The notes: generated from the letters alone by a model not told the origin. DNA of 64,000 nt from an uncultured delta proteobacterium (GCA_963815115.1 CAWFFN010000009.1:1184001-1248000); one strand, 5' to 3'. Numbered from the stretch's first letter, positions 1-64,000 are shown. Made by a program: numbers and translations.

Positions 1-212
1 AGGTAGTTGCCGGAGAACGCGATCACGTCCGGCGCCCATTCGTGGAGCACCCGGAAGTAGTCGGCATGCGATTCGACCTGGAGGTCGATCAGGCGGACGG
101 AATGCCCGGCGTCGCGTGCGGCGGCCGCCACGAGCTCGAGACCCACCGGCTCCAGGCGCAGGAAGATCTTCGAGTACATGAGACAGCTCGGATGAACCGC
201 GAGGAACCGCAT
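1..212 (-). CDS. hpnR: Hopanoid C-3 methylase (B12-binding radical SAM), N-terminal part; runs off the window
   Basis: Manual translation (not in ORF track): MRFLAVHPSCLMYSKIFLRLEPVGLELVAAAARDAGHSVRLIDLQVESHADYFRVLHEWAPDVIAFSGNYL, resembling the HpnR N-terminus. Confidence 0.8.
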   Translation of the reverse strand, partial: MRFLAVHPSCLMYSKIFLRLEPVGLELVAAAARDAGHSVRLIDLQVESHADYFRVLHEWAPDVIAFSGNY

Positions 213-313
213 TGCTTCCCCCCCTGCGCCCGTCGTGAGTGGCGTCCGCTCTTACGTCAGCCGACCACCCATTGCCATCGCGGGTCGGGGAACGGGGGGC
301 GGCCGCCCGCGCC

Positions 314-628
314 TCAGTCACACCAGACTGACGCCTGGCCGTAGCAGCGATTCATCATGTTGCCGTAGCCGTCCTGCATCCATTGCCAGCTGCAGGAGCC
401 TCGCTGGGCGCCGGCACCGACGAACGGGCTCGGCACGCCGCCCGAATTTGCGCACGCCTGCTCGCTCCAGTACGACGCGATCGCGATGGCGGAATTGCAG
501 CAATCCCGCTTGCTGGCGTACACCCAGCCGGTGTCGCCCCAACCCGGGTACTCGGTCGCTCCGGCATGGCAGGCGAGGGCGAGCAGGAGGACGATGGCGA
601 GGGTCGTCGCGTGCCGGGCGCGCTGCAT
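314..628 (-). CDS. Small secreted Cys/Trp-rich hypothetical protein
   Basis: Signal peptide; 6 Cys in the mature part; 104 aa. Confidence 0.7.
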   Translation of the reverse strand: MQRARHATTLAIVLLLALACHAGATEYPGWGDTGWVYASKRDCCNSAIAIASYWSEQACANSGGVPSPFVGAGAQRGSCSWQWMQDGYGNMMNRCYGQASVWCD

Positions 629-651
629 GCGTGGGGCCGGAGCGTAGCAGA

Positions 652-1368
652 ATGATGGCGACCGTGGCCATGATGGCGCATGCCCGCCGAAGTGGGGGAG
701 GTCGGGAGGTGAGGAGGTGGGCGGCCGCGCTGCTGGTCCTCCTCGCCGCGGGCTGTGCGCACCGCCGTCCCGCGCCGCCGGCGGAGATGTCGGGGTTTCT
801 GGACGACTACAGCCTCCTGCGCGAAGGCGGCACGAACGAGCTGGGGCTCGTGTATCGCAACCCCAAGGCCGACTGGCATGCGTACAACAGCGTGCTGCTC
901 GAGCCGGTGACGCTCTGGCGCAGCGGCCGCAAGTCGCTCGAGCCGGTGCCCCAGGAGGATCTCCTCCGCCTCGTCACCGACTTCCAGAGCGCGGTGCGGA
1001 CGCGGCTGGGCGAGGACTTCCGGTTCGTCGACCAGCCAGGGCCAGGGGTGATGCGGATGCGCCTGGCGATCACCGCCGCGCGGGCCGCCGACCCGGTGCT
1101 GGACGTGCTCACGGCGTCGCGCGGCACGGGTCGTCCCCACCCGGCGGGCAGCGGCGCCCTCGACCCCGAGACGCGGCGGTTCCTCGAATCGGCCGCCATC
1201 GAGGGAGAGATCCGCGACGCCCAGACGAACGTCCTGCTGGCCGAGGGCGTCCACCGCCGCCGCCCCGACGCGCCGGCGTTCGAGACCTGGGCGGACGTCG
1301 ACCGCGCGTTCGCTTTCTGGGCCGACCGGGTCTCCGCGCGGCTCGAGAAGCGCACCGGCGCGCGTTGA
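652..1368 (+). CDS. DUF3313-family lipoprotein (start approximate)
   Basis: Lipobox LAAGC; SGFLDDYSLL and 'R.AIT...EGEIRDAQT' motifs. Confidence 0.75.
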   Translation: MMATVAMMAHARRSGGGREVRRWAAALLVLLAAGCAHRRPAPPAEMSGFLDDYSLLREGGTNELGLVYRNPKADWHAYNSVLLEPVTLWRSGRKSLEPVPQEDLLRLVTDFQSAVRTRLGEDFRFVDQPGPGVMRMRLAITAARAADPVLDVLTASRGTGRPHPAGSGALDPETRRFLESAAIEGEIRDAQTNVLLAEGVHRRRPDAPAFETWADVDRAFAFWADRVSARLEKRTGAR

Positions 1369-1467
1369 GCGGGCGCGATCGCGCTCGTCGACAGACGGAG
1401 GGGAGTTTGACTATAAGGCGCCCTCGAGGGCGACTGCGGCTCCCAGCCGCGGCGAAGGAGGGAAGGC

Positions 1468-1764
1468 ATGCGACGGTCGACGCTGTGGGCATTGGGGGTG
1501 CTTCTCGTCGGGCTGATTGCGATCGGTGCGGTGCCGCACGGCGCGCTGGCCGCCGAGCCGGGCCTGAACCGGATCACCCAGGTCCAGCCCGGGATGACGA
1601 TGCTTCAGGTGCTGCAGACCCTCGGACCGCCGAGCGACATCGTCGGGCACACCTTCTACTACAAGGATCTCGGGAAGGTGATCTTCGCCTCCAAGGCCAG
1701 CCCCCTCGACAGCACCAAGGTCGAGAAGATCGAGCCGAGCCTCATCCAGAATCCGGTGCCCTGA
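1468..1764 (+). CDS. Small secreted protein, SmpA/BamE-like motif
   Basis: Signal peptide; VQPGMTMLQVLQTLGPP motif; GGAGG RBS. Confidence 0.6.
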   Translation: MRRSTLWALGVLLVGLIAIGAVPHGALAAEPGLNRITQVQPGMTMLQVLQTLGPPSDIVGHTFYYKDLGKVIFASKASPLDSTKVEKIEPSLIQNPVP

Positions 1765-2007
1765 GCGAGCGGCCGGGAGGCGAGCCGGGGCGTCGGTGCG
1801 GGGGCGTAAGGGTCGCCGTCTCCGCTCAGGGTCCTCGCCCCATGCGCGCCAACGAGTTCGGCGCGCCGCATCGGGGAGTCGCGGGCGCGCGCAAGAGGCT
1901 GCGGATTCGCTCTGACGACGACCCCACGCCCATTGTGCCATCGGGGGCGGCTGCGACTACGCTGGCGCGCAGCCAGCTACATCTCGTACGCCTCGCGGAT
2001 CTCCCTC

Positions 2008-2217
2008 ATCCAGGGCGAGACGCGACCCGGGAAGGCGACCGTGACCCTCGAGCGCGGTGGAGCCACCGTCGTAATCCGGGGAGTGCCCGCGCGGGTCTGC
2101 GACAACTGCGGCGAGGAGTATCTCGACGAGACGACGACGGCGGAACTGCTCAAGACCGCCGACGCCGCGGCGCAGGCTGGCGTGCAGGTGGATGTGCGCG
2201 ACTACGTCGCGGCGTAG
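2008..2217 (+). pseudogene. YgiT-type zinc finger / MqsA-family antitoxin, 5'-truncated
   Basis: GETRPGKATVTLERGGATVVIRGVPARVCDNCGEEYLDE is present; the first CxxC and a proper start are missing. Confidence 0.7.
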
Positions 2218-2266
2218 GCGGCTGCTGATTCCGATGAAGCTGAGGGTTCAATCCGAAGTAAGTCAA

Positions 2267-2940
2267 TCACCCGACGCTCCGCGTGCGGTGGCCTGAGACG
2301 GCCATGGCCTCGTGGGCTGGCGTCCCGGCGTTCACGAGGTTCGTCACCGCGGAGTGCCGGGTGTTGTGGAACACATAGCCGCCTGCTTGCGGCCGATGGG
2401 AAACCCGGCCTTCTCGCACGCGGTCTCCCACGCGCGCTTGAAGTCGCCGAGGCAGCCGTACTCCTTCGACGGCTTGGCACGGGCCCGCACCGCGGTCCGT
2501 GGAAGACGTGCGGGCAGTGCGGACGGCGCCCGTGCTCGAAGCGGTCTGGATGATGTCGAGGGGACGTCCCGCGAGCGGCAGGACATGCGGCTCGTTCTGC
2601 TTGGTGTCGGTGGCCTGCCAGGTGAGCACCCAGCCCTCGGCGTCCAGGTGCGTCCAGGTGGTGCGGGCAAGCTGCTGCTTCCGGGTGCCGAAGAGGTAGG
2701 CGAACTCGAAGAACTCGCGCAGCTCGGTGGTCGGGAGGTGCCTGTGGATCGCTTCGAAGACGTCGCCCGTGAGGTAGCGGGCGCAGGGACTCGCCTCCCG
2801 CAGGAAGAGGTCGGTGAAGTCGAGGCGGGCGGGATCGAGTCGCAGCTTGCCGAGCCGATAGCCCCTGCGAAGGATTGCCAGACGACGGTTGACGGTGGCC
2901 GGGCTGGTGCCTCCGTGCTGCCCGCCCTGCGTGAGGGCAG
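2267..2940 (-). pseudogene. Tyrosine integrase relic
   Basis: SPATVNRRLAILRRGY, DFKRAWETAC and FHNTRHSAVTNL...SGHRTRSV lie in different frames; truncated before the catalytic Tyr and at the N-terminus. Confidence 0.85.
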
Positions 2941-3230
2941 ATAGGCGCGATGAAGTGCCGATGAAGGGCCTTTTTCCGCGAAGGCTTACCGAACACCCCA
3001 ACTCGGACGTTGACACCGCGCCGAGCCTACTGCCTTGTCTCGACGGACGCCTTGCTCCGACTGAGCTGAACGCTACCCGCAGGGCCGGCAGTCGGGCAAT
3101 TGCCGGACTTGTACAATCCGGGATGGGGAGCACCCTCCCGCGCATCTTGCTGCTTTCTATGACGTTGCGCTATGAACCCCGACTCAGTCACGTCCCGTGA
3201 TGCACGGGAGCGATGCAGAGGAGGAAGACC

Positions 3231-3641
3231 ATGAACAAGGCCGAGCGCTCGACAATGTATTGCGAATACCTCAAGCGGGAAGGATACCGCCCGATCGTTG
3301 ATGAGGAGGGCGATGTCATGTTCAAGCACGAAGGGCGCACATTCTTTCTTCTTATCGACAATGAGGATGACATCTACTTCCGCCTGGTGCTTCCAGGGAT
3401 CTTCTCGTGTGACAAAGAGGAAGATCGCCCCGGAGTCGAGCACGCCTGCATGATGGCGACGGCCAAGACCAAAGTCGCCGCAGCGTACCTGCAGGACACT
3501 CAGGTGTGGGTGTCTGCCGAACTGTTGATTTCCCCGCCCACGGCGTTCGAGAATGTCTTCCAGCGTTCCCTGGGCATCGTTGACGCCGGGGCAAGAAACT
3601 TTGCTGACGCGTTCCGGGAGTGGCTGGCTAACCACGTGTAG
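3231..3641 (+). CDS. YbjN-like (T3SS-chaperone-fold) protein
   Basis: YLKREGYRPIVDEEGDVMFKHEG motif; 136 aa; GAGGA RBS. Confidence 0.7.
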   Translation: MNKAERSTMYCEYLKREGYRPIVDEEGDVMFKHEGRTFFLLIDNEDDIYFRLVLPGIFSCDKEEDRPGVEHACMMATAKTKVAAAYLQDTQVWVSAELLISPPTAFENVFQRSLGIVDAGARNFADAFREWLANHV

Positions 3642-3673
3642 CTTGCGCGTACGTACCACCACAGCCCGTTCTG

Positions 3674-6600
3674 ATGAAAGAGATACCGAGCAGTGGTGAT
3701 GTCTTCATCAGCTATTCCAGCGCCAACCAGGCGCAGGTGGATCAGATCACTGCCGCCCTGCGTAGCGAAGGATTGACGTACTGGCTAGCGCCGGAGAGCA
3801 TCGCGGCCGGTGACATATGGCCACAAGAGATCGTCGCGGGCATCCGAGGTTCACGCCTTGCGCTTCTCGTTGTGTCCGACGAGTTCTGCGCTTCCCGCCA
3901 TACGCCACGGGAGGTCACCCTTGCTGACAACTACCAGCTTCCACTGCTTCCGATTCGCCTGTCTAGTACCAATCTGCCGCAATGGCTCCAGTACTACCTG
4001 TGTAACTGCCACTGGGTCGACGCTTCAGGGTGCGATCTCCAGCAATGTCTGCCAGCCCTCGCCAACGCCGCACGCAGCTATGTGCGAACGCTCCGCGCGA
4101 CGCGTCGAACGACGCCTCCGATCCCGGACGGCTGCGTGTCTGCAGAGAGCCTCGGTGTTCGGCCACGTGGCCCGCTGCTACGGCTTGTGACGGGGGACCT
4201 TCCAGCTGCCTTGGTTTCCTCGGATAGTCCGAGTGTCCTCTTGATGCCCCACAACGAGTTCATCCCGCTCCTGGGTAGGGAGACGGAGGTGCACGACTTC
4301 ACGGTTCGCTTGAAGGACGCCGGGAGTTTCCGCTGGTGGGCGCTTCTCGGGGAAGCGGGAATGGGGAAGACGCGGTTGGCCCGCGAGTTCATTGGACACG
4401 CCATCAAGATGCACTGGCACGCGGGGTTCCTGGGGATCGAAGACCTTCACAGCTTCGTATCGCATCCGGAATTCCAAGCCTGGCGGCCTTACGTGCCAAC
4501 CCTGATCGTCGTCGACTATGCCGCGGGACATGCACTCAATCTCAAGCGTCTCACATCACACCTGACCGCTCTCGAATCGGAGCACATCGATGGAGTTGAC
4601 GCGAAGGTTCGGCTTCTCCTGATCGAGCGCCACGGAAGCACCGAAGCTGGTTGGCTGCGAGATCTCCTGCAGAGCCCACAAGGCGTCGAACGAGAGCTAT
4701 TCTCTCGCACCTGCCATCTCGATGACCTGGAGCTCCGCCCCCCCTCGCTGGATGGACGGAGCGTAGCGGATGCTCCTGAGACGAGCAGGGAAATCATCCT
4801 GGCAACCTTCAAGTCATGGGCCCGGAGATACGGGCGCCCCGCACCGGACCTCCCAGACCTAAGTAGCCGCGACTGGCTGATGATTCAGTCAAATACGTTG
4901 AACCGACCCCTCTATCTGCAGATGGCCGCGATCAGTGCCTGCGAGGCGATGTCTGCCGAAGATCTTCCCACCTGGGGAAGGGGAAAATGTCTTAGGGATG
5001 CCATCAACCGTGAGCGAACATACATCGGCCAAGCTTGCCGAAACGCCGAGGAACGCGATGCGATCGAACGAATCGCTGGCATCTTGTGCGTAACGGGGAT
5101 GGGGGCGTCGGGGCGTGCGGATTGGATGCGGGAGGTGGCGGACGAGCTAGCAGCGTTGGGCGTAGGGGTAACCGCGTATAGCGAAGAGACGCGACGAAGA
5201 ACGATCTTTCGGAAGCCGGAAGCGACGTCCGAGGAGGCCACTAGTCTCATCCAGCCGGACATTCTGGGCGAAGGCTTCGCAGCAACCGTCCTACCGACCG
5301 AATCGGACAACCCTCCGGTCGGTGCTCTACGGCGGGCGGTCGCGATCGGCGGTCTTTCTGCCTGGGGCAATCTCATCCGTATGGTACAGGACCTCCACGG
5401 CATCGAAGTCAGCGACGAGTCCGGGAGCCGCCGACTCTTATTCAAGGGAATTGAAGACTGGCTACTCCCCTTGCTGGAGTATGCCCCCCCAGAACATCTG
5501 CGCCGTATCCTGGCCCTCTTGCCAGAGCGTTCCGCGTCGCTCAACCCCGTGGGAATCCGCGCAGCGGAACTTCTACTGGGCAACATCGACAGCGACTCCC
5601 GATGGGAACGCGCTGAGTGTCTGCTCGCCCTTGGAATGCACCGCGTTTGGGGGGGGAAGGGCAACGCGCGATCCACGAAGGCCGCGGAAGGCGAGCTTCG
5701 CGAGGCAACTACATTGCTCGCCAGTGCGCAGGTCTCCGGCGAAACGGCCGAGTCCCACCTCCAAGGGGCACGCGCTCACCGGCTTCTTGGGATGGTGCTC
5801 TCGGATCAGAATGACACCACCGGTGCAATTCGCGAATCCACCTTGGCTGGCTTCCGCGCCCTCGGCGAGATCGTAGAGCCTGCACGCATGGAAGCTGATG
5901 TCCGAAGGCTGCTCGACGCTCAGCCACCGGACCTACCGGCCCTCGCGGTAGAGTTTGCCAACGCCCTCAACAATCTTTCGATCGACCTCCGCTTCAGCGG
6001 CCGATATGGTTTGGCGATTCGCTGCGCTCGCGCCGCAGTGTCGACTGGCGAGATCCTGGTTGCCGCTGGGCACCGGGGCTATCTCCCATACCTCGGTAGA
6101 TACGCAAACAACCTCGCGATCGCCCACGAGCTTCGGAGAGAGCCAACCGATGCGCTGGAGGCTGCCCGGCAAGCGGTTCAGCTTGCGCTGAACGAGACCC
6201 GCCCGGATCAATTCAGGTCCCTTGGGCTCTGCCTGGATCATCTCTTTACATTGGAAAAGGCAGAGCGCACTTGGTCAGCCGCTCATCTAACCGCCTCGCG
6301 CGCCGTCCGTGTGTACAAGGAACTGTTCCAGCGAGCCCCAGAGCAGTACAGCGCTTCTTTGATCCGCGCACAACGAAGACTTGCACAAGCGCAACGCAAC
6401 GCGAGCGTTGATGGTCTCGGTCAAGACTTGGATGCGGAGACCGATGCCCTTCTAGAAGCGGAACTCCACTCGGGTCGCATCTCTGTTGCGGAGGCCGCCG
6501 CTTCGTGGAGACAACCCGCGTTTCCCCGCGAGGTATCCGATCCCCACGCATTGGGTGTAATAGAGCATGGGAAGGCAATGGAGTTCGGCGATGCGGGGGA

Positions 6601-7042
6601 ACGGGAGCACGCCGCAGAAGCTGCACGGCTTGCCGTCCTTCATTTCAGAGAAGCCGCGGCGCCGACGGCTCTTTCACGGGATCCCTACCGATGGGCCTGC
6701 AGGCACTGCGACCTCGCTAGCGCACTGGTACTGATGGGCGACTTTGGGCGAGATCAGGCGGCCTTGCACCAGGCCATCCAGCTCGCGGACCACCTCCTTT
6801 CCCAATTCAACCGACAACAGGAAAACGTGGCGTTTGTCGTAGGAGCCACCCTGGACAACCTCGGCCACGCACAGTTCCGACTCGGGACCATGACCGGAGA
6901 TGCCGCGCTTGTCCGCAAAGGCGTTGCCACTCTTCGCGAAGGCGTCGCACATCTCCGAGCGCACGGCTTCGAGAGCGCAGCCGATTCGACAAACAGGCTC
7001 GTGCGATCCGCCGAGACTGCATTGGATGAAATGGAAGCATAG
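3674..7042 (+). CDS. TIR domain - STAND P-loop NTPase - TPR protein (NLR-like)
   Basis: TIR: DVFISYS...REV; Walker A GEAGMGKT; Walker B LIVVDYA; TPR-like ANALNNLS, YANNLA, ATLDNLG. Confidence 0.85.
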   Translation: MKEIPSSGDVFISYSSANQAQVDQITAALRSEGLTYWLAPESIAAGDIWPQEIVAGIRGSRLALLVVSDEFCASRHTPREVTLADNYQLPLLPIRLSSTNLPQWLQYYLCNCHWVDASGCDLQQCLPALANAARSYVRTLRATRRTTPPIPDGCVSAESLGVRPRGPLLRLVTGDLPAALVSSDSPSVLLMPHNEFIPLLGRETEVHDFTVRLKDAGSFRWWALLGEAGMGKTRLAREFIGHAIKMHWHAGFLGIEDLHSFVSHPEFQAWRPYVPTLIVVDYAAGHALNLKRLTSHLTALESEHIDGVDAKVRLLLIERHGSTEAGWLRDLLQSPQGVERELFSRTCHLDDLELRPPSLDGRSVADAPETSREIILATFKSWARRYGRPAPDLPDLSSRDWLMIQSNTLNRPLYLQMAAISACEAMSAEDLPTWGRGKCLRDAINRERTYIGQACRNAEERDAIERIAGILCVTGMGASGRADWMREVADELAALGVGVTAYSEETRRRTIFRKPEATSEEATSLIQPDILGEGFAATVLPTESDNPPVGALRRAVAIGGLSAWGNLIRMVQDLHGIEVSDESGSRRLLFKGIEDWLLPLLEYAPPEHLRRILALLPERSASLNPVGIRAAELLLGNIDSDSRWERAECLLALGMHRVWGGKGNARSTKAAEGELREATTLLASAQVSGETAESHLQGARAHRLLGMVLSDQNDTTGAIRESTLAGFRALGEIVEPARMEADVRRLLDAQPPDLPALAVEFANALNNLSIDLRFSGRYGLAIRCARAAVSTGEILVAAGHRGYLPYLGRYANNLAIAHELRREPTDALEAARQAVQLALNETRPDQFRSLGLCLDHLFTLEKAERTWSAAHLTASRAVRVYKELFQRAPEQYSASLIRAQRRLAQAQRNASVDGLGQDLDAETDALLEAELHSGRISVAEAAASWRQPAFPREVSDPHALGVIEHGKAMEFGDAGEREHAAEAARLAVLHFREAAAPTALSRDPYRWACRHCDLASALVLMGDFGRDQAALHQAIQLADHLLSQFNRQQENVAFVVGATLDNLGHAQFRLGTMTGDAALVRKGVATLREGVAHLRAHGFESAADSTNRLVRSAETALDEMEA

Positions 7043-7140
7043 GCATTTCGCCGCTGTCGCGACCTGGACTCGCGCTCTCTGGGCTGTCATCCTCGGGCGG
7101 CGCTGGACAACGACGGCGAAACGTCGCAGCGTGTCGTCCG

Positions 7141-7752
7141 ATGCGAGCGGCGTTGCCGGGTCTCGTGGTGGTCGTGTGCGTGCTCGGAGCGACGGCGTGC
7201 GGGCTCATGGGCGGCACGTCGACGTGCCCCGGGCCGCGGCAGTTCTACCTCACCAAGTCGCCGGTCCAGGGCAATCAGGTGCTCACCTCCTGCGCCGCCG
7301 GGTTCCACATGGCATCGCGCTTCGAGATCGCGAACCTCTCCGGCGTCGTCTACGACTCGAAGCGCGGCGCCAGCAGCGCCGACTCGGGATCCGGACCGCC
7401 GAGCGCGGCGGCAACCTACTCGTCGTCCGGGCCCTCGGGGTGGATCCGCACCGGGGGCGATGCCCGCTACACCCGGCCCGCGGACGCGGCCGGGTCGGGA
7501 TCGGCCAACTGCGCGGTGTGGACGAGCAGCAGCCACGACGCCTACGGAACGGTGGCGACCCTGAAGGACCGGTTCGCGACCGACGCCGGCGCGCCCGCCC
7601 TGTGGGACGGCCGCGACGAGCCCTGCGACGTACCGCATCCGGTGTGGTGCGTCGGCGACTTCCCCGCCACCGCAAGCGAGCCGGAGCGGCGTCAGGGATG
7701 GGGTCACCGCCGCCACGGAGAAAGTGCCGGGCTCGTGCCCGGCGGCGGGTGA
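7141..7752 (+). CDS. Secreted/lipoprotein with Cys-rich, C-type-lectin/DUF1554-like domain
   Basis: Lipobox-like GATAC; GWIRTG, NCAVWTS, CDVPHPVWCV. Confidence 0.55.
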   Translation: MRAALPGLVVVVCVLGATACGLMGGTSTCPGPRQFYLTKSPVQGNQVLTSCAAGFHMASRFEIANLSGVVYDSKRGASSADSGSGPPSAAATYSSSGPSGWIRTGGDARYTRPADAAGSGSANCAVWTSSSHDAYGTVATLKDRFATDAGAPALWDGRDEPCDVPHPVWCVGDFPATASEPERRQGWGHRRHGESAGLVPGGG

Positions 7753-7811
7753 GCCGTGGCCCCCCGGCGCCAGAATTCCCGCCGCCCGTCGTGCGTCTAA
7801 CCGTGAACCCG

Positions 7812-9029
7812 ATGCTCGACGACGCCTCCCGCTCCCTCCTGCTGTGCGCGCTGCTCGCGATGGTCGGACCGCCCCCCGCCACCGCGGCCGATCCGGCCGC
7901 CGCGGTGGCGAGCGACGGGAACGCCTTCGCATTCGATCTCTACGCCCGGCTCCGCTCCGCGCAGCCCGGCAACCTCTTCTTCTCGCCGCAGAGCATCTCG
8001 ACCGCGCTTGCCATGACGTACGACGGGGCACGCGGCGACACGGCCACCGAGATGGCGCGCACGCTGCACTTCTCCCTGCCCCAGGACCAGCTTCCGGCGG
8101 CGTACGCGGCGCTCCTTGCCAAGCTGCAGGGGCCCGGCGGCGAACGCCCCTACCGCCTGTCCGTGGCCAACCGGCTCTGGGGACAGCGCGGGACCACGTT
8201 CCTGGAGCCCTTCCTGACGACGACCCGGAAGTACTACGGCGCCGAGCTCGGCCTGGTCGACTTCATGAAGGACGCGGAGTCGGCGCGCGCCGAGATCAAC
8301 GGCTGGGTGCGCAAGCAGACCGCCGACAAGATCGGCGACCTGATCCCGCCCGGTGTGCTGGGTCCCGCCACGCGCCTGGTCCTCGCGAACGCGATCTACT
8401 TCCAGGGCACCTGGGCGCGGCAGTTCGCCAAGAGCGCCACGCACGACCAGCCGTTCCACGCCGCCGCCGACCGGACGGTGACCGTGCCGCTGATGTTCGG
8501 GAAGGTCCGGGCGGGCTACGCCGCCCACGCCGACGCCGGGCTGAAGGTGCTCGAGCTGCCCTACCGGGGCGACGACCTGACGATGCTGATCCTCCTGCCC
8601 GATGCGCCCGACGGGCTGCCGGCGCTCGAGGGCCGGCTCACGGCCGAGGCCGTCGGCGGATGGACCGGCGGCCTCGCCCGGAAGGACGTCCTGGTCTATC
8701 TGCCGCGCTTCTCCGTCGAATCGCGCTTCGCGCTCGCGCCGACCCTCGGCGCCATGGGCATGCCGCTCGCGTTCTCCGACACCGCGGATTTCTCGGGGAT
8801 GAACGGCCAGCGCGACCTGTCCGTCTCGGCGGTGGTGCACAAGGCCCGGGTCGACGTCGACGAGGAGGGCACCGTGGCGGCCGCCGCCACCGGCACGGTC
8901 ATGGCGCTGACCGCGGCTCGCGAGGAGCCACCGGTGTTTCGCGCCGACCACCCCTTCGTCTTCCTCATCCGGCACAACCCGACCGGCGCGATCCTCTTCC
9001 TCGGTCGCGTGGTCGATCCGAAGAGCTGA
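7812..9029 (+). CDS. Serpin (secreted serine protease inhibitor)
   Basis: NLFFSPQSI, NAIYFQGTW, hinge EEGTVAAAAT, FRADHPFVFLI. Confidence 0.95.
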   Translation: MLDDASRSLLLCALLAMVGPPPATAADPAAAVASDGNAFAFDLYARLRSAQPGNLFFSPQSISTALAMTYDGARGDTATEMARTLHFSLPQDQLPAAYAALLAKLQGPGGERPYRLSVANRLWGQRGTTFLEPFLTTTRKYYGAELGLVDFMKDAESARAEINGWVRKQTADKIGDLIPPGVLGPATRLVLANAIYFQGTWARQFAKSATHDQPFHAAADRTVTVPLMFGKVRAGYAAHADAGLKVLELPYRGDDLTMLILLPDAPDGLPALEGRLTAEAVGGWTGGLARKDVLVYLPRFSVESRFALAPTLGAMGMPLAFSDTADFSGMNGQRDLSVSAVVHKARVDVDEEGTVAAAATGTVMALTAAREEPPVFRADHPFVFLIRHNPTGAILFLGRVVDPKS

Positions 9030-9158
9030 CCGCCACCGGAGATCCACCCGAGCTCGAGAAGGAGCCCGGGCCGATCCGCGCATGGGAGCAGTGGCGCGGA
9101 ATGGCAAGACGAGCCGGCGCTTGAGATGCAATACCGAGGCAGCGTAGAGGGAGCGACC

Positions 9159-9602
9159 ATGCACTCCGGCACGCGTGCACTCATCCTGTTGGCCATCCTC
9201 GGGCTGCCGATTGCGCTTCGGGCGCAGACCTTCACGGGCGGCACCAAGCCCTATGTTCTCCAGGGTAAGCTCGCGAAGGATCAGAGCGCAGCCCAGCAAT
9301 CTGGTTGGTTCCCGGTCTCGATCGGCATCGCGGACCATCCCGACACGCCGGTGCGATGGGTTGGCCTCTCGTCGTTCATGCCGTGGGACGACGACCCCTT
9401 CGAGGGTCGCGAGGTGATGCGCAGGCTGCTGCCCGACCAGCCGACGCTGCTGGTGAGCGGGCCGCCGGGGCTCCTGTCGCAGCTCAAGAACGCTCCCGTC
9501 GGCAACAAGGTGGTCCTGCGGGGCATGCTCGTCCCCGAGTCGCGAAACTTCATGCTCTCCGGCGTGCAGGTCATGCCGGCGGGCACGAAGATGCCGAAGT
9601 GA
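9159..9602 (+). CDS. Secreted hypothetical protein (paralog 1)
   Basis: Signal peptide; similar to the next gene. Confidence 0.75.
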   Translation: MHSGTRALILLAILGLPIALRAQTFTGGTKPYVLQGKLAKDQSAAQQSGWFPVSIGIADHPDTPVRWVGLSSFMPWDDDPFEGREVMRRLLPDQPTLLVSGPPGLLSQLKNAPVGNKVVLRGMLVPESRNFMLSGVQVMPAGTKMPK

Positions 9603-9613
9603 GAGGCGGGATC

Positions 9614-10069
9614 ATGCGCACACCCATCCACGTTGCCCGCCTCGCGTTCCTCGCCTTCCTCCTCCTGCTCCCGCTCACGCCCCGCGCCCAGGAGGTCCTC
9701 GACCAGGGCTCGCTGGTCTGGGGCATGAAGGGCACGCTCGTCGCGAACAAGCAGGCGGCGAACGACACCGGCTGGACGGGCGTCTCGCTCGGCTTCACGG
9801 GCCAGAACGACAACAAGGTTCGCTGGATGGGCGCCGTGCACGCGAGCATCTTCGGCGGCGACACCTTCGACGCCTGGTCGTACGTCAACAAGGTGTCGCA
9901 CTACGAACCCACCTTCCTGGTGGTCGGGCCTCCCGATCTCGCCAAGAAGCTGATGGCGCTACCGGATGGCAGCCGCGTCGCCCTGGAAGGCGTGCTCGAC
10001 CCCCGCTCTCGCAACCTCCTGCTCGATGCCGTCAAGCCGCTGCCGGCGCCGGCCGCCGCTGGCGGCTAG
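9614..10069 (+). CDS. Secreted hypothetical protein (paralog 2)
   Basis: Signal peptide; shares GW..VS.G, VRW.G, PT.LV.GPP, SRN..L with the previous gene. Confidence 0.75.
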   Translation: MRTPIHVARLAFLAFLLLLPLTPRAQEVLDQGSLVWGMKGTLVANKQAANDTGWTGVSLGFTGQNDNKVRWMGAVHASIFGGDTFDAWSYVNKVSHYEPTFLVVGPPDLAKKLMALPDGSRVALEGVLDPRSRNLLLDAVKPLPAPAAAGG

Positions 10070-10120
10070 AGACACCGGCGAGGCCTGGCTGCGGCCGGTC
10101 CTCGCGTCGTCGGGCGTCTG

Positions 10121-10849
10121 ATGGGGAGCGAGCCCGGCATGCCGGCAGAGGCGAATCCGAACGAGACCCTCACCGGCGGGGCAAGTCCAGCCCGCCCGGG
10201 CACCACGGAACCGCGGTCGCCCCGCTTCGGTGTCCTCCTGGTCGCGATGCTGGCGGAGCTGACGGTCGGACCGTTCATCATCATGGCCACCGGCACGCTG
10301 CTGATCGCCAGGCTCCTCGGGATGATCGTCCTGGTGGCGGCATTGTTGGTCGTCGGAGCGCATGGCACGGCCGTCTTCCTGTTCGTCGGCGCCCTGATCT
10401 TCCATCTCGCCTCGATGGCGTCCGACGCATCCGTCGTCGCCGCCCTTGCGGAGGCGTTCCGGTTCGTGTTCCTCACCTACGTCCTGGCGCTGATCCTGAG
10501 GCGCGTGCTGCGCGACCGGAGGGTCACGCTGGACACGGTGGCGGGCGCGGCGTGCGCGTATTTTCTTCTCGGCGTGATCTGGGGGGAACTCTTCCTGCTG
10601 GTCGAGCGCTGGCGCCCCGGCTCCTTCGCGGTCCCGAGCACGTGGATGGTCGGCAGCGCGCGCGACCTGCGCTCGTCGCTCACCTACTTCAGCTTCGCCA
10701 CCCTCACCACGGTCGGCTACGGCGACATCCATCCCACCGACCCGGCGGCGGGAAGCCTGTGCACCGCCGAGGCGCTGATCGGCCAGCTCTACCTGGCGAT
10801 CATGATCGCGCGCATGGTCGGCCTGCACACCTCGCAGCGCAGCGGCTGA
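10121..10849 (+). CDS. Potassium channel family protein
   Basis: YFSFATLTTVGYGDIHP selectivity filter. Confidence 0.9.
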   Translation: MGSEPGMPAEANPNETLTGGASPARPGTTEPRSPRFGVLLVAMLAELTVGPFIIMATGTLLIARLLGMIVLVAALLVVGAHGTAVFLFVGALIFHLASMASDASVVAALAEAFRFVFLTYVLALILRRVLRDRRVTLDTVAGAACAYFLLGVIWGELFLLVERWRPGSFAVPSTWMVGSARDLRSSLTYFSFATLTTVGYGDIHPTDPAAGSLCTAEALIGQLYLAIMIARMVGLHTSQRSG

Positions 10850-10860
10850 CGAGCTGTACC

Positions 10861-11514
10861 GTGCATAACCGGCCACTACGCGACCCGTCGCTCATCGCGT
10901 GCCCCGATTGCGACCTCCTGCAGCGCCTCCCCGAGCTCGCGCCGGGGGCATCCGCCCGCTGCCCCCGGTGTGACCGGGAGCTGTGGCGCCGGCGCGAGGA
11001 CTCCCTCGACCGGACGCTCGCGCTGACGCTCGCGGCTGCCGTGCTCTACGTCATGGCGAACGCCGTTCCGATGCTCGGGCTCTCGGCCGTGGGGCGCCAG
11101 GCCTCCACCACGGTGCTTGGCGGCGTCCAGCAGCTCTGGACCGACGGGCAGCAGGTCGTCGCCGTGCTCGTGCTGTTCGCGGCCGTCGTTGCGCCGGCGC
11201 TCCAGATCGGATTCCTGCTCATGATCGTGCTCGGGGTGCAGCGTGTCCACCCGCCGAGATGGGTCGGGACACTGCTGCGTCACCATCCGACCACGCGCAT
11301 CTGGAGCATGATCGAGGTCATGCTGCTCGGCGTTCTCGTCGCGCTGATCAAGATCGCGGACTACGCGACGGTGGTCCCGGGCGTCGCGCTCTTCGCGCTC
11401 GGGGGGCTCGTCTTCCTCCTGGCCGCGATGCAGGCGAGCTTCGATCCGCGTGAGGTGTGGAACCGGGTCGAGTGGGCAGCGGGCGGGGACCGGAAAGCCG
11501 AGGTGACGCCATGA
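10861..11514 (+). CDS. pqiA: Paraquat-inducible protein A (N-half)
   Basis: CPDCDLL...CPRC zinc ribbon; WSMIEV. Confidence 0.9.
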   Translation: MHNRPLRDPSLIACPDCDLLQRLPELAPGASARCPRCDRELWRRREDSLDRTLALTLAAAVLYVMANAVPMLGLSAVGRQASTTVLGGVQQLWTDGQQVVAVLVLFAAVVAPALQIGFLLMIVLGVQRVHPPRWVGTLLRHHPTTRIWSMIEVMLLGVLVALIKIADYATVVPGVALFALGGLVFLLAAMQASFDPREVWNRVEWAAGGDRKAEVTP

Positions 11515-12152
11515 GCACGAGCGCGCTCACCGCGATGCAGCAGGGCCTGCAGAGCTGCGAGACCTGTCGTCTGGTCTCGCGTCCTGCACCCGGTGAGGAC
11601 GAAGGGCGCTGCCCGCGCTGCGACGAGGCGCTCGACTTTCGCAAGCCGGGCAGCCTCCAGCGGACGACGGCCTACGTGCTGGCCGCGGCGATCTGCTACA
11701 TCCCGGCCAATCTCCTCCCGGTGCTCACGACCACCACGGCGGCAGGGGCCGAGTCCGACACCATCCTGCAGGGCGTCGTGCTCCTCTGGTCGCCGACCGG
11801 CTGGCCACTCTCGCTCATCGTGCTCGTCGCCAGCATCATGATCCCGGTCGGGAAGATCGTCGCGCTCGCCTACCTGCTGCTCACCGTCAGGCGGGGCTCG
11901 ATCGAGAGCAACGAGCAGCGTATCCGGCTTTTCCGGATGGTGCGGTTCATCGGGCGCTGGTCGATGGTCGACGTGTTCGTCGACACCTTCACCGCCGCCC
12001 TCGTCCAGCTCCAGCCGCTCATGTCGGTGGAACCGGCTCCCGGCCTGTTCTTCTTCGCGGCCGTGGTGGTCTTGACGATGCTCGCCGTCGAGTCCTTCGA
12101 CCCGCGTCTGATCTGGGACGTGGCAAGCGCGAGAGAGGTTCAACATGCCTGA
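11511..12152 (+). CDS. pqiA: Paraquat-inducible protein A (C-half)
   Basis: CETC...CPRC; YIPANLLP; IGRWSMVDVF. Confidence 0.9.
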   Translation: MSTSALTAMQQGLQSCETCRLVSRPAPGEDEGRCPRCDEALDFRKPGSLQRTTAYVLAAAICYIPANLLPVLTTTTAAGAESDTILQGVVLLWSPTGWPLSLIVLVASIMIPVGKIVALAYLLLTVRRGSIESNEQRIRLFRMVRFIGRWSMVDVFVDTFTAALVQLQPLMSVEPAPGLFFFAAVVVLTMLAVESFDPRLIWDVASAREVQHA

Positions 12153-13722
12153 GGGCAACATGGTTCCCGAATCGAGGGCCGTCAGCCGGAAGAAGACGCG
12201 GCTCTCCCTCGTCTGGGTCATCCCCATCGTGGCCGCCATCGCGGGCGCCTGGGTCGCCGTGACGAGAATCCTCGGTGAGGGCCCGAAGATCACCATCGTC
12301 TTCAAGTCGGCGGAGGGACTCGAGGCCGGCAAGACCCAGATCCACTACAACGGGGTCACCGTCGGCACCATCTCGGCCATCCGGCTGTCGGACGATCATC
12401 GGACCGTGATCGCCGCCGCGCAGATGGCGCCCAAGACGGAGGATTTCCTCGTCGACGACACGCAGTTCTGGGTCGTGCGCCCGCGCATCACGGGCGCCAC
12501 CGTGTCGGGGCTCGGGACGCTCATCTCCGGGGCGTACGTCGGCATGGAGATCGGCGCGTCGAAGCGGGGGAAGCGCGAGTTCGTGGCGCTCGCCACGCCG
12601 CCGGTGGTGACGGGCGACGTCCCCGGCCGGTTCTTCGTGCTCAAGACCCCCGACCTGGGATCGCTCGACGTCGGGACGCCGCTCTACTTCCGGCACCTCG
12701 AGGTCGGCCAGCTCGCGGCCTATGCGCTCGCCGACGACGGCAAGTCCCTGAACGTCCGCGTCTTCGTGCGTGCGCCCTACGACCAGTACGTCACGCCGGA
12801 GACCCGTTTCTGGCAGGCGAGCGGCATCGACATGTCGCTGTCCGCCAGCGGCCTCACCGTTCAGACGCAATCGCTGCTCTCCATCCTCGTCGGCGGCATC
12901 GCCTTCGAGACGCCCGCCACCGGCATCGTCGTCGCGGCGGCCGAGCCCGAGACCGAGTTCCGCTTGTTCCGGGATCGCGAGGAGGCGTTCAAGCTGCCTG
13001 CCCGCAACCCGCAGAGCTACCTGCTGGTCTTCAACGAGTCGGTGCGCGGGCTCGAGCCCGGCGCTCCCGTGGAGTTCAAGGGGATACGGATCGGGGAGGT
13101 CACCGAGATGCACGCACAGTTCGACGCCAGCACGTACCAGTTCTCCGTGCCGGTGATCGTCCGGGTGGATCCTACGGCCCTCGGCGTCAAGTTCGTCGGC
13201 GAGAATCCCGAAGCGAATACCGGCGCCATCCACCGACGCATCATCGACGCCCTGGTGGCGCGAGGGGCGCGCGCCCAGCTCCGCTCGGGCAGCCTGCTGA
13301 CCGGAGCGCTGTTCGTGGCGATCGACGTCTTCCCCGATACGCCCCGCGCGTCGGTGGACTGGTCCCAGGATCCGGCGCAGTTCCCCACCGTTCCCGGCGA
13401 GGTCGCGGCGATCGAGGCGAACGTCGTCAGCATCATCAAGAAGATCGATCAGATGCCGATCAAGGGGATCGGCGACGATCTCCGGAAGGCGCTCGCCGGG
13501 GTCGATCAGACGATGGTCAGCGCCCGCGGCACGCTGGGCAATGCCGACCGGACACTCGACACGGCTGACAAGCTCATCGAGCCCAACTCGCTGCTGGGTG
13601 CGGCGCTGGGCGACACCCTCCAGGAGGTGAACCGCGCGGCCCGGAGCCTGCGCGTGCTCGCCGACTATCTCGAGCGCCATCCTGAAGCGCTCCTGCGCGG
13701 CAAGCCCGGGGAGGCGAAGTGA
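12145..13722 (+). CDS. pqiB: MCE/MlaD multi-domain protein PqiB
   Basis: FWVVRPR, GLGTLISGAY, three MCE domains, C-terminal LERHPEALLRGK. Confidence 0.92.
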   Translation: MPEGNMVPESRAVSRKKTRLSLVWVIPIVAAIAGAWVAVTRILGEGPKITIVFKSAEGLEAGKTQIHYNGVTVGTISAIRLSDDHRTVIAAAQMAPKTEDFLVDDTQFWVVRPRITGATVSGLGTLISGAYVGMEIGASKRGKREFVALATPPVVTGDVPGRFFVLKTPDLGSLDVGTPLYFRHLEVGQLAAYALADDGKSLNVRVFVRAPYDQYVTPETRFWQASGIDMSLSASGLTVQTQSLLSILVGGIAFETPATGIVVAAAEPETEFRLFRDREEAFKLPARNPQSYLLVFNESVRGLEPGAPVEFKGIRIGEVTEMHAQFDASTYQFSVPVIVRVDPTALGVKFVGENPEANTGAIHRRIIDALVARGARAQLRSGSLLTGALFVAIDVFPDTPRASVDWSQDPAQFPTVPGEVAAIEANVVSIIKKIDQMPIKGIGDDLRKALAGVDQTMVSARGTLGNADRTLDTADKLIEPNSLLGAALGDTLQEVNRAARSLRVLADYLERHPEALLRGKPGEAK

Positions 13723-14318
13723 TGAAGGGCCCCATCGGCGGACACGTGGTCGTGCTCGCGCTCGTCGCGCTGGCCGCGACGGGCTGCGGACGGACGGCGA
13801 TCTCGCGCTTCTACACCCTGGACCCCGTGGCGACGCCCGATGCCGGCCCGCTGGCGAGCTACGCCATCGTCGTGGGGCCGGTGTCCGTCCCCGCGGCCGT
13901 CGACCGGCCGGAGTTCGTGGTCCAGGTGGCGCCGAACCGGGTCGCGCTCGACGAGTTCAACCGCTGGGCCGGCCCGCTGGACGAGAGCATCGCACGCGCC
14001 GTCGCCGGCAACCTCGCGGCGCTGCTCGGGACACCGCGGGTGGCCACGGCCCCGCTGGCGAACTTCGATCCCGCCTTTCGAGTGACGATCGACGTCCAGC
14101 GCTTCGACTCGATCCCCGGGCATGAGGTGCTGGTCGATGCGGTGTGGGTCGTGCGCAAGGCGAAGGGCGGGGACACGCGCTCGGGCCGGACGGTCGCGCG
14201 GGAGGCGGTGGCGGACCAGAGCTTCGACGCGCTCGCCGCCGCGCACAGCCGCGCGCTCGCGACCATGAGCGGCGACATCGCCACGGCGATCCGGGCGGAA
14301 GCGGCCGGGGGGTCGTAG
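13719..14318 (+). CDS. pqiC: PqiC lipoprotein
   Basis: Lipobox ATGC; VDRPEFV, RWAGPL; position in the operon. Confidence 0.88.
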   Translation: MMKGPIGGHVVVLALVALAATGCGRTAISRFYTLDPVATPDAGPLASYAIVVGPVSVPAAVDRPEFVVQVAPNRVALDEFNRWAGPLDESIARAVAGNLAALLGTPRVATAPLANFDPAFRVTIDVQRFDSIPGHEVLVDAVWVVRKAKGGDTRSGRTVAREAVADQSFDALAAAHSRALATMSGDIATAIRAEAAGGS

Positions 14319-14385
14319 CCCCTGTCGGCGGTGCGGAGTGCGAGCGCAGCAGGAGAGTGGACCTGCCTTCAAAGGAGCACAGCGC

Positions 14386-16899
14386 ATGAAACAGGACCCG
14401 AGAGAGATCGGCGTCGTCGCGGCAGTCGCGGCATTTCTACTCGTTACGATGCTGGCCACTGCGCCGGTCGCGGCGCAGCAGGTCACGGGCGAGTTGGGTT
14501 CGCCCAGCGCCACCACCACCATCAGCGGCGAACAACTTCCGCCGCCCGATCCGACATTCGGCGGGGTGATCGCGGAGAAGGCCTCGGAGTCGAAAGCGTG
14601 GTGGCCGCCACGCGTCGTGCCGCCCAAGAGCGCGCCCAACATCCTGCTCATCATGACCGACGACGAAGGGTTCGGCGCGCCGAGCACGTTCGGCGGTGTC
14701 ATCGAGACGCCGGCGCTGGATCGCCTCGCCAAGAACGGGCTGCGGTACACGCAGTTTCATTCCACGTCGCTGTGCTCGCCGACGCGCGCCGCGCTGATCA
14801 CGGGACGCAACCATCACGTCGAGGGCTTCGGGGTCGTGGGCGAAGCCGCAACGGGGTTCCCGGGGTACGATTCGGTCATCAGGAAGGACGCCGGCACGAT
14901 CGGCACGATCCTGAAGGAGAACGGGTACGCGACCGCGTGGTTCGGCAAGGACCACAACACGCCCTTCTACCAGTCGAGTCAGGCCGGGCCGTTCGATCAA
15001 TGGCCCATCGGGATGGGCTTCGACTATTTCTACGGGTTCGTCGGCGGCGACACCAGCCAGTGGCAACCGAACCTGTTCCGCAACACGACGGCCATCTATC
15101 CCTTTCAGGGGAATCCCGGCTGGAATCTGACCACGGCCATGGCCGACGACGCGATCCAGTACATGAAGCAGCTCAAGGAGATCGCGCCCGACAAACCGTT
15201 CTTCGTCTACTACGTACCGGGCGGCACACACGCGCCGCATCATCCGACGCCGGAGTGGATCAAGAAGATCGGTGACCAGCACCTGTTCGACGGCGGCTGG
15301 AACAAGCTGCGCGAGACCATCTTCGCAAACCAGCAACGGCTCGGCGTCATCCCCGCCGACGCGAAGCTGACCCCGTGGCCGAAGGACTTGCCGGAGTGGG
15401 ATTCGCTCAGCTGGGATGAGAAGAAGCTCTTCATCAGGCAGGCAGACGTCTACGGAGCGTATCTCGCGTACACCGACCACGAGATCGGCCGGGTCATTCA
15501 GGCCGTCGAAGACCTGGGCGAGCTCGACAACACGTTGATCATCTACATCAGCGGCGACAACGGCTCGAGCGCCGAGGGCATGCTCAACGGGACACCGAAC
15601 GAGTTCACCACCTTCAACGGGGTTGCCGTGCCGGTGAAGGACCAGTTCCTCTGGTACGAGTTCTGGGGATCGGAGCGGACCTATCCGCACTTCGCGGCCG
15701 GCTGGGCGTGGGCGATGGACACGCCGTTCAAATGGGTGAAGCAGGTCGCATCGCATTTCGGCGGGACGGCGCAGGGCGTCTGCATGTCCTGGCCCGGTCA
15801 CATCACGGATATCGGCGGCATCCGCAATCAGTTTCACCACATCATCGACATCGTGCCGACGATTCTCGAGGCGACCGGTATCTCCGCGCCCGATACGATC
15901 AATGGCATCAAACAGCGCGCCATCGACGGCGTGAGCATGGTGTACACGTGGGACAAGGCGAACGCCGACGCGCCCACCAAGCACACCACCCAATACTTCG
16001 AGATGCTCGGCAATCGCGCAATCTATCACGACGGGTGGGTGGCCGCGACGACTCCGGTGAACCTCCCGTGGGAACTGAGCACCGCCCAGCCTCCGGACGT
16101 GATCACCGGGTACAAGTGGGAGCTCTACAACATCAACGAGGACGCTACTCAGGCCAACGACCTCGCCGTCAAGATGCCGGACAAGCTCAAGGAGATGCAG
16201 GACGTCTTCTACGCCGAGGCGAAGAAGTACGACGTGTTGCCGCTCGACAACTCGACGCTCGCACGCTTCCTCACGCAGCGCCCGAGCCTCACGGCGGGAC
16301 GAACGGTCTTCACGTATTCGGGCGAGCTCACCGGCGTGCCGGCCAGCACCGCCCCGAACATCCTGGAGAGGTCCTACACCATCACCGCCGAGGTCGAGAT
16401 TCCCGAGGGCGGCGCGGAAGGCATGATCGTCACCGAAGGCGGCCGCTTCGGCGGCTACGGCTTGTTCCTGAGTAAAGGCGAGCTGGGAATCGGCCGGGGC
16501 AAGGTGGTGTTCCTCTACAACCTGCTCGATCTCAAACGAACGGCCTGGGAAGGGCCGGAGCTGAGCCCCGGCAAGCACACCCTCGTGTTCGACTTCAAGA
16601 TCGACGGCGCCGGTTTCGGCAAGGGCGGCACGGGCGTATTGTCCGTGGACGGCAAGGAAGTGGCCAAGAACTCTCTGGAACACAGCACCCCCATCATGTT
16701 CCCCGAAGACGAGGACTTCGACGTCGGGCAAGACACGCGCACCCCGGTGGCGCTCCTCGAGTATCGCTACGATGTTCCGTTCAAGTTCACGGGCACGATC
16801 GACAAGCTGACCTTCGACCTCGGCCCGGCGCAGTACACGGAAGCGGAGCGCCAGCAGTTTCCGGCCATTGCCGACCGGGTTGCCCGCGCGAAGGACTGA
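14386..16899 (+). CDS. Arylsulfatase (Cys-type, secreted)
   Basis: PNILLIMTDD; CSPTRAALITGR; GKDH; SGDNG. Confidence 0.95.
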   Translation: MKQDPREIGVVAAVAAFLLVTMLATAPVAAQQVTGELGSPSATTTISGEQLPPPDPTFGGVIAEKASESKAWWPPRVVPPKSAPNILLIMTDDEGFGAPSTFGGVIETPALDRLAKNGLRYTQFHSTSLCSPTRAALITGRNHHVEGFGVVGEAATGFPGYDSVIRKDAGTIGTILKENGYATAWFGKDHNTPFYQSSQAGPFDQWPIGMGFDYFYGFVGGDTSQWQPNLFRNTTAIYPFQGNPGWNLTTAMADDAIQYMKQLKEIAPDKPFFVYYVPGGTHAPHHPTPEWIKKIGDQHLFDGGWNKLRETIFANQQRLGVIPADAKLTPWPKDLPEWDSLSWDEKKLFIRQADVYGAYLAYTDHEIGRVIQAVEDLGELDNTLIIYISGDNGSSAEGMLNGTPNEFTTFNGVAVPVKDQFLWYEFWGSERTYPHFAAGWAWAMDTPFKWVKQVASHFGGTAQGVCMSWPGHITDIGGIRNQFHHIIDIVPTILEATGISAPDTINGIKQRAIDGVSMVYTWDKANADAPTKHTTQYFEMLGNRAIYHDGWVAATTPVNLPWELSTAQPPDVITGYKWELYNINEDATQANDLAVKMPDKLKEMQDVFYAEAKKYDVLPLDNSTLARFLTQRPSLTAGRTVFTYSGELTGVPASTAPNILERSYTITAEVEIPEGGAEGMIVTEGGRFGGYGLFLSKGELGIGRGKVVFLYNLLDLKRTAWEGPELSPGKHTLVFDFKIDGAGFGKGGTGVLSVDGKEVAKNSLEHSTPIMFPEDEDFDVGQDTRTPVALLEYRYDVPFKFTGTIDKLTFDLGPAQYTEAERQQFPAIADRVARAKD

Positions 16900-16913
16900 A
16901 CGTTCCCGGCGCG

Positions 16914-17651
16914 ATGAAGAAGGTGATGCCGAACCAGCACGGTCCCGCGGACCACGAGCCGGGCCGATCGCAACGGGCGCTATCGGCTGTGCGCTCGCAT
17001 GTGCAGCCGGGCTCGTTCCCGTTGCTGCTCATCGCAACGCTGCTCCTCTACGTGCTGAACGGGTTGGCGGTCGACTCCAGGGCAGGCAGGATCCTCGTGC
17101 AGGGCGCGCGCGTGGGGGTTGCTGGCGCGGGTATCTACGTGCTGAGCGCGAACCGCGTCACGCTGTGGCTCGGGGTTCTCGTCGTGGGACTCCAGCTCAC
17201 GTTCGTAGCTCGGTTGTGGCCTCTCGATCCGGGGGCCAATCGGGTGTTGCAGGATGCGATCTCGACCGCCTTCCTCTTGTGGGTCGTCGTCGTCCTGCTG
17301 CGGGAGGTGTTCCGCTCCAGCACGACGGAGCTGGATGCCGTCATCGGAGCGCTGTGCGGCTTCGTGCTCGTCCTCGAGGCCTTCATGAATCTGCACGGCC
17401 TGCTCGAGGCGCTGGAGCCGGGCTCGTACCAGGCAAACGGTCCGCCGCTGTCCTCGCGCTCGGACGCGATGCTGGTCGCCGTCTTCCAGTACTTCAGCAC
17501 CGTCACGCTGACCACGGTCGGGTTCGGCGACATCGTCCCCATCACGCCAGCCGCGCGGCTCGCGACCGGGCTGGAGGCGATCGTGGGTCAGCTCTACCTC
17601 GCGGTCGTGATCGCGACCCTCGTCGGGCGGGTCGCTGCGCGCCGAGGCTGA
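16914..17651 (+). CDS. Potassium channel family protein
   Basis: YFSTVTLTTVGFGDIVP. Confidence 0.9.
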   Translation: MKKVMPNQHGPADHEPGRSQRALSAVRSHVQPGSFPLLLIATLLLYVLNGLAVDSRAGRILVQGARVGVAGAGIYVLSANRVTLWLGVLVVGLQLTFVARLWPLDPGANRVLQDAISTAFLLWVVVVLLREVFRSSTTELDAVIGALCGFVLVLEAFMNLHGLLEALEPGSYQANGPPLSSRSDAMLVAVFQYFSTVTLTTVGFGDIVPITPAARLATGLEAIVGQLYLAVVIATLVGRVAARRG

Positions 17652-17833
17652 CGGGACGCCCCGGCGGTGCCCGGTACGAGACGGCGAGGCGTCGTGCCGC
17701 CGGCACGGGTCCCGAGCCCCACGTGCCGATCGGCAGCGTCAGGAGGATGCCTGCCCTGGCACGTATCGGCTCGGGGCGCTATGTGCACAGCCAAGTGACA
17801 GACCAGCAGGCGGTGAAGAGGAGCCGAGGGGCG

Positions 17834-18718
17834 ATGACGAAATCCCGGAAGGCCGCGAGCGCTCCGGTCTCCAACGGACATCCGTCGGACTGCGTCCACT
17901 ACCGCGAGTACAAGCTGATCCTGCGCCCGGATCGCTTCACGTCGCCCCAGGCACTGCACGAATTCGGCAAGCTCGTGCGCTCGGAAGCGAAGCAGGAAGG
18001 GGTCGGGGTCGCGCGCCCGCAGGCAGCAGGCGAGAATCTGCTGCGCGAGATCGTCTTCTACGACACGCCGGCCTTCGACCTCTACGAGCAGGCCTTCATC
18101 CTTCGCCAGCGCGCCCAGCACCGGGACGGATGGCCCGTCGGCGACTCGGAGCTGACGCTCAAGTTCCGGCATCCCGAGCTCGATGCGGCGGCGAAGATCG
18201 ACGTCCGGCCCGCCACGGAGCATACCTTTCGCATCAAGTTCAAGGAGGAAGTGCTGCCGCCGACGGGACGCGCCGCAGGGATGCGGAGCCTCTACTCCCA
18301 CAACGTCGTGCTCACGCTGCCACCGGAGCACCTCCAGAACGACGTGGAGCGGGCGGCGCGCGTCTTCCCGACGCTGCGTGCCGTCCTCGCCCGCGCCAAG
18401 CCGCTCGAGGTGGTCCAGCGCGCGCGCATCACCGAGGTCCTCGACGAGGTGGGCGTTCTCGACTTCGGTCACGGGCTCACGGCCAAGGCCACGGTGGCGC
18501 TCTGGCGGACGGGCGTCGTCGGTCCGTCGCTGGTGGGCGAGCTCGCCTACCAGTGTAAATTCGCGCGCGACGAGGACGTGAACGCGAAGGCGCGCAAGCG
18601 GGCGGATGCGCTCTACGCGCGGCTGCAGGGGGCGGCGCGCGACTGGCTCGCGCTCGGTGTGACCAAGACCAGCGTGGTGTACGGCCTGGGCAAGACGGCT
18701 CCCCGCCACCATGAGTGA
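17834..18718 (+). CDS. CYTH/TTM-like protein
   Basis: N-terminal REYK (ExK-like), FYDT..FDLY...FILRQR, LTLKFR. Confidence 0.65.
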   Translation: MTKSRKAASAPVSNGHPSDCVHYREYKLILRPDRFTSPQALHEFGKLVRSEAKQEGVGVARPQAAGENLLREIVFYDTPAFDLYEQAFILRQRAQHRDGWPVGDSELTLKFRHPELDAAAKIDVRPATEHTFRIKFKEEVLPPTGRAAGMRSLYSHNVVLTLPPEHLQNDVERAARVFPTLRAVLARAKPLEVVQRARITEVLDEVGVLDFGHGLTAKATVALWRTGVVGPSLVGELAYQCKFARDEDVNAKARKRADALYARLQGAARDWLALGVTKTSVVYGLGKTAPRHHE

Positions 18719-19268
18719 GTCGCCGGGCGCGCAGCGCGTCTCACTCGGCTCGATCTTCTGGACCTTCCTCGTCATCGGCGCGACGAGCTTCGGGGGCGGC
18801 ATGGTCGCCTACCTGCGCGAGATGCTGGTTTCACGGCGTCGCTGGCTGGACGACGACGCGTTCATCACCGCGCTCGAGATCGGCCAGACGCTGCCGGGCC
18901 TCAACTCGACGAACATCAGCATCATCGTCGGCGACTCCCTGCGCGGCGTGCCCGGCGCCGTGGCGGCCTTCCTCGGCATCATGCTGCCCGGCACCGTGGT
19001 CCTGCTCACGGTCGGCATCCTCTACGGCCTGCAATCGAAGAGCCCGGCGTTCGTCGCCGTGCTCGACGGCGCGGGGGCGGCGGCGGTGGGGCTGCTGGTC
19101 GCCGTCACGATCCAGATCGCGCGCAAGGAAGTCGCCGGCGTCGTCGACGTCCTGCTCGTCCTGGTGACGGTGGTCGCCGTCAGCGTGCTGCACGTGGCGC
19201 TGCCCATCGTGCTCGCCATCGTCGGGGCGGCTGCGGTGTGGGTGTACCGGCCGGGAGCGCGGGCGTGA
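18711..19268 (+). CDS. Short-chain chromate transporter (CHR), subunit 1
   Basis: IGATSFGGG, QTLPG. Confidence 0.9.
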   Translation: MSESPGAQRVSLGSIFWTFLVIGATSFGGGMVAYLREMLVSRRRWLDDDAFITALEIGQTLPGLNSTNISIIVGDSLRGVPGAVAAFLGIMLPGTVVLLTVGILYGLQSKSPAFVAVLDGAGAAAVGLLVAVTIQIARKEVAGVVDVLLVLVTVVAVSVLHVALPIVLAIVGAAAVWVYRPGARA

Positions 19269-19786
19269 CCACCCTGCTCCGGCTGCTCGGCGTGTTCGGC
19301 CTCCTGTCGGTGCTGGCCGTCGGCGGGGGGCTCGCGGTGCTGCCGGAGATGAAGAAGCTCACCGTCGAGCAGTATCACTGGGTGACCGCCGATCAGTTCG
19401 TCGACTTCTACAGTCTCGGGCAGATGGCGCCGGGCCCGAACATGGTCATGGTGGCGCTCATCGGCTACAAGGTGGCCGGTCTCGCGGGGGCGCTCGCCGT
19501 CCTGGTCGCGTTCTTCCTGCCGGCCAGCCTCCTGACGTTCGGCGCCAACCGCCTGTGGCATCGGTTCTCCGCGTGGCCCTGGCGCGAGTCGATCCGGCGC
19601 GGCCTCGCGCCCGTGACGGTCGGCCTGATGACCGCGGGAGTGATCAGCATCGGCAAGGTGGCGATCGACGCCGTCGGTACGTGCGTCCTCGCGCTCGTCG
19701 TCACGGTGATCCTGCTCACCACGCGGGTGAACCCGGCGCTGCTCATCCTGGGGAGCGCCATCGCGGGCTGGGCGCTTCTGCGCTGA
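19265..19786 (+). CDS. Short-chain chromate transporter (CHR), subunit 2
   Basis: AVGGG, GQMAPGPN. Confidence 0.9.
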   Translation: MTTLLRLLGVFGLLSVLAVGGGLAVLPEMKKLTVEQYHWVTADQFVDFYSLGQMAPGPNMVMVALIGYKVAGLAGALAVLVAFFLPASLLTFGANRLWHRFSAWPWRESIRRGLAPVTVGLMTAGVISIGKVAIDAVGTCVLALVVTVILLTTRVNPALLILGSAIAGWALLR

Positions 19787-19792
19787 ACGACG

Positions 19793-21223
19793 ATGCCCTC
19801 GCGGGGTCTCGCAGCCTGGCTGCTCGTCGGCGTGGTGCTCGGGCCGACGTTGCGCGCCCGCGCGGAGATCGATCCCGCCTCGGTGCCGATCGATCACCTG
19901 CTCGTCGTCTACCTGGAGAATCACACCTTCGACAACCTCTTCGGCCTGTTCCCGGGCGCGAACGGCATCGCGGCGCGCGATGCCGCCGTGCCGCAGGTCG
20001 ACCGGGACGGGACGCCTTACCCGTGGCTGCCCCGGACGATGATCGCATACCCGTATCCGCCGAAGCTGGATGGGCGCTTCCCGAAGCAGCTCCCGAACCG
20101 GCCCTTTCCGATCAACCGCTACATCCCGCTCGATCGGATCGTCGAGATGCCGGTGCACGAGTTCTATCCCAACATCCTCCAGGTCGACGGCGGCAAGAAC
20201 GACAAGTTCGTCTCGTGGGGCGACAGCGGGGCGCTGCCGATGGGCTACTTCGACACCACGAAGCTGCCGCTCTACCCCTACGCGCGGGAGTTCGTGCTCG
20301 CCGACAACTGGTTCACCTCCGCCATGGGGGGCTCGTGGCTGAACCACATGTGGCTCGTGTGCGCTTGCACGCCGGTGTTTCCGAACGCGCCGCGGAAGCT
20401 CGTGGCGGAGCCCGTGATGGACGCGTCGGGCCGCATCGTCGGTCTCGAGAAGGGCGGCTCCGTGAGCCCCGACGGCTACGCGGTCGACCATCTCGAGCCG
20501 TTCAACCCTCCGTACTCCGCGGGCACGCCGGACGACGAGCGCCTGCCGCCGCAGACGCTGCCCACGATCGGCGACCGCCTGAGCGCGGCCGGCGTCTCCT
20601 GGGCCTGGTACTCCCAGGGCTGGGACGACGCGGGCGCCGGGCACCCGGCGCCCTCGTTCACCTTCCACCACCAGGCCTTCGTCTACTTCGCGAACTACGC
20701 GCCGGGCACCGAAGCGCGGGCCGCGCATCTGAAGGACGAGAAGGACCTGTGGCGGGCGCTGCGCGACGGCACCCTGCCGTCGGTGGCGTGGTTCAAGCCG
20801 CTCGACGTCTACACCGACAACGCCGGCGAGGGCAGCATGCTGGTCGCCGAGAAGCGCATCGTCGAGCTGATCGAGGCGGTGAAGGCGTCGAAGGCGTGGC
20901 CTCGGACCGCGATCGTGATCTCGTGGGACGACTACGGCGGCTTCTTCGACCATGTGGCCCCGCCGGTGATCGATCGCTGGGGGCCGTCCAACCGCGTGCC
21001 GACGATCATCATCTCGCCGTGGGCGAAGCGCGCCCACGTCGACTCGACCGGCTACGAGACCGTATCGATCCTCAGGTTCATCGAGTGGCGCTGGGGGCTG
21101 GCACCCCTGGCGTCGCGCGACGCGAATGCGGCAAATCTCCTCGCCGCCTTCGATTTCGCGCCGCCTCCGGCTCGTGGCGGCACCACCTCACGAGGCAAGC
21201 TCGGAGAGCGCTCGAAGCGGTGA
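19793..21223 (+). CDS. Phosphoesterase / acid phosphatase (AcpA/PLC family)
   Basis: ENHTFDNLFG, GGSWLNH, DDYGGFFDHVAPP, RVPTIIISPWAK. Confidence 0.9.
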   Translation: MPSRGLAAWLLVGVVLGPTLRARAEIDPASVPIDHLLVVYLENHTFDNLFGLFPGANGIAARDAAVPQVDRDGTPYPWLPRTMIAYPYPPKLDGRFPKQLPNRPFPINRYIPLDRIVEMPVHEFYPNILQVDGGKNDKFVSWGDSGALPMGYFDTTKLPLYPYAREFVLADNWFTSAMGGSWLNHMWLVCACTPVFPNAPRKLVAEPVMDASGRIVGLEKGGSVSPDGYAVDHLEPFNPPYSAGTPDDERLPPQTLPTIGDRLSAAGVSWAWYSQGWDDAGAGHPAPSFTFHHQAFVYFANYAPGTEARAAHLKDEKDLWRALRDGTLPSVAWFKPLDVYTDNAGEGSMLVAEKRIVELIEAVKASKAWPRTAIVISWDDYGGFFDHVAPPVIDRWGPSNRVPTIIISPWAKRAHVDSTGYETVSILRFIEWRWGLAPLASRDANAANLLAAFDFAPPPARGGTTSRGKLGERSKR

Positions 21224-21352
21224 ATGGCGTGAGATGGCAAGACGCCCTGCCGGTCCCGGGCTATCCCGCCGTGAGAAGGTGGCGACACACAGCGTAAGCG
21301 ACTAGACTCCGGGGACGATCCGGGGTGCTCGAGCCCGGCAAGGGTCAGGAGG

Positions 21353-22783
21353 ATGAAGATGCATCTCAGGTGCTCCACATCGCGTGCGATCGGCCTGTCC
21401 GTGTTCGCCCTCCTGGCGTTTGCCTCGCTGGCGAGCGCCTTGCCGGTCGAGCTCAAGGATCAGAACGGCACCCGGTATTCGATCAACACCCAGGTCGATC
21501 CCCTGCTGCGGGATTCGAACGCCTCGGGAGCGATCACCGACGCGACCTACAACAAGGCCGTCACGGTGACCAGCTACTTCGTCGGCTTCACGCCGTTCGG
21601 CTTCTTCCTCACCACCTACACGGTTCAGCGACAGATCAACGTCCCCCTGACGAACGCCTTCGCGGGCTTCAACGGGCTCCTCATCACCGGCGCCAACGGT
21701 GTCGCGCTGCCCGCGCCCATCGTCTTCAATCCCGGGCAGCCGGCCGCCTCGGACACCGGTTGCATGCAGAATGGCCAGAGCCGGCAGCTCATCTTCGCGA
21801 CCCAGGGCAGCCCGGCGTTGAACGCCGCCAACCTCTCCGTGACGCGCAAGGTGTTCGTGCCGAACAACTCCGACTTCGTCCGCTGGCTCAACATCGTGAC
21901 CAACACGGGCTCCACGCCGCAGCAGGTCGGCATCACCCTGGACGGCCTGCTCGGCGCCGGGTCGAACGTCAAGATCGGCACCACCTCGAGCGGCGACACC
22001 ACCGTCACGGCCGGCGACACCTGGTTCACCAGCGGGCAGAAGGTGCCCCAGGGCACGCACTCCACCCAGCCGACGGTCGGCTTCGTCATCCAGGGCGACG
22101 GTGCGACGACGCCGGCCCGCTCGGCCAGCGTCAACAGCGTCGGGCAGGCGATCGTCACCTACACGCCGACGATCCCGGCGGGTGGCACGGTGATCATCAT
22201 GACGCTCACCACCGTGCAGGGCAACTTCAAGATGGCGAAGAACGAGACCTCGAATCTCGCCGCCCTGCCCTCGGACACCATCAAGTGCATGAGCGAGCTC
22301 GAGCTCTCGCAGGTAGTCAACTTCGCGCCCATCACGCCGCCGGTGACCAAGAACGCGACCATCACGCTGAAGTTCAACAAGACGGGACAGGACACGGTCC
22401 AGTGGAAGGGCAAGATCACGATCGCCGCCGGCATCAACCTCCAGGGCATCCCCCTCACGGTCGACGTGGGCGGCGCCCGGCAGAGCTTCACGCTCAACAA
22501 GAGCGGCAAGGCGAACAACGGCGGCGGCAACAAGTTCGCCTTGAACGCCAACTTGAAGAACGGCGTGACCAAGGCGGGCACGATCAACTTCTCGTTCAAC
22601 CTGAAGGGGGACTTCCAGAGCCTGTTCGCTCCGTTCGGTCTGACGAATGTGACCCAGAAGAACGTGCCGGTCACGGTGCCGCTGAGCTTCACCGTCGGGA
22701 CGGCGCAGCACTTCTACGCCACCGATCAGCCGTTCAACTACAAGGCGACCGAGGGGAAGACCGGAACGGCGAAGAGCTCCTGA
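21353..22783 (+). CDS. Secreted beta-rich hypothetical protein
   Basis: Signal peptide; Thr/Asn/Gly-rich; strong codon bias; GGAGG RBS. Confidence 0.75.
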   Translation: MKMHLRCSTSRAIGLSVFALLAFASLASALPVELKDQNGTRYSINTQVDPLLRDSNASGAITDATYNKAVTVTSYFVGFTPFGFFLTTYTVQRQINVPLTNAFAGFNGLLITGANGVALPAPIVFNPGQPAASDTGCMQNGQSRQLIFATQGSPALNAANLSVTRKVFVPNNSDFVRWLNIVTNTGSTPQQVGITLDGLLGAGSNVKIGTTSSGDTTVTAGDTWFTSGQKVPQGTHSTQPTVGFVIQGDGATTPARSASVNSVGQAIVTYTPTIPAGGTVIIMTLTTVQGNFKMAKNETSNLAALPSDTIKCMSELELSQVVNFAPITPPVTKNATITLKFNKTGQDTVQWKGKITIAAGINLQGIPLTVDVGGARQSFTLNKSGKANNGGGNKFALNANLKNGVTKAGTINFSFNLKGDFQSLFAPFGLTNVTQKNVPVTVPLSFTVGTAQHFYATDQPFNYKATEGKTGTAKSS

Positions 22784-24954
22784 GCACGCGACGGCCGACG
22801 AGGCGCCGGGCTGCACGGATCGTCGCGCTCGGCGCGCTGCTTGCGCTGGCGATCGTCCCGGGGTGCCGCCGCCACGATCGCCCGAACGTCCTCCTCGTCA
22901 CGATCGACACGCTGCGCGCGGATCGGCTGGGGTGCTACGGCTTCGGCCTGGCGCACACCCCCGCGGTGGACGGTCTCGCGCGCGACGGCGTGCGCTGCGC
23001 CGACGTTGCGACCTCGGCGCCGATCACGCTGCCGGCGCACAGCTCGATCATGACCGGGCTCTATCCGCCGGCACACGGCGTCCGCGACAACGGCAACTAC
23101 GCCCTCGGGCCCGAGGCGGTGACGCTCGCGGAGCGCTTGCAGGCGGCGGGATACCGCACGGGCGCCTTCGTGTCGGCCGCGGTGCTCGCCCGGCGCTACG
23201 GCCTCGATCAGGGATTCGAGGTCTACGACGACGACTTCTGGTCGGAGGACGAGCCGCAGATGTTCATGATCCGGGAGCGGCCGGCGTCGCGCACCGCGGA
23301 CCGCGCCCTGGCCTGGCTCGACGAGCAGCACGACGACCGGAGGCCGTTCTTCCTGTGGGTGCACTTCTTCGACCCGCACCAGCCCTACAACCTGCGCTCG
23401 ATCGACCTGGCGGCGCTCGCGCCGACGCCGTACGACGCCGAGATCGCCGAGGCCGACCGCGGCGTCGGCCGGTTGCTCGACTGGCTGCGGCAGCACGGCA
23501 AGCTGGACGACACGCTCGTCGTCCTCACCGCCGACCACGGCGAGAGCCTGGGCGAGCACGGCGAGCCGACGCACGGGGTGTTCATCTACGACTCCACCGT
23601 CCGCGTGCCGCTCGTCTGGCGGCTCCCGCGCGTCTTCCCGTCGGGCCGCACCTACGATGGACCCGTGCGCCACATCGACCTGGTGCCGACGATCCTCGGG
23701 ATTCTCGGACTCCCGGGGGGCGAGACGACGCAGGGCGCGAATCTCCTCGCCGCGCTCCAGGGACGCACGCCCCCGCCCGACCTCCCCCAGTACGCGGAGG
23801 CCCATCTCGCCGAGGAGGGTTTCGGGATGGCGCCGCTGTCCGGCGTGCGCCACGATGGGGCCAAGTGGATCGAGGCGCCGCACCCGGAGCTCTACGACCT
23901 GCGCCGCGATCCCGCGGAGCTGCAGAACCTCTATCCCGCGGAGGCGGCGGCCGCGCGCCCGCTCCAGGGTGCGCTCGAAGCCGCCGTGGCCGACAGCAAG
24001 GGGCACGCGCTGAGCGCGCCGACGCGGGAGATCGACCGCGAGACCGAGGACATGCTGCGCGCGCTCGGCTACCTCGCGCCGCCCGAGCAGCGCGCCGAGA
24101 TGGGCGGGATGGACCCGAAGGACGGCATGGCGCTGTACGCGAAGCTGCAGGAGGCTCGCGACCGCGCGCAGCAAGGCGAATGGGACCGTGCCAGGGAGCT
24201 GCTCTCGCAGGTGCTCGACACGGCGCCGGAGAACGTCACCGCGCGCAACCTCCTGGCGCTGGCCGCGGTGCGGCGCGGCGACTACGACGAGGCCGAGCGG
24301 CAGTACCAGGCATCACTGGCGAAGCAGCCGCGCCAGCACCGCGTCTTCGGTGCGCTCGGCGCCCTCGCGCTCCGTCGTGGCGACCTCGACGCGGGCGAGC
24401 GGCGCTTCCACGAGGCCCTCGACCTCGCGCCGAGCTACGTCGAGGCGATGAGCAACCTCGGCTGGGTCGAGGCGGCTCGCGGCAACGAGGCCGGCGCGCA
24501 GGCCTGGTACGAGCGCGCCATCGCCGCCGACCCGACCTACCCGCACGTCTATCGGCGACTGGCCGACCTGTACTACGACCGCAAGGACTGGGCGCACGCG
24601 CTCGAGTACTACCGCCGTGTGCTGACGGCGCTGCCGCGGTTCTTCGAGGTGCTGATCCAGGCCGGCAACAGCGCGCGCTTCCAGGGCGACACCCGGACGG
24701 CGGACGCGTACTACCGCGAGGCCGCCGCCGTGCGCGAGGATTCGTGGATTCCGCCCTACAACCTCGCCTGCCTGCGGGCGCTCACCGGCGATCCGCAGGC
24801 GGCGCTGATCCTGCTCGGTCAGGCGATCGACCTCGGGTTCGGGGGTACGACGCTGCTCGAGACCAACGACGACTTCGACACCGTTCGCCCGCTTCCCGGA
24901 TGGCCCGAGTTGACCGCGAGAGCGAGCCAGGTCGCGCGCGCGAACCGGCGGTGA
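22780..24954 (+). CDS. Sulfatase-like hydrolase with C-terminal TPRs (start uncertain)
   Basis: NVLLVTIDTLRADR; TLPAHSSIMTG (Thr at the nucleophile position); LRALGYL; TPR repeats. Confidence 0.88.
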   Translation: MSTRRPTRRRAARIVALGALLALAIVPGCRRHDRPNVLLVTIDTLRADRLGCYGFGLAHTPAVDGLARDGVRCADVATSAPITLPAHSSIMTGLYPPAHGVRDNGNYALGPEAVTLAERLQAAGYRTGAFVSAAVLARRYGLDQGFEVYDDDFWSEDEPQMFMIRERPASRTADRALAWLDEQHDDRRPFFLWVHFFDPHQPYNLRSIDLAALAPTPYDAEIAEADRGVGRLLDWLRQHGKLDDTLVVLTADHGESLGEHGEPTHGVFIYDSTVRVPLVWRLPRVFPSGRTYDGPVRHIDLVPTILGILGLPGGETTQGANLLAALQGRTPPPDLPQYAEAHLAEEGFGMAPLSGVRHDGAKWIEAPHPELYDLRRDPAELQNLYPAEAAAARPLQGALEAAVADSKGHALSAPTREIDRETEDMLRALGYLAPPEQRAEMGGMDPKDGMALYAKLQEARDRAQQGEWDRARELLSQVLDTAPENVTARNLLALAAVRRGDYDEAERQYQASLAKQPRQHRVFGALGALALRRGDLDAGERRFHEALDLAPSYVEAMSNLGWVEAARGNEAGAQAWYERAIAADPTYPHVYRRLADLYYDRKDWAHALEYYRRVLTALPRFFEVLIQAGNSARFQGDTRTADAYYREAAAVREDSWIPPYNLACLRALTGDPQAALILLGQAIDLGFGGTTLLETNDDFDTVRPLPGWPELTARASQVARANRR

Positions 24955-24996
24955 CGCGGGCTCTGCGGCGCTCTTCGCTCGAGGAACGGGGCACGC

Positions 24997-26022
24997 CTAC
25001 TGATCGAACGCGAAGATGCGCTTCCAGTCGTTCTTCATGCTGATGACGGTCCAGCCCTTCTTCTTCGCTTCGTCGTAGAGCGCCTGCGTGAAGGTGCCGA
25101 CCTTCGTGTCGGGCAGCCCCTGGGCGGGCCCGTAGGCATACTCGCGCTGCCCGTCGTCGTGCAGCACCAGCATCTCGAGCCGCGCGCCGTCGCCGGCGCC
25201 GGTGTACTCCAGCATCTCCCGGTCGCCCGTCGAGTTGCCGAATGCGGCGTGGGGCCGGCGGCCGATCATCAGGTGGATGCCCTCGGGCTTGCCGGCGTTA
25301 TTGTCGTTCAGGAGCAGCCTGGGCTCCTTGGTGAGGAACGGCTTGCCATCCTTGTCGTAGCCGTACTTGGTGCCGCCGGCGGTGCCGACGACCTGCTCGG
25401 GCGGGATGCCGTACACCCGCTCGGCGTACACGCGCACGAAGTCCTGGCCGCCCCCGGTGACGATGTACGTCTTGTAGCCGTTGGCACGCATGTACTTCAG
25501 GACTTCCTGCATCGGCAGGTAGGTGAGCTCGGTGAACGGTCGCTTCCAGCGCGGGTCCCTGGCCGCGTCGAGCCACTTCTTCGCCTCGGCGCGGAACTCC
25601 TCCACCGACATGCCGGTGAGCGTCGCGGCGAGGATCTTCTCGAGATCCTTCATCGTGAACTTCGCCATCGCCTCGCGGTTGCCGGACAGCACGGTCTTGA
25701 ACGGCTCGACCTTCGCGAGCTCCGGCTTCGCCTTGACGACTGCCGGCACCCGCTCCAGGCAGTACACCACCTGCGTGTACATCGGGTGCGACACCCACAG
25801 CGTGCCGTCCTGATCGAAGGTGGCGATGCGCTCCTCCGGCGGTACGAACTTTGGGCTGCCCGGCGCCGTGGTCACCTGCACGAACTCGAGGATCGCCTTC
25901 TTGACCGCGCCGTCGTTCCAGGAAGGCAGGGGATCGGACTGCGCGAAAGCGTGCGGGCTCGCCAGCGAGGCGACGAGTCCCAACACGGTTCCGAATCGGC
26001 GCAGAGTTCCCTCGAGTCCCAT
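24997..26022 (-). CDS. HAD-family hydrolase (NapD-like acid phosphatase)
   Basis: FDQDGTLW, VTGGG, FGNSTGD. Confidence 0.9.
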   Translation of the reverse strand: MGLEGTLRRFGTVLGLVASLASPHAFAQSDPLPSWNDGAVKKAILEFVQVTTAPGSPKFVPPEERIATFDQDGTLWVSHPMYTQVVYCLERVPAVVKAKPELAKVEPFKTVLSGNREAMAKFTMKDLEKILAATLTGMSVEEFRAEAKKWLDAARDPRWKRPFTELTYLPMQEVLKYMRANGYKTYIVTGGGQDFVRVYAERVYGIPPEQVVGTAGGTKYGYDKDGKPFLTKEPRLLLNDNNAGKPEGIHLMIGRRPHAAFGNSTGDREMLEYTGAGDGARLEMLVLHDDGQREYAYGPAQGLPDTKVGTFTQALYDEAKKKGWTVISMKNDWKRIFAFDQ

Positions 26023-26052
26023 GTCGAATCCCTCCTTGCTCTCGCCCTCCGA

Positions 26053-27675
26053 TCAGTTTTGCGGCGACGCGAGACTTTCCAGCTCGTGCAGGCGTTTCAT
26101 GGCGTCCATCGCCTTCAGCGAGTCGTAGTTGATGCCCGCGGCGTTCAGGCTGGTGCCCTGCTGGAACGGATACTGCGGCAGGGTCATCAGGAACTCCTTG
26201 AGCTTCTGCTGCACCGGCACGAACAGCCAGATGTTGTCCGCATACCAGCGCAGGTACAGGCCGGACTCGTGCGGCGCCTTCTCGAACGGGTCGGCCCGCA
26301 GGTTGACGATCACGGGCCAGCCGGGCACGTCCCTGACCGCGGTGGCGATGTTCCCGTTGGTCACCGCGAAGTGGACCTTCCAGTCGTTCCAGCGGACGGC
26401 GTTCAGCTCGCCGCCCTGGCCGAAGTAGTAGATCTCCTCCCGCGGACCCTTCGGGGCCTCACCCTTGAAGAACGGCAGGAAGTTGTAGCCATCGGGATGC
26501 ACCTTGAACTTCTTGCCGTTGGCCGCGTACCCCTGCTCCAGCTTCCCGACGATGTCCGGCTCGCCCGCCGCCGCGAGCAACGTCGGCATCCAGTCCTCCT
26601 GCGACATGATGTCGTTGATCAGCGTTCCCGGCTTGATCACCCCCGGCCAGCGCACCAAACAGGGCACGCGGAAGCCGCCCTCCCAGGTGGTGCCCTTCTC
26701 TCCGTGGTACGGCGTCGTGCCACCGTCCGGCCAGGTCCCGGTCTCGGCGCCGTTGTCGGTGCCGTAGATGACGATGGTGTCGCCGGCGATGCCGAGGTCG
26801 TCCAGGTGCTTCAGCATCTCGCCGACCATCTTGTCGTGCTCCACCATGCCGTCGGGGTAGAGACCGATGCCGGTCACGCCCTCCGCCTGTTCGCTCAGGT
26901 GCGTCCACACGTGCATGCGCGTGGTGTTGAACCACACGAAGAACGGCTTGTCCTGCTGGTGCGCAGTGTCGATGAACTTCGTCGCCGCGGAGAAGAACTC
27001 CCGGTCCGCGGTCGGCATCCGCGCCCGGGTCATCGCGCCGGTGTCTTCGATCTTCTGCCCGCCTTTGCCGTCGCTCCAGGTGTGGAGCACGCCGCGCGGA
27101 CCGAACTTCTTCCTGAATTCAGGATCCTTCGGGTAGTAGTAGGTTTCGGGCTCTTCCTCGGCGTTCAGGTGGTAGAGGTTGCCGAGGAACTCGTCGAACC
27201 CGTGCATGGTCGGCAGGTGCTGGTCGCGATCGCCCAGGTGGTTCTTGCCGAACTGGCCGGTCGTGTATCCCTGGGCCTTCAGCAGATCGGCGATCGTCGG
27301 CGACCAGTCGGGGATCCCCTGCGGCGAGCCCGGCATCCCGATGGTCAGCATTCCGGTGCGGAACGGATGCTGGCCGAGAATGAACGCGGCGCGGCCGGCG
27401 GTGCAGCTCTGCTGGCCGTAGAAGTCGGTGAACAGCGCGCCTTCCTTGGCGATGCGATCGATGTTGGGCGTTCGGTAGCCCATGCCCCCGAGGTTGTAGG
27501 CGCTGACGTTGAAGATGCCGATGTCGTCGCCCCAGATGACCAGGATGTTCGGCTTCTTGCCGGCCTGTTGCGCCCGCGCGGGCTCGGCCCGCAGCAGCAT
27601 CCCGACCGCCAGGAGCAAACCCATCGCAACCAATCCGGCCGCGCCTCGGAGTTTCGTTGCTTGCCGTTGTCTCAT
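26053..27675 (-). CDS. Arylsulfatase
   Basis: PNILVIWGDDIG, SCTAGRAAF, GKNHLGD. Confidence 0.95.
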   Translation of the reverse strand: MRQRQATKLRGAAGLVAMGLLLAVGMLLRAEPARAQQAGKKPNILVIWGDDIGIFNVSAYNLGGMGYRTPNIDRIAKEGALFTDFYGQQSCTAGRAAFILGQHPFRTGMLTIGMPGSPQGIPDWSPTIADLLKAQGYTTGQFGKNHLGDRDQHLPTMHGFDEFLGNLYHLNAEEEPETYYYPKDPEFRKKFGPRGVLHTWSDGKGGQKIEDTGAMTRARMPTADREFFSAATKFIDTAHQQDKPFFVWFNTTRMHVWTHLSEQAEGVTGIGLYPDGMVEHDKMVGEMLKHLDDLGIAGDTIVIYGTDNGAETGTWPDGGTTPYHGEKGTTWEGGFRVPCLVRWPGVIKPGTLINDIMSQEDWMPTLLAAAGEPDIVGKLEQGYAANGKKFKVHPDGYNFLPFFKGEAPKGPREEIYYFGQGGELNAVRWNDWKVHFAVTNGNIATAVRDVPGWPVIVNLRADPFEKAPHESGLYLRWYADNIWLFVPVQQKLKEFLMTLPQYPFQQGTSLNAAGINYDSLKAMDAMKRLHELESLASPQN

Positions 27676-27791
27676 CTTCCGTTCCTCGTTCGCGGCATGA
27701 GCCTCACGGTGCTTCGCCCGACTCCGACTTCGGGAAGAGGAGGTGCCTCCACGTCCCGCGGTCCCGTGACCATGACGCTCGCCTCGCGCCA

Positions 27792-29489
27792 CTAGTCGCT
27801 CGCGTGACTCGCGTTGGCCTTCTTGACCTGCTCCAGGATCTGACTGAGGTTGTACGACTCGGGCGCCTGGAGCGGGGGGAACTTCTCGTACGACGACAGC
27901 TCCTCCATCCACAGCTGCTGCCCGATGGGCAGCATGTTCCAGTCGTACTGGAACGCGGTCATCGGAGCGCCGAGCGCACCCCCCAGGCTCATGGCCGACT
28001 TCTGATCGATGCCGACCGACTGCTCGAAAGGATCGCGCTTGACGTTCTGGACCAGCGTGAAGTGGAACGGGACGAGCGGCATGATCCAGCCGGCCGGCCC
28101 GGGCTGCGACATGTTGTAGTACATCTTCCAGTTCTTGTAGCGGACCGCGGACGGCGTGGCCCCGGAGAAGTAGAAGAAGTAGTCGCGCGCCGACTGGTCG
28201 TTCTTGCCCTCCAGGTAGTCGCGCTGATCGACCCCGTCGAGCGTCGTCTTGACGATTCCAGAGTACTTCCCCGCCTCGATCTGCTGCTTCAGCCCGTCGC
28301 CCCTGGGGCCGCCGGCGATGTCGACCAACGTGGGGAGCCAATCGAGGGCGGCAAACAGCTGGTTCTTCACCGTGCCCGGCTTGATGTGGCCCGGCCAGCG
28401 GACGACACACGGGGCGCGGTAGCCGCCCTCCCACGCCTCGCCCTTCTGGCCCTTGAAGGGCGTGACCCCGCCGTCGGGGAAGGAGATCGCCTCGGCGCCG
28501 TTGTCGGTGGTGAACACCACGATGGTGTTGTCGAGCTGGCCCATGTCCTCCAGCTTCTTCAAGACGACGCCGATGTTGTCGTCCATCTGCTTCATGCCGG
28601 CTTCGTTGACGCCCCAGTCCTTGCCGCCCTGCACGCCCAGCATGGCCTCGTACTTCGGCGACAGCACGGTCACGACGTGCATGCGCGCCGGGTTGTACCA
28701 GACGAAGAAGGGCTTGTTGGTCTTCTTCGGGTCGTTGCGGTCGAGGAAGTCGACGACCTTCGCCGAGATCTCCTCGTCCACCGTCTTCGACCGCTCGAGC
28801 GTCAACGGGCCTTCGTCCTTGCACGTCTGGTTCTTCTCGGTGCCGTCGGAGGAGTTGCACCAGATGACCGGGCGCGGGGGCATCAGGCAGAGCGTCGTCT
28901 TCTGGTCCACGGCACCCGGCACCTCGGGCAGCCCGGGGACCGGCGTGTTCTTGCACGGTGGCGCGACGCCTTGCTCGGTCGGGCTCTTGTTGATGTCGGG
29001 GAAGCTCACCTGCTGCATGGCGTCCAGGTGGTACAGGTAGCCCCAGTACTCCTGGAAGCCGTGCGCCGTCGGCAGGGACGCGGTGTGGTCGCCCAGGTGG
29101 TTCTTGCCGAACTCGCCGGTGTTGTAGCCGAGATCGAGCAGGAACTTGGCGACCGCCGGAGTGCCGGGGCGCAGGTAGGACGGGCTTCCCGGCAGCTGCG
29201 GCGGGATCATGCCCGTGCGCAGCGGATACATCCCCGTGAAGAAGGCATTGCGCCCGGAGGTGCAGCTCTGCATGGCGACGTAGTCCATGAAGATCGCGCC
29301 CTCGTTCCCGATGCGGTCGATGTTGGGGGTTTCCCCGACCATCAGGCCGCGGTGGTAGATGCTCGGCTGCATCCAGCCGATGTCGTCGCCCATGATGAAG
29401 AGGATGTTGGGCTTGTCGTCGGCGGCCGCGGCGCGGGTCAGGCTGCACACCCCGGCGGCGAGTACCAGGAATGCAAGCAACGTTCTCAT
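27792..29489 (-). CDS. Arylsulfatase
   Basis: PNILFIMGDDIG, SCTSGRNAF, GKNHLGD. Confidence 0.95.
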   Translation of the reverse strand: MRTLLAFLVLAAGVCSLTRAAAADDKPNILFIMGDDIGWMQPSIYHRGLMVGETPNIDRIGNEGAIFMDYVAMQSCTSGRNAFFTGMYPLRTGMIPPQLPGSPSYLRPGTPAVAKFLLDLGYNTGEFGKNHLGDHTASLPTAHGFQEYWGYLYHLDAMQQVSFPDINKSPTEQGVAPPCKNTPVPGLPEVPGAVDQKTTLCLMPPRPVIWCNSSDGTEKNQTCKDEGPLTLERSKTVDEEISAKVVDFLDRNDPKKTNKPFFVWYNPARMHVVTVLSPKYEAMLGVQGGKDWGVNEAGMKQMDDNIGVVLKKLEDMGQLDNTIVVFTTDNGAEAISFPDGGVTPFKGQKGEAWEGGYRAPCVVRWPGHIKPGTVKNQLFAALDWLPTLVDIAGGPRGDGLKQQIEAGKYSGIVKTTLDGVDQRDYLEGKNDQSARDYFFYFSGATPSAVRYKNWKMYYNMSQPGPAGWIMPLVPFHFTLVQNVKRDPFEQSVGIDQKSAMSLGGALGAPMTAFQYDWNMLPIGQQLWMEELSSYEKFPPLQAPESYNLSQILEQVKKANASHASD

Positions 29490-29521
29490 CGGAGTCTCCC
29501 TCCTGCGCTCCTCGCAGCGCC

Positions 29522-29953
29522 TCATGGCTTGATCTTCATGTTCACGCCGTTGGCGCCCAGGGTGAACTTCAGGCCCTGCGTGGTGGTCACGAGCTCCACC
29601 CGGACGCCGTTCTGGTTCTGCATCGCACTCACGCCGCCGCCGCCTGCGACCGTCGCTCCGGCGGCAACGCCGGTGTAGTTGCCGTTGAAGTCCTCGAGCT
29701 TCTTCAAGCCGTAGACTTTGCCGGACGCGCTGATCTTGCTGATGCCGGCGTCACCGACCGAGAGTCCGTCGACGGAGATGGGATAGGTCTTGCCCTTGTA
29801 GCTGAGCGTGCCGCTGCCCCAGCTGATCCCGATGCCGGCCGCCACCGAATCGGCATGCAAGCTGATCGTTGCATCCGGCGTCGATGCGGCCCGGGCCAGA
29901 TCGAGCGTCAGGGCCAGCAGGCCGACCATCATCAGTGTCACGAGACGTTTCAT
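29522..29953 (-). CDS. DUF1134/EipA-like secreted protein
   Basis: AGIGISWGSGTL, DFNGNY, MQNQNGV. Confidence 0.75.
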   Translation of the reverse strand: MKRLVTLMMVGLLALTLDLARAASTPDATISLHADSVAAGIGISWGSGTLSYKGKTYPISVDGLSVGDAGISKISASGKVYGLKKLEDFNGNYTGVAAGATVAGGGGVSAMQNQNGVRVELVTTTQGLKFTLGANGVNMKIKP

Positions 29954-30109
29954 GCCAATCCTCATTTGTTTTCCGAGGCCCATCATGTTGCAGCGAGATC
30001 CGACCGGCCGCAGCCGTATCGGAACGATGACCAGGTTGTTCTCGGAATGGCGGCGCGCGGCCCCCGGCACCGAGGGGGTTCTCATGCGGGAATGCGCCGC
30101 CCCGGCCCC

Positions 30110-30785
30110 CGGTCGCGCGAAGCCGCCGGAACTCGCGCGGCGCGAGGCCCGTCCAGCGTGCGAAGGCGCGCGCGAAATGGGCCGGATCGGAATACCCGAG
30201 GTCGAACGCGACCTCGATGACCTTGCAGGCTGGCTTCTCGAGCATCCGCTGCGCAACCTCGAAGCGGGCCCGCGCGACGACGCGCGCGTAGGTCACGCCC
30301 TCGTCGGACAGCCGACGCTGGAGCGTCCGGGCACTGAGCCGCATCATCTTGGCGACGGAACGGACGTCCGGGTAGCCGCCCGGGAGCAATCTGGTGACGA
30401 GCTGCTGCACGACGCCGCCGAGCCCGGGTGTTTCGCCCGCTCCCCCCGCCCGCGGTGACCGCCGGGCCTGCGGCAGCAGGTGACCGGGCATCGCTTCCGG
30501 ATCGCAGCCCATCGCCCGCTACTCGCTCTTGCCCGTGACGCCTTTGCCGCCCGGCCGCAGCTGCTCGACCCACGCGAGCCCGCGTGTTTCGGCGACGAGG
30601 TTGAACCGCAGCTCCGGGGGTGCCGCCAGGTCGATGACCAGCGACTCCAAGCGCAAGTTCACCTCGTCTCGAGGGCCCCCGCCCGCAGTGTCCGACGAAT
30701 CCGTCATCTCGGGCCAGGACCCCCCTGCGCCGCCCACCAGCTCGACGCCGAAGGAGTCCTTGGCCCATCGTACGATCTTAAGCAA
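30110..30785 (-). pseudogene. AraC-family regulator fragment (HTH_18); in-frame TAG at 30519-30521 and no nearby stop after the HTH
   Basis: SARTLQRRL...LGYSDPAHFARAFARWTG; ORFs 30519-30785 and 29751-30512 share a frame. Confidence 0.55.
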
Positions 30786-30900
30786 GCACCTTCGCCGCTA
30801 CGGACGCGACGGCTCGGCGTGTTTGCGAGATCGACGCGGGCGGGCACGCGTGTCGCGACATGGCAAGACGCGCGGAAAGCTGCTATCGGGAGCGCGGGTG

Positions 30901-32325
30901 GTGAGTCGGCCCCGACACGCGCTCTCGCTAGGCCTCATCGTACTGATGACGTGCGGACGCGCGCCGTCGCAGGCCTATTCGCAGCAGTCGTCCGCGCCTC
31001 CGCCCTCGGCGCAGCTCGACAAGCTGGTGGCGCCGATCGCCCTCTACCCCGATCCGCTCGTCGCCCAGATCCTGCCGGCGTCGACCTATCCGGTACAGGT
31101 GATCGAGGCCGACCGCGCCCTGGCGAGCGGCCAGCGGCCCGACAAAGCCACGGCCGCGCAGTGGGATCCGAGCATCCAGGCGCTCCTGTCGTACCCGACC
31201 GTGCTCAAGATGATGAACGACAAGATCAGCTGGACGACCCAGCTCGGCCAGGCCGTGGCCGCGAACCAGGGCGAGGTGATGGCCGCGATCCAGCACGTGC
31301 GCCGCGAGGCGCAGGCGGCCGGCAACCTGGCGTCGAACGACAAGCAGGTGGTGAACGTCCAGGGTAGCGGCGACGCGAGCACGATCGTCATCGAGCCCGC
31401 CAACCCCCAGGTGATCTACGTGCCCCAGTACAATCCGGTGGCGATCCTCGCCCCGCCGCCGCCGTACTACTACGGCGCGCCGGCATACGGGCTCCTGACC
31501 TTCGGCGCCGGCTTCGCCGCCGGGGCCGCGACCGCATACGCGTGCAACTGGGGATACTACGGCGGCTACGGCTCGGTCTCGGTCAACAACTACTACCACT
31601 ACAACCAGAACAACGTGTACCACTACAACTCCTCGACGGGCGCGCACGGCGTGTACAATTCCGCGACCGGCAACTCCGCCAGGTACGATCCGAAGACGGG
31701 GACCTACAGCGGCTACGATGCCAAGACCGGGACGTACGGCGCGTACAACCCGGCGACCGGGAAGTACGGCACGTACGACCCGTCGACCGGCAAGTACGAC
31801 AAGAACGGGACAACGGGCACGTACAAGGCCGGCTCGAACTACTCGACGTGGCATCCGCCCGCTTCATCGGAGGTCGGCCGTTCGGCCGACGACTACCGCG
31901 CGGGTCAGTACGGTGCGGGCGGCAGTCGTTACTCCGGTGGCGACCCCGCGAGCGGGAATCAGTTCGGCAGCGCCTCCGCCGGTGGCTCCCAGTACCGCGG
32001 CAGCGGCGGCGGTGGCACGGGCAGCGCCGGCACGCGCGACGGCGGGTCGCTCGGCGGCGGGGGGAGCGGCCTCGGCAGCCGGAGCTTCGCTGGTAACGGC
32101 GATCGCGGCTTCGGCGGTGGCTGGGGCGGTGGCCACGGCTTCGGCGACACCGGCTTCGGCGGCGGGGGAGATCGAGGCTACGGCGGTGGGGGAGGGTTCG
32201 GCGGTGACACGTTCCGCGGCATGGGCGGAGGCGGGTGGGGGGCCCGCGACGCCAGCTCGCGCGGCTTCGGCAGCTTCGGTGGTCGCGGCTTTGGCGGCGG
32301 CGGCTTCCGCGGCGGCCGCCGCTGA
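30901..32325 (+). CDS. DUF3300 protein with YDPxTG repeats and Gly-rich tail
   Basis: LVAPIALYPDPL, IYVPQYNP. Confidence 0.88.
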   Translation: MSRPRHALSLGLIVLMTCGRAPSQAYSQQSSAPPPSAQLDKLVAPIALYPDPLVAQILPASTYPVQVIEADRALASGQRPDKATAAQWDPSIQALLSYPTVLKMMNDKISWTTQLGQAVAANQGEVMAAIQHVRREAQAAGNLASNDKQVVNVQGSGDASTIVIEPANPQVIYVPQYNPVAILAPPPPYYYGAPAYGLLTFGAGFAAGAATAYACNWGYYGGYGSVSVNNYYHYNQNNVYHYNSSTGAHGVYNSATGNSARYDPKTGTYSGYDAKTGTYGAYNPATGKYGTYDPSTGKYDKNGTTGTYKAGSNYSTWHPPASSEVGRSADDYRAGQYGAGGSRYSGGDPASGNQFGSASAGGSQYRGSGGGGTGSAGTRDGGSLGGGGSGLGSRSFAGNGDRGFGGGWGGGHGFGDTGFGGGGDRGYGGGGGFGGDTFRGMGGGGWGARDASSRGFGSFGGRGFGGGGFRGGRR

Positions 32326-32338
32326 CCGGGTGGCTGCG

Positions 32339-33064
32339 ATGGCGATGGCAGACTTCACAAGACGGACTCGCATGCGGCTCTCGATCACGCCCGTGCTGCT
32401 CCTTCTGCCCGGCTGCGCGCCGCGAACTCCGCCGCCTGCACCCAGACCCCCTGCGACCGAGCAACGGTTCGCGGACCCGAAGGCGGCGGTCGACGCGCTG
32501 CTGGCCGCGTGTCGGACGGACGACGAGCCGGCGCTCCTCGCCATCTTCGGCGACGAAGCCCGGACCGTCGTGAGCACCGGCGATCCCGCGAGAGATCGCG
32601 ACCGCTGCCGGTTGCTCGTCGGTGCGGCGAAGCAGATGACGCGGCTCGACCCGAAAGGACCGGACACGCTCGAGCTCGTCGTCGGCTCGGATGACTTTCC
32701 GTTTCCCATCCCGCTCGTGAAGGACGAGCGCGGATGGAGGTTCGACACCGAGCAGGGAGCGCAGGAGGTTCTCCGGCGGCGGGTGGGTGCCGACGAGCTC
32801 GAAGCCATCTCCGTCTGCCGCGCATACGGACGGACCCGGCAGCCGCCCCCGGCATCGTGGTGGGGCTACAACTTTCGCGCCGCACAGGGAAAGGACGCGC
32901 TCGTCGCCTACCCCGTCGCGTACGGATCGACGGGCATCATGACGTTCGTCGCCGCCAGGGACGGGCGCGTGTACGAGAAGGACCTCGGCGACAAGACGAG
33001 CAAGATCGCGGGGGCGATGAAGGGCTACGAGCCCGACGCCGCGTGGAAGCTCGTCACCGACTGA
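32339..33064 (+). CDS. DUF2950 family protein (short form)
   Basis: FPFPIPLV...WRFDT, YGSTGIMTF, VYEKDLG. Confidence 0.85.
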   Translation: MAMADFTRRTRMRLSITPVLLLLPGCAPRTPPPAPRPPATEQRFADPKAAVDALLAACRTDDEPALLAIFGDEARTVVSTGDPARDRDRCRLLVGAAKQMTRLDPKGPDTLELVVGSDDFPFPIPLVKDERGWRFDTEQGAQEVLRRRVGADELEAISVCRAYGRTRQPPPASWWGYNFRAAQGKDALVAYPVAYGSTGIMTFVAARDGRVYEKDLGDKTSKIAGAMKGYEPDAAWKLVTD

Positions 33065-33142
33065 CTGCGGACGTCCGGCGGAGGCGGCCCGGTACGGCGG
33101 TGAGCGTCGCCGGCGGCGGGAACGGACCCAGGGAGGCGACGG

Positions 33143-34564
33143 ATGAGAATGAGGAGCTTGCTGCTGGCCGCGAGCGTCGCGACGATGCTGGCCGTGCCCG
33201 CGGTGCGGCAGGCCTCGGCGCTGACCACGGACGAGGCCGTTGCCGCCGCCACCGACGCCTACGTTTACGGCTATTCGCTCATCACCACCGAGGTGACACG
33301 GGTGCAGATGAGCAACGTCCCCGCGGGCGAAGAGCTACGCGGGCCGATGAACACGTTCGTGAATGTCAGGCGCTATCCGCCGGCGGACTACCGCGGTGTC
33401 TCCGCGCCCAACGCCGACACGCTGTATTCCTTGGCGTGGCTCGACCTGGCCGAGCCTCAGGTGTTCAGCCACCCCGACATGGGGAAGCGGTTCTATCTCT
33501 TCGAGATGGTCGATCTCTGGATGAACGTCTTCGACTCGCCCGGCACCCGCACGACCGGCGAAAAGGCCGCCACCTACCTCATCACCGGACCGGGCTGGAA
33601 GGGCGAGGTGCCGGCCGGGATGAAACACCTCCCGGTCCCGACCCGGTACATGGTCATTCTGGGCCGCACGTACGCCGACGGCACGGAGAAGGACTACGCC
33701 GCGGTCAACGCGCTGCAGGCGCAGTACACGATCACGCCGCTCTCCGCCTGGAAGAAACCCTACACCTACAAGGCACCCCCGGTGAACCCGAATCCGGGCT
33801 TCAGCATGACCGACAAGCCGCAGGAGGCGATCCTGGCCATGGGGACGGGGCCGTACTTCGACATGATGGCCAAGCTGATGGCCGGCACCGCGCCGCCCGC
33901 GCCCGCGGATGCGCCGATGGTCGCGCGCATGGCCACGCTCGGCATCGTGCCGGGCCAGCCGTTCGACATGGGCAAGCTCGATCCCGCGGTGCAGGCGGCG
34001 CTGAAGGCCCTCCCCAAGACGGCGCTCGAGAAGATCGAGGCGAGCAAGACCAAGAGCATGGGCGCCCTCGTGGACGGGTGGGTCATCTCGAAGGGCCTCG
34101 GCGTCTACGGAACCGACTACATGAAGCGCGCCGTCGTCGCCGCGTTCGGCTGGCCCGCCAACCTCGAGAAGGACGCGGTGTATCCCTACACCGAGGTGGA
34201 CGGCGAGGGACAGAAGCTGACCGGCGCCAGCAAGTACACGCTCACCTTCCCCAAGGGACAGACGCCGCCGGTGAACGGATTCTGGTCGATCACGATGTAC
34301 GAGATCGATCAGGGCTGGTGGTTCGTCCCCAATCCGCTGAACAAGTTCACGGTGAGCCAGCGCGACGGCCTCAAGTCAAACGCGGACGGCTCGGTGACGC
34401 TCTACTTCCAGAACGAGTCCCCCGGCAAGGACAAGGAGGCCAACTGGCTGCCCGCGCCGAAGGGTCCGTTCATCCCGATGCTGCGCATGTACTGGCCGAA
34501 GGAGAACCCGCCCTCGATCCTCAATGGTACGTGGAAGGTGCCGCGGATCGTGAAGGCGAGCTGA
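33143..34564 (+). CDS. DUF1254/DUF1214 protein
   Basis: PNADTLYSLAWLDL, FWSITMY, NWLPAP, LRMYWP. Confidence 0.92.
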   Translation: MRMRSLLLAASVATMLAVPAVRQASALTTDEAVAAATDAYVYGYSLITTEVTRVQMSNVPAGEELRGPMNTFVNVRRYPPADYRGVSAPNADTLYSLAWLDLAEPQVFSHPDMGKRFYLFEMVDLWMNVFDSPGTRTTGEKAATYLITGPGWKGEVPAGMKHLPVPTRYMVILGRTYADGTEKDYAAVNALQAQYTITPLSAWKKPYTYKAPPVNPNPGFSMTDKPQEAILAMGTGPYFDMMAKLMAGTAPPAPADAPMVARMATLGIVPGQPFDMGKLDPAVQAALKALPKTALEKIEASKTKSMGALVDGWVISKGLGVYGTDYMKRAVVAAFGWPANLEKDAVYPYTEVDGEGQKLTGASKYTLTFPKGQTPPVNGFWSITMYEIDQGWWFVPNPLNKFTVSQRDGLKSNADGSVTLYFQNESPGKDKEANWLPAPKGPFIPMLRMYWPKENPPSILNGTWKVPRIVKAS

Positions 34565-34577
34565 GTTCCTCGCCGCG

Positions 34578-36296
34578 CTAGGGAAGGTCGACTCGCCACG
34601 CCTCGCCGGCACCGAGCTGGCGCGACTCGTCCCGTTCTCCGTTCGTCCGGACGCGTACGGCCAGCGGCTCGCGCGCGGTGTTCTCGATCACGGCGCTGCC
34701 GCTCGGCGTCGTACGCCGGAGAACGAGGACGTTGTCCCACGCCGGACCGAGCCGCGCGCCGGACAGCGTGACCAGGAGCGGGCCGACGCGCGTCGCCGTC
34801 CGCTCGACCGGGGCCAGGGCCGGGCGATTGCTCACCAGGTAGAGGAAGGGTGCGCCCCGGTCGCTGGCGCGGCCCAGCTCGTATAGGGGTGCCGACTCCG
34901 TGTCGAGCGCGCGCTGCAGCCGGCCGAGGTGTGGCGTGACCACGAAGGCTGCAGCGCTCCCGCGGAGCAAAGCCGCCGCGTCGTCGACCGTGACCGTGGG
35001 CCGCATCGTGTTGAGCGCGAGCTGCATCGCGAACGGACTTCCGGCCACGTAGGTCAATGGAAAGTCGTCTCCGAGATCGGTCTGTACGGTGCGCGCGAGC
35101 TGCTGGAGGGCGATCGTCCTGCGCACCTGTGACTGATCGTAGGCGTTGTGATGATACTCGAGCACCGCGTACCCGAGCATGACGGCGATCACCGCCGCCG
35201 TCACGACCGTGAGCGTGCGTGCCGAGAGGGCGGCGGCGAGGCGATCGAGCTCGCGGCCGGCCAGCATCGCCGCGGGAGGAACCACCGGAGCAATCAGCCG
35301 GGCATGGCTGTGTGGCGAGAGGCAGAAGAGCAGCCAGCCGCCCGAGAGCCAGCAGAGCAGGAACCGCTCGAAGCGTCGCTCCTCGTCGTCGGGGGCGGGC
35401 TTCACGACGATGCGGCACGAGGCGATGATCGTGAACAGGCTCCAGGGGGCGAAGTTCCACACCAGGTCGCCCAGCGCCTTCGAGAATCGACTGCCCACGC
35501 GATGCTGCACCATGTGGCCGACGAACTCGCCCCACACCATGTTCTGGACGAGATGGGGACCGACCTGGCGGTACGCGAGCAGGAACCATCCCACGGTGAG
35601 GACCAGGAAGAGCGCGATCCCGATCGCATGTGAGCCCTGGAGCGGCTTCGATCGGCCCGTCCGGCGTTCCCAGACGACGGCGCCGAGCCCGAAGGCCGCC
35701 AGCAGGACGCCGAGAGGGCCCTTGGTCAGCGTCGCCGCCGCCGCCGCGAGCCAGAACACCGTCCAGCCGCCACCGCGCATCCAGGCGCGGAACGCGGCGA
35801 GCGCGGCGACGGTCACGGTCAGCGAGAAGAGCCCGTCCCAGCGGGCGGTCGCGATCTGCCACGCGCCGACGTGGGAGAGGAGATAAGCGAGCCCGCCGAA
35901 GAGCCCGGCCCGGCGCCCGAAGAACCGGCCGGAGGCGACGGTGATGAGCCATGCGATCGCGACGGTGGCCACCGCCGTCGGCAGGTAGAGCGTGAAAAGC
36001 GTGACGCGGCCGCCCGGCCAGCTCGCCAGCGCCGCCAGCCACGTGAGCATCGGTGGTTTGTCCGTGTTGCCCAGCACGTCGTGCGGGCAGAGCCAGTTGC
36101 CGTGCTGGAGAGCGTCCAGCACGCAGGCGCCGACGCGATACTCGTTCTCGAGCAGGTTCGGGGCGCCGGTGAGGCGGATCGCGAACAGGACGGCGCCGAC
36201 CAGCGCCAGCAGGAGCAGGTCCGGCAGTCGCGAGGTCGTCACGCCCGGCAGCGAGTGCCGATCCGGCGACTCGTTGAGACGTGTCGACGGCATCAC
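34578..36296 (-). CDS. GT-C glycosyltransferase (ArnT/PMT-like, GT39/83)
   Basis: DKPPML, LTKGPLG, multiple TM helices. Confidence 0.85.
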   Translation of the reverse strand: MMPSTRLNESPDRHSLPGVTTSRLPDLLLLALVGAVLFAIRLTGAPNLLENEYRVGACVLDALQHGNWLCPHDVLGNTDKPPMLTWLAALASWPGGRVTLFTLYLPTAVATVAIAWLITVASGRFFGRRAGLFGGLAYLLSHVGAWQIATARWDGLFSLTVTVAALAAFRAWMRGGGWTVFWLAAAAATLTKGPLGVLLAAFGLGAVVWERRTGRSKPLQGSHAIGIALFLVLTVGWFLLAYRQVGPHLVQNMVWGEFVGHMVQHRVGSRFSKALGDLVWNFAPWSLFTIIASCRIVVKPAPDDEERRFERFLLCWLSGGWLLFCLSPHSHARLIAPVVPPAAMLAGRELDRLAAALSARTLTVVTAAVIAVMLGYAVLEYHHNAYDQSQVRRTIALQQLARTVQTDLGDDFPLTYVAGSPFAMQLALNTMRPTVTVDDAAALLRGSAAAFVVTPHLGRLQRALDTESAPLYELGRASDRGAPFLYLVSNRPALAPVERTATRVGPLLVTLSGARLGPAWDNVLVLRRTTPSGSAVIENTAREPLAVRVRTNGERDESRQLGAGEAWRVDLP

Positions 36297-36315
36297 GGGA
36301 GCGCCGTGCGATCGC

Positions 36316-38172
36316 CTACGGGTACACCAGCACGCGGCCCTTCCGCCGCAGATTGGTCAGCGACAGCTTACCCGCCGAGCAATGCCCCCCGATCACGACG
36401 CCGATCTGGATGTTCTTCAGGTCCTCCCCGGTCAGGTCGAAGCCGGGCGCGGTGATCTTGAAGCCAGCGCTGCCCGTGCGGCGCACCACCAGCGACACGC
36501 AGGCGAGCGGCGGACAGATGCTGCGCTTCTGATCGAAGAAACCGAAATGCGCCGGGAAGTTCTTGGTCCAGAACTGGGAATCGATGGTGCAGCAGGACGT
36601 CTCCCCGCCCGTCTGGATGCCGATGTGCACGTCGTCCTGGCGCGGGTCGACGTCGGACCATCCGGAATTGGCGAGCACGCCGCTGATGACCAGGCGCCCG
36701 GTCGTCGAGCTGCCCTTCCTCGGCGTGAACCTGATGGACGTCACGCTCAGGTCATTGCAGGGCAGCGTCGTCGTGGTCGGAGACGCCGAGGTGGACGTCG
36801 AGCTGGGCGAGGTGGTGGTCGAGGACGAGGTCGTGCTCGATGTCGAGGTCGTCGTGGTGGTGGTCGTGCTGGTGGTCGAAGTCGAAGTGGTAGACGTGGT
36901 GCTGGTGGTTGACGTTGAGCTCGACGACGTCGTCTCGGACGACGTCGAGGTCGACGACGTCGAGGTCGAGGTGGTCGAGGTGGACGTCGTGGTCGAGGTG
37001 GAGGTGGTCGACGTGGTCGTGCTCGTCGTCGACGTCGTTGTCGTCGAGGTAGACGTCGTCGAGGTGGTCGTCGTGGTGGTGGTCGTTGTCGAGGTGGTCG
37101 TCGTCGAGGTGGTGGTGGAGGTCGTCGAGGTGGTGGACGTGGAGGTGGTCTCGGTCGTCGTCGTCGTGGGGATCACGGGTCCGAGCTGGCCGCTCACGTT
37201 GCCGACGTTGATGGCGTCCGCCACGAACGTTCCCCCGAGGTCGGCGCTCATGAGGTTCATCTGCGCGTTCATCATGGGGGCGCAGATCTGGGCGACGACG
37301 GTGGTCTTCGGGGCGAGGCCCCTGGATCCGACCACCCCGAAGCTACACTGCCTGGACTCCTGCCGGGTGATACTCCCGACGGCAGCGGGCTCGCCGCGGA
37401 AGACGAAGCTCGTGTTCGACGACCCCGAGATGTTCACCCCGAGGCCGTTGACCAGCACCCGGAGATCGGTCGGCGTCCCCTCGGCGTTGACGAGGGCGTT
37501 GGGCTGCACGTTGAACCTGTCCGTGACCAGCAGCGTGCTCGGCGCCACCGCCACCACGATGCTGCCGTTGTTCACGTCGACGTTGCAGAAGACGTACTCG
37601 CCGCCCTCGAGCATCAGCGTGCCACCGTTGATGGTGAGGTTGCCGTAGGTTCCCTCCGCGAGCGTCCGGACCGTTCCGGCATCCACGGTCACGGCTTCCG
37701 ATGAGCACTTCGGGAACGGACTGGGCAGGTTGCACACGTCGCTGGTCTTCAAATCGGGCACCAGCGGGGGCTGCGGAGAGGGGATGGGCCGCGCGGGCGT
37801 GCACTGCCCGGAGCCGTTTCCGGAGTTCGCGAAGAGCGCTGCGCACATCGACGGCTGGGTCAGATTCACCGTGGAGCCCGCGACGACGCCCTCCTGCTGG
37901 TTCAGCTGGACGGTGTTGTTGCCCTGCAGCGTGCCTCCGCTCTTGTTCACGCCGATCGAGCCGGTGATGATCTGGATCGAGTTGCTGACGTCGATCTTGC
38001 TCAGACCGAGGAGGACGTAGGCGTCCACCGTGTTCGGTGGTCGATCGGGAGCGGTCTGCGCCACGGCACGGTCGAGTCCGCCGAGCCCGAGCACGAGCAG
38101 TGTCAGCATGGCCTGAAACGCCCGCACCGAGGCGCCGACTGTCTTCGGTCTCACCCAGCCGTACCTCCGCAC
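36316..38172 (-). CDS. Secreted protein with long mucin-like Thr/Ser tract
   Basis: Signal peptide; beta-solenoid-like N-domain; about 130-aa T/S tract; Cys-containing C-domain. Confidence 0.8.
   Translation of the reverse strand: MRRYGWVRPKTVGASVRAFQAMLTLLVLGLGGLDRAVAQTAPDRPPNTVDAYVLLGLSKIDVSNSIQIITGSIGVNKSGGTLQGNNTVQLNQQEGVVAGSTVNLTQPSMCAALFANSGNGSGQCTPARPIPSPQPPLVPDLKTSDVCNLPSPFPKCSSEAVTVDAGTVRTLAEGTYGNLTINGGTLMLEGGEYVFCNVDVNNGSIVVAVAPSTLLVTDRFNVQPNALVNAEGTPTDLRVLVNGLGVNISGSSNTSFVFRGEPAAVGSITRQESRQCSFGVVGSRGLAPKTTVVAQICAPMMNAQMNLMSADLGGTFVADAINVGNVSGQLGPVIPTTTTTETTSTSTTSTTSTTTSTTTTSTTTTTTTTTSTTSTSTTTTSTTSTTTSTTSTSTTTSTSTTSTSTSSTSTSSETTSSSSTSTTSTTSTTSTSTTSTTTTTTTSTSSTTSSSTTTSPSSTSTSASPTTTTLPCNDLSVTSIRFTPRKGSSTTGRLVISGVLANSGWSDVDPRQDDVHIGIQTGGETSCCTIDSQFWTKNFPAHFGFFDQKRSICPPLACVSLVVRRTGSAGFKITAPGFDLTGEDLKNIQIGVVIGGHCSAGKLSLTNLRRKGRVLVYP
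36766..37168 (-). repeat. Low-complexity coding repeat (ACG/ACC/TCG, poly-Thr/Ser)
   Basis: gtcgtggtcgaggt-type repeats. Confidence 0.85.
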
Positions 38173-38262
38173 GCCATCTCTCGTCCCCCGCGATGCGCGC
38201 GTATCACCGCGCGCTCGTATACGCGAGCATCGACCGGCAGCTCGCAGCGCCGGTCGCTCGGG

Positions 38263-39405
38263 TCAAATGGGCAGCCGGAAGGCTCCCGCGTCCGCGCTCT
38301 GCCCGACCCCCGCGCGTGCGATCAGCTGGTCCTCGATCGGGATGCAGCGCTTGAGCTCGGGCATGACCTCGCCCGCGAAGAGGCGCATGCTCGCCTCGAC
38401 CAGGTCGTACGGCATCGCGCCGTAGCTGAACACGGCATTGAAGGCCTCGGCACCGGTGCGCTTCTGGATGTCGAGGATCTTCTCGTAGCACTGCTCGGGC
38501 GTGCCGGTGACCTGGAGGTTGACGAAGAAGTCGGTCATGGCGTCCACGCCGCCCGGCTGGCTCACCATCTCCTGCATCTTTCCGTACGACTCGTAGCCGC
38601 GCATCTTCGTCAGGTGGTCGCCGATCAGCTCGTAGTGGCTGACCACCGACCTCCAGTACTCCCCGACGTAGCGATGGCCGTACTCGGCGGCGCGATCGGG
38701 ATTCTCGTCGCAGTACACCCAGGCCCCGACGATGGGTGGGGGCGCGTCGGTACCGTTCACGTCGCGATAGATGGTGCGGTAGGCGTTCAGCTCCTCGGCC
38801 ACCATGTCCCACGGCTTCTGTGGGATGATGAGCAGGCCGATCCCGAGACGCGCCATGATCTCCGAGGACTCGGGCGACACGGCAGCCGCAAAGGTGCGCC
38901 CGCGGAACGACTTGAAGGGGCGCGGGCGCAGCTCGCGCCGGGGCTGCTTGACGAACTTGCCGTCGAACTCGCAGTAGCCGTGCTCGAGGCCCTGCAGCAG
39001 CATCTGCGTCGCCTCGACGAAGATCGCGCGGCTGTCGCCCTGGTTCACGCGGAAGCCCTCGAACTCGACCCTCCCCAGCCCCCGCCCGATGCCGAGGATC
39101 AGCCGTCCGTTCGACACGTGGTCGAGCATGACGATCTCCTCGGCGACGCGCAGCGGGTCGTGCCAGGGCAGGACGACGACCATCGAGCCGAGCTGGATGT
39201 GCTGCGTCCGTCCCGCGAAGTAGGTGAGGTACTGCAGGACGTTCGGACACATGGTGTAGTCCGTGAAGTGGTGCTCGACGCCCCACAGCGACTCGAATCC
39301 GAGGGGCTCGGCGAAGTCGGCGAAGCGGAGCTCGTTGCGGTAGACGTTGCGGTCGGTCCGCCCTTCGCCCTGACCCTGGAAGATCACTCCCATTCCGACG
39401 TGCAT
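38263..39405 (-). CDS. LLM-class flavin-dependent oxidoreductase
   Basis: GFESLWGVEHHF, PLRVAEEIVMLD, GRLILGIGRG. Confidence 0.92.
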   Translation of the reverse strand: MHVGMGVIFQGQGEGRTDRNVYRNELRFADFAEPLGFESLWGVEHHFTDYTMCPNVLQYLTYFAGRTQHIQLGSMVVVLPWHDPLRVAEEIVMLDHVSNGRLILGIGRGLGRVEFEGFRVNQGDSRAIFVEATQMLLQGLEHGYCEFDGKFVKQPRRELRPRPFKSFRGRTFAAAVSPESSEIMARLGIGLLIIPQKPWDMVAEELNAYRTIYRDVNGTDAPPPIVGAWVYCDENPDRAAEYGHRYVGEYWRSVVSHYELIGDHLTKMRGYESYGKMQEMVSQPGGVDAMTDFFVNLQVTGTPEQCYEKILDIQKRTGAEAFNAVFSYGAMPYDLVEASMRLFAGEVMPELKRCIPIEDQLIARAGVGQSADAGAFRLPI

Positions 39406-39507
39406 GGTGGGCTCCTCCGTGGTGAGGCTATCCAACGTGCCCGGCCTTTGCCAGCCGATCCCGCCACGTCTTGCTCGCTCGGCGGCTCGTGGCCTATGAC
39501 GATCGTC

Positions 39508-40653
39508 ATGTCCCTCGATTTGAGGAAGGCCGTCGCCGTCGTGGGCGTCGGCTGCACGCAGTTCGGCGAGCTCTACGAGCAGAGCGCGGAGGACCTCCTC
39601 TGCGACGCGGTCGCGGAGGCCCTCGCCGATGCCGGGTGCGAGCGCGAGCGCGTCGAGGCGGCCTGGGTGGGCACGGTGGCGTCGACCTTCGGCGGCGATG
39701 CCCTGGGCGATGCCCTCAAGCTCTTCGGCCGGCCCATCACCCGGGTGCAGAACTACTGCGCGTCGGGCATGGACGCCTTCCGCAACGCCTGCCTGGCCGT
39801 CGCCGCGGGCATGCACGACGTCGTCCTCGCCGTCGGCTTCGAGAAGATGCGGGACGGCAACCTGGGCCGGCCGAACCGCAGCCACCCCGTGCTCGACTTC
39901 GGCGAGCGCGCTCCGCACGTGTTCGCGCTCTCGGCCAACCGCTACTTCGCACAGTACGGGGCGTCGAAGAGGACGCTCGCGGCCGTGGCGGTGAAGAACC
40001 ACCAGAACGGCCTGCGCAGCCCGAAGGCGCATCTCAAGATGGCGGTCGACGAGGAGACCGTGCTGCGGGCGCCGATGATCTACAGCCCGCTCGGGCTGTT
40101 CGATTGCTGCCCGACGACCGACGGCGCCGCCGCGGCGGTGATCTGCCGGGCCGACCTGGCGAAGAAGTTCCGCGGGCAGCCCATCTGGCCGCGCGGCATC
40201 GGGCTCGCGGTGGTCTCGGGACAGCCGTACTACAAGCCGAGCTTCGGCTACGTCGGCTTCGAGGCGACCGTGCGCGCGGCCGAGGCGGCCTACGGACAGG
40301 CCGGCGTCACGCCGGAGGACGTCGACTTCGCCGAGGTCCACGACTGCTTCACCATCACGGAGATCCTGAACTACGAGGACCTCGGGTTCTGCGCCCGCGG
40401 CGAGGGAGGGCGCTTCGTCGAGGAGGGCCGCGCGTCGCTCGGTGGCGAGAAGCCGGTGAACGTCTCGGGCGGGCTCAAGGCATACGGGCATCCGGTGGGC
40501 GCGACCGGCGTGCGCATGATCTACGAGCTGGTGACCCAGCTGCGGGGCCAGGCCGGGGAGCGGCAGGTCCGCGACGCGACGATCGGGCTCGCGCACAACC
40601 TCGGCGGCCCCGGGGCCGTGTCCTGCGTCTCGATCCTGACCAACGACGCCTGA
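39508..40653 (+). CDS. Thiolase, SCP-x/LTP type
   Basis: NYCASG, DCCPTTDGAAA, EVHDCF, SGGLKAYGHPVGATG. Confidence 0.92.
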   Translation: MSLDLRKAVAVVGVGCTQFGELYEQSAEDLLCDAVAEALADAGCERERVEAAWVGTVASTFGGDALGDALKLFGRPITRVQNYCASGMDAFRNACLAVAAGMHDVVLAVGFEKMRDGNLGRPNRSHPVLDFGERAPHVFALSANRYFAQYGASKRTLAAVAVKNHQNGLRSPKAHLKMAVDEETVLRAPMIYSPLGLFDCCPTTDGAAAAVICRADLAKKFRGQPIWPRGIGLAVVSGQPYYKPSFGYVGFEATVRAAEAAYGQAGVTPEDVDFAEVHDCFTITEILNYEDLGFCARGEGGRFVEEGRASLGGEKPVNVSGGLKAYGHPVGATGVRMIYELVTQLRGQAGERQVRDATIGLAHNLGGPGAVSCVSILTNDA

Positions 40654-40780
40654 GCGAGTCGCCGCGGCTCCATCGTTCTCCCCGGCGCTTTCTCCCGAGC
40701 TTTCCAGCTGCGTTGACGTTCGCCGCGGCCCGGCATATGGGGGCCGAGCGCTCTCGCTCCGCAACCACAGGAGGCACGGC

Positions 40781-41224
40781 ATGGACACGATGCTGCCCGA
40801 GAACGTCACCGCAACCGCGCCCGCCGCGGCGCCGGCATCCGAATACGAGTTCAACGACGCCCAGAACAGGGTGTTCTCCGATCTGGGCGGTGCGATGGCA
40901 TTCGTTGCCGTCGCGCTGGTCGTGCTGGGCGCGTTCTCGATCCTCGTCGGGGGACTGGCGATCGCGGGCGGTGCCGGGAGCGACGGCGTCGCCAGCCTGG
41001 TTCAGGGTGTCGTCCTGCTGCTGATCGGCATCTGGACCCGTGGCGCCGCGGGGTCGGTGCGACAGATCGTTTCGAGCCGCGGCAGCGACGTCGCCAACCT
41101 GATGCACGCCATGGAGCACCTGGGCCGGGTGTACCGGCTGCAGCGCGTGCTCCTGCTCATCGCCATCGTCTTCCTCGTCCTCGGAATCGTGGCGGGCGCG
41201 CTCAGCCGGTTCGGCGGCCACTGA
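40781..41224 (+). CDS. Hypothetical membrane protein
   Basis: YEFNDAQN motif; three TM segments; GGAGG RBS. Confidence 0.7.
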   Translation: MDTMLPENVTATAPAAAPASEYEFNDAQNRVFSDLGGAMAFVAVALVVLGAFSILVGGLAIAGGAGSDGVASLVQGVVLLLIGIWTRGAAGSVRQIVSSRGSDVANLMHAMEHLGRVYRLQRVLLLIAIVFLVLGIVAGALSRFGGH

Positions 41225-41351
41225 TCGGCGGTCCCGCGCCGTCCCGCCTCGGGTCGCGGGGGTTTCGACGTGCAGCGGCGTTGCGCGGATCTCTCACCGC
41301 CATCGCCGGCGGGGGCGTCGCCGCTCGGCCGAGACCGTCCGGCGTGACGCC

Positions 41352-41395
41352 CCAAAAGACGCGAGGCCCCCGGGGCGCATGCCCCGGAGGCCTCG
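41352..41395 (-). terminator. Putative intrinsic terminator
   Basis: Stem cgaggcccccggggc/gccccggaggcctcg followed by a T run on the minus strand. Confidence 0.55.
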
Positions 41396-41433
41396 GCTGT
41401 TGAGTCTGAGCGACCTGACTCGCTGGGCTACGA

Positions 41434-42201
41434 TCAGTCGAGCAGGTTCTCCACCTTCTCCAGGAAGGCGCGGCTCGGCGAGCCGTACATCGTCGTGGTG
41501 GTGGTCGTGCTGGCGACGGTGCTCGTCGTCGTGCTGGTCGGTGCAGCGGTGGTGCTCGTCGTGGTCACCGTGGGGCAGATCCCCTCGTTGGTCGGCTTCT
41601 TCGCCGAGAACACCTTGGCATCGACGTTCTTGATCTTCGACTCGATTCCGAACTGCACCGAGTACCGGTCGCCGGCCCCGGCCGACGTGCCGAGCTTGAG
41701 GGCCATGCAGCCGCTCGTGCCCGAATCCGGCGGAACGACGGAGATCGTCCCGTGCTTGGCGCTGATCTTGGCCTTGATCGAGAAGGCGCCGTTCGCCGTC
41801 CGCTTGATGATCACGCTCTTGACCGGACCCTGGTCGCCCTTGCCGTCCTTGTACTTGTAGGCCACGACGGGGCTTCCGACTGACGTCCAGAACGACTTCC
41901 CGGTGCTGCTGATACCCTGAGGCAGCGGGAAGGACTGGCTGGTCGGGTTGGCGCCGTTCGCGATGACGTCGAGTATGGCTCCACCGGAGCTGCCGGCGAG
42001 AGTGGGGTTGCCGACCAGGGTGCTGCTGCTGCCCTTCTCCTTGGCCGAGCCCTTGATGCTGCGCTTGCTCGCGTCGACACCCGCGGTCGGGTCCTTCACG
42101 GTCAAGGACTTGCCGAGGATCTGCTGATCGTCGGCGTAGGCGAGGCCCGCGGCGAACGCGATTCCCCCGGCCAGCGCCACGAGCTTCGAAAACTCTCGCA
42201 T
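41434..42201 (-). CDS. Secreted protein with Thr-rich linker and GSPSRAFLE tail
   Basis: Signal peptide; GGAGG RBS; T-tract before the C-terminal motif. Confidence 0.8.
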   Translation of the reverse strand: MREFSKLVALAGGIAFAAGLAYADDQQILGKSLTVKDPTAGVDASKRSIKGSAKEKGSSSTLVGNPTLAGSSGGAILDVIANGANPTSQSFPLPQGISSTGKSFWTSVGSPVVAYKYKDGKGDQGPVKSVIIKRTANGAFSIKAKISAKHGTISVVPPDSGTSGCMALKLGTSAGAGDRYSVQFGIESKIKNVDAKVFSAKKPTNEGICPTVTTTSTTAAPTSTTTSTVASTTTTTTMYGSPSRAFLEKVENLLD

Positions 42202-42337
42202 GTGCTTCCCTCCCTCGTTTTGCTCAGGCCGCAGGTCTCGTCGCGGCAGCTCGGATTACTCGTCGGAGCAAGCGCCTATCGTTTCGCGGCGTCCCTTGTC
42301 AAGGAAATTGCACTACGCATGCTTGAATTGCTCCGGG

Positions 42338-42799
42338 TCACGTTTTCGACGCGCCGCGGGGTCGGAGATCGAGATCCGGGGGTGGAGCGTCGGGAAGCTT
42401 CCAGTAGATGTACGGCTTCTCCTTCAGCTCGTGGTATGCGTTCGCGGCCTCGATCGCCGCTTGGAACGCGCGATCGAAGGCGGTGAAATCCTTCTGCTCG
42501 ATCGTCGCCTCGAGCGGCTTCCAGTTCTCCGCCAGGTACTGGTTGATCGCGGCCTCGTGCTTGGGGCGCATGAAGGCCCCCATCTCGAACAGGCCGATGA
42601 TCTCCTTGTACTGGAACTTTGCCATAGGCCAGTTGGCGAGCTTGGCGGCGTAGTACAGCTTCCAGGTGCGCGCGCCGATCTCCGGCATGATGCGGGCGAG
42701 GCCTGGCTGGATCGTCGCCATGTCCTCGATCGTCATCGAGTTCTTGCCGCTCCAGAAGGTCATCGCCTTGACCTTCTCCTCGAGCTCCTTCTCGTTCAT
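42338..42799 (-). CDS. Cytochrome-like four-helix-bundle protein with degenerate heme motif
   Basis: PGLARIM...KLYYAA..NWPMA...ANAYHE. Confidence 0.6.
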   Translation of the reverse strand: MNEKELEEKVKAMTFWSGKNSMTIEDMATIQPGLARIMPEIGARTWKLYYAAKLANWPMAKFQYKEIIGLFEMGAFMRPKHEAAINQYLAENWKPLEATIEQKDFTAFDRAFQAAIEAANAYHELKEKPYIYWKLPDAPPPDLDLRPRGASKT

Positions 42800-42887
42800 G
42801 AGTGATCTCCCAGCATGGTTGCAGGCGCGTTCAGCGCCCGGGTGGTTCCTGGATTGAATGGTGCCGGGCCGTGGGAGGCAGTTCTGA

Positions 42888-44306
42888 CTACCAGCCCAGG
42901 GGCCAGCGAGGGTGCCACGGGCGCTCGCGCTCGAAGGCGCGCCCTACCTGCAGCGCGAGGTCGTCGCGGTGTCGCTGGGCGACGATCTGCATGCCGACGG
43001 GAAGCCCTCGCCGCGACATTCCGGCGCGGACGGTGGCTGCCGGATGCCAGGAGAGGTTGAAGGGGATGGTGAAGGAGCCGACGTTCGACCACGGCTGCGG
43101 TCGGCCTTCCGTCTCCGTGGGGTAGGGCCCCGGAGCGGGGTAGGGATCGAAGGGGACGGTGGGCATGACCAGCACGTCGTAGCGATCGAACGCGTCGGCG
43201 CACCAGACGTTCAAGTCGGCGCGCAGCTTGGCCAGCATGGCCCACTGCACCTGGCTCATCTGCGCCGTCGTCCTGAATCCGGCGAGCAGCCCCCGGCCGA
43301 CGAGTTCCTCGCGACCCTCCAGGTGCTCGTGCAGGCGAGCCCCGAGCAGGAATGCGCCGAGAAGTCCCCACGGCCGGCCGAGCTCGGGCGGCCCGCCCTC
43401 CAGCCGCGAGACGCGATGGCCGAGGCGCCCCAGAACACCGACGGCATCCTCGACGATCTCCGCCACGTCCGATTGCACCACCGCATAGCCGAGGTCCGGC
43501 GAGAACCCGATGCGCAGCCCGGAAGGCAGGGGCTCTGCTACCTTCGCGGCATAGGAGTAGCCTGGCTCCGGCAAGCTGTACGGATCGATCGGCGAGAATC
43601 CCGCCACCTGATCCAGGAACAGCGCCGCGTCCGCGACCGTCTTGGTGAGCGGCCCGTAGACCGCGGTTGCGCCGTATTCCCACAGGTCCTCGGGCTCGTG
43701 CGGGATGCGCCCGAAGGAGGTCTTCAGGCCGAAGCAGCCGGTGAAGCTCGCCGGGATGCGGATCGAGCCGCCGCCGTCGCTCGCGGTGACCAGCGGGAGC
43801 ACCGCCGCCGCCATCGCGGCGGACGAGCCGCCGCTCGAGCCGCCGGGGCTCAGCGCGAGGTCCCAGGGAGAGCGCGTGACGCCGTAGATGCGGTTCTTGG
43901 TGTACGCGGGCGCACCGAACTCGGGCGCGTTCGTCTTGCCGACGACGATGGCGCCGGCGGCCTTGAGGCGCGCCACCTGGACCGAGTCGTCGGCTGCGAT
44001 GCGCTCCGCGAACAGCGGCGACGCCTCGGTCGCCGGCAGCCCGGCGGCGTGCTCGAGCTCCTTCACGCCCAGCGGGATGCCCTCGAGCGGCCGTCCCTCG
44101 CCGCGCAGGATGCGCGCCTCGGAGGCCCGGGCGTCGGCCAGGCAGGCATCGGGGTCGCGCAGCGAGCAGATCGCGTTCAGGTCGCCGTCGGTCTCGTCGA
44201 TGCGGGCGAGCACGGCGTGCATGAGCTCGACCGGCGAGGCCCGGCGGGCCCGCAGCGTGTCACACAGCTCGACCAGGGTGAGGGTGAGCAGTTCGGAGAC
44301 CGGCAT
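42888..44306 (-). CDS. Amidase (amidase-signature family)
   Basis: GKTNAPEF, PGGSSGGS, SDGGGSIRIPAS. Confidence 0.95.
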   Translation of the reverse strand: MPVSELLTLTLVELCDTLRARRASPVELMHAVLARIDETDGDLNAICSLRDPDACLADARASEARILRGEGRPLEGIPLGVKELEHAAGLPATEASPLFAERIAADDSVQVARLKAAGAIVVGKTNAPEFGAPAYTKNRIYGVTRSPWDLALSPGGSSGGSSAAMAAAVLPLVTASDGGGSIRIPASFTGCFGLKTSFGRIPHEPEDLWEYGATAVYGPLTKTVADAALFLDQVAGFSPIDPYSLPEPGYSYAAKVAEPLPSGLRIGFSPDLGYAVVQSDVAEIVEDAVGVLGRLGHRVSRLEGGPPELGRPWGLLGAFLLGARLHEHLEGREELVGRGLLAGFRTTAQMSQVQWAMLAKLRADLNVWCADAFDRYDVLVMPTVPFDPYPAPGPYPTETEGRPQPWSNVGSFTIPFNLSWHPAATVRAGMSRRGLPVGMQIVAQRHRDDLALQVGRAFERERPWHPRWPLGW

Positions 44307-44347
44307 CGCGGGGTGGTTACCACCAGCGAGGGCGAGGGGGAAGAGCG

Positions 44348-44637
44348 CGACCCGAGACTTCGTCTCGGGTCGGAAGCGGAGGCGAGCGTGTGGCGTTCGG
44401 TGAAGCGAGCGGACGCCGTGCCGCGGCCGGCGAAGCCGGCGCGGCAAACCTAGGCACGCCCGAGGCTATTCGCCCAACCCGCCGTGCGCCGCCCGCGAGC
44501 GTGACGTCTCAGCTACAGCTCGCGCTCCGGAACGTCTGCCGCGGCGGCTTCGCCGCCCGCGGCACGCCGTCCGCACCGTGCATCCCGTCTCACGCTCGCT
44601 CTCCCTCCCGACCCGAGACGAAGTCTCGGGTCGGGAG
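44348..44637. repeat. REP/MITE-like element: ~100-bp imperfect inverted repeats, each ending in a palindrome
   Basis: cgacccgagacttcgtctcgggtcg at 44348-44372 and its inverted copy at 44605-44637; similarity extends ~100 bp inward. Confidence 0.75.
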
Positions 44638-45648
44638 CTATTCCCGGAGCAGCACGTCGAGGGCGAAGCGCATCCGCTTCAGCGCCCGGCCGAGGGCGTT
44701 GCGGTGGATGTTCCGGCGCAGCGCCACGAGCGCCTTCCGCTGCAGGCCGTAGCGCAGCGGCGCCTGGCGTTTGAGCGGGACCGGCGCGCCCCTCGCCGCC
44801 TCGAGCTGAGCGACGATCCGCTCGCGCGGGTAGCCGAGGGTGATGAGATCGGCGGGGTCGAGCTCGTCGAGGACCCGGCCGACGAGCGCCAGCGTGTCGG
44901 GACTCGACGCGATCTCTGCGGCCCACTTGCTCACCGAGCTGGTCACCGGCCGGGTGTGGCGTGCGACGCCCGTCGGGTCGCCGAGACCCTCGAAGGCCTC
45001 GCCGCTCTCGCCGTAGCGGATCATCGCTTCCTCGAACGGCACGCCGAGGTGCTCGCAGATGCGCCGCACGCTGGCCTCGGGCTCCTCCACCAGCTCCTCG
45101 TACTTCACCCACACGCGCGGCACCGGGGGCTCTCGCACCATGCGGGCCAGCTCGGGCACGTAGCGCTGCAGGATGGGATTGTGATCGAGCGCCACGTGGT
45201 AGTCGCCGGCGAAGAACGACTCGACGTACGACGACAGCACGGCGAGCGGATGCCGGGTCAGCACGACGTACTTCGCGCCGGGATAGAGCCGCGTGAGAAA
45301 GGGCAGCACGAGCGCGTACGCCGGTGTCTTGTCGAGGAACAGGCGCTTCCCCGCCGGCGCCCGCTCCATCAGCTGGGCGTACATCGCGTCGGTGTAGGCG
45401 CGGAGCGCGTCGAGGTATCCGGCCTCGTGGCGTGGAATCTCCTCGACGACTTCCCGGATCGCCTGCTCGACGTTGTTGGCGTCGTAGGGCGCCTTCTGCA
45501 CCTTCCCGAAGTAGCCGAGGTGCGCGATCGGCGTGATCAGGTGCGGCTCGGCACGGCCGTGGATCTGCGAATGCGCGCTCAGCATGCGCGCCAGGAGCGT
45601 GGTCCCCGAGCGTGGCGCTCCGATCAGGAAGATGAGCCGATCCTGCAT
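44638..45648 (-). CDS. Sulfotransferase family protein
   Basis: GAPRSGTTLL (5'-PSB), DKTP, RHPLAVLSS (3'-PB), YEELV. Confidence 0.92.
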   Translation of the reverse strand: MQDRLIFLIGAPRSGTTLLARMLSAHSQIHGRAEPHLITPIAHLGYFGKVQKAPYDANNVEQAIREVVEEIPRHEAGYLDALRAYTDAMYAQLMERAPAGKRLFLDKTPAYALVLPFLTRLYPGAKYVVLTRHPLAVLSSYVESFFAGDYHVALDHNPILQRYVPELARMVREPPVPRVWVKYEELVEEPEASVRRICEHLGVPFEEAMIRYGESGEAFEGLGDPTGVARHTRPVTSSVSKWAAEIASSPDTLALVGRVLDELDPADLITLGYPRERIVAQLEAARGAPVPLKRQAPLRYGLQRKALVALRRNIHRNALGRALKRMRFALDVLLRE

Positions 45649-45654
45649 CGCGCC

Positions 45655-47187
45655 CTATCGCCCGGTCTCGTGCGCACGCGCCCAGCGCTCGCGCAGGAGC
45701 GTCTTCTGCACCTGGCGCGTCGACGCCGTGCGTGGCAGGGCGTCGAGGACCAGCACGTGGCGCGGCTTCTTGTAGCCGGCCAGCCGGGTGCGCACGTGCC
45801 CGACCACCTCGTCCTCGCCCAGCGCCGCTCCCGCCTGCGCTACGACGGCCGCGACGACGATCTCGCCCCAGCGTTCGTCGGGAACGCCGAAGACCGCGGC
45901 CTCGGCGACCGCGGGGTGCTCCAGCAGGCAGCGCTCGACCTCGGCCGGATACACGTTCTCGCCTCCGCACTTGATCATCTCGCGGACCCGACCGGCGATG
46001 TGGAGGAAGCCGTCGCCGTCGAAGGTGCCGAGGTCGCCGGTATGGAGCCAGCCGTCGCGCAACGCCTCGGCCGTCGCGTCCGGCATGCGCCAGTAGCCCA
46101 GCATCGTGAACTCGCTGCGGCAGACGATCTCGCCGACGTCGCCCGTGCCGGCGCGGGCTCCGTCGGCGCCGACGAGCGACACGTCCACGTTGACGACGGG
46201 GCGCCCGACCGAGGTCGGCTTGCGCAGCACGTCGCGCGGCCGCAGCGTCGCGATCGGACCCGCCTCGCTCTGGCCGTAGGCGACGAACAGGTTCGGGTTG
46301 CGGAAGCGCTCGACGATGGCGCGCACCTGTCCCTCGGTCATCACCGACGTCCCGCTGCCGAGCGCGCGCAACGACGACAGGTCGGCGCGGTCGAACCCGG
46401 GCAGTGAGAGCACGGAATCGAAGAGGGTGGGGATGAGGTACAGGTAGGTGACGCGCTCGTGGCCGACCAGGCGCAGGATCTCGCCGGGATCGGCACGCTC
46501 CATCAGGATGACGCATCCCCCGTTCGCCCAGTAGCCGAGCGGCATCGCCCAGCCGCCCATGTGAAACATGGGGAACATGCACAGCCCGACGTCGTCCTCG
46601 CCGAGCCCCGTCGTGCCCTGGGTCTGCGCCGCCTGCAGCACGTAGCTGCGGTGCGAGAGCAGGGCGCCCTTGGGATCGCCGGTGGTGCCGCTGGTGTAGA
46701 GCATGACGTGCGGGTCGCGCTCCTCGACGTCGGACTCCGGCTCGGCGTCGCTGGCGCGCGCCAGGAGATGCGCCGCGCTGCCGGTGTGCTCGCCGTCGAG
46801 CGCGATCACGTGTCGCAGCGTCGGCAGGTCGGGCCCCAGCGAGCGCGCCATGTCCTCGAAGTCGCGCGCGACGAGGAGCACGGCTGCCTCCGACTGCGCG
46901 AGCGCGTAGCGCACCTCGTCCGCCTTCCAGCGGAAGTTGAGCGGCACGTGAATCGCCCCCAGCTTGGCGGCGGCGAAGTAGAGCGCGGGGTACTCGAGCC
47001 GGTTCATGGCGAGGGTGGCGACCCGGTCGCCACGAGCCACCCCGAGCCCGCGCAGCGCGTGCGCGAACCGGTTCGCCAGCGCGTTCAGCTGGCCATAGGT
47101 GACCCGAGCCGCCCCGATGACGTAGGCCGTGCGCTCGTGCCGGTGGCGTGCCTGGCGGCGGACGATCTCCCCGAGCAGCAGCGCCAT
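45655..47187 (-). CDS. Acyl-CoA synthetase (AMP-binding)
   Basis: YTSGTTGDPKG, YGQSE, GWLHTGD. Confidence 0.95.
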   Translation of the reverse strand: MALLLGEIVRRQARHRHERTAYVIGAARVTYGQLNALANRFAHALRGLGVARGDRVATLAMNRLEYPALYFAAAKLGAIHVPLNFRWKADEVRYALAQSEAAVLLVARDFEDMARSLGPDLPTLRHVIALDGEHTGSAAHLLARASDAEPESDVEERDPHVMLYTSGTTGDPKGALLSHRSYVLQAAQTQGTTGLGEDDVGLCMFPMFHMGGWAMPLGYWANGGCVILMERADPGEILRLVGHERVTYLYLIPTLFDSVLSLPGFDRADLSSLRALGSGTSVMTEGQVRAIVERFRNPNLFVAYGQSEAGPIATLRPRDVLRKPTSVGRPVVNVDVSLVGADGARAGTGDVGEIVCRSEFTMLGYWRMPDATAEALRDGWLHTGDLGTFDGDGFLHIAGRVREMIKCGGENVYPAEVERCLLEHPAVAEAAVFGVPDERWGEIVVAAVVAQAGAALGEDEVVGHVRTRLAGYKKPRHVLVLDALPRTASTRQVQKTLLRERWARAHETGR

Positions 47188-47226
47188 GGCCGGGCTTCGT
47201 AGCAGGAAGCCCGGCCGCGCGCGACG

Positions 47227-48150
47227 TCAGAAGATGGTGGTCGTCGACGTGCTGCTGGTCGTGGTCTGGCCAGCGATCGTCGTGGTGCTCGTGCTCGAGG
47301 TCGTGTTGGTGGTGGTCGTGGTGCTGGTGGTGGGCGTGCAGAGACTTTCCGCGTCCCTGTCGTCGGCGCACGCGTCCGAGGACTCGCACTGGGAACAGCA
47401 GGCGAGGTAGGTGATCGACGGGTTCTCGGCGTCAGCCGCGCAGGTCTGCCGCAGCTGGGCGCACTGGGCGTTGCGGCAGGCACGCTGGCAGAGGTTGAGC
47501 GCGTCCAGGTCGCCCTTGCAGGCGGTGTCGCACTGGTCGAAGCACCTGCCGACGACGGTCCGGATGCACCGCTGCTGGCAATTGCATCCCGGCGGCACGC
47601 CGCTCGACTGCTGCGGCACGGCGGCGGTCGTCTCGACGGCCGGCTTCACCGCCGAACTGCTGCCACCTTCGGTCTTGCAGGCCCGCTCGCACTGCCGGCG
47701 CACCCTCTTCGCCGTCGCGAAGTAGTTCGGATCGGCGCCGCAGGCCACCTGGCGGCACACGGCCCGCACCTGATTCCTGAAGCGCTGCTGACAGATCTGC
47801 CTCTGCGCGTCGCGCTGGGCGCGGCACCCTCTCACGCAGGTGAGATTGAGCGCGCACACGCCGGGTTTCGGGCTCGCGCACTGGCCGGTACAGGTGGAGA
47901 AGAACGGCGGGTCGCAGTCGCCCCCGATGCAGCCGAGGCAGGAGTCGAGGCCGTCGACCGCGTCGGCGAGCTGATCGGAGCATCCGGCGCAGTCCGGGCA
48001 TTTGAGACACACGGACGGCTCGTTCACCGCGTCCTGGAAGTCCTCGCGGCAGGTCTGGCGGCAGTCCCTGACGTCGCTGCTGGCGGCTCCGGATGTCGTC
48101 GCGATCCACAGCACGAGCCCCACCACCGCCCACCCGAGCGACCCACGCAT
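47227..48150 (-). CDS. Secreted Cys-rich protein with Thr-rich C-terminus
   Basis: Signal peptide; many CxxxC; terminal T-tract. Confidence 0.75.
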   Translation of the reverse strand: MRGSLGWAVVGLVLWIATTSGAASSDVRDCRQTCREDFQDAVNEPSVCLKCPDCAGCSDQLADAVDGLDSCLGCIGGDCDPPFFSTCTGQCASPKPGVCALNLTCVRGCRAQRDAQRQICQQRFRNQVRAVCRQVACGADPNYFATAKRVRRQCERACKTEGGSSSAVKPAVETTAAVPQQSSGVPPGCNCQQRCIRTVVGRCFDQCDTACKGDLDALNLCQRACRNAQCAQLRQTCAADAENPSITYLACCSQCESSDACADDRDAESLCTPTTSTTTTTNTTSSTSTTTIAGQTTTSSTSTTTIF

Positions 48151-48291
48151 GGAGGAAACCATGAAGGTCGCCGGGCATGCCGTCAAACGTGGCCCTCCGA
48201 CGGCGTACGATCGGGCGTTCGATTGACACTCGCAAGGAACGCATGTTAGCCGGGCGCCCTCTGCGCCAGGAAGGTTAGTCCGGAGGTTCGC

Positions 48292-49248
48292 ATGGGAAAG
48301 CTGCTCGAGGGCAAGGTCGCGGTCGTCACCGGTTCGGGCCGGGGCATCGGCCGGGGCATCGCGCTGGCGCTCGGCGCCGAGGGCGCGAAGGTGGTGGTCA
48401 ACGACGTCGGCTGCGCGACCGACGGCCGCGGCACCGACGCCGATCCCGCCGCCCAGGTGTGCAAGGAGCTGAAGGGCCTCGGGACCGAGGGCGCACCCAG
48501 CTACGACAGCGTCGCCGAGTTCGACAGCGCGGGCAAGATCATCAAGACCGCCCTCGACGCGTGGGGCCGCTGCGACATCCTGGTCAACAACGCCGGCATC
48601 CTGCGCGACAAGCAGCTCGTCAACATGTCGCCCGAGGACTTCGACGCCGTGCTGAAGGTGCACCTGTACGGCGGCTTCAACTGCTGCCGGCACGCGCTGC
48701 CGGTGATGCGCGAGCAGGGCTACGGACGCATCGTCAACATCGTGTCGAGCGCGGGGCTGCGCGGCAACTTTGGCCAGGCGAACTACGGCGCCGGCAAGGC
48801 CGCGCTGATGGGCCTCACCTTCGTGATCGCCGTCGAGCACATGAAGGGCAACGCCGAGGGCAAGTACTCGATCACGGCCAATGCGCTGGCGCCGGCCGGC
48901 ATGACCCGCATGGTCGGTCAGATTCCCGGCATGGAGGGCCGCCCGGTGCCGCCCGAGATGAATCCGGACCTGAACGGCCCCATGGTCGCGTATCTCGCCT
49001 CCGAGGAGGCGCGCCACGTGAACGGCCAGGTGTTCGGGCGGCGCGGCTACGCGTTCACGCTCTTCCAGACGCCGAAGCCCATCGCGGCCCTCTACAAGGA
49101 GGGCGGCTGGACGGCGGGTGAGATCGCGAAGAACTTCGACGCCGCGTTCCTCGACCACCTGAACGTGCCCGGCATTCCCATGACCGCGGCGATGAAGGAG
49201 GCGGCCGCGAAGGCGGCCGCAGCCAAGAGCGCCGCCGGAAAGAGCTGA
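48292..49248 (+). CDS. SDR oxidoreductase (MFE-2/3-hydroxyacyl-CoA dehydrogenase-like)
   Basis: TGSGRGIG, NNAGILRD, YGAGK. Confidence 0.93.
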   Translation: MGKLLEGKVAVVTGSGRGIGRGIALALGAEGAKVVVNDVGCATDGRGTDADPAAQVCKELKGLGTEGAPSYDSVAEFDSAGKIIKTALDAWGRCDILVNNAGILRDKQLVNMSPEDFDAVLKVHLYGGFNCCRHALPVMREQGYGRIVNIVSSAGLRGNFGQANYGAGKAALMGLTFVIAVEHMKGNAEGKYSITANALAPAGMTRMVGQIPGMEGRPVPPEMNPDLNGPMVAYLASEEARHVNGQVFGRRGYAFTLFQTPKPIAALYKEGGWTAGEIAKNFDAAFLDHLNVPGIPMTAAMKEAAAKAAAAKSAAGKS

Positions 49249-49257
49249 GGACGCGCC

Positions 49258-49776
49258 ATGGCGTCGCGGGCGTTCTCGCACATCGGGCTCTCCACCCTGG
49301 ACCTCGATCGGACGCGCGCGTTCTACGAGGAGGTCCTCGGTTTCACCGCCGTTCGCTGCGACACCCTGGAGTTCGAGGAAGGCGGCCGCATCCGCCACGT
49401 CTTCTTCGATGCCGGCGACGGACAGCTGATCGCGTTCATGGAGCCGCGCGGCATCCCGGGCATGCCGGTCGAGTACGACGCGGGGATCAACCGCGGCCTC
49501 GGCGTGCCCGATGCCTTCTATCATTTCGCCTTCGAGGTGGCATCGCTGGAAGCGCTCGAGGCGAAGCGCGCCCAGCTCATCGCCAGGGGCGTCAAGGTGA
49601 CGCCGATCGTGGACCACGAGTGGATGAAGTCGATCTACTTCAAGGATCCGAACGGCCTCATGCTGGAGTATGCCTGGCAGGCCCGCGAGCTCGGACCCGA
49701 CGATGCGGTGATGCAGGTCCGCGAGCGGCTGAAGCTGCGCGGCCGCTCCCCGGTGACCGACTTCCGCGACCGGTGA
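49258..49776 (+). CDS. VOC/glyoxalase family protein
   Basis: FSHIGL, YHFAF, SIYFKDPNGLMLE. Confidence 0.9.
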   Translation: MASRAFSHIGLSTLDLDRTRAFYEEVLGFTAVRCDTLEFEEGGRIRHVFFDAGDGQLIAFMEPRGIPGMPVEYDAGINRGLGVPDAFYHFAFEVASLEALEAKRAQLIARGVKVTPIVDHEWMKSIYFKDPNGLMLEYAWQARELGPDDAVMQVRERLKLRGRSPVTDFRDR

Positions 49777-49781
49777 GGGCC

Positions 49782-49807
49782 GCCCGACCCGCCGTCACGG
49801 GTCGGGC
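49782..49807 (+). terminator. Hairpin after the VOC gene
   Basis: gcccgacccg-ccgtca-cgggtcgggc; no U tract. Confidence 0.4.
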
Positions 49808-49841
49808 TGGCGGGAAGGGGCGGCGCGGAGACACCCGGGTT

Positions 49842-49857
49842 GCGACATCGTGTCGCA
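49842..49857 (+). repeat. attL core GCGACATCGTGTCGCA
   Basis: Identical to 63406-63421. Confidence 0.85.
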
Positions 49858-49957
49858 CGCCGGCGGTCACGCCCGACCACGCCCGACCACAAGGGCTTGA
49901 AATCTCAAGGGTCGCCGGATCGGCGAGTGACCCCTGAGAGCACCGAGTGTCCACACG

Positions 49958-49979
49958 TTCATGGACAGTTCATGGACAG
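49958..49979 (+). repeat. Integrase arm-type sites (TTCATGGACAG x2)
   Basis: Same doublet recurs at 63327-63347. Confidence 0.75.
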
Positions 49980-49987
49980 TCGCGGGC

Positions 49988-51123
49988 TTAGGACGTGCGC
50001 CGCAGCGGCAGGACGGTGCGCGGGCCGGGCGCTGCGAGGGCGGCGTCGAGCTTGGCCTGCGCCACGGCCAAGTCGTCGGTGCTGGTGACGTTGTACCGCG
50101 TGAGCATGCTGCGCGTCTTCCAGCCGCCGAGCTTCATGACGACGTCCTCCGGCACGCCGGCCCGGATGAGCGTCCGCGCGCCGCTGCGCCGCAGGTCGTG
50201 GAGCACGAGCCCGGCGAGGCCGGCGGCGGTGGTGCCCTGGGCCCAGATCCGGTCGAAGCGGCTGTGCCCACCGGCCGGCCGTTCAGGTGAAAGACGAAGG
50301 GCGAGGCCGCACTCCGGGCCTGCCACCGCCGCTCGAGCAGGGCGAGCAGCCGGCCGGTCACCGGCAGGGTCAGGGGCCGCTTGTTCTTGAGCACCCGCCC
50401 CGGCAGCTGAAGCGTACCGCCGACGACGTGCCCGGCTTCAACCTCGAGGGCGCACATCGACCAGGTGAGCAGGCGCGCGGCGTTCCGCCGCAGCAGTGTC
50501 AGGTACCCACACTCGACCAGGTCGGCGATGACCTCGTCCCGCTGTCGGAGCTCGCGGACCAGGGCATCGAACTCCGGCGGGTCGACAAAGCCCTCGCGTT
50601 CGTTGCCTTCCTCGGACCGCATGGTGATGGCGGGCATGCTCGGGAGGAGCTGCTTCTTGACGGCGAGCTTGAACCCGCGGCGGAGCACGCTCAGCTCCCG
50701 ATTGACCGTCGCCGGCTGCGCGCCCGCCGTGATGCGCGCGTCGGCGTAGCAGTCGACGTCGTCGGCCGTGATGTGCAGTGCCAGCATGTCGCCGAAGGTC
50801 TCGGCGAGGTGGGCGACGGTCTTGCCCGGCTGCTCGGCCGTGCCGAGCCGCTTGGCGGTGCGATTGCCCCGACGGGCGGCGTCGGCCCGCGCCAGCTCGA
50901 TGAGCTCCTCGAACGTCAGCTTGCGCGCCGCGGGGTCGACGTACTGCGGCGTGTCCGCCGCCTTCACCTTCTGCCGGAGCACGGTCCGCGCCTTGCGCTC
51001 GTCACGCTCGCCGGTCGATTCCTCGACGAGCTTGCCCTCGTGGTGGTAGCGCGCCCACCAGATGCCGCCACGGAGCCGGAGCGAGCCGGTGCCGCGCTCG
51101 CGTTTCGCGTTCTCAACGCTCAT
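49988..51123 (-). CDS. Tyrosine integrase (one frameshift near 50268)
   Basis: PATVNRELSVLRR, KNK, LHDLRRS, GGWKTRSMLTRY; adding one base gives 378 aa. Confidence 0.9.
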
Positions 51124-51151
51124 GCCGCATCCCTCCTGTGACGTCGCTCGT

Positions 51152-51613
51152 TCATCGGCATGTGCTGTAGCAGCCGCCGAGATTCTCGCGGCAGGCGTTC
51201 CCGGCTTCGGCAGCACTGGCTCTGGCCGCGTCGCCGGCTGGGCCGACTGGGGCGGAGTACCAGGTGTGGTCGAGGCACTGATTGTACAGGGCCTGACACT
51301 CGCGGACACATTGCCCGCCGGCCGTAGTCTGCACGTTGGGCACGGGCGGCATGGGCGTGCGCCGCACCGGGGGCACGGCGGGCGTCGTGGCGCACGCCGT
51401 CGCGAGCATTGCGACGAAAAGTGCGAGCGCCAGATTCCGTGTGCCGCCCCGGAGGGTAGTCAGAGCAGCGATCCGCATCCACGCCGACACGCTCAGCTTG
51501 GCACGGTGGGCGGCCTGAGCGATCCGGCGCCGCTCGGCGGCGGTCAGGTACACGTACAGGGTCACGCGGTCGGGAATCTCCGGCGGTCGGCCTGGGCCTT
51601 TTCGTGCAGGCAT
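51152..51613 (-). CDS. RHH-like N-domain fused to a lipoprotein-like Cys-rich domain
   Basis: GRPP...VTLYVYLTAAERRRIAQAA..AKLSVSAWMR, then hydrophobic stretch, LATAC and CxxxC motifs. Confidence 0.6.
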   Translation of the reverse strand: MPARKGPGRPPEIPDRVTLYVYLTAAERRRIAQAAHRAKLSVSAWMRIAALTTLRGGTRNLALALFVAMLATACATTPAVPPVRRTPMPPVPNVQTTAGGQCVRECQALYNQCLDHTWYSAPVGPAGDAARASAAEAGNACRENLGGCYSTCR

Positions 51614-51645
51614 GATTGGGACATCCTAATTCCTGCCTGCACGAA
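51601..51645. promoter_or_regulatory. Perfect 12-bp inverted repeat over the start codon
   Basis: ttcgtgcaggca-N21-tgcctgcacgaa. Confidence 0.6.
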
Positions 51646-51648
51646 TTG

Positions 51649-51981
51649 TCAACCGACCCGCCGCCGGTCGAGCCAGCGCCGGAGCCCGGCCTCGTCGAAC
51701 ACCAGCCGCCGCCCGAGCCGTCGGGCGAACGGCAGGCGGCCGGCGCGCGCCTCCCGGTAGAGCCAGCCCCGCGACATCCCGGTGCGGCGCATGACCTCGG
51801 CGACGTCGAGAGCATCGGAAACGGGAGGGGCGCTCCCCCCGTTTGGTGCCGGCGCCGTCGCAGTCGTCCAGACCGCGAACTTGAGCGCCTCGAGCTCGCC
51901 GACGACCTGGGCGGCCTCGAGGGCGTCGACGCGGTCGGCCAGGGCGCGGAGCGCGGCGCGAAGATCGGCGCCGTCCGTCAT
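51649..51981 (-). CDS. Excisionase/AlpA-like HTH protein
   Basis: LDVAEVMRRTGMSRGWLY...GRRLVFDEAGLRRWL. Confidence 0.85.
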   Translation of the reverse strand: MTDGADLRAALRALADRVDALEAAQVVGELEALKFAVWTTATAPAPNGGSAPPVSDALDVAEVMRRTGMSRGWLYREARAGRLPFARRLGRRLVFDEAGLRRWLDRRRVG

Positions 51982-52187
51982 GAGCCCTCCGTGGCCGGCT
52001 TGCGCTCGGCCTCGAGCCGGCGGTGATACTCCGCCGGCCAGCACCACCAGCAGCGCCCTGCTGCGGCGATCCCGGCCCTCGGGACGCGACGCCCGCAGTC
52101 GGTGCAGGTCGCCGGCGCCACGTCATCGCCGGCCGACGGCCACGGACCGCAATCCGACCAGGCCTGGTCAGGCGAGCGCACCCACAT
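51978..52187 (-). CDS. Small zinc-finger-like protein
   Basis: CTDC...CWWC; start and stop overlap both neighbouring genes. Confidence 0.55.
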   Translation of the reverse strand: MWVRSPDQAWSDCGPWPSAGDDVAPATCTDCGRRVPRAGIAAAGRCWWCWPAEYHRRLEAERKPATEGS

Positions 52188-54522
52188 CAGGTGCCCTTGG
52201 GTCCGGAGATCGGGTGACAGGTAACGCACTCGTCGCCTTCCACGCCCCGGTGCCGCCACCGGCGGCCGCCGCACCGCACGCAAACCTGCCCGAGGCCGGT
52301 CTCGAAGATCGGGGCATCGTCGCCCGCCGGCTCGGGGTCGCAGCCGCTGCACTCGGTCGAGCCGCAGGTCGCGCAGGCGAGCCGCAGAGGACCGGCCCCG
52401 TTGCCATCCTTGCCGTCGCCTGCCCCCGAGGAAGTGCGGGAGAAGCGGCAAGAAACAGGGGTCTCGGGACTCCTTCTCTCCCAAGACTTTCCGGGAGGCG
52501 TCTCTTGCGGCCCTTGTGCCGCAACACCCGCGAGAGACTCCTCTTCGCAAAGCCCACTCGCAGCAGGGGTTTTCGCGTTTGACGTTTCTTGCCGCGGCCA
52601 CGCCTGATTCATCCCCACCACGAAGACGGGATGCCCACGGCGGGCAACATCCTTTACGAGGCGCCACCGGGCGCCGTTCTCGCGGTCGAGCACGGTGCGA
52701 GCGACCGCCCGGGAGACCGTGCCATCGCCATGCAGGAGGTCCACCGCCTCGGTCCGAGCCAGCGGCAGTTCGTCGGCCGCCGCCCGGCGGTCCACCTCAG
52801 CCACGAGGCTGGCGACGAGCTCGGCCTCGGTCGCTGCCCGCTCGGCCTCCGTCTGCGCCCGGGCAGCTTCCCCGGCCGCGTTCAGCTCCGCGGTCACTTC
52901 GCGCAACGACCAAGGCACCACGGCGAGCGTGATCTCGAGGGCGAAGGGCTCTGGTTCCTCGCCCACCCGGAACTTCGAGGGCACGAAGGCGAGCACGTAG
53001 CGATCTCGCCGGGTGCGGCGCGTCGCCCGCTCGGCCCACGCCTCCCGGCCCGCCGCCGGGAGCTCGGTCCACCAGTCCTTCGTCCCGCTCGGCTGAAAGC
53101 CGGTGGCGTCCCGCACCTCGTAGGCGATGTCGGCCCGGTCCTCGATGACCCCGCTCCCGCGCCCATGCGAGCCGCTCTTGATGGTGTTGCCGAGCACGAG
53201 GATCGACGGCCCATCGGCCCGGTGGACGATGTCGAGCAAGGGGGCGATGGCTTTCGAGGCTTGGCGGAATCCTGCTCGCCCACCCCCTCGGTGGACGCAT
53301 CGAGGGAGTCGACGATCACGAGTGCGTAGGTGCCGAACGGGAACGTGCGCCATGCCGCGGCATCGGTGAGCGGCGGCACCTCATCGCGGGTCAAGACCCG
53401 CAGGGTGGTGAGGTCCGCAGCCCCCCACGCACGGAGCCGTCGGCGGATTTCGCGCTTGGCGTTGTCGCGGTCGAGCAACAACACCGCGTGGCCTGCCCGG
53501 GCGAGCTGGATGGCGAAGGCATACGCGACGTGGGTCTTGCCGAGCCCTCGTGGCGAGAAAAAGTTCGTGAGCGACCCCGGGCTCAGCAGGCGAGGGACGA
53601 GCCAGTCGAGCGCGGGATCATCGCCGGCGAGAAACTCCGCCGCCGTGACGGCCTTGCTCCAGACCTCGCCCGAAGCGCCCCCACTCGTGAACGCGGCGCC
53701 AGCGTCGAACGTGTCGGGCCCGAACCACGTCTCGAGCTTCTCGAGCACGCCGGCCCCAAGCAGCTCGGCCAGGCGTGTGCCGCCGGTGGCGTGGCCTCCC
53801 TGGGCCAACCGCCGCGCCGTCGTCAGCACATCCTGGACGCGGGCACGTGTCTCCTCGTCCCCGGCGAGCCGTGCCGCCGTCCCGATGATCGTCTGCACGG
53901 CGTCCACCGCCACGGCCCGCCGCAGGAGGTAGCCCGCGGCAGCGAGGGCGATCTCGTGACGTACCCCGACCGTGCGCGGCCAGGCGCGGCCGAGGAGTGC
54001 GGTCACGGCGATGGAGCGGGCGGCATCCACGAGCGGGGCAGCCGGAACGATGGCTGGCGTCCGCGGGGCGCCGTCGAAGGCGATCGTCTCCCCGCTCGGA
54101 TGCACCGAGGGCGGCCACACCGTCTGCGAGCCGGTCGAGAGCAGCTCGACGAGCATCTCGGACTTCTTCGTGATCGGATCCGGTGGCGTGGTGTACTTCG
54201 TCGTCACCGGCGGCGGGCTGCACCGATAGAGCCAGTGCGACCGCGGTTTCCCGGGGCGTCCGAAGATGAGCGGCGTCGGCGGCAGGAACGTTGCCGCGAC
54301 GGCGACGGCTTCGGGCGCGTCCAGGTCGACGTCAACCAAACCGCCCGACGGCTCGCCGTTCAGGACGCCGAGATTGCTCTCGGGGTGGAAGTGCACCACG
54401 GACTCTTCCGTGTGGCGTTCCGCAGTCCAGTTGTTCCGGCCCGGATTCTTCGAGCCGCGGGGAATTTCAATCGGCGCGAAGCCGGCGCGCAGATACCGCC
54501 GGGCGGCCTCGATGCTGGTCAT
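52187..54522 (-). CDS. Bifunctional primase-polymerase fused to AAA/RecA-like helicase (frameshift near 53260)
   Basis: PIEIPRGSKNP, NLGV, DVDLD, SHWLY, QTVWPPSVHPSG; Walker A SPRGLGKT; Walker B VIVDS. Confidence 0.88.
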
Positions 54523-54530
54523 CGAGCGGG

Positions 54531-54755
54531 TTACCGTGCGGCGTCGGCCGTGAGCGCCGCGCCGAGGTGCAGTCGGCACTCGATCTCGTGCACGTCACGC
54601 AAGAGGCGCAGAGAGAAATCGAGTGCACAGGCAGCGTGCACGAGCAGCTCGGCGGTCCGGCCGACCCACAAGATGTGCGGCGCGTCGAGCGGCTCACCGC
54701 AGTAGATGCAGGCGGCATCCTTGACGCCGGCGCCCGGAATCGGGAACATCACCAT
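54531..54755 (-). CDS. Small hypothetical protein (CxxC...HxxC)
   Basis: AAGGAG RBS; CIYC and HAAC. Confidence 0.6.
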   Translation of the reverse strand: MVMFPIPGAGVKDAACIYCGEPLDAPHILWVGRTAELLVHAACALDFSLRLLRDVHEIECRLHLGAALTADAAR

Positions 54756-54771
54756 GTCACCAACTCCTTCC

Positions 54772-54807
54772 GGCGCCCCGGGGGACCGAGACAGCCCCCG
54801 GGGCGCC
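54772..54807. other. Intergenic GC hairpin
   Basis: ggcgccccggggg...cccccggggcgcc. Confidence 0.5.
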
Positions 54808-54813
54808 TCCGAC

Positions 54814-55209
54814 CTAGAACGGGATATTTTCGTCTTCGGGTGACGGAGAGGCGGGTGCGGCGGGTGGTGCGCTCGCCGCGTTCCGCTCGAGCGGCACGAA
54901 GCGCACGCCGAGACTCGACTTGCCGTTCATCACGACCGGGACGCGGTGCACCGTGACGTTCGCACCAGTCCACGTCGCGCCGTCTCGACCCAAGACCTCG
55001 GCGAGCGCCGCGTAGTTGGTACGGTTCAGCAGAAACGGCTTGTCGACCCCGACGAACGTCAGCACGACCTTCGGCCGGAGCACCCCCGTCTGCGGGTCTT
55101 TGACTTGTTCCACCGCGGCAGACTGAATTTGAATCACGCGGCCTGACGGGACGGGGAACGTAGCGTTGTTGTGGTATCGGGTCGGGAACAATTCGTCATC
55201 GTTGAACAT
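54814..55209 (-). CDS. Phage-type SSB-like protein
   Basis: LNRTN..AL...G....W.G..V pattern; acidic tail EDENIPF. Confidence 0.65.
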   Translation of the reverse strand: MFNDDELFPTRYHNNATFPVPSGRVIQIQSAAVEQVKDPQTGVLRPKVVLTFVGVDKPFLLNRTNYAALAEVLGRDGATWTGANVTVHRVPVVMNGKSSLGVRFVPLERNAASAPPAAPASPSPEDENIPF

Positions 55210-55307
55210 TTCCAGTCACCTTTCTGCCAGCTCTCACCGCGCTGGCGGCGGGTACACGCTCATTCGAGAAGAGGAGTCCGGCGGCGGGCCGCGGCTCCAG
55301 CGCGCCG

Positions 55308-55553
55308 TCATCGCACCGGCTCCCGATCGTCGGCGCGTGCCCCGAGCTCGCGGCGGCGTGCCTCGTGTTCCTCGAGCGCTCGGACGCGATCGCGGACCGC
55401 ACAGCGCACCAGCTCCGCCATGGAGCAGTTCTCGAGGGCCGCCGCGCGATGCCAGCGCGCCACCTCCGGCGCGGGGATGCGGAAGGCAACGACCTTCTTC
55501 GCGCTTGTGAACTTCACGTTGCGCAGCGTAGTGCGCGACGTGGTGCCAATCAA
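55308..55553 (-). CDS. Ribbon-helix-helix protein
   Basis: KVVAFRIP...AAALENCSMAELVRCAV. Confidence 0.65.
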   Translation of the reverse strand: MIGTTSRTTLRNVKFTSAKKVVAFRIPAPEVARWHRAAALENCSMAELVRCAVRDRVRALEEHEARRRELGARADDREPVR

Positions 55554-56251
55554 CTAGCTTGCTGGCGGTTTAAATCGCTTCCGAGGCGGCTTAATTCGCG
55601 GTCGAGGCGGTTTAATTCGTCGTCGAGGCGGTTTAATTCCGGTCCGGGTTCGCCGCCGTCCGCTGTGGCGCCGGTACGCCTCTTCGACCCGCTCATGGAG
55701 CCGATCGATGTCCTGACGGATTTCGTCCGGAGTCCGATCAGGAGCCGCCGTCCCGAACGTCACGCGCCGGCCACACCGCCAGCACATCCGCCACCCGGAG
55801 AACATCAGCGCCAGGGTGGCAGCAACAACAACATCACGCCGATGGGGCGCGTTTTCCTCTGCAACCGGTGCACGTAGTCGACCGTGGCCACGACGCAGGC
55901 GGTAAAGAGCACCTCGTGGGGGCGACCGCGGCCGCGTGGGCCACGGGGGAGTTGGTCAAGGTGATAGAACCAGTGTGCCGCCCGACACAGCCCTTCGTCG
56001 GTGCGCGGGTTGCTACCCGTGCGCTCCTCAAACGCCTCGGAGAGCGAGCGGGCGGCGGTCCCGAGGAGGTCCTCCGCCCGACAGGGCGCGGTCTCGAAGA
56101 GGTCGCCCGTCCATGCGGACAGCACTGGCCCTGATGCGGGCGGCGGCACACCATCCGGGTCGCTGTCGGCCGCCACATCCTGGCGCAAGCCCGCGCCACA
56201 CAGTGCGCACTCTCTCCGCGGCCTCGTCCTCGCCATCCCGCCGTCTCCCAA
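55554..56251 (-). CDS. Hypothetical protein (probable frameshift near 55845) with basic C-terminal repeats
   Basis: ORFs 55805-56251 and 55554-55805 join with one added base; CxxC motifs. Confidence 0.45.
55564..55647 (+). repeat. 4 x 21-bp tandem repeat (GGCGGTTTAATTCG...CGA)
   Basis: Units start at 55564, 55585, 55606 and 55627. Confidence 0.85.
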
Positions 56252-56426
56252 ACCCGCCGCCTTGAACGCCGCGGGGCGAGGGGCGGACGGCGAGGTCCAC
56301 GCCCCTCTAGCGCCCGGCCGGGCGCCCCCGCGGTCGAGGGGATGCTACTCGCTCCCTTGGGGCTGTGCGAGGTCGAGGTCCACCGCCGCGCGCCGTCACG
56401 CTACGACGAGAGCGAGCGCCCTGCGG

Positions 56427-57128
56427 CTAGCCTATTGGATCGCGCACTACTTCTTTCCCCTGAGCGGCCACCATCCGCTCGAACTGTTCCAGCATCCCGA
56501 TATGGTCCATTGTTCGGAGCGGCGCCTGGGAAAAGTACACATTGTCGCCATACGGAACCCCGTCGCGACGGTCGATCCGGAAGAAGCTGGGCAGCGGAAG
56601 CTGACCTGGATCGGGAAGCATCTCTAGCGCTTTGAGTCGAAACTCGGGGAGCGCGACATCATTCGGAACACTCGGGTCGTACTGTCTAACCGCGCCCGAG
56701 AGCCAGAGGCCCATCTGCTTTGCGAGTGGTGACGCCGCCCACTCTAGCGGCACGTCGAGACGAACCTCCACGTGGCTCGTGTAGAGCCGCCGAGGGCTGA
56801 TCTCTTGAGCGATGCCGTCTGCCGCGCTTAGGAGGTCATCGATCACCGCGTCCGCGTCGTCCGTGGAGGCTGGCGTATCGGCCGTGACCGCCTGCGGATA
56901 GAGAGCCAGGCTGTTGATGACAATCGGTCGCCCCTCACGGACAAACTTGCCATGCCTGAACACGATGGGTGTCGAACTATCCAGAGGGGCAATGTCCTTG
57001 GCCTCGACCGGAACATGCACAAAGCCGTATCGCTCGCGAAGGGCGGCGATGATGTCTGGTATGTAGACGGGCTTGAGCGGCGCGATGAGCCTAAAAGCCT
57101 GTGCGAAAAGCACGGCTTGAAGTTTCAT
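56427..57128 (-). CDS. Uncharacterised third gene of the toxin-antitoxin cassette
   Basis: 233 aa; ATGA-coupled to the antitoxin; lower GC. Confidence 0.75.
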   Translation of the reverse strand: MKLQAVLFAQAFRLIAPLKPVYIPDIIAALRERYGFVHVPVEAKDIAPLDSSTPIVFRHGKFVREGRPIVINSLALYPQAVTADTPASTDDADAVIDDLLSAADGIAQEISPRRLYTSHVEVRLDVPLEWAASPLAKQMGLWLSGAVRQYDPSVPNDVALPEFRLKALEMLPDPGQLPLPSFFRIDRRDGVPYGDNVYFSQAPLRTMDHIGMLEQFERMVAAQGKEVVRDPIG

Positions 57129-57606
57129 CCTCCAATGGCCTCAAGCGCGGGAATGTGAAGGAACGGCTGCGCCGCCCGAACGGGCTGCGTGGTCTTCCTG
57201 CCTTGTAGAAGTTCCGGGATGCCCTTGTTGTCTGCGGGTGGTTGGGATGCCTGGAGGGGCTCCTTGTGCAGTGACTTCACGACGTCTTCGACGCTTGCCA
57301 GCGGAGTTTCAACTAGGTCGGTGACGAGCCGAGTCGGATCAACAGCCATCCCAACCATGAGATCGCTAATAGTATTGAGGGTGCAGTTACCGGGCGAACA
57401 AAGCCAGCGCGTGATCTGCGATGGCTCCCGACGCAGCCGGTTGGCGAGGCGAAGTTTATTTATTTCGCCCGCATCCTCCAGCCGAGAAACTCCCTGATGA
57501 CAACGTCATACAGGACGTTCTGGAGGTTCCGCCGAAAGAACCACACGGCCTTCTCAGGAACGACCTCATCATCGAGGGACAAGTCGGGCGTGAGATAGGT
57601 AGGCAT
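57125..57606 (-). CDS. XRE/HigA-like HTH antitoxin (frameshift near 57484)
   Basis: Manual reading: MPTYLTPD...IREFL / RLEDAGEINKLRLANRLRREPSQITRWLCSPGNCTLNTISDL. Confidence 0.7.
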
Positions 57607-58105
57607 CAGGATGTACCCCTTCCGTTACGGGCTCCTCCGGCAAGAGGCGATCCCACTCCTCCCTGCATTCGAGACTCGCTGCGGCAAATGCCTCTCGATC
57701 TGGTAGGTCCCTGCGGTATCGCCATGCGAGCGCGACGAAAACATTTCTGAACGCGAAACGACCAAAGATACGTATAGTCGGCTGCCTTCTGGTGCTTCTG
57801 ATCTCCCACACTTCCTCATGGCCGGGATCGATCCGTGCTAGATAGCTCTGCTCGTCGTCGCCGTCGTCGTAGTAGCCATCCCTGCGGACCGCCAGCTCTC
57901 GCCCCGACACGAATTCGAGCAAATCGGCACCGACCTCCGTCCATCGCTTTTGATCTTTCGCGGATGCTGGGCCCTCCAACAAAAGGCGGTGGATAGCGAC
58001 GGAAACATACAGCTCGCGGCCCCTGCCTCGGCTCGCGCGCTTCGGGAACACTCGGTGCAGGCGCCGTTCGTCGCATAGCCGGTTGATCGCCTCTCGATTT
58101 GACAT
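57569..58105 (-). CDS. RelE/HigB-like toxin
   Basis: LARIDPGHEEVWEIRS...IRIFGRF; lies upstream of an XRE HTH gene. Confidence 0.6.
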   Translation of the reverse strand: MSNREAINRLCDERRLHRVFPKRASRGRGRELYVSVAIHRLLLEGPASAKDQKRWTEVGADLLEFVSGRELAVRRDGYYDDGDDEQSYLARIDPGHEEVWEIRSTRRQPTIRIFGRFAFRNVFVALAWRYRRDLPDREAFAAASLECREEWDRLLPEEPVTEGVHPDAYLSHARLVPR

Positions 58106-58114
58106 ATAAGTCAA
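58099..58114. promoter_or_regulatory. Palindromic operator candidate over the toxin start
   Basis: TTGAC-ATATAA-GTCAA. Confidence 0.5.
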
Positions 58115-58476
58115 CCGCCGGCAGAGTCAACTCAAACCTCTAGGTTTTCTCGGGTCGTCCGCCACGAGCCCATGGCCGCTCGAGATTGGCCAGGATGGCC
58201 TCGACGCCGGCCACCCCGCACCCACGGACAGGCACTTACCTAGTGCACCGGCCCCGATCGCGCTGGCGAGGCACCCCGCCGCCCCGAGCTGGTCGAGGAG
58301 TCACCCCCGGTTGGGAACTCGGGCACCCCGAAGAACTCGGCGACGACCGCCGCCCTTTCCGCTGCGTCCTCGGGCACCCAGCCGAGGACCGCAAGGATGA
58401 CGTCGTGGCAGGGGTCGGATCGGGCACGGTGAGCTTGTAGCCCAGTCTCAGCCGACGAGGCTACAGAGTCCTTGAG

Positions 58477-58737
58477 TCATCGCGGACCGACTTGGACGTT
58501 GAGGCTGCGACTATTGCCGTAGACTGCGGCCCGGCACCCTGCTGGGTCCCCGCCCTGACGGATGCAGCTATCAACGTCCGCAGCCTGGCGTTCGCGAGCG
58601 CGAGCTTCGGCCTCGCGACGTGCGCAGTAGGGGCTGTTGTGAATGCCTGCGATGCGAGAGCCCTCGTCGCCGCAAGGGACCATGCAGCCCACCAAGCCGA
58701 CTACTGTGACGAGGCACGCGCTCGGCAACAGGCGCAC
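58477..58737 (-). CDS. Small Cys-containing lipoprotein
   Basis: Lipobox-like LVGC; 86 aa. Confidence 0.5.
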   Translation of the reverse strand: MRLLPSACLVTVVGLVGCMVPCGDEGSRIAGIHNSPYCARREAEARARERQAADVDSCIRQGGDPAGCRAAVYGNSRSLNVQVGPR

Positions 58738-58865
58738 GCTTGAGGGCTACCAATGTTCCCCTAGTCCTTCAAGGTGGGCGCCGAGGCGAGCCCGCTCCCA
58801 ACCCCGACGGCACCGCGTCCCGTCACCCTCCCAGGACGCGCGGGCGCGGGGCCGCCGGGTTCACG

Positions 58866-59087
58866 TCACCGCCGCGGCCGCCCACCGCCCGCGAGGCGAG
58901 CGGCCTCCCGCAGCAAGACCTGCCGCACCCAGGACTCGCGCGAGACGTGACAGCCCGCCGGAGCCCGTGCCTGGGCGCGCTGCACGGCCTCGTCAACCGC
59001 GCCAAGGAGCCCGTCGACGTCGCGCAGGAGGAAACTCCGGACGTGCCGCCGGGCCGGTGGCGGGACGGTGAAGTCGTCGTCGGTCAC
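58866..59087 (-). CDS. Small RHH-like protein
   Basis: SFLLRDV...VSRESWVRQVL; GTGA-coupled to the upstream gene. Confidence 0.5.
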   Translation of the reverse strand: MTDDDFTVPPPARRHVRSFLLRDVDGLLGAVDEAVQRAQARAPAGCHVSRESWVRQVLLREAARLAGGGRPRR

Positions 59088-59419
59088 GGCGCCTCGTCCT
59101 GGTCGTGCTCGTCGGCATCATCCTCCCAGAACACGTCGGCGCCCTCGGCCCGCGCGCGGCGCTTGACCTCGTTCCAGACGCATTCCGACAGCGTCGTCTC
59201 CGGGTCCAACCAGGGTCGGAATTCCCGGGCCTGCTCGTGCCGCTGGAGCGCGCCGCAGGTGCTGCCGCGCCAGTCCTCGATCACGCGCAGCGCATCCCAG
59301 GTCCCATTCCCCTCACGTTCGATCCGGCCCGCTTGCTCGGCCCGCACGATCGCAGGCTGGCTCACGCCCAGGATCCGGGCTAAGGCGACGTTCGTCTGAA
59401 CGATCGCGTACCACGGCAT
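59084..59419 (-). CDS. Nu1/TerS-like winged-HTH protein (Rpp-like packaging redirector candidate)
   Basis: NVALARILGVSQPAIVRAEQAGRI...WDALRVIEDW; GGAGG RBS; directly downstream of the cos-like site. Confidence 0.6.
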   Translation of the reverse strand: MPWYAIVQTNVALARILGVSQPAIVRAEQAGRIEREGNGTWDALRVIEDWRGSTCGALQRHEQAREFRPWLDPETTLSECVWNEVKRRARAEGADVFWEDDADEHDQDEAP

Positions 59420-59543
59420 GTGATTCCCTCCGGGGGTTACTCAGCACCACGTGGGTTTCCCCGCCTCCTCGGGCGGGAACCGTCGGCGATCCGCACGGTT
59501 GCTGCGCCGACGTGCTGGCCGTGTGACCCCCTTTTTGGGGGTC

Positions 59544-59605
59544 AAATAGCGGGGCACGCTGCCCCCCGCTGACCCGAGTAGCTTTCCGAGACGGCGGAAG
59601 GACCC
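59544..59605 (-). other. Lambda-like cos site
   Basis: Minus strand GGGTCCT(TCC)-N47-CGCTATTT, compared with lambda cosQ GGGTCCT-N45-CGCTATTT. Confidence 0.65.
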
Positions 59606-59626
59606 GAACCGTTCGCAGCGAGAATG

Positions 59627-60205
59627 CTAGCGCTCATCGCTGCGGTGGGGCCGTTGCACGCGGAGCGCCCGGCCGAGGAGGACGCTGCCGTCGAGGCATG
59701 CGATGACGGCGTCGGCATCCTCGGGGTCCTTGAGCCAGACGTGGGCCGAGGACCTGCCGTTGCCCGAGTGCATGACGACCTTCCAGACCGGAGCGACGGG
59801 CGCGATGTGGTCCTCCAGGTCGACCTCGCATGCGTTGTTCGGGACGTTCCCGATGTACACATGCGCGCCCTGGCGGCCGGCTGGCGGGGCGGGGCGCGGA
59901 GGAGCCTGGCCGGGTGGCGGACGCTTGGAGACGCGCACCGTCCGGCCGAGGAGCGGGCGCGCGGGGAGCGCGGCCAGGGCGCGCTCGGCCTCATCGACCG
60001 TGCGGAAGAGCACCACGGCGGCCTCGACGTCGCCGCGGTCGTTCCGCAACGGGGTGACCTCGAGGGGCGTGATGCCGCTGCCCTCCTCGACGTAGCGACG
60101 GAGCTGGCCCTGCGTCACCTGGCCCGGCAGGCCGCCGAGAAACAGCTCGCACGCGCGCCGGGCCAACGGGGAGAAGCGGGGCTCGACCACCGTGGACCCA
60201 GGCAT
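59627..60205 (-). CDS. Tandem RRM (RNA recognition motif) protein
   Basis: RNP2-like LFLGGLP and VYIGNVP; AVVLF...EAERAL...LLGRTVRV; AHVWL...LDGSVLLGRALRV. Confidence 0.8.
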   Translation of the reverse strand: MPGSTVVEPRFSPLARRACELFLGGLPGQVTQGQLRRYVEEGSGITPLEVTPLRNDRGDVEAAVVLFRTVDEAERALAALPARPLLGRTVRVSKRPPPGQAPPRPAPPAGRQGAHVYIGNVPNNACEVDLEDHIAPVAPVWKVVMHSGNGRSSAHVWLKDPEDADAVIACLDGSVLLGRALRVQRPHRSDER

Positions 60206-60206
60206 G

Positions 60207-60746
60207 TCAGCTCGCGAGCACTTCGGGACTGAACAGGATCTCAGGAGAGGCGTCGCCGCGGCGATCGAGCGTGATGCCCTGCTGCGCAGCGCTGCAGATC
60301 AACTTCTCCTCGTCGAGCTCGAGGGTGCGCAGGCGGTCGCGCAGGGCGGCAAGGCCTGCGGGGCGCTCGGCCGCCGGGATCGCCGCCCGGACCAACTCGG
60401 GACCGGCCGCGTAGATCGCCCGCAGGCGCGCCCGCAGCACGGCAAGGAGCGGCTCACGGTGAACCGTTGCGATGAAGGCCGCCGCGCGTTGCGCCTCATA
60501 CTGTGGATCGGGCACGAGCAGCTCGACCGTCCCAAGGTCCCCGCCGCCCGGGCGGATGAACGCGGCGAGCACGGGCGTCGGGTCGTAGAGTTTGGCGAGC
60601 CGGTCGACGCTCGCGACCAGGGCGTCCTCGGCCTCAGGACAAGGCAGGGGGGCGCCGGCAATGGTCTGCAGCTCGGCCGTGGTCGCGGCAATCTGCGCGC
60701 GCAGGGCCGTGACGGTGGCGGTGATGTCGTCACTCGGCTTCTTCAT
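60207..60746 (-). CDS. Psu/Sid-like coiled-coil satellite protein
   Basis: Helical; C-terminal LELDEEKLI...RRGDASPEIL; GAGGAG RBS. Confidence 0.5.
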   Translation of the reverse strand: MKKPSDDITATVTALRAQIAATTAELQTIAGAPLPCPEAEDALVASVDRLAKLYDPTPVLAAFIRPGGGDLGTVELLVPDPQYEAQRAAAFIATVHREPLLAVLRARLRAIYAAGPELVRAAIPAAERPAGLAALRDRLRTLELDEEKLICSAAQQGITLDRRGDASPEILFSPEVLAS

Positions 60747-60756
60747 GCGCTCCTCC

Positions 60757-61211
60757 TCACCCAGCCAGGCCGAGGTACTGCCGGCAGCGCGCGACGAGCT
60801 GGCCGAGCCGCTGCGCGCGTTCGTATGCCGAGTCACGCGCGCCGCTGACGCGGGCGCACTCGGCCTGCGTCTCCTCGAGCTCGCGCGCCACGTCGTCGAG
60901 GTTGTCGCCGATGGCGGGCTGCCACGTCCGCGCCGTCGGGCCACGGCTGGGATCGCGCACCCATTGCCCGGGATGCAAGGTCGGGTGCGTCACGCGCAGC
61001 TCCTCGAGGCGGCGCGCCAGGCGCTGCTCCTCGTCCCGGAGGGCGCGCGCCTGCTCGGTGAGGATGCGGGCGCGCTCCCGGGCGACCTCGGCGTCCGTCT
61101 CCATCGCTTCCAGCTTCTCCGCGCCGCGGCCGACAGCGCCTGGCGGGCGCGCCGGGCGCCGCCCGGGACGGTGAGCGGGCCCGGCGTCAGCGCGCCGGCC
61201 TCGGTCCTCAT
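60757..61211 (-). CDS. Coiled-coil hypothetical protein (frameshift near 61120)
   Basis: ORFs 60990-61211 and 60757-61266 join with one added base. Confidence 0.55.
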
Positions 61212-61465
61212 GGCGTCGCCCGCCGGGCGGCCTGCGCGGCCATGACAGCGGCGTGTCGAGCCGCATAGATGCTCTCGGCGTCGAGCGTCGCCGGCTCAGG
61301 TTCCCGCGGTGCCGGCGCCGGGGCCAGCGCGGTGGCCGCGGCGCGCTGATAGCGGCCCGCGAGCCCCTGCAACGTCGCCACCGTGTTCCCGTGCTGCGCG
61401 ATCAGGGCCGCATGCTCGGCCAGGATGCCGCACGCGGCCCGGACCTCCTCCGTCGTGGTGCTCAT
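61208..61465 (-). CDS. Hypothetical protein
   Basis: AAGGAG RBS; ATGA overlaps with neighbours. Confidence 0.65.
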   Translation of the reverse strand: MSTTTEEVRAACGILAEHAALIAQHGNTVATLQGLAGRYQRAAATALAPAPAPREPEPATLDAESIYAARHAAVMAAQAARRATP

Positions 61466-61880
61466 GGGTCAGTCTCCTTTCGAGCGGCAGCGGCCTCCAC
61501 GATGCGTGGCGAACCCGAGGCCATGCGTTCGGGTGCGGGTCGGCCAGCGGGGAAGGATGGGCCCCGCCAGTCGATCGCCACGCATCGTGCAGGCCGCGTC
61601 AGCGGCATCGCGGCAGCTCCTGCACGGCGTGCCGCTTCAGGTAGGCGGTTCGCAGGGCCTGCTTCGAGACCACCGGCACGCTGGTGGCCGCGCCCGCCGC
61701 ACACCACGCGGTCTCCGACACGCCGGCGTGGTCGAGCACCACGAGGAGCGCCTCGGGGTCGACGGGGCCGCGCGCGAGCACGCCGCGCACGAAGGCCCGG
61801 ACCAACTCGGCGCGGTCAAGCACCACGCCGCGGCTGGCGCGACAGAGGGCGGCAAGGTCCTGGGCGCGGGCGGGACTCAT
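61462..61880 (-). CDS. Hypothetical protein (probable frameshift near 61610)
   Basis: ATGA overlaps at both ends; length 419 +1 = 140 codons. Confidence 0.5.
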
Positions 61881-62083
61881 GCCGCCCCCCGCGGGCGCCG
61901 GGTGCGCGCGAGCCACGCCTCGACATCGCTCAATCGGCAGCGGCTCCACCCGCCAGGATCGAAGATCGGCAACTCCCCGCGCTCCGCGGCCTGAAAGAGG
62001 AGGTGGCGGCCGATGCCGAACAGCCGGGCGGCCTGCCGCACCGTCACGAGGCGCTCGACGTCGACCGCTGGGACGTCCATCAC
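61877..62083 (-). CDS. Excisionase/AlpA-like HTH protein
   Basis: LVTVRQAARLFGIG...GELP...RCRLSDVEAWL. Confidence 0.8.
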   Translation of the reverse strand: MMDVPAVDVERLVTVRQAARLFGIGRHLLFQAAERGELPIFDPGGWSRCRLSDVEAWLARTRRPRGAA

Positions 62084-62263
62084 ACAGTAGGACTAATACA
62101 GCCGCAAATGTCAAGAAGCGCAACGAATGATCAGGACGCCGCGCCCTGGCGCCGGCCAAGGTACTGGGACTCGACGACGACCACCGGAACTGGAATCCTG
62201 TGCCGTGGACGCCAGTCGCGCATCCGCCACGGCTCTGATACGCGGCGTCAACGCTCGGCAGGC

Positions 62264-62731
62264 ATGAGTGTCGAAGTCAGAGCTGTTGCTCCACGGCGTC
62301 GCCTACGACGCGCATTCGAGCGCGTCCTGGCCATCTTCCTGCCGTGGGAAGTGTGCCTCCGGCGGGAGCTGCGCTTCACCGATCTCCCGATCTACGATGA
62401 CGATCCCCGTCACGATGAGAGAGATCTCGAGGAGGAAGAGTACTTCGACAGGGAGCGGATCTGGGAGACCGGCAAATGGTGCCTGCGGGCGTACAAGTAC
62501 CATGCTCGTCTCCCCCCCTACCCCCCAGTAAACGAGGAGAATGAGTTCTGGGAACGGCCGTACTACCACCGCAGCAGACTCGTTCTCACTGAGGCGGGGA
62601 AGGCGGAGATACACCGTCAGATTCGGGAAGATCGCACCGTCTGGTTTCGTGTCGTCACCGCGCTAGTTCTTGCCGTTACGGGATTGCTCGGGACGCTCAT
62701 CGGGTTGTTGTCGTTCCTGAAGGCAAGATGA
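62264..62731 (+). CDS. Accessory protein with C-terminal TM anchor
   Basis: Acidic/aromatic domain; LTEAGK; terminal hydrophobic helix. Confidence 0.6.
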   Translation: MSVEVRAVAPRRRLRRAFERVLAIFLPWEVCLRRELRFTDLPIYDDDPRHDERDLEEEEYFDRERIWETGKWCLRAYKYHARLPPYPPVNEENEFWERPYYHRSRLVLTEAGKAEIHRQIREDRTVWFRVVTALVLAVTGLLGTLIGLLSFLKAR

Positions 62732-62851
62732 ATCACCTGACAGCGAACGAGCGGGGCATGGCGGGGTAACGTAGTCGATTTCGGTTCCGGTAAGGGGCTT
62801 TGGTAGAATGGCCTTGAGGCGGACTTCGACCGGCTCACTAAGGAGAAACGC

Positions 62852-63193
62852 ATGAGCGACGCGAGCTACCCTTGGGAGAAGATGTATCAAGCCATGCGGA
62901 TGCTGCTGACGCCGAGTCAGGATGCCCGAAAGATGGCCATCCATGCACTCGGCGAGTTCAGCGCCGCGTTCGGTGCTCCCAACAAGGTTCCCGAATGGGC
63001 GGCGAGCGAAGTAAGCAAGGTGCGCCATATCGCGCCGTTCCACGAGATCAAGGATGCCGGCTCAGAGGGCACCATCGCCGCGTGGGTCAACCAGGCCAGC
63101 TTGGAAGAGCTGGACGAGCTCTATGACGCGCTGTTGTCTCTCTTCATGCGGACCGTCGAGAGGCGCGAGCGGCAGTACCCACGGGCGGACTAG
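62852..63193 (+). CDS. Accessory hypothetical protein
   Basis: AAGGAG RBS; 113 aa; TAGAAT -10-like box upstream. Confidence 0.65.
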   Translation: MSDASYPWEKMYQAMRMLLTPSQDARKMAIHALGEFSAAFGAPNKVPEWAASEVSKVRHIAPFHEIKDAGSEGTIAAWVNQASLEELDELYDALLSLFMRTVERRERQYPRAD

Positions 63194-63326
63194 GGACCTC
63201 GTTCGCCATCGCCGGAGCCTCCATCCGGGGTCCCGTGCTTCGCAGCCCGCTGTGCGGCGCCTCGTTGCGACGGAGGGTCAGCGGTGCCCGGCCGGTCTCG
63301 AGCGGCTGCCGGGGGGTGTCACGCGG

Positions 63327-63347
63327 TCATGGACAGTTCATGGACAA
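63327..63347 (+). repeat. Integrase arm-type sites (TCATGGACAG TTCATGGACAA)
   Basis: Matches 49958-49979. Confidence 0.75.
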
Positions 63348-63405
63348 TCCGCCCGGCCGCCGCCGAAAACCCTAGCATCTACGGGGCGAATTGCCCGGCG
63401 TGCCC

Positions 63406-63421
63406 GCGACATCGTGTCGCA
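63406..63421 (+). repeat. attR core GCGACATCGTGTCGCA
   Basis: Identical to 49842-49857. Confidence 0.85.
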
Positions 63422-63456
63422 TTCCGGTGGCCCGCGCGAGGCGCTAATCGCAAGCC

Positions 63457-64000
63457 GTGCACCGCTCCCGCTGGCAGTCGATCGCCCAGTGCTTCGGCGC
63501 GCTGGGGATCCTCCTGGCCGCCTCGGCCACGCCCGCGGGCGCGCACGGCATCGTCGGACAGCGGTTCTTCCCGGCCACGCTGTCGATCGACGATCCCTTC
63601 GTGGCGGACGAGCTCTCCCTCCCCACCGCCGGGTTCACCAGGCAGCGGCGCACGGCGGAGGCGCCGTCCACGCTCGAGACCGAGTTCAGCGCGGAGCTGT
63701 CCAAGCGCCTCAGCACCAACCTGGGTCTGTCGCTCGGCGCCGCCGTGATCATGGACGCGCCCCGCGGCGGACCCACCATCGCCGGCTTCGACAACATGGA
63801 GATCGGGCTCAAGTACGTCTTTCTCAAGCGCGCCGAGAACGAGCTGCTCCTCTCCGGTGGCGTCGACATCGACGTCGGGGGAACCGGCCAGGAGCGCGTG
63901 GGCGCCGAGCCCTTCTCCACCTTCACGCCGTCGCTGTTCTTCGGCAAGGGCATGGGCGATCTGCCCGACGACCTGCGCTATTTGAAGCCGTTCGCGTTGA
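63457..64000 (+). CDS. Putative outer-membrane beta-barrel/transporter, 5' part; runs off the window
   Basis: Manual translation: signal peptide, then AHGIVGQRFFPATLSIDDPFVADELSLPT...GFDNMEIGLKY. Confidence 0.7.
   Translation, partial: MHRSRWQSIAQCFGALGILLAASATPAGAHGIVGQRFFPATLSIDDPFVADELSLPTAGFTRQRRTAEAPSTLETEFSAELSKRLSTNLGLSLGAAVIMDAPRGGPTIAGFDNMEIGLKYVFLKRAENELLLSGGVDIDVGGTGQERVGAEPFSTFTPSLFFGKGMGDLPDDLRYLKPFAL

Follow-up and report, generated by a model that had tools for sequence, protein, structure and literature searches.

A divergent tandem-RRM protein encoded in a satellite-like island of an uncultured deltaproteobacterium, with relatives in phage modules

RESULTS AND DISCUSSION

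The locus

The window, by which we mean the whole 64,000-nt stretch of DNA that was analysed, contains an element of about 13.4 kb between two 30-nt direct repeats (Table 1). All genes of the element, from position 62083 down to position 50134, are read leftward. Following this direction, an HTH_17 gene comes first, succeeded by the genes x, y and z, for which no family was found, the tandem-RRM gene encoding the protein P0001, a 207-nt spacer and the gene of a 111-aa HTH protein. The second half of the element is composed of small unknown genes, two of them with a low GC3, a gene for a protein ending in ENIPF, the PrimPol and AAA_25 replication gene, an AlpA-type HTH gene and a tyrosine integrase. 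The RRM gene lies inside the direct repeats. Its ATG is separated from the TGA of gene z by 1 nt, and the two genes are therefore probably translationally coupled. Gene z does not match any Pfam, PHROG or PADLOC family and is labelled "hypothetical" in the ESM Atlas, where P0001 carries the label "RRM".

Table 1. Features of the island and its surroundings, with the identity to the counterpart in the sibling island on contig C7
Feature	Position	Strand	Evidence or description	Identity to C7
Left 30-nt direct repeat, putative att	49952..49981		27/30 identical, 20-nt identical core	
Tyrosine integrase	50134..51309	(-)	phrog_1, E 3.8e-26; Int_N, E 5.6e-5, 24.2 bits, below the 27-bit cut-off	
HTH_17/Phage_AlpA excisionase-type gene	51649..52047	(-)	Pfam, PHROG	
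PrimPol + AAA_25 replication gene, two frames	52187..54579	(-)	Pfam, tblastn, alignment	81% nt
Stretch shared with C7	58447..58907			94% nt
111-aa HTH protein, weakly like the N-terminal part of small terminases	59084..59419	(-)	phrog_57, E 1.4e-4	58% aa
Spacer, RRM stop to next gene	59420..59626	(-)	Four local hairpins; fold z-score	
Conserved hairpin block (ATTT-G/C-ACCCCCAAAA..GGGGT), candidate cis site	59533..59567	(-)	Conserved upstream of three HTH paralogues	
Tandem-RRM gene P0001	59627..60205	(-)	ORF, Pfam RRM_1, AlphaFold2, Foldseek	
RRM2 (residues 114-186)	59648..59866	(-)	Best Pfam stretch, RNP2 VYIGNV, RNP1 RSSAHVWL	
Pro-rich linker (residues 96-113)	59867..59920	(-)	8 of the 18 residues are Pro; modelled with the lowest confidence	
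RRM1 (residues 19-95)	59921..60151	(-)	AlphaFold2 secondary structure, RNP2-like LFLGGL, weak RRM_occluded	
Gene z, 179 aa, without known family	60210..60746	(-)	Sequence, comparison with paralogue and homologue	60% aa
Gene y, coiled-coil look by eye	60757..61266	(-)	No family match	75% aa
HTH_17 (AlpA/excisionase-type) regulator, head of the leftward gene string	61877..62083	(-)	HTH_17, E 1.8e-6; phrog_66	84% aa
Right 30-nt direct repeat, putative att	63320..63349		Pairs with the left copy	

P0001 folds into two divergent RRM domains

The RRM gene starts with ATG and encodes 192 residues over exactly the interval proposed in the initial annotation, and its GC3 of 0.88 is usual for genes of the host genome, which has a GC content of 68%. 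The Pfam family RRM_1 (Pfam ID PF00076) matches P0001 in two stretches with an E-value of 4.5e-14 and 52.5 bits, above the gathering threshold of 20.7 bits, the best stretch being residues 116-182, which cover profile positions 1-70 of 70. A weak match to RRM_occluded spans residues 25-94. An HNH identity for P0001 was rejected because its Pfam matches are to RRM families only. In NCBIfam, all RRM-type matches are below threshold, including Rbp_regulator (NF058537) with 26.2 bits against a cut-off of 100.

The AlphaFold2 model, computed with a 28-row alignment, has a mean pLDDT of 88.8. A beta-alpha-beta-beta-alpha-beta unit is formed twice in it, by residues 20-94 and 116-184 approximately, the secondary structure elements of RRM1 being E20-24, H32-43, E49-54, E60-66, H70-79 and E91-94. 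The orientation of the two domains to each other is predicted without confidence (pTM 0.57). A single-sequence model was poor (pLDDT 57.3) and already had the same topology. The top Foldseek matches in the PDB are the tandem-RRM structures of NONO, hnRNPA2B1, U2AF65 and HuR, with E-values of about 1e-11 and 17-24% identity in the listed rows. The two RRM-like units and the proline-rich linker proposed at the outset are thus confirmed by profile, model and structure comparison, and P0001 is a genuine but divergent tandem-RRM protein.

The RRM consensus comprises the motifs RNP2 and RNP1 with three exposed aromatic residues. The strings AVVLF and AHVWL, which had been pointed out as degenerate RNP1 motifs, are found in the translation at residues 63-67 and 154-158. 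RRM1 retains the Phe of its RNP2-like LFLGGL, lacks the RNP2 Asn and has lost both aromatics of RNP1 (DVEAAVVL). RRM2 has the RNP2 VYIGNV with its Tyr, and its RNP1, RSSAHVWL, has a Ser at position 3 and a His at position 5, where the alignments show Phe in the relatives. The RNP motifs of RRM2 are retained across the family. RRM2 is acidic, with a pI of 5.7. Since RRM2 is acidic and has His for Phe, and RRM1 is without RNP1 aromatics, nucleic-acid binding may be weak or absent.

A protein of this kind might have drifted away from nucleic-acid binding in both domains and act by contacting other proteins, in the manner of UHM-type RRMs, for example capsid or terminase proteins. The missing RNP1 aromatics and RNP2 Asn of RRM1, the acidic character of RRM2 and its missing RNP1 position-3 aromatic, the weak RRM_occluded match on RRM1 and the structural genes that adjoin the RRM gene of one relative (contig L008, described below) would agree with such an adaptor. 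We nevertheless consider it very unlikely, as RNP2 aromatics are present in both domains of P0001, RRM1 has a canonical RNP1 in the relatives P0024 (GYGFVEM) and P0004 (RFAFLTL), and the partners named are candidates only.

Among known proteins, the eukaryotic tandem RRMs (U2AF65 RRM1-2, HuR RRM1-2, hnRNPA2B1, NONO/SFPQ) share with P0001 a pair of RRM_1 domains with a short linker between them and are its best structural and HMMER matches, whereas P0001 has a degenerate RNP1 and no extra domains and is encoded by a bacterial mobile-element gene. The bacterial single-domain RRMs of the cyanobacterial Rbp type (NF058537) belong to the same domain family, and the host genome encodes five single-RRM proteins, all with canonical RNP motifs. 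From these, P0001 differs in its two domains, its separate clade, its mobile context and its score below the Rbp cut-off. Cyanobacterial Rbps are cold-regulated.

The relatives are few and distinct from host RRM proteins

An HMMER search against 1.84 billion representatives resulted in 651 matches at an E-value of 1e-3 or below, the best 150 of which are mostly long multi-RRM proteins, eukaryotic-looking. By size, architecture and high-GC-type composition, the set resembling P0001 consists of P0002, P0004, P0005, P0024 and P0091, plus two fragments. P0002 is 57% identical to P0001, and P0004 and P0005 are each 44% identical.

In reference collections of phage and viral sequences and structures, tblastn found no match in 50,697 GenBank phage records, no PHROG family matched P0001, and the 21 BFVD matches at an E-value of 1e-3 or below include no phage protein, the named ones being giant-virus proteins. 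Genome-contig scans with P0004 and with a small family alignment gave nothing further. On viral contigs, one family alignment led to the contig of P0002 (L008) and another gave nothing, and the single RRM of the congener genome G003, used there as the query, gave only four 25-residue matches, none with an RRM. The metagenome scan returned the contig L029 and four weak loci sharing nothing with the window. Word-index searches yielded two proteins for P0001, three for the family profile and two for gene z. In the literature searched, partly by title, we found no description of a phage or phage-satellite RRM protein.

Single-RRM genes occur in 25 of the 25 genomes of the host family, and a match over both domains of P0001 is found in the host genome (G000) only. 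The other 24 contain one partial match, in G003, which is the single RRM of an island. In a sample of the phylum, 1 of 401 genomes has a match at an E-value of 1e-18 or below; in a sample of the class, 7 of 401 do so at 1e-17 or below, namely, the host genome, G003, one other genome with a single-domain match and four genomes of another family, f4. A canonical tandem-RRM match is present in these 4 of the 55 sampled f4 genomes, with open frames of 284-297 aa. The one annotated locus of the four (L062:9382-10212) encodes a 276-aa protein with an RRM_1 E-value of 1.4e-42 and stands among metabolic genes, indicating that tandem RRMs occur in bacterial chromosomes. Like P0001, it combines two RRM_1 domains in one bacterial protein; it differs in its long C-terminal tail, its canonical motifs and its metabolic neighbours, and its domains group with host-type RRMs. 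The earlier remark that tandem RRMs are typically eukaryotic has to be toned down in view of this family of the same class.

In the domain tree, the six tandem members group by domain, with one clade of all their RRM1 domains (support 96/96) and another of their RRM2 domains together with the G003 single RRM (87/99), while the five host RRM genes and the f4 chromosomal tandem RRM fall outside both. The P0001 clade is small, rare and distinct from the host's own RRM proteins. This bears on the simplest explanation, that P0001 is an ordinary host RRM gene which merely lies near an integrase and has no link to a mobile element. The lineage is indeed rich in RRMs, with five in the genome and matches in all 25 family genomes, and the class includes chromosomal tandem RRMs. 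Yet the gene lies inside the direct repeats, none of the other 24 family genomes has a two-domain match, the partial one in G003 being itself an island RRM, both P0001 domains belong to clades apart from the host's five, and the relatives with retrieved context are all in or beside phage or island modules (see below), which makes this explanation extremely improbable, in agreement with the initial annotation, which had placed the gene on a phage satellite.

The element resembles a phage satellite

The window element combines an integrase and direct repeats with an AlpA-type regulator and a primase gene, is much smaller than a phage and has no capsid, tail or lysis genes. It shares the integrase, the AlpA-type HTH and the primase with PICI and P4-like elements, and its gene content suggests that it is plausibly a phage satellite, PICI- or P4-like, with a predicted dependence on a helper. 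Among the about 20 candidate ORFs selected in and beside the element, many of them without any match, Pfam and PHROG detected no capsid, tail, lysis or terminase-large genes. No Psu, Delta or Sid homologue was detected in the island, and PADLOC reported no defence genes there, save one weak sub-threshold match to the HTH gene.

Compared with the intact 802-aa paralogue in the sibling island C7, the PrimPol gene has a 1-nt deletion near position 53245, visible as two frames in tblastn and as a gap in the alignment. The helper-type families GpA, lambda-type portal, Phage_portal, TerL_ATPase and Terminase_6N have no match in the host genome, which is 100% complete by markers. Because of the frameshift and the missing helper-type terminase and portal, the element may be decaying. 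The original assignment to a phage satellite is plausible from the gene content (integrase, repeats, AlpA, PrimPol), and no helper was found. Four congeners yielded no empty attachment site, as the two flanks of the element do not adjoin in them, so that the boundaries of the element are those set by the repeats alone.

The relatives with retrieved context lie in or beside islands and capsid modules

The genomic context was analysed for P0002, the G003 single RRM and P0091, leaving out P0004, P0005 and P0024. P0002 is encoded on a 5.7-kb IMG/VR contig (L008) with a CheckV completeness of 14%. Its gene starts 2 nt past a head-decoration gene, which is preceded by a lambda-family portal and a protease-capsid fusion.

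G003 is a congener, a sister species of the host, and encodes an 87-aa protein with a single RRM (RRM_1, E-value 4.6e-11). The gene overlaps the start of TerS (phrog_57, E-value 7e-13) by 4 nt (ATGA), and the island runs in the order integrase, HTH, DUF3631, unknown, RRM, TerS, TerL (GpA), portal, protease-capsid and head-tail adaptor. Tail genes were not detected in the stretch examined, and host regulators come next. Between G003 and the P0002 contig, the portals are 57% and the capsids 69% identical, indicating that the same element type bears the RRM gene at two positions.

P0091 lies on a 5.6-kb metagenome contig (L029). The first gene of this contig is 58% identical to the right-flank gene of the window, and a z homologue with 40% identity lies upstream of the RRM gene. 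P0091 is found at the same chromosomal insertion site as the window gene; no recognisable phage genes follow it on the contig. All three relatives with retrieved context are in or beside mobile or phage modules, in line with the initial annotation, and the P0001 clade is carried by integrated satellite-like islands and by phage capsid and packaging modules.

cfPICIs are defined (PMC10085698) as elements with their own terL, portal, capsid and head-tail adaptor and with no tail or holin genes. The G003 island fits this plan, having an integrase, HTH, replication gene, TerS, TerL, portal, protease-capsid and adaptor, with the HNH gene missing. The window element does not qualify as a cfPICI, being without TerL, portal and capsid. 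HNH, a nuclease that assists cos cleavage, is the usual cfPICI occupant of the slot before terS (PMC10085698), and this is where the G003 RRM gene is located, directly before TerS-TerL. The earlier remark that the slot of the RRM gene in cos phages often holds an HNH nuclease is echoed by this arrangement. HNH proteins and the RRM share the position only; they have no sequence or fold relation, and the RRM is without a catalytic site.

The spacer, the hairpin block and the HTH gene

The RRM gene had been placed immediately upstream of cos, in a late or packaging operon. The spacer that follows it (59420-59626) folds only marginally better than shuffled sequences (z = -1.75), and neither a sigma-70 consensus nor an intrinsic-terminator consensus was found in it. 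It includes a hairpin block that is common to the upstream regions of all three HTH-gene paralogues in the genome. The block precedes the HTH gene by about 105-115 nt both in the window and in C7; at the third paralogue, an orphan on contig C9 located among ordinary chromosomal genes, the distance is 66-114 nt, depending on the start codon. A search of the G003 and L008 loci did not recover the block. We regard it as a candidate operator, promoter element or cos/pac-associated site. The layout of spacer and HTH gene resembles the lambda cos-Nu1 arrangement, and an operator or promoter element would fit equally well. What lies downstream of the RRM gene is a conserved block with a hairpin and, after it, an HTH gene with a weak likeness to TerS, and a cos site there is only putative.

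The HTH protein matches, weakly, only positions 17-75 of 199 of the small-terminase profile phrog_57, and its two paralogues also have weak matches. It has no significant Pfam match and no similarity to the G003 TerS. As the matching protein is helix-turn-helix in character, positions 17-75 are taken as the DNA-binding end of the profile. The HTH part is therefore matched and the oligomerisation core is not, and the protein does not qualify as a small terminase by this profile. This weak match, with nothing from Pfam, is the one sign of a packaging gene in the window element, and the late or packaging label, which derives from it (E-value 1.4e-4), is a tentative one. The G003 TerS covers only positions 64-175 of 199, indicating that it is without the N-terminal HTH part that the window HTH protein matches.

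These observations bring up the possibility of a packaging cofactor, in which the RRM protein would be the nucleic-acid-recognising partner of the small terminase, replacing the TerS HTH or the HNH protein and setting which DNA is packaged. In G003, the RRM gene overlaps a TerS lacking the HTH part, the part that the window HTH protein resembles, and the HNH gene is absent from this island where cfPICIs usually have one (PMC10085698). In the window, the RRM gene adjoins the conserved cis block and the HTH gene that is like the N-terminal part of TerS. However, the RRM gene of L008 comes after the decoration gene rather than a terminase gene, the C7 island has the HTH gene and the block without any RRM, RRMs bind single strands whereas the recognition sites of terminases are duplex DNA, and the TerS assignment of the window HTH protein is weak, with no Pfam match and one paralogue among ordinary genes. 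We therefore consider a packaging cofactor unlikely.

A more far-reaching form of the same idea, which we regard as distinctly unlikely, would make the RRM clade the nucleic-acid-recognition subunit of satellite packaging machines, working with an HTH-less TerS in G003 or a stand-alone HTH protein in the window, taking over the HNH/HTH functions and deriving its specificity from a single-stranded or RNA intermediate. If true, satellites would have in it a novel means of tagging their own genomes for encapsidation.

A sibling island carries another gene in the same slot

The host genome has a second, sibling island on contig C7, which is related to the window island over several genes (Table 1). 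The slot between z and the HTH gene, occupied by the RRM gene in the window, holds in C7 a gene whose 152-aa product is unrelated, has no RRM and resembles a signal peptide at its N-terminus. This natural swap indicates that the slot is variable and that the RRM gene is dispensable for the island backbone; it is an accessory, non-essential part of the island.

The swap also suggests that the RRM gene could be exchangeable cargo, serving, for example, to interfere with a helper or a competing phage, to counter an RNA-based defence of the host or to benefit the host as an RNA chaperone. An unrelated gene between conserved neighbours and the differing position of the RRM gene between elements are what would be expected of cargo, and satellites are known to bear defence and other accessory genes (PMC10085698). 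On the other hand, PADLOC has no match for the RRM gene or its neighbours. In three contexts, the gene is in tight, probably translational, coupling with its operon neighbours, from which it is 1 nt away in the window and 2 nt away at P0002, and with which it overlaps by 4 nt in G003. This argues against an independently transcribed insert, and the same clade recurs in two element types, which argues for a link to the biology of the elements. We consider mere cargo somewhat unlikely. If it were only that, the gene would still illustrate neatly how conserved satellite genes can flank a variable slot.

Proposed role of P0001

Judged from sequence, model and gene neighbourhood, the most probable function of P0001 is that of an accessory factor in the packaging-associated operon of the element, binding RNA or ssDNA. 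It would be made jointly with the packaging-associated genes and would bind single-stranded nucleic acid, RNA most likely, mainly through RRM2, in which the RNP2 aromatic is kept and, in the relatives, also the RNP1 position-5 aromatic. RRM1, being degenerate in this subfamily, may have an auxiliary or protein-contact role. The role would most likely be post-transcriptional control of late transcripts of the element or of a helper phage, for example by stabilisation, translational control or the melting of hairpins 3' of the RRM gene itself.

The more specific proposal, in which P0001 binds single-stranded nucleic acid chiefly via RRM2 and has as its targets the late or packaging transcripts of the element or of its helper, is one that we put forward tentatively, as the most probable of the readings considered. 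Against a regulator, the place of the RRM gene varies, as it is found before TerS, after the decoration gene and after z, and it is swapped in C7, which fits cargo as well; the spacer hairpins, moreover, are marginal when compared with shuffles. Antitermination cannot be the general role, because RRM and TerS in G003 have no intergenic region between them.

RRM is the commonest RNA-binding domain in eukaryotes and has been little studied in bacteria. The domain family itself is known; what appears to be new is a clade of RRM proteins that is specific to elements of the phage-satellite type and has a predicted function. An RRM clade travelling with capsid and packaging modules may offer a handle on post-transcriptional control or packaging specificity in satellites.

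The data also indicate cfPICI-like islands in a high-GC lineage, with at least one near-identical trace in a soil metagenome. No RNA run was listed among those with the sampled words, and the soil-metagenome DNA run gave nothing on excision, element ends or expression. In that run, a small fraction, 0.08, of the sampled words was shared with the window, and a few near-identical pieces of 151 nt were found at positions 59240-59557.

Related islands and insertion site

The genome that carries the window has a sibling island on another contig, C7, with a backbone made up of an integrase, an intact PrimPol-helicase of 802 aa, the HTH gene, the genes z and y, and HTH_17. The slot of the RRM gene is filled there by a 152-aa signal-peptide protein, which is unrelated to the RRM protein. 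A 444-aa ORF in the middle of this island looks transposase-like, as judged by eye alone.

The orphan TerS-N-like HTH gene on contig C9 of the same genome also has the conserved hairpin block on its 5' side, and is flanked by a P-type ATPase gene on one side and by DUF4405, ferric-reductase, and ApbE genes on the other.

The cfPICI-like island of the congener G003 encodes int, HTH, DUF3631, RRM, TerS, TerL (GpA), portal, a protease-capsid fusion, and the adaptor Ad1; HNH is absent from this island, and no tail genes were found there.

Beyond the window island at both ends lies a 25-nt repeat, each time outside the att-like repeat. A copy of the window's right-flank gene (window 63457-63999), 58% identical and located at L029:1-267, adjoins a z and tandem-RRM pair on a 5.6-kb metagenome contig, and this arrangement suggests that the insertion site is also used in a related organism.

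Tandem-RRM matches occur in four genomes of family f4, G618 and three more, with open frames of 284-297 aa. The one annotated locus among the four is that of G618 (L062:9382-10212), where a canonical tandem-RRM gene of 276 aa has metabolic neighbours.

Features of the window island and of related loci
Feature	Location	Strand	Remarks
Tandem 21-nt repeats (n=4)	window 55564-55647		GGCGGTTTAA-type; 76% identity vs first copy; intergenic, within island
131-aa protein	window 54814-55209	-	C-terminal end ...EDENIPF; phrog_21613, E 1.3e-5
25-nt repeat	window 49842-49866 and 63406-63430		88% identity; palindrome GCGACATCGTGTCGC within
Two genes, 233 and 181 aa	window 56427-58114	-	GC3 too low for coding filter
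TerS-N-like HTH gene	C9:406036-406477 (L037:18037-18478)		third copy, orphan
Sibling island	C7:1091686-1105905 (L036)		same backbone as window island
cfPICI-like island of G003	C1, about 474500-485900 (L034, L035, L010)

PrimPol gene, possible replication features and low-GC3 genes of the window island

Compared with its paralogue, the PrimPol/AAA_25 gene of the window lacks one nucleotide at about 53236-53287 and is thereby split into the frames 52894-54579 and 52187-53353, being either a pseudogene or the product of an assembly error. The tail of the 131-aa protein is reminiscent of the C-terminal tip of bacterial SSB proteins, and the C7 paralogue ends in ...ETDIPF. The 21-nt repeats may represent replication-origin iterons.

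The 233-aa and 181-aa genes failed the coding filter, which the remaining island passed. They have no match in Pfam, PHROG, or PADLOC, and may be recently acquired cargo.
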